Part shown: positions 1 through 34,197 of the stretch, in pieces
How the letters are laid out: every line of letters starts with the position of its first letter
How positions within the stretch are numbered: position 1 is the first letter of the stretch
Virus record (IMG/VR): IMGVR_UViG_3300020045_016851
Location: 1-34,197 of that record
Direction: 5' to 3' (one strand)
Source: a virus
Lineage: Duplodnaviria; Caudoviricetes
Length of the DNA: 34,197 nt
The notes under the pieces: generated by a model
What the model was told of the DNA's origin: nothing
Databases searched by the model: none
What the model saw: only the letters and a program-made list of their open reading frames with translations
Translations under genes and position numbers: made by a program

Positions 1-117
1 GTAGCGGACAAAGCCGGTCCCCATTTCGCCCACGCCGGTGCCCCAACTGGTCGTCTTTTCATTATGGCCGATCATGAACGGCGGGACGCCGAAAATGCGG
101 GCGATCTCCTCGATCTG
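1..117 (-). repeat. Exact 117-bp inverted copy of portal gene segment 2874-2990
   Basis: Bases 1-117 are the reverse complement of 2874-2990; identity breaks at 118/2873. Confidence 0.95.
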
Positions 118-396
118 GCGAAGGCCCAGCTGGTCCAGGTGACCGACAGCGAGCATGTCGCCGGGCTGGAACGGGTCGGCAAATGGTTGATGGTCGCGCT
201 CATGCTCGACAAGCGGCTGACGGAAATCGAGGACCGGTTCGGGATGAACCCGGCGGCGCGCCAACGACTGTTCCTCCAAATGGCGCAGGCGGTTTCGTCA
301 CCACAATTGCCGTTGAGTTCGGGCGCGCCCGACAAGACGCCAGCGGTGGCGCCGGTGGCAGAACAGGCAATGGAGCCGATCGGGCTCCTGAACTAA
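118..396 (+). CDS. terS: Terminase small subunit (P27-like), 5'-truncated
   Basis: C-terminal 'EDRFGMNPAARQRL' matches the P27-type FG(L/M)xPxxRxR motif; directly upstream of terL; the ATG at 64 lies in the inverted portal copy. Confidence 0.75.
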   Translation, partial: AKAQLVQVTDSEHVAGLERVGKWLMVALMLDKRLTEIEDRFGMNPAARQRLFLQMAQAVSSPQLPLSSGAPDKTPAVAPVAEQAMEPIGLLN

Positions 397-402
397 CGCA
401 CA

Positions 403-2001
403 ATGGCCAGTGCAGCGGTGGCAGCCGCCGCAGTCCAATGGTCGGACTGCGGGCGGTACTGGTATGACGAAAACACGGCCGAAAAGGCAGTCGCGTTTTT
501 CCCGCGCTGCCTGCGGTTCAGCAAGGGTGAATGGGCGGGCCGTCCGTTCCATCTGGAAAGCTGGCAGGCCGACGACATCATCCGCCCGTTGTTCGGGTGG
601 AAGCGCCTGGACGGGACGCGGCGTTACCGCCGCGCGATCATCTGGGTGCCGCGCAAGAATGGCAAGACCGAGCTGGCCGCCGGGGTCGCGCTGCTGGCGT
701 TGATGGGCGACAATGAGGCGGGGGCCGAGGTATATTCGTTCGCAACGAACGAGGACCAGGCCAAGCTGGTTTTTGATATCGCGACGGCGATGGTCGGTTC
801 ATCGCCGGTGTTGAGTTCGCGGCTTGAGCCTTACAAATCGGCGATTTTCTGCCCTGCGAACATGGGGTCGATCAAGGCGCTGACGGGCAAGGCGATCGGC
901 AAGCACGGGTTAAACCCGTCCGCGCTGATCGGCGACGAAGTCCATGAGTGGTCGGATTCCCGGCTGTATACGTTTTTGCACCAGGGCACGGCGGCCCGCC
1001 GGCAACCGATTGAATTCCTGATTTCGACGGCGGGCACGCGGGATGGCTATGGCTTTGAGCTATGGCAAGAATGTGAGCGCATACTGTCGGGCGATTATCA
1101 GGACGACGAAACGCTGGTTGTGGTCCACGCGGCCGCGCCCGAGGATGACTGGACCGACCCGGCGACCTGGGCGAAGGCGAACCCGAACCTCGGGATATCG
1201 CCGAAAATTGAATATATGCAGGCCGAATGCCTGAAGGCGCAGGAGAGCCCGCGCCGGGAAAATGATTTCAAGCGCTACCACCTGAATATCTGGACCGAGC
1301 AGGCGGTACGCTGGTTGCCGATCGATGCCTGGGACAAGGGGTCAAACGGCACGGACTGGCGGACGATGGCCGACCGGTTGGTCGGGCGGCGGTGCTTTGG
1401 CGGGCTGGACCTGTCGAGCACCCGCGATCTGACAGCTTACACGCTGGTATTCCCGCCGACCGGCGATGAAGCGGATTGGCAGGTGCTGGTACGAGCATTT
1501 GTTCCGGAAAACACGATCGACCAGCGCGTGCGGACCGACAAGGTGCCGTACGACCGATGGGCGCGCGAGGGCGCACTGGTGGCGACGCCGGGCAACGTCG
1601 TTGATTATGAATTCGTCAAGGCGTCGATCCTGAAGGATGCAGGGCTGTACGATATCGAGAAGATCGGCATCGACCGGTTTCTGGCCACACAGATTTCGAT
1701 CCAGCTGCGCGACGAAGGGGTCAACGCCGAGCTGATGGGGCAGGGTTATGTGTCCCTGACGGCGCCATCGAAGGAACTGGAACGCCTGGTCCTTGATGGA
1801 AAATGGAATACCGGCGGCCATCCGGTGGCGCGGTGGTGTGCTGGCAACGTCGCGATCGCGACCGACCCGGCCGGGAATATCAAGCCTGCCAAAGACAAGT
1901 CGACCGAGCGGATCGATGTCGTCGCGGCGATGGTCAACGCGCTGGGCGTGGCCCTGCAAGGAGAAGAAAACGTGCCGGCACCTGGGATCATCATCCTGTG
2001 A
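403..2001 (+). CDS. terL: Terminase large subunit
   Basis: Walker A 'VPRKNGKT', Walker B 'LIGDEVHE', 'ISTAG' coupling motif, nuclease 'GGLDLSSTRDLTA' and 'RIDVVAA'. Confidence 0.97.
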   Translation: MASAAVAAAAVQWSDCGRYWYDENTAEKAVAFFPRCLRFSKGEWAGRPFHLESWQADDIIRPLFGWKRLDGTRRYRRAIIWVPRKNGKTELAAGVALLALMGDNEAGAEVYSFATNEDQAKLVFDIATAMVGSSPVLSSRLEPYKSAIFCPANMGSIKALTGKAIGKHGLNPSALIGDEVHEWSDSRLYTFLHQGTAARRQPIEFLISTAGTRDGYGFELWQECERILSGDYQDDETLVVVHAAAPEDDWTDPATWAKANPNLGISPKIEYMQAECLKAQESPRRENDFKRYHLNIWTEQAVRWLPIDAWDKGSNGTDWRTMADRLVGRRCFGGLDLSSTRDLTAYTLVFPPTGDEADWQVLVRAFVPENTIDQRVRTDKVPYDRWAREGALVATPGNVVDYEFVKASILKDAGLYDIEKIGIDRFLATQISIQLRDEGVNAELMGQGYVSLTAPSKELERLVLDGKWNTGGHPVARWCAGNVAIATDPAGNIKPAKDKSTERIDVVAAMVNALGVALQGEENVPAPGIIIL

Positions 2002-3266
2002 CACTGCTGGGCGACCTGCGCTCGTGGCTGGTCGGCGATTGGCGGGATGGCCCGCAAGCGGCGGTCACCGACCTGCCGATCAGCATGGTCACGCGCGGGT
2101 CGGACCTGTTCGGGGCGTTTGGTGGCAACAGCGGTGCCCTGCCGGCGATGACCGAGCGAACGGCATTGATGGTCCCGACGATCTATGCCTGCGCGAACCT
2201 GATCGCCGGGGCGATTTCGGCACTGCCGATGCACCTGTACGACCGAAAGGTCGATGGGGAACGCACGCGGGTTCATAGCGATGCGCTGTGGTGGACGTTG
2301 AACGAGGAATTCTGCCCGCGCTGGGTGGCGTCGGCGGGTTGGGAATTCCTGGTCCTGTCACGGCTGTTTCACGGCGACGCGTTTGCCGAAATCCAGCGGC
2401 GTGGCAGCGTGGTCACCGGGCTGGTGCCGATTCATCCGGGGCGGGTGACAGTGGCGCCATGGTCGGACGGAACGCGGCTTGCCTATGCGATCCAGCCCGA
2501 TGTGTGGGCGACCGATCGCACGGTCCGTGTGTTTGACCAGGACGACATGCTGCACATCCCGGGGCTGGGATTTGATGGCTGCCGATCGCTGTCGATCCTG
2601 CAATATGCGCTGCGCATGCCGGGCGGGATCGCCACGGCGACGCAGAATTTCCAAGGCCAGTTTTTCAAGAATATGGCCCGGCCGGATTATGTCATTACCA
2701 TGCCCGGCGCACCAACCGCCGAAGGTGTCGCCCAGATGCGCGAACAGATCGACGCCAAGCATGGCTATGCCGCCGGGCAGGGCGGGCGGCCCATGCTGCT
2801 ATCAGGCGGGGTCGATATCAAGACGGTGTCGCTGTCGAACAAGGACGCCGAGCTGGCGGCGATGAGTGGTCTGCAGATCGAGGAGATCGCCCGCATTTTC
2901 GGCGTCCCGCCGTTCATGATCGGCCATAATGAAAAGACGACCAGTTGGGGCACCGGCGTGGGCGAAATGGGGACCGGCTTTGTCCGCTACGCGCTGCGGT
3001 CGCACCTGAACGCCTTTCAGAACGAGATCAACCGCAAGTTTTTCCGGACGCCGGCCAAGGTCGCCGAGTTCGACACGTTCGAGCTGGAGTCTGCGGACAT
3101 GAGGCAGCTGCTCGAGTCTTTCCGCGTGGCCATCGGGAGGGCCGGCGAGCCGGGTTTCATGACGGTCGACGAGGTCCGCGCGAAACTGAATTTGAACCGC
3201 ATGCCGGGAGGCGACACGCTGAACCCCGGCTTCACCACCTCGACAGGAGCCGGAAATGTCGCGTAA
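1998..3266 (+). CDS. HK97-family portal protein
   Basis: 'IYACANLIAGAISALP', 'MLHIPGLGFDG', 'EEIARIFGVPPFMIG'; GTG start overlaps the terL stop (GTGA). Confidence 0.95.
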   Translation: MTLLGDLRSWLVGDWRDGPQAAVTDLPISMVTRGSDLFGAFGGNSGALPAMTERTALMVPTIYACANLIAGAISALPMHLYDRKVDGERTRVHSDALWWTLNEEFCPRWVASAGWEFLVLSRLFHGDAFAEIQRRGSVVTGLVPIHPGRVTVAPWSDGTRLAYAIQPDVWATDRTVRVFDQDDMLHIPGLGFDGCRSLSILQYALRMPGGIATATQNFQGQFFKNMARPDYVITMPGAPTAEGVAQMREQIDAKHGYAAGQGGRPMLLSGGVDIKTVSLSNKDAELAAMSGLQIEEIARIFGVPPFMIGHNEKTTSWGTGVGEMGTGFVRYALRSHLNAFQNEINRKFFRTPAKVAEFDTFELESADMRQLLESFRVAIGRAGEPGFMTVDEVRAKLNLNRMPGGDTLNPGFTTSTGAGNVA

Positions 3267-4035
3267 GCCGCTGTTTAATTTGCTGGCCCAGAATGCCCGC
3301 AAGGGCGCAATCCGCGCAGACGCCAGCGACAACACCATCTGGCTGTATGACGTGGTTGTCGGGTCAGATGACGAGGCGGAGTGGTGGGGCGGTGTCAGCC
3401 CAGAGGCGTTTGCCAAGACGCTGCGCACGATGTCGGGGCCGGTCACGTTGCGGATCAATTCGCCCGGCGGCGACGTGTTCGCCGGTATCGCGATTGCGCA
3501 GGCGATCCGCGAATATGCCGATGGCGTCACGGTCAAGATCGACGGACTAGCCGCATCGATCGCCAGCGTGATTGCCATCGCCGGCCGTGAAGTCACCGCC
3601 GCGCCGGGATCGTTCGTGATGATCCACAAGGCGTGGACGATGATGATCGGGAATAGCGACGACCTGACGCGAGAGGCGGCGCTGCTGGAAAAGGTCGACG
3701 GGTCGCTGGCGGGGCAATATCTGGCCAAGGCAGGCGATGGCACCGACTGGGTGGCGGCGATGAAGGCGGAAACCTGGTACACCGCCGAGGAAGCTGTCGC
3801 GGCGGGCCTGATCGACAGCATCATCGGCGTGGCCCCCGCGCAGGTGGCGCAGGCATGCTGGGACTTGTCAGCGTTTTCGAACCCGCCGGCACAGCACGGG
3901 CCGGTTGTGATTCCAGAGGCGGAACCGACACCGGCTGCAGAAACGGTGACCGAACCATCTGCCGAAACCATGAACAACGAGATTGCCGCCCGTCAGCGCG
4001 CCCTTGCGCTGGCGCTGAGGCTTCAAGCTGCCTGA
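3256..4035 (+). CDS. clpP: ClpP-like head maturation protease
   Basis: 'RINSPGGDVF', 'DGLAASIASVI', 'MIHKAW', 'ETWYTAEEAVAAGLID'; RBS AGGAG. Confidence 0.93.
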   Translation: MSRKPLFNLLAQNARKGAIRADASDNTIWLYDVVVGSDDEAEWWGGVSPEAFAKTLRTMSGPVTLRINSPGGDVFAGIAIAQAIREYADGVTVKIDGLAASIASVIAIAGREVTAAPGSFVMIHKAWTMMIGNSDDLTREAALLEKVDGSLAGQYLAKAGDGTDWVAAMKAETWYTAEEAVAAGLIDSIIGVAPAQVAQACWDLSAFSNPPAQHGPVVIPEAEPTPAAETVTEPSAETMNNEIAARQRALALALRLQAA

Positions 4036-4062
4036 GCGCGCTGCGCGAAGTCAGAAAACCCG

Positions 4063-4088
4063 GGGGCTGCGGAAACGTGGCCCCTTTT
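4063..4088 (+). terminator. GAAA-loop hairpin with short U tract upstream of the capsid gene
   Basis: GGGGCTGCG-GAAA-CGTGGCCCC-TTTT (two G-U pairs). Confidence 0.5.
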
Positions 4089-4110
4089 CACATGAGAAAA
4101 GGAAAATGAC

Positions 4111-5331
4111 ATGTTGAGCATTCAAGCTCTTCGTGAGCAGCGCGATGCAGAAGCCGTCAAGCTTCAGGCGCTGGTCGGGAAAAAGGACTGGGACGCGGCG
4201 GTTGATCAGCCGGTCTATGATGCGGGCATCGCCGCGATCGACGATTTCGATGCCAAGATTTCGCGGATCCGCAAGGTCAACGACCTTGCCGCTTCGACGG
4301 CGCTGCAGAATGCGGTGCAGGACGCCACGCAGCGCAGCGCGCATGATCATGGCGCAACCCCTGCGCTCAAACTGTTCGATACCTGGCTGCGCGGCGGTGA
4401 CCGCGCCATCGAGGCGTCTGAGTGGCCGACGCTGCGCAACACCATGTCGACAACGACTGGCAGCGAAGGCGGCTTTACCGTCGCGACCGAAGTTGCCGAC
4501 AAGGTGCTGGAAGCGCTGAAGGAATATGGCGGCATGCGCGCCGTCGCGACAGTCATCCGGACGGCACAGGGCAATGGGATGCAGTTTCCGGCGTCCGATG
4601 GCACGTCGGAAACGGGCGAACTGGTTGCCCAGAATGCGGCAGCGACGGCCGCTGACATCGTGTTTTCGACCATCGCGCTGGATGTTTACAAATATTCGTC
4701 GAAGGTCGTCGCGGTGCCGATCGAACTGTTGCAGGACAGCTCGATCGATATCGAAGCCTTTGTCGTCAGCCGCCTGGCAACGCGCCTGGGCCGCATCACG
4801 AATACACACTTCACGACCGGCACCGGCACCAGTCAGCCGCGCGGGATCGTGACGGCGGCCGCTTCGGGCAAGGTGGGCACAACGGGTCAGACGCTGGCGG
4901 TAGTCTATGATGACCTGATCGACCTGCAGCATGCGGTCGATCCGGCCTATCGGGCGCTGGGCAATGCCGGGTTTATGATGCATGACAGTTCGTTGAAAGT
5001 GGTGCGCAAGGTCAAGGACGCGAACAACCGGCCGATCTTCGTGCCCGGTTATGAATTGAGCGTACCGGGTGGTTCGCCCGATACGCTGCTGGGCAGCCCG
5101 ATCACGATCAACCAGGACATGCCGGTCATGGCCGCGAACGCGAAGTCGATCATCTTTGGCGATTTCAGCTATTACACGATCCGCGACGCCATGATGATCG
5201 AGGTCCAGCGCTATACCGACAGCGCGTATGCCAAGCTGGGTCAGGTCGGTTTTCTGGCCTGGCTCCGTTCGGGTGGCAACCTGACTGATGTCGGCGGCGC
5301 CGTGAAATATTACCAGAATTCGGCGACGTAA
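4111..5331 (+). CDS. HK97-fold major capsid protein
   Basis: N-terminal coiled delta domain, 'EGGFTV', 'ELLQDSSIDIEAFV', 'GTGTSQPRGI', 'FGDFSYY'; RBS AAGGA. Confidence 0.97.
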   Translation: MLSIQALREQRDAEAVKLQALVGKKDWDAAVDQPVYDAGIAAIDDFDAKISRIRKVNDLAASTALQNAVQDATQRSAHDHGATPALKLFDTWLRGGDRAIEASEWPTLRNTMSTTTGSEGGFTVATEVADKVLEALKEYGGMRAVATVIRTAQGNGMQFPASDGTSETGELVAQNAAATAADIVFSTIALDVYKYSSKVVAVPIELLQDSSIDIEAFVVSRLATRLGRITNTHFTTGTGTSQPRGIVTAAASGKVGTTGQTLAVVYDDLIDLQHAVDPAYRALGNAGFMMHDSSLKVVRKVKDANNRPIFVPGYELSVPGGSPDTLLGSPITINQDMPVMAANAKSIIFGDFSYYTIRDAMMIEVQRYTDSAYAKLGQVGFLAWLRSGGNLTDVGGAVKYYQNSAT

Positions 5332-5338
5332 GAGCGCT

Positions 5339-5380
5339 GCCCGCGCGCGGGCGCTGCTCGCGCGCGGGTATTGATCTTTT
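5339..5380 (+). terminator. GC-rich hairpin after the capsid gene
   Basis: GCCCGCGCGCGGGC-GCT-GCTCGCGCGCGGGT followed by ATTGATCTTTT. Confidence 0.55.
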
Positions 5381-5401
5381 CCAGGCACAAGGAGGCCGAT
5401 C

Positions 5402-5638
5402 ATGGCTGAAACTATTCCAGAACAGGGCGCCCCGGCCCCGGTTACAGGCGCGGGCGCAGCGAAGGCGCGAGCCGTCACGGTTCGCGTGCTGGCCGATTAT
5501 GGCGAGCACAGGGCCGATGCTGTTATCGACCTGCCCGAAGCTGCGGCGGCGGCAGCGGTTGCTGCGGGCTGGGCCGATGCGTCCCCGGCGGCTGTCAAAT
5601 ATGCCCGCAAGGTCGTGACGGCCGAAACGGCCGCGTGA
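5402..5638 (+). CDS. Small hypothetical head-associated protein
   Basis: RBS AAGGAGG; Ala-rich 78-aa ORF in the usual post-capsid position. Confidence 0.75.
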   Translation: MAETIPEQGAPAPVTGAGAAKARAVTVRVLADYGEHRADAVIDLPEAAAAAAVAAGWADASPAAVKYARKVVTAETAA

Positions 5639-5655
5639 TCTGTACCGGGTCGCAC

Positions 5656-5691
5656 GGGGCAGGGTCATGCGCTTTTTCACGATCCTGCCCC
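5656..5691 (+). other. Intergenic hairpin
   Basis: GGGGCAGGGTCATG ... CACGATCCTGCCCC imperfect inverted repeat followed by an AT-rich stretch. Confidence 0.45.
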
Positions 5692-5714
5692 GATAATTAA
5701 AGAACGGACATTCG

Positions 5715-6296
5715 ATGAGTTTCACCATCAATCCGGCGACGCCGATCGATGGCGAGGCCGTGTTGCCACTGGTCGACGCCAAGGCGCATCTGCGCGTGCT
5801 GGACGACGACGAAGATGCGCTGATCGAGGCGCTGCGCACGGCGGCGATCGACTGGATCGAGCGGCATTGCGGCGTCGCGCTGGGCCGGCGGTCGTTCGTG
5901 CTGTCACACAGCGACGGGGGTTTTTGGGGCGCAGCGCCGCTGCGCCTGCCGATCGGCCCGGTGATTTCGGTCGAGGGGGTCGGTTATCTCGACAGCGCGG
6001 GCACGGTCCAGGCGCTGGTCGCGGTCACCGACTGGCGACTGGCCAGCAATGCGCTGGTGCCGGTCGCGGGCGGGATATGGCCTGCCACATTATGCGGGCC
6101 CGGCGCGATCACGGTCAGCTTCACGGCGGGTTATGCCGATGCGCTGGCCGAAGCGCCGGCGCTGGTCGCCGCGGTCAAGATGCTGCTGGGCCATTTGTAC
6201 AAGTTCCGCGAAGCCGTGATTTCAGGGGTGTCGATCAGCGAAGTTCCGTTCGGGGTCACGGCGCTGTGCGCGGCCTACCGGGGGCAGGTGCTGTGA
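5715..6296 (+). CDS. Head-tail connector (gp6-like)
   Basis: 'LVDAKAHLRVLDDDEDALIEAL', 'AVKMLLGHLYKFREAV'. Confidence 0.9.
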   Translation: MSFTINPATPIDGEAVLPLVDAKAHLRVLDDDEDALIEALRTAAIDWIERHCGVALGRRSFVLSHSDGGFWGAAPLRLPIGPVISVEGVGYLDSAGTVQALVAVTDWRLASNALVPVAGGIWPATLCGPGAITVSFTAGYADALAEAPALVAAVKMLLGHLYKFREAVISGVSISEVPFGVTALCAAYRGQVL

Positions 6297-6616
6297 TGCT
6301 GGCGGCGGGTGACCTGAACCGCCGGGTGACGATCGAGCGCTATCTGGATGTCGCGAACGAAGCCGGTGGTTTCACGCGCCACTGGTCAAAACTGCGCGAC
6401 GCCTGGGTCAAGGCGACGCCGGTTGGTGGAAAGGAAGCGATTGTCGCAGGGACGCTGCAGGCGCGCCAGCCCTGGCGGATCGAAATGCGGCGTGGTTCGA
6501 TCCGAACCGAGGACCGGGTCAGGATGGGCGCCGCGCTGTTGCAAATCCTGTCGATTGCCGATCCCGATGGGCGGGGTGAAGCCTTGCTGCTCTTTTGTGA
6601 AACGGGGTTCGACTGA
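6296..6616 (+). CDS. Head closure / head-tail adaptor (SPP1 gp16-like)
   Basis: 'MLAAGDLNRRVTIER'; TGATG coupling; position in neck module. Confidence 0.88.
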   Translation: MLAAGDLNRRVTIERYLDVANEAGGFTRHWSKLRDAWVKATPVGGKEAIVAGTLQARQPWRIEMRRGSIRTEDRVRMGAALLQILSIADPDGRGEALLLFCETGFD

Positions 6617-7080
6617 TGGCGAAATCACGGGTTGAAGGCGCGTCGGCACTGATGCGCACGATCAGGCTGTTGCCCGAAACCGCGCGCGAGGAGCTGGGCG
6701 ATGCCCTGTTCCTGATCGGCCAGCGCCTGCTCGGTCGGGCGAAGGCCGGAACGCCGGTCAAGACTGGCAGGTTGCGCAATGCGCTGTCGTCCAAGGTGGC
6801 GCGCAAGTCGTTGAACCTGCGGTTGGGGCTGGTGACGAAATCGGCGCAGCGCAAATTCTTTTACGGTTATATCCTTGACAGTGGGCGAAGGGCGCGGACG
6901 GCCAAGGTGACGCGGCGAACGGCCGGCGGGGTGTCAAGCTATGCGATGCGGGTGCGGGGCATCTCGCGGGCGCGTTATGACATAGTGTTCGACCGCAGGC
7001 GCGATTTGCAGACCAACGAGATTCCCGAACTGCGAAATGTGCTGGACCGGGTACTGGGCCGGGCGGCACGCGGTGAGTGA
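6616..7080 (+). CDS. HK97 gp10-like tail completion protein
   Basis: 'AKAGTPVKTGRLRNAL' motif; basic protein; position. Confidence 0.82.
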   Translation: MAKSRVEGASALMRTIRLLPETAREELGDALFLIGQRLLGRAKAGTPVKTGRLRNALSSKVARKSLNLRLGLVTKSAQRKFFYGYILDSGRRARTAKVTRRTAGGVSSYAMRVRGISRARYDIVFDRRRDLQTNEIPELRNVLDRVLGRAARGE

Positions 7081-7462
7081 TTTGCAACAGGCGCTCGAAA
7101 AGGCGCTGTTCGACCGGCTGACGGCAGCGGTCACGCTGGCCACGGTATTCCAGCATGTGCCCGAAAATCATGCGCCGCCAGTGGTGATTATCGCGGACAT
7201 GAATGTCGATGATCAGGGGTCGAAGGACGCGCCGCTGGACCGGTTCGAATTCGAAATCGTGGCGGTGGTGCATGGCCCGGCGCGCGCGCCACTGAACGCG
7301 TTGCAGGCCGAAATCCGCGCGGCGCTGGACCGGTGGCAGCCGGCACCGGCGGGCGCGGTCACGTTTGGCGCGGTTTCGTTCCTGACGGGCAGCGGCAACC
7401 TGCTGCCCGAAGAAATAATCTATTACGGCACGCAACGGTTTGCGTGTTTTGTTCAAGGCTGA
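7073..7462 (+). CDS. Tail terminator (DUF3168-like)
   Basis: 'LQQALEKALFDRL...VFQHVPENHAPPVVII'; GTG start; precedes tail tube gene. Confidence 0.8.
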   Translation: MSDLQQALEKALFDRLTAAVTLATVFQHVPENHAPPVVIIADMNVDDQGSKDAPLDRFEFEIVAVVHGPARAPLNALQAEIRAALDRWQPAPAGAVTFGAVSFLTGSGNLLPEEIIYYGTQRFACFVQG

Positions 7463-7474
7463 TGGAGGCACAAA

Positions 7475-7909
7475 ATGGCGACGAAGCTTGGCAATGACTA
7501 CCGGTTGTGGATCGAGGGGCTGACGCTCGGCACTTATGCGATGATCAAGGGCCAGCAGTCGCTGAGCTATGATCGCAAGGCCAACACGATCGACATTTCT
7601 ACGAAGGACAATTCGCCCTATGCCGCGACAGCAGCGGGGTTGTTCGATGTGTCGATTTCGCTCGATGGCATTGCCGACCTGCCTGACGCGACCGGATTCA
7701 CATTGCTGGAAACCGCGTTCAAGGCACAGACGGGCAAGAAATTCCAGATCCGCAAGGCGGGTGCGGCGGGTGTCTCGCCCGGCGACGTCGTGTTCGAGGG
7801 CACCTGCAATATTTTGGGCCTGCCGATTGAATACGGCCAGAACGACGCAGTGAAATACAAGCTGTCGCTTGGCCTGGCCGTCGCGCCGACAACCGATGCG
7901 CTGTCCTGA
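7475..7909 (+). CDS. Major tail tube protein (TP901-1/GTA-type)
   Basis: 'TIDISTKD', 'SISLDGI', 'DAVKYKLSL'; RBS GGAGG. Confidence 0.88.
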   Translation: MATKLGNDYRLWIEGLTLGTYAMIKGQQSLSYDRKANTIDISTKDNSPYAATAAGLFDVSISLDGIADLPDATGFTLLETAFKAQTGKKFQIRKAGAAGVSPGDVVFEGTCNILGLPIEYGQNDAVKYKLSLGLAVAPTTDALS

Positions 7910-8316
7910 TGACGGGCGAGGCAAACGCCGTGCGCGGCGAAGTGGCATTGACGCTGGACGGCGAGGAATTTGTCCTGCGGCCGACCTATGACGCGATCGT
8001 CGCTTTTGAAGATGCGACGGGGCGGGGGCTGGTCACACTCGCCCAGTCGGCGAGCGATGGGTCAATGCGATTGCCGGAGGCAGCGGCAATCGTGACCGCC
8101 TGTGTTCGCGCCTGGGGGCAGGTGACCGGTAACACGGGGGCCCGGGGCGTCAATGCCAAGCGCATCGGCGAACTGATCCTTGAAACGAAGGGCGGGTTGA
8201 TGGTCGTGCTGATCCGCCTGGCGGCGATGCTGCTGCATGCGGCCAGTGGTGGGTACACCGCGTCGGGGGAAGTGAAGGCGGCGTCGGATATGAAGGCGAC
8301 CCCCGCCGCCGCCTGA
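7909..8316 (+). CDS. Tail assembly chaperone (gpG / GTA-gp10-like)
   Basis: 'ANAVRGEVALTLDGEEFVLRPTYDAIVAFEDATG'; between tube and tape measure genes. Confidence 0.85.
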   Translation: MTGEANAVRGEVALTLDGEEFVLRPTYDAIVAFEDATGRGLVTLAQSASDGSMRLPEAAAIVTACVRAWGQVTGNTGARGVNAKRIGELILETKGGLMVVLIRLAAMLLHAASGGYTASGEVKAASDMKATPAAA

Positions 8317-8438
8317 TGGGCATTGCGATTGTGCGGATGAACTGGCGGCCGGAGGATTTCTGGCGCGCCACGCCGCATGAATTCTGGTCGGCGATCGAAG
8401 TTTTCGAAGAACAGCAAAGGAATAGCCGTGGCGGATGA
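8316..8438 (+). CDS. Tail assembly chaperone, gpT-like part (40 aa, not in ORF track)
   Basis: Hand translation MGIAIVRMNWRPEDFWRATPHEFWSAIEVFEEQQRNSRGG; WxPxxFWxATPxE motif; -1 frame relative to gpG. Confidence 0.8.
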   Translation: MGIAIVRMNWRPEDFWRATPHEFWSAIEVFEEQQRNSRGG

Positions 8439-10344
8439 TGTCAAGCAATTGCTGATCCGCGTGAGCGCTACGACGGAGTTGTTGCGTTCGAACCTGGCCA
8501 AGGCAGAAAGCGCGATTGCCAGTTTCGAAAGCGATACCAATCGCAAGCTGGCAAAGGTCGACGGTCATTTTTCCAAGCTGGGCAAGGGCGTCAACGGGAT
8601 CAAGAGCGTCCTGTCCAGTTTCAGTTCGGGTGCTTTTTCCGCCTTTGTCGGGGTTATCGCGGGTGGCGCCCTGGTGTCGGCCGCCAAAAATGCGCTCGAT
8701 TATGCCGACGCGATCGGCGATGTCGCCGCCCAGCTGGGTGTCACGTCGACATTTCTGCAGGAATTTCGCGACGCGGCGATCCAGTCGGACGCATCGATCG
8801 AGGATGCCGATGCCGGTTTGGCCAAGTTCACGAAAACGATCGGCGACGCGGCGCGCGGGAACAGCGCCGCGCAGAAAACCTTCAAAAGCATCGGCGTCGA
8901 CATCATCGCCCTGACCAAGGCGGGCGCGTCGACGGGGGAAATCTATCGCAAGGTTTCCGATGGCATCGCCCAGTTGGCGACGCCATTCGAGCGAGTTTCC
9001 GCGGTGCAGGCACTTTTCGGGCGCGGTGCGGCCGCGTTGGTGCCATTGCTGGCTGCCGGCGGTGATGGTTTTGAAAAACTGGCCAAAAATGCCCGCGAAG
9101 CCGGGCGCGTAATTTCGGAAGATGGTGTTAACAAGGCTGGAAAAACATCCAAAGAAATCGACCTTCTGAATGCGTCACTGCGGGCGAACATAGCGACTGT
9201 GGTCGCCGAAAATGCCGAGTCGATCGAGGCGTTGGTCAAGGGGTTGATCAGTCTGGTCGGCTGGGCCGGGCAGGGTGTGATTGCGTGGCAGAAATTTCAG
9301 CTTGTTCTTGAGCGGAAGGGCGCACAGGCGCAGGCTGACAGCTGGTTTATCAGCGCAAAAGACAAGCTGGCAGCATTGCAGAGGGTTTCCGACCTTTCGC
9401 AGGAAATTGTTGATCTGGGGACTCCGCGCGCGGCGACCGGCACAAATAGTTCGGCTGCCGCCTACAAGGCACAAGCTGCCGCCGGGGCTAAGCCGCCAGC
9501 TGCATCGAATTATTTCAGGCCGTCACGGGGTCCAGCCAAGGCCGGCTATGCGTTCCCCGGGCTGATGGCGCTACCGCTTGATATCCAGAGCATCATCGAC
9601 ACCGCGAGCGGCGCCAGCGGCGATGCCCCCCCTCCCCGCGCACTGGCAGAGATTACCGAGGAGGCGCGCAGGCTGGGTGTCGAGCTGGACGATATTCTGC
9701 CGAGCCTGCGCGAGTTCATCGCCGGGCAGGGGGAAACCGCCTATTCGGATGTTTACGACAAGGCCGGCATCGATGCGACCGGAGATTTTGACGCGATTAT
9801 CGCCAATATTGACCGGATCAGAGACGCGGAATTCGCCGAAATCGAGTCGGCAGCCGCCAAACGCGAGGATTCGGTGCGGACCGTGTCCGGATTGTACACC
9901 GACCTGTTTTCGCGCGGGACGTCGGCGGTCTGGGACAATTTCAAAAGCATCGGGTTGAACGCGGTTGCCGAGGTGATGGCGAAACTGACAATCGGCGCGC
10001 TGAGCGGCCAGAATATGGGGTCGATCGGCTCGCTGTTTTCGTCAGCGCTGGGGGCACAGGGGTTCGGCGGATTTTTTGCCGCTGGCGGATCGCCGCCGGT
10101 CGGGAAAGCCAGCATCGTTGGCGAGCGCGGTCCGGAATTGTTCATCCCGAAAGTCCCCGGCACGATCATCGCGAACCATCAATTGGGCGGCGCGCAGCAG
10201 GTGGTCGTCGAGGTGCAGGCGAATGATTATTTTGATGCGCGCGTCGTTTCGATTTCAGGGCCGATGGCGACGCGTGGCGCGCTGGCCGGCGCAGAAATCG
10301 CGGGTCAGCGCGCGCAGGCTGCTGGTCGCAGGAGGCTCGGTTGA
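8428..10344 (+). CDS. Tail tape measure protein
   Basis: Long Ala/Gly-rich helical protein; C-terminal 'FAAGGSPPVGKASIVGERGPELFIP'; GTG start at 8428 preferred. Confidence 0.9.
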   Translation: MADDVKQLLIRVSATTELLRSNLAKAESAIASFESDTNRKLAKVDGHFSKLGKGVNGIKSVLSSFSSGAFSAFVGVIAGGALVSAAKNALDYADAIGDVAAQLGVTSTFLQEFRDAAIQSDASIEDADAGLAKFTKTIGDAARGNSAAQKTFKSIGVDIIALTKAGASTGEIYRKVSDGIAQLATPFERVSAVQALFGRGAAALVPLLAAGGDGFEKLAKNAREAGRVISEDGVNKAGKTSKEIDLLNASLRANIATVVAENAESIEALVKGLISLVGWAGQGVIAWQKFQLVLERKGAQAQADSWFISAKDKLAALQRVSDLSQEIVDLGTPRAATGTNSSAAAYKAQAAAGAKPPAASNYFRPSRGPAKAGYAFPGLMALPLDIQSIIDTASGASGDAPPPRALAEITEEARRLGVELDDILPSLREFIAGQGETAYSDVYDKAGIDATGDFDAIIANIDRIRDAEFAEIESAAAKREDSVRTVSGLYTDLFSRGTSAVWDNFKSIGLNAVAEVMAKLTIGALSGQNMGSIGSLFSSALGAQGFGGFFAAGGSPPVGKASIVGERGPELFIPKVPGTIIANHQLGGAQQVVVEVQANDYFDARVVSISGPMATRGALAGAEIAGQRAQAAGRRRLG

Positions 10345-10934
10345 GCGTCACGCTGCCGACCAGCCCCGGCATCCGTTCGGCGCGTATCAGGCTGCTCGAT
10401 TTTGGCGGCCCGTTGACGCCCGGGCTGGGCGGGCCGGTGCAGCGGATCGAGCGGCTCGGTACACGATCGGCGGTCGATTACATGCTGCCACCGATGCTGA
10501 CCGAGCCGGCGGGGCGGACATGGCTTGCCATTCTGGCGCGCGCGAAACGGGAGGGTGCCGTCTATCCGGTGCCGCAACCCGGACTGTTGATCGGCGCGCC
10601 GGGGTCGCCGGTCGTCAATGGGGCGGTAGCGGGCGGAACCAGCCTGCCGCTGCGCAGCGCCAGCGCGCTTTATGCGTTTCGGGCCGGGCAGGCGATTTCG
10701 ATTTTCCATGGTGGCCGGCGTTATTTGTATTTCGTTGAAACCGCCGTCGCGGCCAATGCGTCCGGTGTTGCTGTCCTGACGCTCGACCGGTTGCTGCGCA
10801 CGGCGTTGACGGATGGTGACGCGATCAGTGTTGCAGCGCCGCTGATCGAGGGGGCGCTTGATTATGGTGACGCCATCGACCTGCTGCTCGAACCCTATTC
10901 GCAGATCAATTTCACCATCATGGAAAACGCATGA
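10341..10934 (+). CDS. Putative distal tail protein
   Basis: Directly after tape measure, overlapping its stop; size typical. Confidence 0.65.
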   Translation: MSVTLPTSPGIRSARIRLLDFGGPLTPGLGGPVQRIERLGTRSAVDYMLPPMLTEPAGRTWLAILARAKREGAVYPVPQPGLLIGAPGSPVVNGAVAGGTSLPLRSASALYAFRAGQAISIFHGGRRYLYFVETAVAANASGVAVLTLDRLLRTALTDGDAISVAAPLIEGALDYGDAIDLLLEPYSQINFTIMENA

Positions 10935-11581
10935 CGACCCCGGCGATGATTTCTGCGCTGGACGCCCCGGCCCCGTTGTTGTTCGGGGCCGTGCAGATCG
11001 ACCTGCCCGCGCATATAATCCGCGTGCTGGACGGGGCGGCGTCGCTGACGTTCAATGGTGGCACATTCACCGGCATGGACAGCCTGTTCGGGGTGCTCGA
11101 TTCCATTTCGGCGCTGTCAGATGGCTTTGGTGACGAGGCGCCGGCCCTGCAATTTTCGTTTTTGCCCAACAGTGGCGCTGCGGTCGCGGATCTGACCAGT
11201 CCGACCGCGCAGGGGTCGCGCGTGCGGGTCTGGATCGGCGCGGTCACGATGGCCACGGGGGCAGTTGTGGCGGACCCGATCCTGCTGTTCGACGGATTGC
11301 TTGACCAGACGTCATTGACGGTCGGGCCGGGCAAACGCGAGCTGGACATTGATTGTGTTTCGGCATTCGAGCGATTTTTCGAAGTGCAGGAAGGGGTTCG
11401 ACTGGCGCCGACATTCCATAAAAGCGTCTGGCCGGGTGAACTTGGCCTCGACAACATAACAGGTGTTACGAACACAATTTACTGGGGGGTGCAGCCGCCG
11501 GTCGGGTCGGTCACCGGTTTTTACGGCGGCAATATCAGCGCGACCGGCATGTACAGCGGGCGCTGGGAATTCGAGGTCTGA
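10931..11581 (+). CDS. Putative tail tip/hub protein
   Basis: ATGA coupling; 'FHKSVWPGELGLDNITG...IYWG' C-terminus resembles siphovirus minor tail proteins. Confidence 0.65.
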   Translation: MTTPAMISALDAPAPLLFGAVQIDLPAHIIRVLDGAASLTFNGGTFTGMDSLFGVLDSISALSDGFGDEAPALQFSFLPNSGAAVADLTSPTAQGSRVRVWIGAVTMATGAVVADPILLFDGLLDQTSLTVGPGKRELDIDCVSAFERFFEVQEGVRLAPTFHKSVWPGELGLDNITGVTNTIYWGVQPPVGSVTGFYGGNISATGMYSGRWEFEV

Positions 11582-11582
11582 A

Positions 11583-12005
11583 ATGCTTCACCCGCTGGAA
11601 CGCCGCCGCATCGCGACCGAGGCCACGGTCGCGAAATATTTCGGCAAGCCATTCGCGTGGGGGACGCATGACTGCGCGCGCATGGCCGCGTGGCACCTTC
11701 GTCAGTTCGGGGTCGCGCTGGGAACGGACAAGGCGGGAACATGGCGATCGGCGGTCGGGGCCAGGCGGGCTTTGACCCGACTGGGCGCCGCCAGTCTGGC
11801 AGAGCTGGCCGACGCCAATTTCGAGCGCATTCCGCCAGCAGCGGCACTGATCGGCGATATCATGATCGTGCCGGCAGAAGACGCGTTCGGGGCACTGTGG
11901 GTCAGCACCGGCAACGGGACGGCACTGGGATGGCATGAGGATGCGCCCGGCGCCGCGATTATTCGCGCGTCATTCATTGATACATTGGCCTGGAGGGTTT
12001 TTTAA
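11583..12005 (+). CDS. NlpC/P60-like tail-associated protein
   Basis: 'KPFAWGTHDCARMAA' Cys motif; lambda gpK position. Confidence 0.75.
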   Translation: MLHPLERRRIATEATVAKYFGKPFAWGTHDCARMAAWHLRQFGVALGTDKAGTWRSAVGARRALTRLGAASLAELADANFERIPPAAALIGDIMIVPAEDAFGALWVSTGNGTALGWHEDAPGAAIIRASFIDTLAWRVF

Positions 12006-15000
12006 TGTCCAAGGCGTTGAAAATCGCCGGCATGATTGTGGCGATTGTGGCGATCACGGTCGTCACAGCGGGGATTGGCACAGCGCCGGCCATCGCGGCT
12101 TCAGGGGCCGGGCTGGGGGCGGTGGCGGGCGTCGCGGCGACCGGAGCGGGGCTGTTCGGGCTTTCTGCGGCAGCACTGACGGCGATCGGGACCGGGTTGA
12201 CACTGGCGGGGAATCTGACGGCAAAGAAGCCATCGCCCAGCGGAGGCGGCACCCAGACGCAGTGGCAGGCGAACCCGAGTGCCGGGATCCCGTATGCCAT
12301 GGGCCGCACGATGTCATCGGGCAATATTGTGCATCAGGGCGGGTATGGCGGGACGGACAACCCCTATCAAAGTTTCGTCACCGTCTATTCAGGCGCGGGC
12401 CCGATCGACAGTTTTGAAAGCTTTGCCGTCAGCAAGGCCGTTACGACCTTTAGCGGTGGTGCGGCGGTGGGCTCGTATTCCGGTTATATGTGGCTGACAT
12501 CGCAGCCGGGGGCACAGCCACAGGCTGCGGCCCTGACACCGCCATATTCAGGTTTGCCGGGCTGGTCGGTAGGATCGCGGCTGTCCGGCAAGGCGGCCAC
12601 GATGTTCACCTTGAAATATGACAGCAAGGGCAAGAAATTTCCATCCGGCGTCCCGAAGCTGAGCGCGATCATCAAGGGGGTGCGCGTTTATGACCCGAGG
12701 CTGGACAGTACTTTTCCCGGCGGGTCCGGCGCGCAGCGTGCCAACAATGAAAGCACATGGTCATGGAGCGCCAACCCGTGGCTGCATGCCCTGACCTATG
12801 CCATCGGTCGCCGCGAAAACGGGGTGCGAACGATCGGGGTCGGCATGCCGATCGATGCGATCGAGGTGTCCGCCTTTGTCGAGGCGGCGAATATTGCCGA
12901 CGCCAATAGCTGGGCATTGGGCGGGGTGGTGTATTCGACCGATGACAAGTGGAATGTCCTCAAGCAGATGACACAGGCGGGCGGTGGGGAGCCGATCCGT
13001 CAGGGCGCGATGCTTTCGGCGTTCGTCAATGCCCCGCGCGTCAGCCTTGCCACGATTACTGCGGATGACCTTGCCGATGGCGATATCAAGATCACGGCCA
13101 TGCAGGCGCGCCGCGACCGCGTGAATGGCGAAATCCCGCGCTACCGATCCGAGGCGCATGACTGGGAAATAGTGCCGGGCGATGTCGTGCGGGTCGCGAC
13201 CTACCGCACCGAAGATGGTGAGGACCGCACGCGCGAGGTGGAATATCCGCTGGTCCAGAGCGTGACGCAGGCCAGCCAGATGGCGGCCTATAACGTCGCC
13301 AACGCGCGTGAGTTCGGGCCGATCCTGCTGCCGTTGAAGCCGAAATGGATTTCCTACCGCACCGGTGACTGTGTCACGGTCAATATTCCCGACGCGAACC
13401 TGAACAACCAGAGTTGCGTCATTTTGCGCCGGGAAATCGATCCAGGCAGCGGGATCGTCATGTTGACCCTGCGGTCGGAGACGACCGCAAAGCATGCCTT
13501 TGCGCTGGGCCTGACCGGGACGGCGCCGCCAACGCCGGCATTATCATCGCGCAACGAAGTGCCTGCCGCGCCGTCAAGTGCGGCCTGGGCGTTGACGCCG
13601 GCGACGCTGGCGGCGGGAGGCTGGGTTATGCCGGCTCTTTCGCTGGCCGGTGGCGCGGACAATCCCGGCGCGGAATCGATCATTGTCGAATATCGTGTTT
13701 CCGGTACGACCCCCTGGGTGGCCGGCGGTGACTTTGACCCGGCGAGCACGCGGATCGATATCGCCAAGGGGGTCATGCCCGCGACGATTTATGATGTCGC
13801 GATCAGTTACCGGGTGCGGGGCGTGGTGGGTGACAGGCTGGTGTTGGGGCCGGTCACGACGGTTGCGCAGACCGGTGATTTTGCAAATATCGGCGGCGCG
13901 ACGCGACCAGAGGGGTATGCGAGCAGCAGCGACAATATGGTGGCGAACGGGTCGCTGGCGACCGATGCGGCGAACTGGTATCTGATCGGGTCGGTCGCGC
14001 GATTGCAGGCGACATCGCCGGCGGAGGCATCGACCGGGTTTTTCCAGTTCGTGGCGTCGGCCGGGAACGCCCAGGCAAGCGCCAATTCCGGCAGCAATAT
14101 CGCGCTGAACGGTGCGACGAAGATCTATGTCAACTTGGATTCCTATACGCAGGCCGGGGCGACCGGCGGGTTTTTCGTGCAAGCCCTGTTCTACCGGTCG
14201 GATGGCACGCCATCGCTGACGGTCCCGTACATCCAGACGAGCATCCAGCAAGCGACAACGGGGTTGTGGTTGCCGATCGCGACGGTGTGGCCAGTCCCCG
14301 CTGACGCGACGCATATGGGCGTGATTTTGATCCGCGCGCCATCGACCGGGGCGGTTTACGCGACCAATTTGCGGGTCGCGAAAACGCAGCCGGCGGCCGA
14401 TGTGACGATCGGGTCGCCGGTCGGTCTGGCCACCATCAAGCTGGCGGCGGATTATCAGGGGGTCGTCAAGGCCGGGCAGTTGCCCAAGACAATTTATTAC
14501 ACGCTGGCCGAGGGCGAAGGCACCAATGTGACGACGCTGGCGGTATGGTCGGTAGTGGTCAAAGGCGGGTCGATCACCTGCGCCATCGGCGTGGCGACCG
14601 GCGCGCTGTCGATCACGGCGCTGGCGTCGGACGCGATCATCGAGCTGACGGCCACGTATAATGGCGCGACGCGGAGTGTCACGGTGACGGTGCTGGCCGA
14701 AAAGGATGCGCCACCGGTTACGGGATCTGGCGCGGGCACATCGGCAACCGACAGCACGATCACCGGTGTATCGTCGACAGCCTATTCGACCGCGAAGGCC
14801 GGGCCATTGACGGTCAAGGCCGGGTCAGGTGGCAGCGTGAACCTTTCCGCGCCACTGGAATTTGCCCGGCCGATCGATGGCAATGGCACCCGCGATGCTT
14901 ACGGCAAATGGCAATGGCGGGTCGTGGGAGGATCATGGGCGGACGTTTCGGCCGAAGTCCTGTCGACATCCCCGGCCTTTGTCACCGGCTATCCGTTCGA

Positions 15001-15151
15001 GCCCGAATCGTACAATGGCTTTATTTCCATCGCGCCGACAAAATCGGGGCTGACCGCTGGCACGGACTATGAATTCCAGCTGCTGTTGCGTTGTGCTGGC
15101 ACGGCGACCGTGCTCGATTTTTACGGCACGGCCACGGCCACGGGGGCATGA
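12005..15151 (+). CDS. Central tail tip / host-specificity protein (gpJ-like)
   Basis: 1048 aa; 'IPYAMGRT', 'KGVRVYDPRLDST', 'WSANPWL'; FnIII-like and CBM-like C-terminal segments. Confidence 0.88.
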   Translation: MSKALKIAGMIVAIVAITVVTAGIGTAPAIAASGAGLGAVAGVAATGAGLFGLSAAALTAIGTGLTLAGNLTAKKPSPSGGGTQTQWQANPSAGIPYAMGRTMSSGNIVHQGGYGGTDNPYQSFVTVYSGAGPIDSFESFAVSKAVTTFSGGAAVGSYSGYMWLTSQPGAQPQAAALTPPYSGLPGWSVGSRLSGKAATMFTLKYDSKGKKFPSGVPKLSAIIKGVRVYDPRLDSTFPGGSGAQRANNESTWSWSANPWLHALTYAIGRRENGVRTIGVGMPIDAIEVSAFVEAANIADANSWALGGVVYSTDDKWNVLKQMTQAGGGEPIRQGAMLSAFVNAPRVSLATITADDLADGDIKITAMQARRDRVNGEIPRYRSEAHDWEIVPGDVVRVATYRTEDGEDRTREVEYPLVQSVTQASQMAAYNVANAREFGPILLPLKPKWISYRTGDCVTVNIPDANLNNQSCVILRREIDPGSGIVMLTLRSETTAKHAFALGLTGTAPPTPALSSRNEVPAAPSSAAWALTPATLAAGGWVMPALSLAGGADNPGAESIIVEYRVSGTTPWVAGGDFDPASTRIDIAKGVMPATIYDVAISYRVRGVVGDRLVLGPVTTVAQTGDFANIGGATRPEGYASSSDNMVANGSLATDAANWYLIGSVARLQATSPAEASTGFFQFVASAGNAQASANSGSNIALNGATKIYVNLDSYTQAGATGGFFVQALFYRSDGTPSLTVPYIQTSIQQATTGLWLPIATVWPVPADATHMGVILIRAPSTGAVYATNLRVAKTQPAADVTIGSPVGLATIKLAADYQGVVKAGQLPKTIYYTLAEGEGTNVTTLAVWSVVVKGGSITCAIGVATGALSITALASDAIIELTATYNGATRSVTVTVLAEKDAPPVTGSGAGTSATDSTITGVSSTAYSTAKAGPLTVKAGSGGSVNLSAPLEFARPIDGNGTRDAYGKWQWRVVGGSWADVSAEVLSTSPAFVTGYPFEPESYNGFISIAPTKSGLTAGTDYEFQLLLRCAGTATVLDFYGTATATGA

Positions 15152-15152
15152 C

Positions 15153-15455
15153 ATGAGGCACTGGCAACTGACCGGCCCGGACGGCGCGACGCAATTCATC
15201 GTGACGAAGCAGAAGAACAACCCCGGTGATGAGGGCTATCCCGCCCTTGACGGTTACGCGTGGGAGCGGTTGGAGCGCCAACCCGACCCCGACGAAGATG
15301 TGATCGACGGCAAGATTACCGTCAACCCCGAGCGCAAGGCGAAGGGTGAGCGGCGCGCGCAGTTTGCAAAGCTGTCGCGTGACGAGCTGGTCGACGCGAT
15401 CATGGTGCTGGTCGATGACCGGATCGCCACGGCGCTGGCGGTTTCCAAGAACTGA
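15153..15455 (+). CDS. Hypothetical protein (possible tail-tip chaperone)
   Basis: ATG 1 nt after gpJ stop; GC3-rich codons. Confidence 0.7.
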   Translation: MRHWQLTGPDGATQFIVTKQKNNPGDEGYPALDGYAWERLERQPDPDEDVIDGKITVNPERKAKGERRAQFAKLSRDELVDAIMVLVDDRIATALAVSKN

Positions 15456-15502
15456 TTTCCTGCCGCCCGGTGGGCGCGCGATCCGAACAAGGAGAAACGA
15501 CG

Positions 15503-15607
15503 TTGAAAACGGTATCCGCCGTGGCGCCTTTGTGCGTCATTTTTGTCTGTGCGGATCCGGCCTCCGTGCCACTGCCGCCATCGATGCCCGGCGAGCGGCT
15601 GTTTTGA
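15503..15607 (+). CDS. Putative 34-aa small protein (not in ORF track)
   Basis: AAGGAG RBS, TTG start, MKTVSAVAPLCVIFVCADPASVPLPPSMPGERLF, TGATG coupling to next gene. Confidence 0.5.
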   Translation: MKTVSAVAPLCVIFVCADPASVPLPPSMPGERLF

Positions 15608-15816
15608 TGCAGCGTGATCCGTTGGAATTGCGCACCCTGCGCGACGACCTTGACGCCATCCGGACCGATATCGAGGAACTGCGCGCGGACACCAAGGAGC
15701 TGCTCGACGCGTGGAAAGCGGCGGGCACGATGCTGAATTTTGTAAAATGGGCGTCGGGATTGGTCACGGCGATCGCGGCGGCCTGGCTGGTGCTGCGCAA
15801 CGGGTTCCACCGTTAA
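15607..15816 (+). CDS. Small coiled-coil protein with C-terminal TM helix (holin/XhlA-like)
   Basis: Charged N-terminus, single TM 'FVKWASGLVTAIAAAWLVL'; directly before endolysin. Confidence 0.65.
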   Translation: MQRDPLELRTLRDDLDAIRTDIEELRADTKELLDAWKAAGTMLNFVKWASGLVTAIAAAWLVLRNGFHR

Positions 15817-15831
15817 AATCAACAGGAGGCA

Positions 15832-16314
15832 ATGATGATCGAACCGGCGTGGCTGATCGAGGCGCGCAGGCATATTGGCCTGCGCGAAATTCCCGGCAAG
15901 AAAACCAACGGCACGATCGGCAAATGGCTGATCCTGCTGAAAGCGTGGTGGAGCGATGACGAAACGCCGTGGTGCGGGACATTTGTCGCCTATTGCTTTG
16001 CGACCGTCGGGTTGCCGACCGCAAAACATTGGTACCGGGCGAAGGCGTGGGCGGAATGGGGCAAGCCGGTCGGCCATGTGGTCGGCGCGGTTGCCATATT
16101 CGGCCGGGCCGGAGGCGGGCATGTCGGGTTTCTGGTCGGCAAAAGCGCGGGGGGCTGGGTTTATGTCCTGGGTGGCAACCAGTCGAACGGCGTCACCATC
16201 ATGAAGCTGCATGACAGCCGGCTGATCGCCACGCGCTGGCCGGTCAATGTCGCGACCATTTTGCGCCCGCTGCCCGACATGAGCGGCGGGACGGTTTCGG
16301 AGGATGAAGCATGA
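15832..16314 (+). CDS. Endolysin, TIGR02594 / NlpC-P60-type peptidase
   Basis: 'DDETPWCGTFV', 'GGGHVGF', 'VLGGNQSN'; RBS AGGAGG. Confidence 0.9.
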   Translation: MMIEPAWLIEARRHIGLREIPGKKTNGTIGKWLILLKAWWSDDETPWCGTFVAYCFATVGLPTAKHWYRAKAWAEWGKPVGHVVGAVAIFGRAGGGHVGFLVGKSAGGWVYVLGGNQSNGVTIMKLHDSRLIATRWPVNVATILRPLPDMSGGTVSEDEA

Positions 16315-16670
16315 CTGACATCGTTGTGAGTGGCATCGATGAGGGCGCCGTGGCGGCCGGGCCGATCGTGGTGCAGCCCAGTTCGTGGCCGGAAATCATG
16401 GGCATCGCAATGCGCCAGCTGGGCCTGATCGGCGGCGGGATCGTCAGCCTGATCGGGTTTATGAGCGCGCACGACCTGGCCGGGTTTTTCCGGTATATCC
16501 GCGAAGACGAAGGCTATGCGTTTGTCGGCGCGGCGGTCACGGTCGCGGTCGCGGCGTACGGGTATTTCCGGGCATGGCGGGCCAAGCAGAAGTTGTTGGC
16601 GATCACCTGTGCGGCCCCGGATTGCGTTGCTGTGGTCAAGGGCGCTGTTCCCGATGGTGGCGCAGGGTGA
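16311..16670 (+). CDS. Putative holin (two TM helices)
   Basis: Two hydrophobic segments and a basic C-terminal region; between endolysin and spanins. Confidence 0.65.
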   Translation: MTDIVVSGIDEGAVAAGPIVVQPSSWPEIMGIAMRQLGLIGGGIVSLIGFMSAHDLAGFFRYIREDEGYAFVGAAVTVAVAAYGYFRAWRAKQKLLAITCAAPDCVAVVKGAVPDGGAG

Positions 16671-17158
16671 TGGCCGTTTCATCTCTGTTGCTGCGCCTGT
16701 TGCCTTACGGCGCGGCGCTGGCGGCACTGGTCGCCCTGTACATGGCGATCGACCATGCCGGTTATCAGCGCGCGCAGGCTGCCGATGCCGCCGCGCGATC
16801 GATTGCCGAAGGTGCTGCGGCCCGGATCACAGCGCAGATCGAGCATGATCTGGGGGCGCGCCTGGACGGCATTTACACCAATCTAAGCGGAGAGATCGGC
16901 GGGATCGACGCGGTCAATCGCACGATCATCCAGCCCGTTATTCAAAAGGAAATCGCCAGTGACCCGCGCTATTCCGATCCTGATACTGGCATTTCTGTCG
17001 GCATGTTCGCGGCCATCAACACCGCCCGTGCGCTTTCCGACCCCGCCCGCGCTGGCGCCGGAGTTACGGTCGCCGTGCCGGACGCTGTCGCAGCTGCCGG
17101 ACCGGGCGATTGGGACGCTCGCGACCGAGGATGCGTCGGCGGCGGTGCAATATGCTGA
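16670..17158 (+). CDS. Rz: Rz-like inner-membrane spanin
   Basis: N-terminal TM 'LLPYGAALAALVALYMAI' then helical periplasmic region; overlapped by a lipoprotein ORF. Confidence 0.75.
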   Translation: MAVSSLLLRLLPYGAALAALVALYMAIDHAGYQRAQAADAAARSIAEGAAARITAQIEHDLGARLDGIYTNLSGEIGGIDAVNRTIIQPVIQKEIASDPRYSDPDTGISVGMFAAINTARALSDPARAGAGVTVAVPDAVAAAGPGDWDARDRGCVGGGAIC

Positions 17159-17237
17159 ATGTCAGGCAAAGCATGGGGCGGCGATCGCCGCCTATGAGGC
17201 GCTGCGCAGCGCGCTGATCGCGGGCGCCACGCCATGA
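16959..17237 (+). CDS. Rz1: Rz1-like outer-membrane lipoprotein spanin
   Basis: Signal peptide with lipobox 'LSAC', Pro-rich linker, extra Cys residues; overlaps Rz in another frame. Confidence 0.82.
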   Translation: MTRAIPILILAFLSACSRPSTPPVRFPTPPALAPELRSPCRTLSQLPDRAIGTLATEDASAAVQYAECQAKHGAAIAAYEALRSALIAGATP

Positions 17238-17271
17238 ATTTCGACAGTCAATTTTCCGGAGACAATGGGGC

Positions 17272-17625
17272 ATGATCAACGCGGGAGCGTTTCAGCGGGG
17301 GGAAACCGTGTCGCTGCTGGTGGCGCCGTATATCGGCGTTCAGGGCGATGTGACGGGGTTGCCGACAGCCAATCTGAAACCGGCCATCGCCGGGCGGGCG
17401 AGTGTGCCGGGGGATGACGTGACGGCCGCCACGGCATTTTCGGTCGCGGCGTCGGCCGCCAGCGGCGCGGTGCCGGCGGGCTGGACCATCACCCTGTCGG
17501 CCGCGCAGACGCTGGCCCTATCGCCCGGCGCCTATGTGACCGATGTCCGCTGTGTCGTAGCCGGGGGTATCGTCATCAGCGAGCCCTGCACGCTGCAGCT
17601 GGTCAACGCGGTGACGCCGTCATGA
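17272..17625 (+). CDS. Hypothetical beta-rich protein (possible fibre adaptor)
   Basis: 'ITLSAAQTLALSPGAYVTDVR' resembles BppU-like adaptors; ATGA-coupled to the fibre gene. Confidence 0.6.
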   Translation: MINAGAFQRGETVSLLVAPYIGVQGDVTGLPTANLKPAIAGRASVPGDDVTAATAFSVAASAASGAVPAGWTITLSAAQTLALSPGAYVTDVRCVVAGGIVISEPCTLQLVNAVTPS

Positions 17626-19571
17626 GCGCGTTTGAATTGCGGTGGTATGGCGCGGGCGGCTCCACGCTTGACGAAGTGGTCAGGCAGCAGGCGATCATCC
17701 CGGTCATTATTGGTCCGCCGGGGTCGGGTGGCAGCGGTGGCGGCGGCCTGTCGGATGGTGACAAGGGCGACATTGTCGTTTCGGGCGGCGGGACGGTGCT
17801 GGCGATCGACACGACCGTTCTGTCCGCATTCGGGCGGACGCTGACCGATGATGCCAGCGCGACCGCCGCGCGTGTGACGCTGGGTCTGGGGACGGCCGCC
17901 GTGCTGGCATCAACCGCGTTCGATGCGGCGGGCACGGCCGCCAGCGCGGTGGTGGCGCATGCCGCCGCGGGTGACCCGCACCCACAATATCTGACGGTGG
18001 CGGAAGGCGCAGCCACCTATTCGCTGGTCGGGCATACTCATGGCGTTGGCGACGTCACGGGTCTGCAAACCGCGCTGGACGGCAAGGAACCGGCGATCGT
18101 GGCCGGAACAACCGGCCAGTATCTGCGCGGTGACAAGGCATGGGTCGCGCATGACAAGGCGTCGGTCGGCCTGGGCAGCGTCGACAACATCGCATCGGTG
18201 ACCTTGCTGGCCCGCGCGAACCATAGCGGCACACAAGCCGCCGCGACGATCGTTGATTTTGCCGAGGCGGTCGACGACCGTGTCGCCGCGCTGCTGGTGG
18301 CGGGATCGAATATCACGCTGACGTATAATGATGTCGGAAATTCGCTGACGATCGCCGCAGCGGTGACCGGTGGCGGGGGTGGTACGGTCACCGATGTCAC
18401 GGGTACCGCACCGGTGGTTTCGAGCGGTGGCGCGGCACCGGCCATCTCCATGCCCCCCGCGACCGGTGCAGTCGACGGATATATGACGGCGGCAGCCATG
18501 ACCAAGCTGACGGGCATTGCGACCGGCGCGACAGCAAATGCCGCCGACGCGGCCTTGCTGGCGCGGGCGAACCATAGCGGCACACAAGCCGCCGCGACGA
18601 TCGTTGATTTTTCCGAGGCGGTCGACGACCGGGTCGGGTCGCTGCTGGTCGCCGGGACAAATGTCACGCTGACCTATAATGATGCCGGCAATGCGCTGAC
18701 GATCGCCGCTGCTGGTGGTGGTGGCGGCGGTGCGGCAACGTTGCTCACAATCTACGACACACCCGGTTCATTCAGCCACGCGGTCGACCCGGCGGCAATT
18801 AGCATCGACGTGATTGTGATGGGCGCGGGTGGTGGCGGCGGGTCAGGCCGAAAACGTGCGGCCGGGGTGGTGGGCTCTGGCGGGGCCGGCGGGAGCGGTG
18901 GCGCGATATCGTTCGGGTCGTTCCCGGCAGGGCTGCTGGCGACGACGGAAACAGTAACGGTTGGCGCAGGTGGCGTGGGTGCCGCCGGGCAGGCGACCAA
19001 CACAACAAACGGTCTGGCCGGGACGGCGGGAGGCCTGTCATCGTTCGGGGCGTGGCTGGCGGCCAATGGCGGGAACGGCGGTTCGCTGGGCGGGACCACT
19101 GCCGCAGCTGGTGGCGCGGCGGTGACGGCGGGTATGTTCGCCAGCGGCGCGGGCGGTGGTGGGTCGATCACCGGCAATGGTGGCGCCGGATCGCGCGCAG
19201 CGGTGGGGTCATCGGGCGGTGGCGGTGGCGGCGCGATCACGGCAGCAAACGGATTTTATCAAGGCGGCGCGGGCGGTGGTGATCCGTTTTCGACGAGTGG
19301 CACAAGCACCGCCACCGGCGGGGGCGGCACCGGTGGTCCCGGAAACACGTCGGGAAGTTCGGTCGCAGACCGTGTTCCGGGCGACCCGCGCGGTGGCGCG
19401 GGTGGTGGCGGCGGTGGGTCGAGTATTTCGGCCACATCCGGCAGCGGCGCGAACGGACAATTTCCGGGCGGCGGCGGTGGCGGCGGCGGAACCGGGACCA
19501 ATGACGTCACGGATTCTGGCGGTGGCGGCGATGGCGGCGGCGGCCAGGTCATCGTGATCGAGTATTTTTAA
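17622..19571 (+). CDS. Glycine-rich tail (side) fibre protein
   Basis: 'DGDKGDI', 'HAAAGDPHPQY', 'HTHGVGDVTGLQTALDGK', 'ARANHSGTQ' repeats, Gly-rich C-terminal domain ending 'GGGQVIVIEYF'. Confidence 0.85.
   Translation: MSAFELRWYGAGGSTLDEVVRQQAIIPVIIGPPGSGGSGGGGLSDGDKGDIVVSGGGTVLAIDTTVLSAFGRTLTDDASATAARVTLGLGTAAVLASTAFDAAGTAASAVVAHAAAGDPHPQYLTVAEGAATYSLVGHTHGVGDVTGLQTALDGKEPAIVAGTTGQYLRGDKAWVAHDKASVGLGSVDNIASVTLLARANHSGTQAAATIVDFAEAVDDRVAALLVAGSNITLTYNDVGNSLTIAAAVTGGGGGTVTDVTGTAPVVSSGGAAPAISMPPATGAVDGYMTAAAMTKLTGIATGATANAADAALLARANHSGTQAAATIVDFSEAVDDRVGSLLVAGTNVTLTYNDAGNALTIAAAGGGGGGAATLLTIYDTPGSFSHAVDPAAISIDVIVMGAGGGGGSGRKRAAGVVGSGGAGGSGGAISFGSFPAGLLATTETVTVGAGGVGAAGQATNTTNGLAGTAGGLSSFGAWLAANGGNGGSLGGTTAAAGGAAVTAGMFASGAGGGGSITGNGGAGSRAAVGSSGGGGGGAITAANGFYQGGAGGGDPFSTSGTSTATGGGGTGGPGNTSGSSVADRVPGDPRGGAGGGGGGSSISATSGSGANGQFPGGGGGGGGTGTNDVTDSGGGGDGGGGQVIVIEYF
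18202..18709 (+). repeat. Internal ~157-bp direct repeat in the fibre gene (18202-18358 / 18553-18709)
   Basis: Both copies encode LLARANHSGTQAAATIVDFxEAVDDRVxxLLVAGxNxTLTYNDxGNxLTIA; offset 351 bp. Confidence 0.9.
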
Positions 19572-19599
19572 AGTCGAGTATTTTTAAGGGAGACAGATA

Positions 19600-19905
19600 A
19601 TGCCAGCATTGATCGCAGTCCTTGTTAACAACTCCACAATGGCCGTCGAAAACATTGGTCAGGTCGGCACGCCAACGCCAGTCATCAACGGCAAGCAGTT
19701 CCTGTTTTCGTCGCAATGGGCGGCGGGGGTAGCACCAACGATCGGCATGATCTGGAACGGTGACGCGCCCGCGACGTTTGCGCCAGCGCCGATCGTCGAG
19801 CCGGAAATCCTGCCGACAAACGAAGGCGACGCGATCGAACAGATCGAGGCGCAGCTGCAGGCGGCCTTTGATGCGGTGGCGCAGCTGAAGGCGCTGCGCG
19901 GGTGA
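19600..19905 (+). CDS. Hypothetical protein (possible fibre assembly chaperone)
   Basis: RBS AAGGGAG; follows fibre gene; C-terminal coiled coil. Confidence 0.7.
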   Translation: MPALIAVLVNNSTMAVENIGQVGTPTPVINGKQFLFSSQWAAGVAPTIGMIWNGDAPATFAPAPIVEPEILPTNEGDAIEQIEAQLQAAFDAVAQLKALRG

Positions 19906-19916
19906 TCGTGGGGTGT

Positions 19917-20294
19917 TTAGTCCGCCCACTCGACCCGCACATCAAACCCCTCGTCGACCAGTTCGTTGGCCGTCCATGCGGTCAACATCGCGTGGGCGCC
20001 GAGCGGGATGCCTGACGCGTGCGGGCTAGTCGCCTGATGCTCGGGGGTGCGGTAGCGGTATAGCTCGATCACTCCACCGGCCATCCGGTCCGTCGTGAGC
20101 CGCACCACGCTGGCCACTGAGTTGGTCATCGCGTATTCAAGCCGGTCCAGTGCGGCGGGCGCGTCCGCCGGGATGGGTGATGCGCCCGACTGCCAGCGCC
20201 TGATGGTGCGATCCTGCACTCCGCAGAGGGCCGCCGCTTCGTCGACGGACAGGCCGAGGTAGCGGCGGCGCGTGTCGAATTCAGCGGGGGTCAT
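19917..20294 (-). CDS. aca2: Aca2/YdiL (DUF1870)-like HTH anti-CRISPR-associated regulator
   Basis: 125 aa; HTH 'RRRYLGLSVDEAAALCGVQDRTIRRWQSGASPIP' plus C-terminal 'LYRYRT' segment as in recalled Aca2; directly downstream of an Acr-like gene. Confidence 0.75.
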   Translation of the reverse strand: MTPAEFDTRRRYLGLSVDEAAALCGVQDRTIRRWQSGASPIPADAPAALDRLEYAMTNSVASVVRLTTDRMAGGVIELYRYRTPEHQATSPHASGIPLGAHAMLTAWTANELVDEGFDVRVEWAD

Positions 20295-20323
20295 CGGCGG
20301 GTTTTTGCGTTGGCGCGAACAAA

Positions 20324-20518
20324 TCACCAGGCCGCACCAGACCACGGCGCGAAATCCTCGCCAAACTTGGCAAAGTGCTTGTCGGCATAAGTCTGCAAAA
20401 ACAACTGCTCGCTATCGATTCCAGCGGCGTTGAGCATCTCGCGGATTTCGTCGTCCATCAGCACCGCTGCGGCGTCGAAATCAATTTCCTGGCCTGCCTG
20501 GTTAAGTACTTTGGTCAT
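20324..20518 (-). CDS. acrIC5: AcrIC5-like anti-CRISPR protein
   Basis: 64 aa, 12 D/E vs 4 K/R; 'GQEIDFDAAAVLMDDEIRE...FLQTY...H.AKFGEDF' aligns with recalled AcrIC5 'GQQIDFDAAVNLMDAELRE...FLDAY...HAAKFDGEEF'; GGAG RBS. Confidence 0.85.
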   Translation of the reverse strand: MTKVLNQAGQEIDFDAAAVLMDDEIREMLNAAGIDSEQLFLQTYADKHFAKFGEDFAPWSGAAW

Positions 20519-20567
20519 TTATCGTCTCCAGTGGAGGTCGGCTTGCCCTGTTGCCCGCCGATGACCC

Positions 20568-20596
20568 CTTCTATGTCCGGGTTGCGGACATGCCAA
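20568..20596 (-). promoter_or_regulatory. acr-aca promoter with operator palindrome in the spacer
   Basis: Minus strand TTGGCA-17 bp-TAGAAG; palindrome ATGTCCG-N5-CGGACAT (20573-20591) fills the spacer. Confidence 0.75.
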
Positions 20597-20648
20597 ATGT
20601 TATTTTCAAAACCCGCAAACCTGCTCTGCCATCCCGCTGTGCGCGCGG

Positions 20649-20861
20649 TCATCGGCCGTTGCTTTTAGGTTGTGGCGGGACAGTATAAATCACGTCGAAG
20701 AACCACAAGGTGTGGAACAGGGCGATGCACATCGCCCATGTGAGGGCCACCTGCCGGTGGCTGGTCCAGTTGCGAACGTCGGGGTCGCCGACGACCCATG
20801 CACCAATCATGTACACGCTGATTTCGATGGCAATCAGGACCGCGATTTGGTGCAGTTTCAT
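20649..20861 (-). CDS. Hypothetical two-TM membrane protein
   Basis: Two hydrophobic helices; GGAGG upstream; ATGA coupling. Confidence 0.65.
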   Translation of the reverse strand: MKLHQIAVLIAIEISVYMIGAWVVGDPDVRNWTSHRQVALTWAMCIALFHTLWFFDVIYTVPPQPKSNGR

Positions 20862-21067
20862 TTTCTTCGGTCCTCCAGCCAAGCGCGAATGAGTTCGTAC
20901 AGCCAGTCGAGAATGAAGCCTGTCAGAATGCAGGCGATTACTGTTGGAGCTATATTCCAGATCATGGCGTCGATGACTTCGGGGGGGTAGGGGTCATAAG
21001 CAACGCCCAGAGGGCGCGGGGCTGTCATCCGCGCAAGGCTGCGCTCGAAGTCCGTCATGTTATTCAT
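20858..21067 (-). CDS. Hypothetical membrane protein
   Basis: One TM 'IAPTVIACILTGFILDWLY'; overlap-coupled chain. Confidence 0.6.
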   Translation of the reverse strand: MNNMTDFERSLARMTAPRPLGVAYDPYPPEVIDAMIWNIAPTVIACILTGFILDWLYELIRAWLEDRRK

Positions 21068-21245
21068 TCGTCAGCCTCGCTGCCGCGAGAAGTGCGCAGG
21101 CGGCGCGAAAATCGCCGACGTTGATCCACATTTGAGCGGCGTCTTCACCACCCATGCCGGCATCCCAGCCTTGCCGCGTGGCGTCGCCAATCAAGGCATC
21201 AAGGATGCGGAGCAGATCCGCGATCTTGCTTTGCGTATCCATCAT
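21060..21245 (-). CDS. Hypothetical protein
   Basis: Overlap-coupled to both neighbours. Confidence 0.6.
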   Translation of the reverse strand: MMDTQSKIADLLRILDALIGDATRQGWDAGMGGEDAAQMWINVGDFRAACALLAAARLTNE

Positions 21246-21484
21246 TGATTCCCCAGTTGGGCTGGGTCGACGGGGCCGAACGCGGCGCCGCAGGGGTGCG
21301 CCGGATCGACGGGGCCGTAATCGTCTTCGTCGCGCCAGTCCGGTTCAAGGCGCGGGTCGCGTTGGTAGCGGCCGTTGGAATCATTTTCGAGCAGGTCCTT
21401 GATGATCCGGGACAGCAGCACAGCAATCCCGACTGCGCCGAGAGTCAGCGCGGTTAACCCGCAAAGCACCAATTTTAATGTCAT
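21242..21484 (-). CDS. Hypothetical protein with N-terminal TM helix
   Basis: Hydrophobic N-terminus, acidic C-terminus; GGTG RBS-like sequence; ATGA coupling. Confidence 0.6.
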   Translation of the reverse strand: MTLKLVLCGLTALTLGAVGIAVLLSRIIKDLLENDSNGRYQRDPRLEPDWRDEDDYGPVDPAHPCGAAFGPVDPAQLGNQ

Positions 21485-21547
21485 CTCACCACCCCATGGT
21501 CATGGTCCACCTTGTGATTTTTGTTCGGTGTGTTCATGGCCATGGCC

Positions 21548-21811
21548 CCGCCGTTCTCGTTTGCGTTTTTGGTAACGAGAATGGCGGCGGTACAAGATGT
21601 ACCACTTGGGTCAACGCAGACACGGAAATTCGCGGCATAAGTGGCGAAAATGCGCGATCAAAATTGAAAATGTTGTTGGATTTGAGAGGCGGCGTCTCGT
21701 TTACACCGAGAATGTCGCAAGTTCGAGTCTTGCATCGCCCACCAGTATTTCCGCCGTTTTTTCGGGATTTCCCGCATTTTCCGAGAACGGCGGGTGGTAC
21801 GAATGTACCAC
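21548..21811. other. attP region with hairpins and duplicated arm-like sites
   Basis: Non-coding gap next to the int stop; ~30-bp direct repeats at 21576-21605 and 21782-21811 flank a tRNA-derived core. Confidence 0.8.
21692..21744 (+). tRNA. 3' fragment of tRNA-Val(TAC), the att core; not a complete tRNA
   Basis: Anticodon arm TCTCG-TTTACAC-CGAGA, T arm GCAAG-TTCGAGT-CTTGC, 3' acceptor strand ATCGCCC-ACCA; no 5' acceptor strand or D arm. Confidence 0.88.
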
Positions 21812-22786
21812 CTACCAGTTCAGAGCCTCGCTCGCGTCCCGCATGAATGATGGCGAATACCGGGCATAAGTGTGTTCCGTGACCCGCGTCGACGTGTGGC
21901 CGAGGTACTGCGATATTTTCTGCATCGGGATGTCGGCTTCTGCCATCCATACCCCGGCGGTATGGCGGAAAATATGGGGTGAACATGGCACATTTGCCCG
22001 TCGTGCGGCGCTGTTGACCGCCTTCCCGACGTTTTTGATCGCCGCGCCCGCGTACTCGATCACATTGTCCGTCAGCGCTGCTGTGCAAGCCTCTGCCAGC
22101 GCCGCCATGGCCCGTGCGGTGATGGGCACGACTGGGCGGCGCTTGTTCGTCTCGTGCCGCCCGCCCGCTTTCAGGTTGATGAAGCCGCTGTCCATATCGA
22201 CCTGACTCCATTGTAATTCGAGCAGCGCGGACATGCGCGCGCCGGTGGTCACGGCGAGAATGATGAACAGCCGAACATGTGGTGCTTCGACATGCTCTAG
22301 CAACCGGGTCAGCTCGTCGCGCGTCAGATAGCGGTCGCGCGGCGGCGATGCCGGCGGTAGCCACAGCATTGGAGCGTCTGCCTTGCCGAACGCGAAACGC
22401 AAACAGGCGCGCAGCAATTCCATTTCCGTCCGGATTGTGCTGTCCGACCGGCCTTGCCGTTTCCGGATGTCGTAATGGGCATGGCAGTCCGTTCGGGTGA
22501 TGACCCGGCCGAGGCGATGGCCAAAGGATGGCTTCAGCGCGCGCCAGGTCGATCCGGCTGAGTCGACCGTCACCCCGTTTGCCTTGCGATCCGCAATATA
22601 AGCGGGCCATAAATCCTCTACCCGGTCACTGACGGGTGCGGTGCGCGCGCGCCAGATGTCACGAGCGCGAGCTTCTGCGAGCCCTCGGTCATCCGTGCCA
22701 AGCGCGACGCGAACGCGCTGGCCTCGGTCGCCTGTATAAGCGAGGGCGAATCCACCTCTGTGGATGGCAATGCGATAGTCAGGCAT
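21812..22786 (-). CDS. int: Tyrosine integrase
   Basis: 'TTGARMSAL', 'PHIFRHT', 'YLGHTS', 'TYARY' catalytic motifs; adjacent att core. Confidence 0.95.
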   Translation of the reverse strand: MPDYRIAIHRGGFALAYTGDRGQRVRVALGTDDRGLAEARARDIWRARTAPVSDRVEDLWPAYIADRKANGVTVDSAGSTWRALKPSFGHRLGRVITRTDCHAHYDIRKRQGRSDSTIRTEMELLRACLRFAFGKADAPMLWLPPASPPRDRYLTRDELTRLLEHVEAPHVRLFIILAVTTGARMSALLELQWSQVDMDSGFINLKAGGRHETNKRRPVVPITARAMAALAEACTAALTDNVIEYAGAAIKNVGKAVNSAARRANVPCSPHIFRHTAGVWMAEADIPMQKISQYLGHTSTRVTEHTYARYSPSFMRDASEALNW

Positions 22787-22938
22787 TCGACGCGATCGAC
22801 CTCCGTGGCGGGTATGCGGATCAATTTGCCGAGCCTGAACCCGGCGATGCTTCCGCCCTTGTACATGCGCCGAATTTTCTCGGCACTGCAACCCCAGCGC
22901 TCGGCCAGAGTCTCGGGTGAAAATGGGCGATTGATCAT
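22618..22938 (-). CDS. xis: Excisionase (HTH)
   Basis: 'FSPETLAERWGCSAEKIRRM...GFRLGKLIRIP'; upstream of and overlapping int. Confidence 0.82.
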   Translation of the reverse strand: MINRPFSPETLAERWGCSAEKIRRMYKGGSIAGFRLGKLIRIPATEVDRVECLTIALPSTEVDSPSLIQATEASAFASRLARMTEGSQKLALVTSGARAPHPSVTG

Positions 22939-23528
22939 TTCGCTGACTCCTTGAGCAGTTCGATCAGGTCTGCGCGTTGAAGTGCTCGCTCTTCGGCGGC
23001 GGCGGCGTCGGCGAGGGAAGCGGTGGCGTAGGCTGCGTCGGCGAGGGAAGCGGTGGCGTAGGCTGCGGCGTAGACGGCGGCGGAGGCTGCGGTGGCGGCG
23101 TCGGTGGCTGCGTTGGCGGCGGCTGTGGCGGCGTAGACGGCGTCGGCGTAGGCGTGGGCGTGGGCGTAGGCGAGGGCGCGGGCGTGGGCGTCGGCGTAGG
23201 CGTGGGCGTGGGCGAGGGCGCGGGCGCGGGCGTCGGCGTAGGCGTGGGCGTGGGCGAGGGCGCGGGCGCGGGCGCGGGCGGTGGCGTAGGCTGCGGTGGC
23301 GGTGGCGTTGGCGGCGTAGCCTGTCGCTCGTCTAGCGCATCGGTTCGCGAAGGTGCCGAGGGCGTCACGGAGTTGGAGCTGTCCAGCGACCCAGAGGATG
23401 TTGCTGATGGGGAAACCGGCGTCGAAGGCTTCGGCGACGTCGAGGGCGTCGGCGGTGCCGAAGCGGGCGAGGTGGGCTTTGAGGTCGCACGGATCGAGTG
23501 CGATTAGGGCGGTTTTGGTGAGTTTCAT
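22935..23528 (-). CDS. Hypothetical Ala-rich repeat protein
   Basis: Overlap-coupled at both ends; unique N- and C-termini flank AYADA/ARALAHAH repeats. Confidence 0.75.
   Translation of the reverse strand: MKLTKTALIALDPCDLKAHLARFGTADALDVAEAFDAGFPISNILWVAGQLQLRDALGTFANRCARRATGYAANATATAAYATARARARALAHAHAYADARARALAHAHAYADAHARALAYAHAHAYADAVYAATAAANAATDAATAASAAVYAAAYATASLADAAYATASLADAAAAEERALQRADLIELLKESAK
22993..23320. repeat. Low-complexity nested tandem repeats
   Basis: 30-bp GCGTCGGCGAGGGAAGCGGTGGCGTAGGCT duplication and repeated GCGTAG/GCGTGG/GCGCGG hexamers. Confidence 0.85.
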
Positions 23529-23683
23529 TTCCCGTCCTCCACATGCAGCCCCGCGCGCAGATCCTGCACGATGACCGCCGTGAACTGGCGCAGCGTGTCA
23601 GCGGCTTCGGGGTATTCAGCCGCCCATTTCGCGGCCATCGTTTCGATGTAGGCGGTTGCGGCCAGTGTTTGCTCGGTATTCAT
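23525..23683 (-). CDS. Hypothetical protein (52 aa)
   Basis: MNTEQTLAA...; AGGA RBS; ATGA overlaps. Confidence 0.65.
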   Translation of the reverse strand: MNTEQTLAATAYIETMAAKWAAEYPEAADTLRQFTAVIVQDLRAGLHVEDGK

Positions 23684-24117
23684 GCGGCGGTCCTGTGTTG
23701 TACGGGGGCAGCGAGTGCGCGCAGGGTGGTGGTGCTGGCGATGAACCATTTGGCGGCGGGGCGGACCCGGACGTCGATCGCCGCCACGGCACCGCGCCGG
23801 GCCGCGATGGCCGCATCAGCAGGCGCGCGTTCGCAGGCGCGGTCGCGGGTGGTGGTGGCCCGATCGAGCGAGGCGACAATGTCGGCCCAGCCGATGATGG
23901 ACCGCGTGGCGAGCATGTGTGGTAGGGGCGCGGCGGATTCAAACATGCTCGCCATGGCGTCCCAGCATTCGGTGTCGATCGTCGCGGCGCGGGCAGTGAT
24001 CCGGTCGCGCCGCACCAGTCCGGGGTAAAGCCGCAGGCGTTCGTCGCATTCGAACCGCGCGCCGGTGGCGAGTATTCCTGAAAAGCGGGCGTGTGGCGGG
24101 ATGGTTTGCCGTGTCAT
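23680..24117 (-). CDS. Hypothetical protein
   Basis: MTRQTIPP...; ATGA overlaps with both neighbours. Confidence 0.6.
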   Translation of the reverse strand: MTRQTIPPHARFSGILATGARFECDERLRLYPGLVRRDRITARAATIDTECWDAMASMFESAAPLPHMLATRSIIGWADIVASLDRATTTRDRACERAPADAAIAARRGAVAAIDVRVRPAAKWFIASTTTLRALAAPVQHRTAA

Positions 24118-24491
24118 GGGCAGGCCCGCCGGATGACGCGGCCATTGTCCCAGCGGGCGACGTAGCGCGCCTGTTTCCGGGCGAGTTGCCAGCAGGACAG
24201 GTTTTGCCGCCCGGCCCAGACAATCGCCACGGTCCGCCCGTACCGGTCGCGCACGATCGGTTGATAGGTGACCGGCCCGAAACGCAGCGTGGCGACCAGC
24301 GCACGGCGACTGGCAAAGGGATCGCCTGGCGCGCAGTCGCGGCCCGCGCGGCAATGACCCGGCAGTTCGGGCGCATCGATGCCGATCAATCGGATGCGTT
24401 CCCCGGCGCAGCGGATGGTGTCGCCATCAGTCACGCGGGGTGACGGGCAAGGCAGGATGGCGGCGCCGGCCGCGAGCAGCAGCGCAATCAT
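24114..24491 (-). CDS. Thermonuclease (SNase-like) with signal peptide
   Basis: 'VTDGDTI', 'RIRLIGIDAPE', 'DRYGRTVA'. Confidence 0.92.
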   Translation of the reverse strand: MIALLLAAGAAILPCPSPRVTDGDTIRCAGERIRLIGIDAPELPGHCRAGRDCAPGDPFASRRALVATLRFGPVTYQPIVRDRYGRTVAIVWAGRQNLSCWQLARKQARYVARWDNGRVIRRACP

Positions 24492-24790
24492 TGGAGAGCC
24501 AGGCCATCGTCGATGATCGTGGCGCTGCGCAACATCGCCGCAGCCAGGCTCCGGGCATGATCGGGCGTCATGGTTATTTGCAGTCCGGCGGCGCGACCGC
24601 GCGGATCAGGCGCCGGCGCGCCAAGCATGAGATAAACGAGGCTGCCGAATTCGCCGGCACGGACAATCTTTGCCGGGTGAACCGTGACCATCCCGAGCGA
24701 ATCGAGATCGATCTGGAATGGTGCGAACCTGGGCGCGTGGCCAGTGACCGTTTCGCAGTCAGCGACTTTGTAAGCTTTCAGGGTTTTCAT
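24488..24790 (-). CDS. Hypothetical protein
   Basis: GGAG RBS, MKTLKAYK..., ATGA overlaps. Confidence 0.65.
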   Translation of the reverse strand: MKTLKAYKVADCETVTGHAPRFAPFQIDLDSLGMVTVHPAKIVRAGEFGSLVYLMLGAPAPDPRGRAAGLQITMTPDHARSLAAAMLRSATIIDDGLALQ

Positions 24791-24984
24791 GAGGTGCTCC
24801 AAAGCAGGGAGAGGCAGCAAAGGGTGGTGGCGGCAAGCAACGCGGACAACAGGGGGACGCGAGCGGTGGTGGCTGCACGGAGCGCCACGGCATGGTCAAG
24901 CATTGCCGGGTGCCAGTCAAAGTGACCGTCGAGCGCGGCGAGATTCTGGAAATGGCGGGTGCGGGCGCGGGTCATGTTGGTCAT
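24787..24984 (-). CDS. Hypothetical protein with C-terminal hydrophobic segment
   Basis: GAGGG RBS; ATGA overlaps on both sides. Confidence 0.55.
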   Translation of the reverse strand: MTNMTRARTRHFQNLAALDGHFDWHPAMLDHAVALRAATTARVPLLSALLAATTLCCLSLLWSTS

Positions 24985-25286
24985 GCCCTCGCCTTTGCGA
25001 TCGCCGCCCGGGCGCGGTCCAGCCAGCCCCCCGGATCGCGTGGCACGTTCCACGGCCCGCCATCCTTGCCATAAAGCGCGATGGCGTTTTCGAGCGCCGC
25101 CAGCAGGTCGGGCGCCGCCGCGATCAGCCGGCTGTTTGCAAAAGTTTCGCGACCCGGGCGCAGATTGCAGACCGCGCAGGCGATGGCCCGACAATCTTCG
25201 GTATCGTCGCGCAGCACGATGTTGATGTCGCCAAACATGTCCGGCATTTCGGCCTGCCACGGGCCCGGCGTGTGATCCCCCCTCAT
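24981..25286 (-). CDS. Conserved phage early protein (HTPGPW / RLIAAAPDLL family)
   Basis: 'HTPGPW' and 'ANSRLIAAAPDLLAALE' motifs common in phage early-left operons. Confidence 0.85.
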   Translation of the reverse strand: MRGDHTPGPWQAEMPDMFGDINIVLRDDTEDCRAIACAVCNLRPGRETFANSRLIAAAPDLLAALENAIALYGKDGGPWNVPRDPGGWLDRARAAIAKARA

Positions 25287-25417
25287 GCCAGCGGCCTGGC
25301 ATGCAGGGCGGCGGCGATCCGGGACGCGTTGGCGACCAGCGTGAAAGCGAGATCCGCCAGTGCGCCCAGCGCGATGCCGGCGGTGGCCAGAATGGCGATG
25401 ATGTGGAGCGCGGTCAC
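25283..25417 (-). CDS. Small membrane protein (44 aa, not in ORF track)
   Basis: Hand translation MTALHIIAILATAGIALGALADLAFTLVANASRIAAALHARPLA; GTGA and ATGA overlaps fill the gap exactly. Confidence 0.65.
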   Translation of the reverse strand: MTALHIIAILATAGIALGALADLAFTLVANASRIAAALHARPLA

Positions 25418-25620
25418 CGCTGCAGCTCGTGCCGGCGGCGCAGCTCGTGCGGTTCGCACCAGCGGCTGACGCCCGAACCGATGACATGGACAGCACCGTC
25501 GCGCATGCGCTGACGAACAGTGACGGGCAGGAGCAGAATGACCTCGTCACCCGCCTGCATCGCCAGCGGCACAGGATCGGGAACGAGGGATTTGCGGGAT
25601 ACGGTTGCAGATTTTGCCAT
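25414..25620 (-). CDS. Hypothetical protein, first gene of the leftward operon
   Basis: GGAG RBS; directly after the PL-like promoter. Confidence 0.65.
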   Translation of the reverse strand: MAKSATVSRKSLVPDPVPLAMQAGDEVILLLPVTVRQRMRDGAVHVIGSGVSRWCEPHELRRRHELQR

Positions 25621-25644
25621 GAGAAGCTCCGATTTGATGCCGGC

Positions 25645-25695
25645 CATTCTCATTAGATAAATCTCATTGTCAAGCGAGCAGTGAGAAATTCCTCA
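25645..25695 (-). promoter_or_regulatory. PL-like promoter with two operators (25653-25666, 25682-25695)
   Basis: Minus-strand TTGACA -35; TGAGATTTATCTAA in the spacer; TGAGAAATTCCTCA upstream. Confidence 0.8.
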
Positions 25696-25747
25696 ATTGC
25701 TCTGGGTGTAATGAGTTGCAACAATGATTTTCCATAGGGAGGCGGAT

Positions 25748-26251
25748 ATGAAGCGTTGCACGGTTTGCGCCGAACAAATTCAATCTGCGGCTCTCAAATG
25801 TCGTTATTGCGGTGGCGCCCAGCCTGAAGGCGGTGAATTTCGAGAGACCCGCGACAATTTGCTTCGGCTCGGGCTCATCTTCGGGCTAATTTTTTCAATT
25901 TACGCATGCGTCAAGGCTGTTGGAGGCCAAAAGCTGGATGTGCCGGAGGTGGCAATAGGAATTCCGCCTCTTACGGACAAAGAACTCGCGTTTTGTGATA
26001 ATGGTTTCGATCTTTTGTTAAAAGACCCAGCGTTTTCATCTTCGCCAAGTGCGGGGCGGGTGGATCTGGACGATGCCACATGGGCTAAAACCCCTGCCAA
26101 AGAAAAGCGGGCTATTCTTTCAATTGTGGCATGTCATGCATTCCGTGTCGCCCCGTCAGAATTGGCTAGTGACCAATACTCGGTCGTGTATGGGGCGATT
26201 TCCGGGAAGGAATTGGCGTCACTAACATCTTTTGGTTTTGACTTTAAATAA
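25748..26251 (+). CDS. Zinc-ribbon membrane protein (immunity-region accessory gene)
   Basis: 'KRCTVCAEQIQSAALKCRYCG', one TM helix, GGGAGG RBS, visibly lower GC. Confidence 0.8.
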   Translation: MKRCTVCAEQIQSAALKCRYCGGAQPEGGEFRETRDNLLRLGLIFGLIFSIYACVKAVGGQKLDVPEVAIGIPPLTDKELAFCDNGFDLLLKDPAFSSSPSAGRVDLDDATWAKTPAKEKRAILSIVACHAFRVAPSELASDQYSVVYGAISGKELASLTSFGFDFK

Positions 26252-26986
26252 TCAAATTCCAAATAATTCCCGAAGGGGGATCACGCGGTGGATAGCTGAA
26301 ATTCTATTTTTATCGATCCGGAACCTCTCTGCGGGATTGTATTGTTCAAGTTCAACGAAGCTTGCGCTTCGTGTGACCAGTGTCTTGATCAGTGAGGCTT
26401 CGAACTTTTGGCCATCATCGCCATTGTCCTGCACCAGTTGCACGACCACGCTATCACCAATCTGGGGCGCACGACGGGGGTCAACAAAAATAGGGTCGCC
26501 TGGATAATAGCGCGGCTGCATTGAAAATCCGACCATTTCAAGGCCGTATACATCACGGCGATTGGCGAGTGATGGCGGGCGGCGAAAATAGTCGATGATC
26601 TGACCCTGCTCGATACGAATAGATTCAACTGAGACCCCGTGGCCATTGGACGGGAATGCGATTTCACCGCCTTCGACGCTGCCCATGACGGGTATATCAC
26701 GAGGGAGGTCGAGGGGGCGGAATGAGAGTGTGGCACTGGCTAGAGCTGTCGCCGTCGCGGCAGGCGCGGTGGGTGGTGTGTCCAATGCCCAGAATTGCGC
26801 CGGGCTGAGGCCAATGACTTCCAGCACTTTTTCGAGGTTGTCGACGCGTGGGCGGCGACCTTTGCGAACGTCCTGGAAGAAACTGCTGCTCACTTTGGCT
26901 TCGCGTGCCCACGCGGCTTCGCTTAGTTCGAGCGGCCTCAAGGCGGAAAGCCGCTCGTAAATTGAGTTTTTTATAGCGGCTGCCAT
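26252..26986 (-). CDS. cI: CI-like repressor (HTH plus S24 peptidase)
   Basis: HTH 'LSEAAWAREAKVSSSFFQDVRKG'; S24 Ser 'GFSMQPRYYPGD' and Lys 'LIKTL'; divergent from cro; start uncertain. Confidence 0.92.
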   Translation of the reverse strand: MAAAIKNSIYERLSALRPLELSEAAWAREAKVSSSFFQDVRKGRRPRVDNLEKVLEVIGLSPAQFWALDTPPTAPAATATALASATLSFRPLDLPRDIPVMGSVEGGEIAFPSNGHGVSVESIRIEQGQIIDYFRRPPSLANRRDVYGLEMVGFSMQPRYYPGDPIFVDPRRAPQIGDSVVVQLVQDNGDDGQKFEASLIKTLVTRSASFVELEQYNPAERFRIDKNRISAIHRVIPLRELFGI

Positions 26987-26990
26987 GGCG

Positions 26991-27078
26991 TGAGGAATAT
27001 CGCGCTGCCATGATGAGACGTCACCTTGAGAGATATCTAAAATATTACCTTGCATGATGAGATTTATCTCACTAGCTT
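26991..27078 (+). promoter_or_regulatory. OR operators and PR promoter
   Basis: TTGCAT-17 bp-TAGCTT (27050-27078) with TGAGAT-TT-ATCTCA (27058-27071) in the spacer; related sites at 27027-27040 and 26991-27004. Confidence 0.82.
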
Positions 27079-27087
27079 TTGCGCATT

Positions 27088-27342
27088 ATGAAAGCACCAA
27101 CCGACGCTGAGCTGCTCTGCCATATCGAGGGATTCCTCGACCGAACAGGGATGACCCAAAGCCGTTTTGGCATTGAGGCCACGGGAGAGGGGGGGTTGGT
27201 CAAAACCATTCGTGAGGGGCGATCGCTTTCGCTGCGCAGTGTGCAAAAGCTGCTCGATTTTATCGACGGCTACGCCCCGCAGGCTGCTGAGGTCACATCT
27301 AATCATCCCCGCCCTTCTAATCTCATTGCGGGTGCGGAATAA
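27088..27342 (+). CDS. cro: Cro-like HTH regulator
   Basis: 'IEGFLDRTGMTQSRFGIEATGEGGLVKTIREGRS'; divergent from cI. Confidence 0.85.
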   Translation: MKAPTDAELLCHIEGFLDRTGMTQSRFGIEATGEGGLVKTIREGRSLSLRSVQKLLDFIDGYAPQAAEVTSNHPRPSNLIAGAE

Positions 27343-27761
27343 TGGCCGACGTGTCGCAAAAGGCGCGCAATGCCGTCGACCATCAGGCGAACATGTTCCG
27401 CCTGGCCGATGCCCGTCACAATCTGTCACGGTCGGCGCTGTCGACGTTGACCGGGATCCCGGAAAGCACGCTGAAAGGCTGGGCGCGGGGCACGACGATG
27501 CCGGCATGGGCACTGGGCGCGCTGGGCGAGGCGGGGGTGCCCGATGAATTGCTGTCGCTGATCCTGGACCCGTTCGAGCGGCATGTCGGCACGAACGAGA
27601 CCGGCGAAGGCGACCTGGCCCGGCTGGGTCGGGAAGCGGTGGGGTTCACCCATGCGTTGCTGGATGCCGAAGCCGATGGCGTGGTCACGCCGATCGAGCG
27701 GGCGCGCCTGAAAGAGAGTGCGGGCCGCGTGGCGGCGATTGCGCGGCGGGCGTCGGCATGA
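27342..27761 (+). CDS. CII-like regulator
   Basis: HTH 'LSRSALSTLTGIPESTLKGW', C-terminal 'ADGVVTPIER'; follows cro. Confidence 0.7.
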   Translation: MADVSQKARNAVDHQANMFRLADARHNLSRSALSTLTGIPESTLKGWARGTTMPAWALGALGEAGVPDELLSLILDPFERHVGTNETGEGDLARLGREAVGFTHALLDAEADGVVTPIERARLKESAGRVAAIARRASA

Positions 27762-28318
27762 CCGGGGGCGTCGGCATGACCGGGGGCAGCACCATGACGA
27801 TCAGCGTCGGGCCGTTGTCATCGGCGATCGCCCTGAATGAATTCGAAGCGTGGATGCAGCGGGCGACCGTGGGCAGCGACATTGTCTATGCGACCGGGCC
27901 GGCGATGCCGCGCATGTCGGCGACGTGCGCGCTGGTCGGCGAATATGGGCGCGCCGGACTGCTGCACCCGTTCAAGCGGACCTGCGCGGGCGGGTTCCAG
28001 TATATCGCGCGGCGCATCCGGAGGACGGTTGTCGATGCCGCGCCGGTGGCGGCGGTCGCGGCCGCACCCGGTGCGGTCGACGATGTCGAGGCACGGCTGC
28101 TGCGCCTGTTGAAGCGGACCGCGAATTTTGCGCTGCCATGCCCGACCAATGCCGAGATTGCCGTGGCGCTGGACCTGAAAGACGAGGCGGCGGCGTCGTA
28201 CCGGATGCGCAAGCTGGTCGCGGCCGGGTTGATATCCATCCTCGACCACGGGCCGAACAGGCGGCGCATCGTGACGATCGCGGGGACCAGTTTCAAGACA
28301 CGGGAGGGCCAGTTGTGA
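27758..28318 (+). CDS. Hypothetical protein with C-terminal winged HTH
   Basis: 'PCPTNAEIAVAL...MRKLVAAGLI'. Confidence 0.75.
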   Translation: MTGGVGMTGGSTMTISVGPLSSAIALNEFEAWMQRATVGSDIVYATGPAMPRMSATCALVGEYGRAGLLHPFKRTCAGGFQYIARRIRRTVVDAAPVAAVAAAPGAVDDVEARLLRLLKRTANFALPCPTNAEIAVALDLKDEAAASYRMRKLVAAGLISILDHGPNRRRIVTIAGTSFKTREGQL

Positions 28319-28530
28319 TGATACAGGCATGGGACAACCGCGAACCGCACGATGATGTGGCAGCGATGATGGCTGTTTTCCGCCCCGCGACACAGGAAAT
28401 CGCGGTGTATTTCGGCGAAGAGGCGTTCGTAATCACGGTCGAGGAGGCGCGGCAGGTGGTCGCGGTGTTCACCGGCGCGCTGGACGTGGCCGACCGGGCG
28501 CGGGCCATGGCGACCGGTGGCGGACGATGA
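28318..28530 (+). CDS. Hypothetical protein
   Basis: GGGAGG RBS; TGATG and ATGA coupling. Confidence 0.65.
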   Translation: MIQAWDNREPHDDVAAMMAVFRPATQEIAVYFGEEAFVITVEEARQVVAVFTGALDVADRARAMATGGGR

Positions 28531-29570
28531 GCGTCGCGCAGGATCATGTCGACATGGTCGTTTCCGCGCTGCGCTGTGCGCCACCAGCGGGGGATGCGGC
28601 ATGGTTTCACCGGACATTGGGCCGGGCGACCGGGTTACAGGCCGGCGCGGTGCGCGCGGCCGTCACCAGTCTGCGTCGCGCAGGCAAGATCCATTTCACG
28701 AACCTGGTGCTGTCGCCGTCAATGCTGGTCGAGGCTTGCCCGAAGGTCGCGGCCAGCATGCCAATGGCGGATGACAGTGCCAGCACCCCCTCCGGAAGGA
28801 AAGGAAGCTCTTTTCCGGAGGGGGTGAAGGATGGGCCGGAGGGCGCGAGCGCCGGGCCAGAGGGCGCGCAGATTGAGGCGGTGCTAGCCGAGGTGGCGCG
28901 CACGCCGGAGGATCTGGCGCGCATCGAGGCGGGGCGCGTGACCGGGCCCGAACTTTATGCCGAAATCGACGAATGGTGCCGCGAAAACGGGGTGAGTCAT
29001 AACCGGTTCTGCGAACTGGCGGGGCGGGGCACATGTTTTGTGCGGACGATCGGCGCGGCCAAGCTGCCCCGGATCGATACCGTGATCGCCGCGCGCGAAA
29101 CAATGGGGCGACCATTGCCCGCCACCGTGATGGACGCCATCCGGGCCAAGGTGCCGACCTATCGCGTCGGCCGGGCCGAGCGCCTGGCCGACGCGACGCG
29201 CGCGCGGGAAGCGCTGGAAGCGCGACGCGAGGCGGTGCAGGCGGAATACCGGTCGCGGGAATCGCGGCAGCGGGAAGTGGCCGCCCAAGAGGCACGGGCG
29301 ATCAACCACAAGATCAACGCGGCGCGCACGCCGATGGCAAGCCATAAAGCGGCGCCGGTGGCGATCGATGTCGTGCAGGGGTTGTCCGCCGGGCACCAGA
29401 TGCAGGCAATGATGATCGACAGTGTCGAGGACACAATGGCGTTCGTGCGGCGGGCGTGGCCCGACGTCTGGCAACGGGTGATCGAGGCGCCCCGGGCCCT
29501 GAAAATGGGGCCGGCGCCGGCGATGATGCATGTGATCGAGGCTGGGCTGGACCAGGTGGCGGCGACATGA
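28527..29570 (+). CDS. Hypothetical multidomain protein with HTH-like segments
   Basis: 347 aa; Cro-like 'IDEWCRENGVSHNRFCELAG'; ATGA overlaps. Confidence 0.7.
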   Translation: MSVAQDHVDMVVSALRCAPPAGDAAWFHRTLGRATGLQAGAVRAAVTSLRRAGKIHFTNLVLSPSMLVEACPKVAASMPMADDSASTPSGRKGSSFPEGVKDGPEGASAGPEGAQIEAVLAEVARTPEDLARIEAGRVTGPELYAEIDEWCRENGVSHNRFCELAGRGTCFVRTIGAAKLPRIDTVIAARETMGRPLPATVMDAIRAKVPTYRVGRAERLADATRAREALEARREAVQAEYRSRESRQREVAAQEARAINHKINAARTPMASHKAAPVAIDVVQGLSAGHQMQAMMIDSVEDTMAFVRRAWPDVWQRVIEAPRALKMGPAPAMMHVIEAGLDQVAAT

Positions 29571-29650
29571 CCGGGTGTGACATGGCCGGGTGTGACATGG
29601 CCGGGTGTGACATGGCCGGGCTGTTTCACGGGCCGGGTGTGACATGGCCG
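29564..29650 (+). repeat. 15-bp tandem repeat GACATGGCCGGGTGT (~3.8 copies plus one displaced copy)
   Basis: Read directly; encodes MTGCDMAGCDMAGCDMAG. Confidence 0.9.
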
Positions 29651-30298
29651 GCGCGCGAACCCGCCATCGCCGCCGCGTCGCCCCGTGGGCTGGGCCGGGC
29701 AATGGCGGGTGGCGGGGGCAAGGTCGAGCGGCAGGGCAATGATTATTACCCGACGCCGCCGGCCTGCACCCGCGCGCTGGTGGAAGCCGAAATGGTGCCG
29801 TTGCGGGCGTATTCCGGAGCGTTGGCCGGAGCGCGGGCGCTGCCGATCTGGGAACCGTGCGGACGCGGTGGCGCGATTGCGGCGGTGCTGGTCGAGCATG
29901 GTTTTGCGACGATTGCATCTGACCTGATTGCCGATCCCGATCACGGGGTGCGCGATGCCAATTTGCTGGCAATCACGCGGGCCTGGTCGCCGGTGGTCAT
30001 CACGAATCCGCCCTTTGCCCTGGCCGAAGAGATGATCCGCCATTTGCTGGGTGAATTACAGGTGGAGTATCTGGCGCTGCTGCTGAAATCGACATTCTGG
30101 CACGCGGCCGGGCGCACCGGGTTGTGGCGCCGCCACGTGCCCGCGCGCGTCTGGGCCCTGAACTGGCGACCGGATTTCATGAGGCTGGGCGCGCCGACGA
30201 TGGAGTGCATCTGGACCGTGTGGGACGGTCAAACCGTCGAAGGTGACACGCGCTATGGCGTGATGGCCCCGGCGCGGCCGACGGGGTTGTTCGGATGA
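29567..30298 (+). CDS. Orphan amino (N6-A/N4-C) DNA methyltransferase
   Basis: 'DYYPTP', SAM-binding 'IWEPCGRGGAI', catalytic 'ITNPPF'; true start may be a downstream ATG. Confidence 0.85.
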   Translation: MTGCDMAGCDMAGCDMAGLFHGPGVTWPAREPAIAAASPRGLGRAMAGGGGKVERQGNDYYPTPPACTRALVEAEMVPLRAYSGALAGARALPIWEPCGRGGAIAAVLVEHGFATIASDLIADPDHGVRDANLLAITRAWSPVVITNPPFALAEEMIRHLLGELQVEYLALLLKSTFWHAAGRTGLWRRHVPARVWALNWRPDFMRLGAPTMECIWTVWDGQTVEGDTRYGVMAPARPTGLFG

Positions 30299-30382
30299 AT
30301 TCGGGTCAAGAGGCCAGCGCTTCGCCCTGACAGACGCATCGCGTGTCGTCCTGTTCGCCCGTTGTCGGAGCCAAGCAAAATC

Positions 30383-33300
30383 GTGTCCATTTCCCCCGCC
30401 TTCCTCGACGAACTGCGCGCCCGAACATCGCTTTCCGCGCTGATTTCGAAAACGGTCAAGCTGCGCAAAGCGGGCCGTGACCATGACGGACTGTGTCCGT
30501 TCCATGCGGAAAAGTCGCCCAGCTTCACCGTCAGTGATGACAAGGGTTTTTACCACTGTTTCGGGTGCGGTGCGCATGGCGACGCCGTGCGGTGGCTGGT
30601 CGACCGGCAGGGGCTGGGTTTTATCGACGCCGTCGCCGAGCTGGCGGGCGCGGCCGGCATGGAGATGCCGCCGCGCGATGCACGGGCGACCGGCCGGGAG
30701 GACATTGCCGCACGGCTGATGCCGCTGCTCGACACGGCGGCGCGCTGGTACGCCCAGCAGCTGGAGCAGGCCGGGGCGATGCGGGACTATCTGGCCGGGC
30801 GCGACATTGGCGATGACATGGTGGCGGCGTTTGGCCTGGGCTATGCGCCTGGTGGGCGCGCCAGTGTGAAGGAGGCGTTTCAGGGCGTCGAGGCGCGCGA
30901 CCTGGCGGATGCGGGGATCGTGCGCGGCGCGAATGACGACAAGGCGGGGCAGGACTGGTTCCGCCAGCGCCTGATGATTCCGGTGCGCGATGCGCGCGGC
31001 CGGGTGGTCGGGTTTGCCGGGCGGGCGACCGGTGACACCAAGCCCAAATACATGAATTCGACCGATGGTCCGGTGTTTGACAAGGGGCGGTTGTTGTTCA
31101 ACCTGGACCGTGCGGCACCGGCCGCGCGGGAGCGGCGCCGGTTGATCGTGGTCGAGGGGCAATTCGATGCCATCGGCCTGGCGGCGGTCGGGATCGACGA
31201 AGTGGTGGCGCCGATGGGCACGGCCATTACCGAACATCAGATCGAACGCATGTGGCGGGTGCATCATTGCCCGGTGTTGTTGCTGGACGGGGACGCCGCC
31301 GGGCGCAAGGCGGCGCTGCGCGTGTGCGAACGGGCGGTGCCGATGATCGGTCCCGGCCGGTCATTCGCCGTGGCGACGATAGCCGAGGGGCAGGATCCCG
31401 ACACATTGCGCATTGCGGGCGGGCGCGCCGCGGTGGATGAGGCCATCGCGCGGGCGGAACCATTGTCGGTGTTTTTATGGGCGGCGGCGGCGGCGGTGGC
31501 CGACATGGCGACACCCGAAGGCCGGGCGGCGTTGTGGTTGCATCTGGCCGGGCTGGCCGGCACGATCGCCGACGCGGAAACGCGGTCGCAATATCTGAGC
31601 GACTGGCGCGCGCGGTTTGATGCGGTCGCGCCCCCGGCCCCGGCGACGGCAGAAGATGAAGAAATCCTTCCGGATGGAAGGTTGGCCGGGGCGACCGACG
31701 TGGAGCGGGCGCGGGTTCGGTTGATCGGGTCCGCGTGGTGGCAGGCACAGGCGGAAACCCCGCCGACGACGCCAGAGCGCCTGACGCGGCTGGCATGGAG
31801 TGCCGGGCGGCGCGCACGTGGCGGGTTGCTGGACCGTGACAGCGCACTGGACGCGATGTCCGCCATGGCGGATGCCATCGCCGGGGTGACAGGTGCTGAT
31901 GTCGTCACGTCATTCGAGGCCGGCGAGCGGCGCGGGTTTGATGCGTGGCCGCTGGTCGAGGCGCTGCGCTATGCGCTGCACCCGTTGACCGATCTTGGCA
32001 ATGCCGAGCGGTTCCGTGACCGGTTTGGCGCGCAGTTCCGGTTCACGACAGCCAAGGGATGGCTGGCCTGGGACGAGCGGCGCTGGAAGGTGCTGGATCA
32101 GGAAAAGGATGTCACGCCGGCGGAAGTCCAGGCGGCGGTGTTCGCCACGATCCGGGCGATACAGGATGAGGCGCGCGCGGTGCGTGACACCGGCGTCGCC
32201 GACGAGGATGGGAACCCGGACGGGGCCGATCACCTGATTGTAAAAGGCAAGGTGTTCGACCTGTTTTCGGCGATCATCGCCAAATGGGGGCGATCGTCGG
32301 AATCGGCAGGCAAGCTGAGTTGCATCGCCAATCTGGCGAAACGGTGGGTCACGGTGCCGATCGAGGACTTTGACACGGACCCGTTTGCCCTGAACGTCAC
32401 GAACGGGACATTGCGGTTCAAACGCCAGCGAACCGAAAACGGGACATGGCAGGTGCGGGTCGACCTGTGTTCGCATGTGCGCGGCGACCTGAACACCAAG
32501 CTGGCGCCGGTTGAATACAGCCCGGAGGCCGAAAGTCCGTTGTATGATGACATGCTGGCCTGGGCACAGCCGGATGCGGCGATGCGGCGGTATTTGCACC
32601 AGTGGGGCGGGTATTCGTCCAGCGGCCATGTGGGCGAGCAGAAGCTGCAATTCTGGTATGGATTGGGCGCCAATGGCAAGTCGACCGTGATCGATGCATG
32701 GGCCCATGTGCTGGGCGATTATGCCGGGACAATCGGGATCGAGACGTTCCTGGATCAGGGCATCAAGAAGCGTGGCGACGCGGCGACGCCGGATCTGGCC
32801 AGGCTGGGCGGGGTGCGCCTGTTGCGCGCATCGGAGCCCGAACGCGGGGCCAAGCTGAATGAAGCGCTGATCAAAGCGGTCACGGGCGGCGAACCATTGG
32901 CCGTGCGGGCGCTGAACAAGGGTTTTTTCGATCTGCGCCCGGCGTTCAAGCTGACGTGCAGTTTCAACGACAAGCCGGCGATCCCCGGAACGGATGAGGG
33001 GATTTGGCGGCGCGTCAAACTTGTGCCATGGGAACAGCACCGCGCGAAAGCCGAGCGGGACGAGGAATTGCCAGAAAAACTGAAGCGCGAAGCGTCTGGC
33101 ATTTTCGGTCATCTGGTGGCAGGGTTGCTCGACTGGATGGAACATGGCTTTGCCGAGCCCAGCAAGGTCGTCGAGGCCACGGCGGACTATCGGGACGATA
33201 GCGACCCGCTGGCGCGGTTCCTGCGGCTCTGTACGGAAGCTGGTGGTGTCAATGACCATGTCCAGTCATCGAAGCTGCACAGCGTGTTTTGCGCATGGGC

Positions 33301-33550
33301 GAAGGCCGCCGGCGAAAAGGAGTGGACGCAGGTCGGCTTTTCAAAGGCGATGAAGGCCAAGGGGCATACCAACAAGGCGTCGAACGGGATGCAGTGGCTG
33401 GGCCTGAAGCTGGTCCGGACAGTCGGCGATTTCATCGACGGGGAAGGGCGCGTGGTGCTTGACCCAGGGGGATCGTCCGGCGGGTTCGGGAGCGATAACC
33501 CCCACGCCCCGGACAATGGGGGCCTCGATGACGATGATATACTTCCATAA
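30383..33550 (+). CDS. DnaG-type primase (CHC2 zinc finger plus Toprim) fused to P4/D5-type SF3 helicase
   Basis: 'CPFHAEKSPSF...YHCFGCG', 'KYMNS', 'VEGQFD', 'DGDAAG', 'TDLGNAERF', Walker A 'GLGANGKST'; GTG 30383 preferred over TTG 30362. Confidence 0.93.
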   Translation: MSISPAFLDELRARTSLSALISKTVKLRKAGRDHDGLCPFHAEKSPSFTVSDDKGFYHCFGCGAHGDAVRWLVDRQGLGFIDAVAELAGAAGMEMPPRDARATGREDIAARLMPLLDTAARWYAQQLEQAGAMRDYLAGRDIGDDMVAAFGLGYAPGGRASVKEAFQGVEARDLADAGIVRGANDDKAGQDWFRQRLMIPVRDARGRVVGFAGRATGDTKPKYMNSTDGPVFDKGRLLFNLDRAAPAARERRRLIVVEGQFDAIGLAAVGIDEVVAPMGTAITEHQIERMWRVHHCPVLLLDGDAAGRKAALRVCERAVPMIGPGRSFAVATIAEGQDPDTLRIAGGRAAVDEAIARAEPLSVFLWAAAAAVADMATPEGRAALWLHLAGLAGTIADAETRSQYLSDWRARFDAVAPPAPATAEDEEILPDGRLAGATDVERARVRLIGSAWWQAQAETPPTTPERLTRLAWSAGRRARGGLLDRDSALDAMSAMADAIAGVTGADVVTSFEAGERRGFDAWPLVEALRYALHPLTDLGNAERFRDRFGAQFRFTTAKGWLAWDERRWKVLDQEKDVTPAEVQAAVFATIRAIQDEARAVRDTGVADEDGNPDGADHLIVKGKVFDLFSAIIAKWGRSSESAGKLSCIANLAKRWVTVPIEDFDTDPFALNVTNGTLRFKRQRTENGTWQVRVDLCSHVRGDLNTKLAPVEYSPEAESPLYDDMLAWAQPDAAMRRYLHQWGGYSSSGHVGEQKLQFWYGLGANGKSTVIDAWAHVLGDYAGTIGIETFLDQGIKKRGDAATPDLARLGGVRLLRASEPERGAKLNEALIKAVTGGEPLAVRALNKGFFDLRPAFKLTCSFNDKPAIPGTDEGIWRRVKLVPWEQHRAKAERDEELPEKLKREASGIFGHLVAGLLDWMEHGFAEPSKVVEATADYRDDSDPLARFLRLCTEAGGVNDHVQSSKLHSVFCAWAKAAGEKEWTQVGFSKAMKAKGHTNKASNGMQWLGLKLVRTVGDFIDGEGRVVLDPGGSSGGFGSDNPHAPDNGGLDDDDILP

Positions 33551-33816
33551 TGGAAGGGTTGCGGAAGGGTTTGTGGAAGGAATTCCCGGCGGATTTCTGC
33601 GCCTTTGGAAGGTTTGGAAGGGTTTCCGCATACCCTTATATATGTGCGCATGCGCATGCGCGGGCGTATGTGCGGGCGCATGCGCCTGCACAGAACATTA
33701 AAAATACTTCCAATCCTTCCAACCCTTCCAAATAAATAGATAAGTATCTGAAAGGACTTCGTTTTATGTCTGACAGAAATTTTGAAAGCCTTCCAACACC
33801 CTTCCACCACCCTTCC
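33551..33816. other. Putative replication origin with converging GGAAGG/CCTTCC iterons
   Basis: Five GGAAGG copies at left, several CCTTCC copies at right, around alternating purine-pyrimidine and AT-rich tracts. Confidence 0.65.
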
Positions 33817-34197
33817 GGGCAGGTTTTGACCGTCTGGACCTTTGACGGGGTACAGGCCGCGCTGGTCGAGGCGTTTGATTTGTGGCGGCGGTCGCCGGGT
33901 GGCGGGCGCTGGCCGTTTGCCGGGGACGGGCCATGGCAGTGGGCACGGTCGGTCGAGTGGGGCGACTATGCCGATCCGGATGCCAGCCCGCGCCTGTCGC
34001 CGCTGAGCCGCGCCGAGGTGGCCACACGCGACGCGGTGAGCGGTTGGCTGGTCCATGTGCCCGAACGCGACCGAAGGCTGGTGGTGATGGCCGTGGCGCA
34101 GCTGGTGCGCGGTGCGGCGCGGGTCAACTGGATGGCGCTGCGCGGGCCGATGGGGGTTGCTTTGGGGGCGGATGGCCTGCGGATGCGGTATGGCCGG
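33766..34197 (+). CDS. Putative late-gene regulator (DUF6362-like), 3'-truncated, not in ORF track
   Basis: AAAGGA RBS; open to the window end; 'WTFDGVQAALVEAFDLWRRSP...WLVHVPERDRRLV...GLRMRYGR'; lambda Q-equivalent position. Confidence 0.7.
   Translation, partial: MSDRNFESLPTPFHHPSGQVLTVWTFDGVQAALVEAFDLWRRSPGGGRWPFAGDGPWQWARSVEWGDYADPDASPRLSPLSRAEVATRDAVSGWLVHVPERDRRLVVMAVAQLVRGAARVNWMALRGPMGVALGADGLRMRYGR

What the first reader, a model, noticed from the sequence alone, without database searches (positions are those of the whole stretch)
19917..20596. Stand-alone anti-CRISPR operon: AcrIC5-like gene paired with an Aca2/YdiL-like HTH regulator
Seen: a two-gene leftward unit with its own promoter, converging on the late operon. 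It encodes a 64-aa acidic protein and a 125-aa HTH protein. Knowledge: the small protein carries the IDFDAA..LMD.E.RE and FL..Y...H..KFGE(D/E)F pattern of AcrIC5 as I recall it. AcrIC5 is an acidic inhibitor of type I-C Cascade. The HTH protein has the size and layout of Aca2. Inference: this is a functional acr-aca locus in an alphaproteobacterial phage against a host type I-C system. The regulator may be a divergent Aca usable as bait to find new Acrs.
Basis: partly seen in the sequence, partly recalled or inferred. Interest (0 to 1): 0.85.

Follow-up and report, generated by a model that had tools for sequence, protein, structure and literature searches.

The report
Phage AcrIC5–Aca2 anti-CRISPR operon
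A temperate phage carries a two-gene unit, an AcrIC5-family protein predicted to block type I-C CRISPR immunity plus a divergent Aca2-family repressor, and related prophages carry the same repressor and control signals in front of unknown small genes that are likely new anti-defence genes.

Summary
Confirmed. 20324-20518(-) encodes an acidic 64-aa AcrIC5-family protein (Pfam 59.8 bits, cut-off 27; model vs 7yhr Z 10.4, rmsd 1.2 A). 19917-20294(-) encodes a 125-aa Aca2-fold protein that barely passes Pfam's cut-off. Upstream lie a -35/-10 pair with a 7-5-7 palindrome between them and a two-hairpin leader hiding the ribosome site, laid out like the Aca2-bound leader of phage ZF40. A modelled complex puts the protein on the PAM-reading loops of a stand-in Cas8c (score 0.81, best control 0.00). 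Nothing was shown experimentally and the host, probably a sphingomonad, is unknown. The bait idea holds: 9 of 9 readable related loci keep the leader in front of 14 genes matching no Pfam or PHROG family. All 4 bacterial genomes among them have cas1 (background 43 of 200), none has cas8c, and one has an intact-looking type II-C Cas9 with a 30/30 spacer against the very prophage carrying the cassette, pointing to two candidate anti-Cas9 genes. New variant of a known kind. The scan noted Aca2-type operons before on other genomes, none alike in sequence.

The parts
20591..20596 (-). Predicted -35 box (TTGGCA)
   Evidence: TTGNCA/TTGCGA at the same place in 9 of 9 related loci
20573..20591 (.). 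Predicted Aca operator: perfect 7-5-7 inverted repeat filling the 17-bp -35/-10 spacer
   Evidence: single copy in the window with up to 2 mismatches (17 of 100 shuffles give one, so alone it is not significant); same CCG-N5-CGG palindrome at the same position in 8 of 9 related loci
20568..20573 (-). Predicted -10 box (TAGAAG; lacks the final T, as in L005, L009, L014)
   Evidence: not listed by the consensus scan
20538..20561 (-). Leader hairpin 1 (predicted transcript start A20562), likely Aca-bound RNA element
   Evidence: MFE fold z -2.5 for the leader; same hairpin in 10 of 10 leaders folded; covariation weak
20526..20536 (-). Leader hairpin 2, whose 3' arm is the ribosome-binding site GGAG, 7 nt before the acr start
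20324..20518 (-). acrIC5-family gene, 64 aa, pI 4.1
20295..20323 (-). 29-nt intergenic spacer without a ribosome-binding site (9 of 9 relatives instead overlap stop and start codons)
19917..20294 (-). Aca2/YdiL-family HTH repressor gene, 125 aa, divergent subfamily
20287..20568 (.). 15-bp perfect inverted repeat (arms 20287-20301 and 20554-20568) bracketing the acr gene; unexplained, not conserved
   Evidence: 0 of 300 shuffles; absent from 9 relatives

Best explanation
This is a two-gene operon of a temperate phage encoding an AcrIC5-family protein, predicted to block type I-C Cascade by occupying the PAM-binding site of Cas8c, and an Aca2-family protein that likely represses the operon through a promoter palindrome and a two-hairpin mRNA leader. 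Steps: (1) host RNA polymerase likely transcribes it on entry from the -35/-10 pair (inferred from conserved layout); (2) the acidic 64-aa protein would plug the basic PAM clamp of Cas8c so that Cascade cannot load on phage or prophage DNA (family activity published, binding site modelled here); (3) the Aca dimer would bind the 7-5-7 palindrome between -35 and -10 and shut transcription (inferred from ZF40 Aca2 and from position); (4) it would also bind the two leader hairpins and keep the ribosome site closed (inferred, least certain). The promoter-leader-aca frame is a cassette whose cargo is swapped between prophages (shown by comparison of 10 loci).
For: Acr: Pfam AcrIC5 59.8 bits; 7yhr by sequence and by fold, Z 10.4, rmsd 1.2 A over 57 residues, 49% identity, next hit Z 2.6; keeps the five most conserved family residues plus invariant H48 (M21, D22, E27, Q38, Y44). 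AcrIC5 blocks CRISPRi and inhibits both P. aeruginosa and E. lenta I-C systems, and a distant Bifidobacterium homologue is active (passages of PMC7913775; PMC10651486). Predicted complex with a stand-in Cas8c (L022, residues 1-460): score 0.81, best of 3 controls 0.00; this mark was reached by 116 of 157 solved complexes and 2 of 215 mismatched pairs; runs agree in at least 94% of contacts, partner pLDDT at least 89. Interface residues 67-72, 90-96, 210-215, 341-344 align to D. vulgaris N72, K92/K93, Q212, R363, the published PAM-reading loops (10.1101/2022.06.15.496202); an independent AF3 prediction puts AcrIC5 at the same site (10.1101/2025.06.06.658234). Aca: model has the six helices and two strands of ZF40 Aca2; fold matches SO3848 Z 15.9 (1.7 A, 125 aligned) and Aca2 7vjq Z 13.3 (2.4 A, 114 aligned), next other family Z 6.8; R29 aligns to DNA-binding R30. 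Control elements: same layout in 9 of 9 readable related loci, in 0 of 7 distant solo Aca2-like genes; found also before a canonical Aca2 (L114, Pfam 59.5 bits); the ZF40 leader probe printed in the supplement of PMC13551039 starts with the same five letters AUCGG and has the same hairpin-CUCC hairpin order (compared by eye). Hosts of related cassettes have cas1 in 4 of 4 vs 43 of 200.
Against: No experiment. The host is unknown, so its type I-C system is not shown; cas8c occurs in only 10 of 301 and 11 of 301 sampled genomes of the likely order and class, and in 0 of 4 hosts of related cassettes. The Cas8c was a stand-in and Cascade complexes with other acidic PAM blockers (AcrIF2, AcrIC4) are solved, so the pass may reflect likeness; controls were not chosen to be acidic. 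Position 30 is N where 36 of 66 homologues have H (7 have N). Two PF22147 hits in other alphaproteobacterial genomes sit among non-phage-looking genes, one with pI 6.8, so family membership alone does not prove activity. Only 3% of Aca2-like proteins had a known acr upstream in PMC9410906. Leader covariation is not significant (2 pairs with double changes, 192 of 500 shuffles as high; paired cells 76% vs 71%, 12 of 500). The -10 is non-consensus and the aca gene has neither ribosome site nor coupling.
Confidence: 0.8

Rival explanations
1. The operon is a real acr-aca unit but repression is at DNA level only; the leader hairpins are a fixed translation brake or a relic and are not bound by this Aca.
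For: Covariation not significant; two of three base-reading residues of ZF40 Aca2 differ here (Y34 to R33, R39 to A38); Aca10 and Aca12 did not shift their predicted RNA motifs (PMC13551039); similar leaders also precede non-Aca2 HTH genes (L017, L055).
Against: Two-hairpin leader of constant length (43-48 nt) in 10 of 10 loci of this clade and before a canonical Aca2; absent at 7 of 7 distant solo homologues.
Confidence: 0.2
2. The 64-aa protein has the AcrIC5 fold but is inactive or acts on another target (another Cascade type or another DNA-binding defence protein) in this host.
For: Type I-C is rare in the likely host group; H30 not kept; AcrIC5-like genes in non-phage-looking contexts exist.
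Against: 49% structure-aligned identity to a validated AcrIC5, intact ORF with ribosome site, acidic, modelled on the PAM clamp; family is active across phyla.
Confidence: 0.12
3. The 15-bp inverted repeat makes the acr gene an invertible on/off segment, or pairs the leader with the aca start codon to delay repressor synthesis.
For: Perfect 15-bp arms 252 nt apart, 0 of 300 shuffles; the window is the only one of 10 loci without stop-start coupling.
Against: Not conserved (longest match 4-10 nt in 9 relatives); from the predicted transcript start the leader:aca duplex (-21.5) is no better than the median control window (-21.1); three other 15-bp or longer inverted pairs lie far apart in the window by apparent chance; parts of both arms are ancestral conserved sequence; no invertase other than the integrase was noted among 36 ORFs scanned.
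Confidence: 0.05
4. The pair is a toxin-antitoxin-like or other non-CRISPR module with an MqsA-like regulator.
For: Weak HTH similarity to MqsA/HigA antitoxins (Z about 5.5).
Against: The small protein matches only AcrIC5 by sequence and fold; whole-length fold of the regulator is Aca2/YdiL.
Confidence: 0.03

Closest known systems
AcrIC5 (PF22147, PDB 7yhr; Leon et al. 2021, PMC7913775)
   Same: Sequence family, fold (rmsd 1.2 A, 49% identity), size, acidity, conserved core residues, predicted PAM-site binding on Cas8c.
   Different: Original is linked to aca1 in Pseudomonas; here to an Aca2-family gene. N instead of the majority H at position 30; short C-terminal tail ending in W, as in many metagenomic homologues.
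acrIF8-aca2 operon of Pectobacterium phage ZF40 (PMC6765145, PMC8434428, PMC8633003, PMC13551039)
   Same: acr-then-aca order, Aca2 fold, palindrome over the core promoter, two-hairpin leader with the ribosome site in hairpin 2, conserved recognition-helix Arg.
   Different: About 21-24% structure-aligned identity; operator half-site GTCC with 7 bp between halves instead of GTTC with 8; Y34 and R39 not kept; cargo is AcrIC5 not AcrIF8; 8 of 9 related Aca proteins fall below Pfam's Aca2 cut-off and form a compact clade far from a canonical Aca2 (long branch, rough tree).
Solo Aca2-like regulators YdiL and SO3848 (PDB 1s4k, 2ox6)
   Same: Fold; SO3848 is the best structural match (Z 15.9).
   Different: They are chromosomal and not tied to a known acr (PMC8434428); this one is in a phage, directly behind a known Acr family, with operator and leader.
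acrIC5-racrIC1 locus of a Bifidobacterium prophage (PMC10651486)
   Same: AcrIC5 homologue in a small anti-CRISPR operon.
   Different: No repeat-like RNA detected downstream here (Rfam scan of 19500-21900 gave no CRISPR repeat match up to E 5).

Membership tests
AcrIC5 | Sequence match to the family model above cut-off | tested here: met
   59.8 bits vs 27; 7yhr E 9e-9
AcrIC5 | Same fold as 7yhr | tested here: met
   Z 10.4, rmsd 1.2 A, 57 aligned; model pLDDT 97
AcrIC5 | Small and strongly acidic, conserved core residues | tested here: met
   pI 4.09 (family median 4.3 over 67 rows); M21, D22, E27, Q38, Y44, H48 kept; N30 differs from majority H
AcrIC5 | Binds Cas8c at the PAM site | tested here: inconclusive
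   Model supports but does not show binding: 0.81 vs best control 0.00, stand-in Cas8c
AcrIC5 | Inhibits type I-C interference in cells | not testable with these tools
   needs a plaque or plasmid assay
Aca2 / YdiL (PF08965) | Sequence match above cut-off | tested here: met
   23.9 vs 23.8 bits, marginal; 7ezy E 2e-4
Aca2 / YdiL (PF08965) | HTH + long helix 4 + C-terminal dimerisation unit (6 helices, 2 strands) | tested here: met
Aca2 / YdiL (PF08965) | Base-reading residues R30, Y34, R39 and GTTC half-site of ZF40 Aca2 | tested here: not met
   R30 kept (R29); Y34 is R33, R39 is A38; half-site GTCC with 1 bp shorter spacing. PMC8633003 notes R39 and half-site vary among homologues, so this marks a subfamily, not exclusion
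acr-aca2 operon | aca directly downstream of a known acr in a mobile element | tested here: met
acr-aca2 operon | Inverted repeat overlapping the core promoter | tested here: met
acr-aca2 operon | Two conserved 5' leader hairpins, second holding the ribosome site | tested here: met
   10 of 10 leaders by MFE; covariation weak
acr-aca2 operon | Leader belongs to the published Aca2 'proteo' RNA motif | not testable with these tools
   Birkholz 2024 not held; no Rfam match; only a by-eye comparison with one probe
acr-aca2 operon | Aca binds DNA and RNA and represses | not testable with these tools
   needs EMSA and reporters

The most novel reading that the evidence does not exclude
This locus is the anchor that identifies a so far unused, mostly sub-threshold Aca2 subfamily with its own operator as the anti-defence cassette of alphaproteobacterial prophages; its orphan cargo includes new anti-CRISPR families, in particular an anti-Cas9 (type II-C) protein among the two genes (65 and 76 aa) of locus L008, whose prophage is hit 30/30 by a spacer of the intact-looking Cas9 system lying beside it.
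Probability: 0.5. Interest if true: 0.7.

Novelty: new variant of a known kind. Interest (0 to 1): 0.5.

Why it matters
The locus itself is a textbook acr-aca operon with a pairing (AcrIC5 with Aca2) that I did not find in print. Its value is as a key: it ties a divergent Aca2 clade, mostly missed by the Pfam cut-off, to a validated Acr family, and thereby nominates 14 orphan genes from little-studied alphaproteobacterial prophages as anti-defence candidates, two of them with a direct self-targeting argument for Cas9 inhibition. Operator and recognition helix change together within the clade (L008), which offers a small natural system for studying how Aca2 specificity and its dual DNA/RNA binding evolve.

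Tried and rejected
Host CRISPR and self-targeting for the window itself: G000 is only the 34,197-base virus record, so not testable. Sequencing runs: none was listed for 19300-21500, so expression and inversion could not be examined. RNA anti-CRISPR next to the acr: no Rfam CRISPR-repeat match; not excluded. Long-range leader:aca RNA pairing: looked strong in a whole-message fold but no better than control windows from the predicted start and not conserved; set aside. Further operator or leader copies in the window: one only. Operator-only pattern search in viral contigs: 35 loci, 34 without the leader or an Aca gene, taken as chance; leader patterns gave 12 loci, 2 already held, 2 new real-looking (L112, L114), the rest not supported. 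Leader model over 151 genomes of the order: only the known locus. tRNA fragment as host marker: best 89% identity, not diagnostic; ARAGORN found no whole tRNA. Phage database search with the capsid protein gave no relative above 56%. Cargo genes: no Pfam match at cut-off for 15 plus 6 more, none in PHROGs for 21, none in NCBIfam for 18, Atlas best scores 0.84 for the 2 tried, no PDB sequence match for the two L008 genes; these blanks show no function. Loci dropped before the 9-locus count: L001 (same region as L009, no upstream), L011 (weak 32% partial match), L013 and L016 (too little upstream DNA). Literature: searches 'AcrIC5' (14 papers), 'AcrIC5 + Aca2' (3), 'anti-CRISPR + Sphingomonas + phage + type I-C' (0), Aca2 searches showed no AcrIC5-Aca2 operon; subscription papers and unseen supplements may hold one.

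Full report
Observation. The window is a whole virus record of 34,197 bases: a temperate tailed phage with head and tail genes on the + strand up to 19905, then leftward small genes, a tRNA-Val 3' fragment at about 21692-21744 (likely attP), integrase, excisionase-like gene, repressor and primase.

The small protein is an AcrIC5-family member. Pfam PF22147 scores 59.8 bits against a cut-off of 27; the only significant PDB sequence match is AcrIC5 7yhr (E 9e-9); 244 cluster representatives among 1.84 billion match at E 0.001 or better, at most about 60% identical. An AlphaFold2 model from 67 aligned rows (chosen from the 150 listed plus 2 earlier hits as near-full-length short forms; pLDDT 97) superposes on 7yhr at Z 10.4, rmsd 1.2 A over 57 residues, the next hit at Z 2.6. 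It is acidic (pI 4.09) and keeps the most conserved residues, except N30 where 36 of 66 homologues have H. Published function (passages read): AcrIC5 blocks DNA binding by Cascade and inhibits I-C systems of P. aeruginosa and E. lenta (PMC7913775); a Bifidobacterium homologue is active too (PMC10651486); AF3 places it on the Cas8c PAM site (10.1101/2025.06.06.658234). My one complex job, with residues 1-460 of a Cas8c from a genome of the likely host order (L022; 17-row alignment), scored 0.81 against a best control of 0.00; that mark was reached by 116 of 157 solved complexes and 2 of 215 mismatched pairs, runs agreed in at least 94% of contacts and partner pLDDT was at least 89. The Cas8c contacts (67-72, 90-96, 199-202, 210-215, 341-344) align to D. 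vulgaris N72, K92/K93, Q212 and R363, the four PAM-reading loops (10.1101/2022.06.15.496202, passages). This supports but does not show binding: the Cas8c is a stand-in and other acidic Acr-Cascade complexes are solved.

The second protein is an Aca2-family regulator, but a divergent one. It passes PF08965 by 0.1 bit and matches Aca2 7ezy at E 2e-4. Its model (pLDDT 96) has helices 3-12, 17-24, 28-36, 44-70, 84-88, 98-114 and strands 75-80, 118-123, nearly the published layout of ZF40 Aca2 (PMC8434428, parts 2-3 of 4 read); best folds are SO3848 (Z 15.9), four Aca2 entries plus 7b5j (Z 12.8-13.3) and YdiL (12.2), then a drop to 6.8. R30 is kept, Y34 and R39 are not (PMC8633003 section 11). 23 homologues of 48-69% identity were found; the only one with an organism name is from Sphingomonadales, and the best named integrase hit is Sphingomonas paeninsulae at 67%, so a sphingomonad host is likely, not shown. 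A rough tree of 37 rows keeps these proteins in a short-branched group far from a canonical Aca2 (L114) and from chromosomal solo homologues (long-branch warning, bootstrap not settled).

Control elements. Upstream of the acr lie TTGGCA, 17 bp, TAGAAG, with a perfect 7-5-7 palindrome filling the spacer, then a 44-nt leader that folds into a bulged hairpin and a second hairpin whose 3' arm is the ribosome site. The consensus scan did not list this promoter and the palindrome alone is not rare (17 of 100 shuffles). The case rests on conservation: three scans gave 13 locus rows; 9 had a full-length homologue and readable upstream DNA; 8 of the 9 have the same CCG-N5-CGG palindrome between -35 and -10, the ninth (L008) another palindrome and another recognition helix; all 9 leaders and the window's fold into the same two hairpins, z -1.35 to -4.2. 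Covariation is weak. A model built from these 10 finds them by construction, finds no match at 7 of 7 distant solo Aca2-like genes, and newly finds L017, L112 and L114 (E 2e-7 to 9e-10), the last in front of a canonical Aca2 with a GTTC-N8-GAAC operator. Aca2 is published to repress through a promoter palindrome (PMC6765145, passages) and through two leader hairpins (PMC13551039, abstract, passages, section 18, supplement search; the primary 2024 Nature paper is not held). The ZF40 leader probe in that supplement begins with the same AUCGG as my predicted transcript and has the same order of hairpin, short linker, CUCC hairpin with ribosome site (by eye).

The cassette as bait. In the 9 relatives the frame holds 14 different small genes, none matching Pfam at cut-off, PHROGs or NCBIfam, none AcrIC5-like; 1 of the 9 Aca proteins passes Pfam's Aca2 cut-off. 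The loci sit at prophage ends beside lysis genes, integrases or att sites. All 4 bacterial genomes among them have cas1 against 43 of 200 sampled genomes of the class (centre genome left out; one positive, G344, is unpublished); by hand, Fisher P about 0.003, not corrected for genome size or completeness. Three have type II-C Cas9 and one a type III locus with RT-Cas1; none has cas8c. In G002 (L008) a 46-kb prophage bounded by direct repeats at C131:14777 and 60877 carries the cassette at its end and lies beside a cas9-cas1 locus; of 10 spacers one matches the prophage 30/30 and one 29/30 (mismatch near the 3' end), both followed by C-N-N-N-G-C-G; the Cas9 keeps RuvC I-III and HNH motifs. This is the classic self-targeting argument for an anti-Cas9 gene, most simply one of the two cargo genes; the caveat is that the contig is metagenome-assembled and may merge lysogens and immune strains, and the inhibitor could lie elsewhere in the prophage. 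In G003 (Hephaestia caeni) 1 of 20 spacers matches its prophage at 27/30, which is weaker.

Against my reading: no experiment, no reads, unknown host, type I-C rare in the likely host group (10 of 301, 11 of 301), AcrIC5-like genes in non-phage-looking settings (2 of 301 genomes), most Aca2-like proteins lack a known acr (PMC9410906, passages), and this aca lacks both a ribosome site and the stop-start overlap seen in 9 of 9 relatives. A perfect 15-bp inverted repeat brackets the acr gene (0 of 300 shuffles) but is not conserved and gives no special RNA duplex from the predicted start; it stays unexplained.

Novelty. acr-aca2 operons, dual DNA/RNA control by Aca2, shuffling of acr-aca pairs and AcrIC5's promiscuity for Aca partners are all published (AcaFinder, passages: AcrIC5 with Aca1 and 10 predicted families; Aca2 with F- and II-C-type Acrs). 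I found no AcrIC5-Aca2 operon or sphingomonad case in the searches named; the 2024 paper's motif lists and other unseen supplements may already include this clade. Verdict: real, new variant of a known kind; moderate interest, carried mainly by the candidate list and the self-targeting Cas9 case.

Noticed in passing
G002:C131:6790-60877 (L123, L126-L128, L008): Type II-C cas9 locus beside a 46-kb prophage that two of its 10 spacers target (30/30 and 29/30, shared 3' NNNNGCG); the prophage's Aca2-like cassette carries two orphan genes (65 and 76 aa), candidate anti-Cas9 proteins.
   Followed up: partly
L009:5666-6001 and L005:2178-2501: The gene just before aca encodes a protein whose C-terminal half resembles the Aca2 dimerisation domain without the HTH (hhalign 82%, E 1e-5 for L009; 9% for L005; the two are homologous). 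Possible decoy dimer partner or Aca-derived cargo.
   Followed up: partly
window 20287-20301 and 20554-20568: 15-bp perfect inverted repeat bracketing the acr gene, overlapping the -10/start region and the aca start codon; window-specific.
   Followed up: partly
window 20291-20323: After the acr stop the same frame runs 10 more codons to a TGA overlapping the aca ATG, as if the end of an earlier coupled cargo gene were left behind; a one-in-three chance event otherwise.
   Followed up: no
window 21692-21744: 3' part of a tRNA-Val(TAC) next to the integrase, flanked by hairpins: likely attP. L006 also has a tRNA 3' part directly before its cassette.
   Followed up: partly
window 1-117 and about 2874-2990: The first 117 bases are an exact inverted copy of portal-gene sequence; probably an assembly artefact at the contig start.
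   Followed up: no
L017:1443-1528 (-): Nearly the same operator and a related leader in another viral contig, before an acidic 99-aa orphan and a 63-aa short HTH gene that is not Aca2-like.
   Followed up: partly
L045 and L040, L055: More distant Aca2-like or other HTH cassettes with related two-hairpin leaders; L045 has two such promoters in tandem before different genes.
   Followed up: partly
L120:1027-1179 (-) and L121:326-514 (-): AcrIC5-family genes among non-phage-looking genes in two alphaproteobacterial genomes, without an Aca2 neighbour; both genomes have cas1.
   Followed up: partly
L002:2501-2680: An AcrIC5 homologue (58%) behind its own promoter, directly followed by a transposase-like gene.
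   Followed up: no
L122 (G001:C7:74000-93999): Type III CRISPR locus with a reverse transcriptase-Cas1 fusion in the Bosea genome that carries a related cassette.
   Followed up: no
window 22935-23528 (-): 197-aa ORF over a low-complexity repeat (AHAHAYADARARAL-like units); no Pfam or PHROG match.
   Followed up: no
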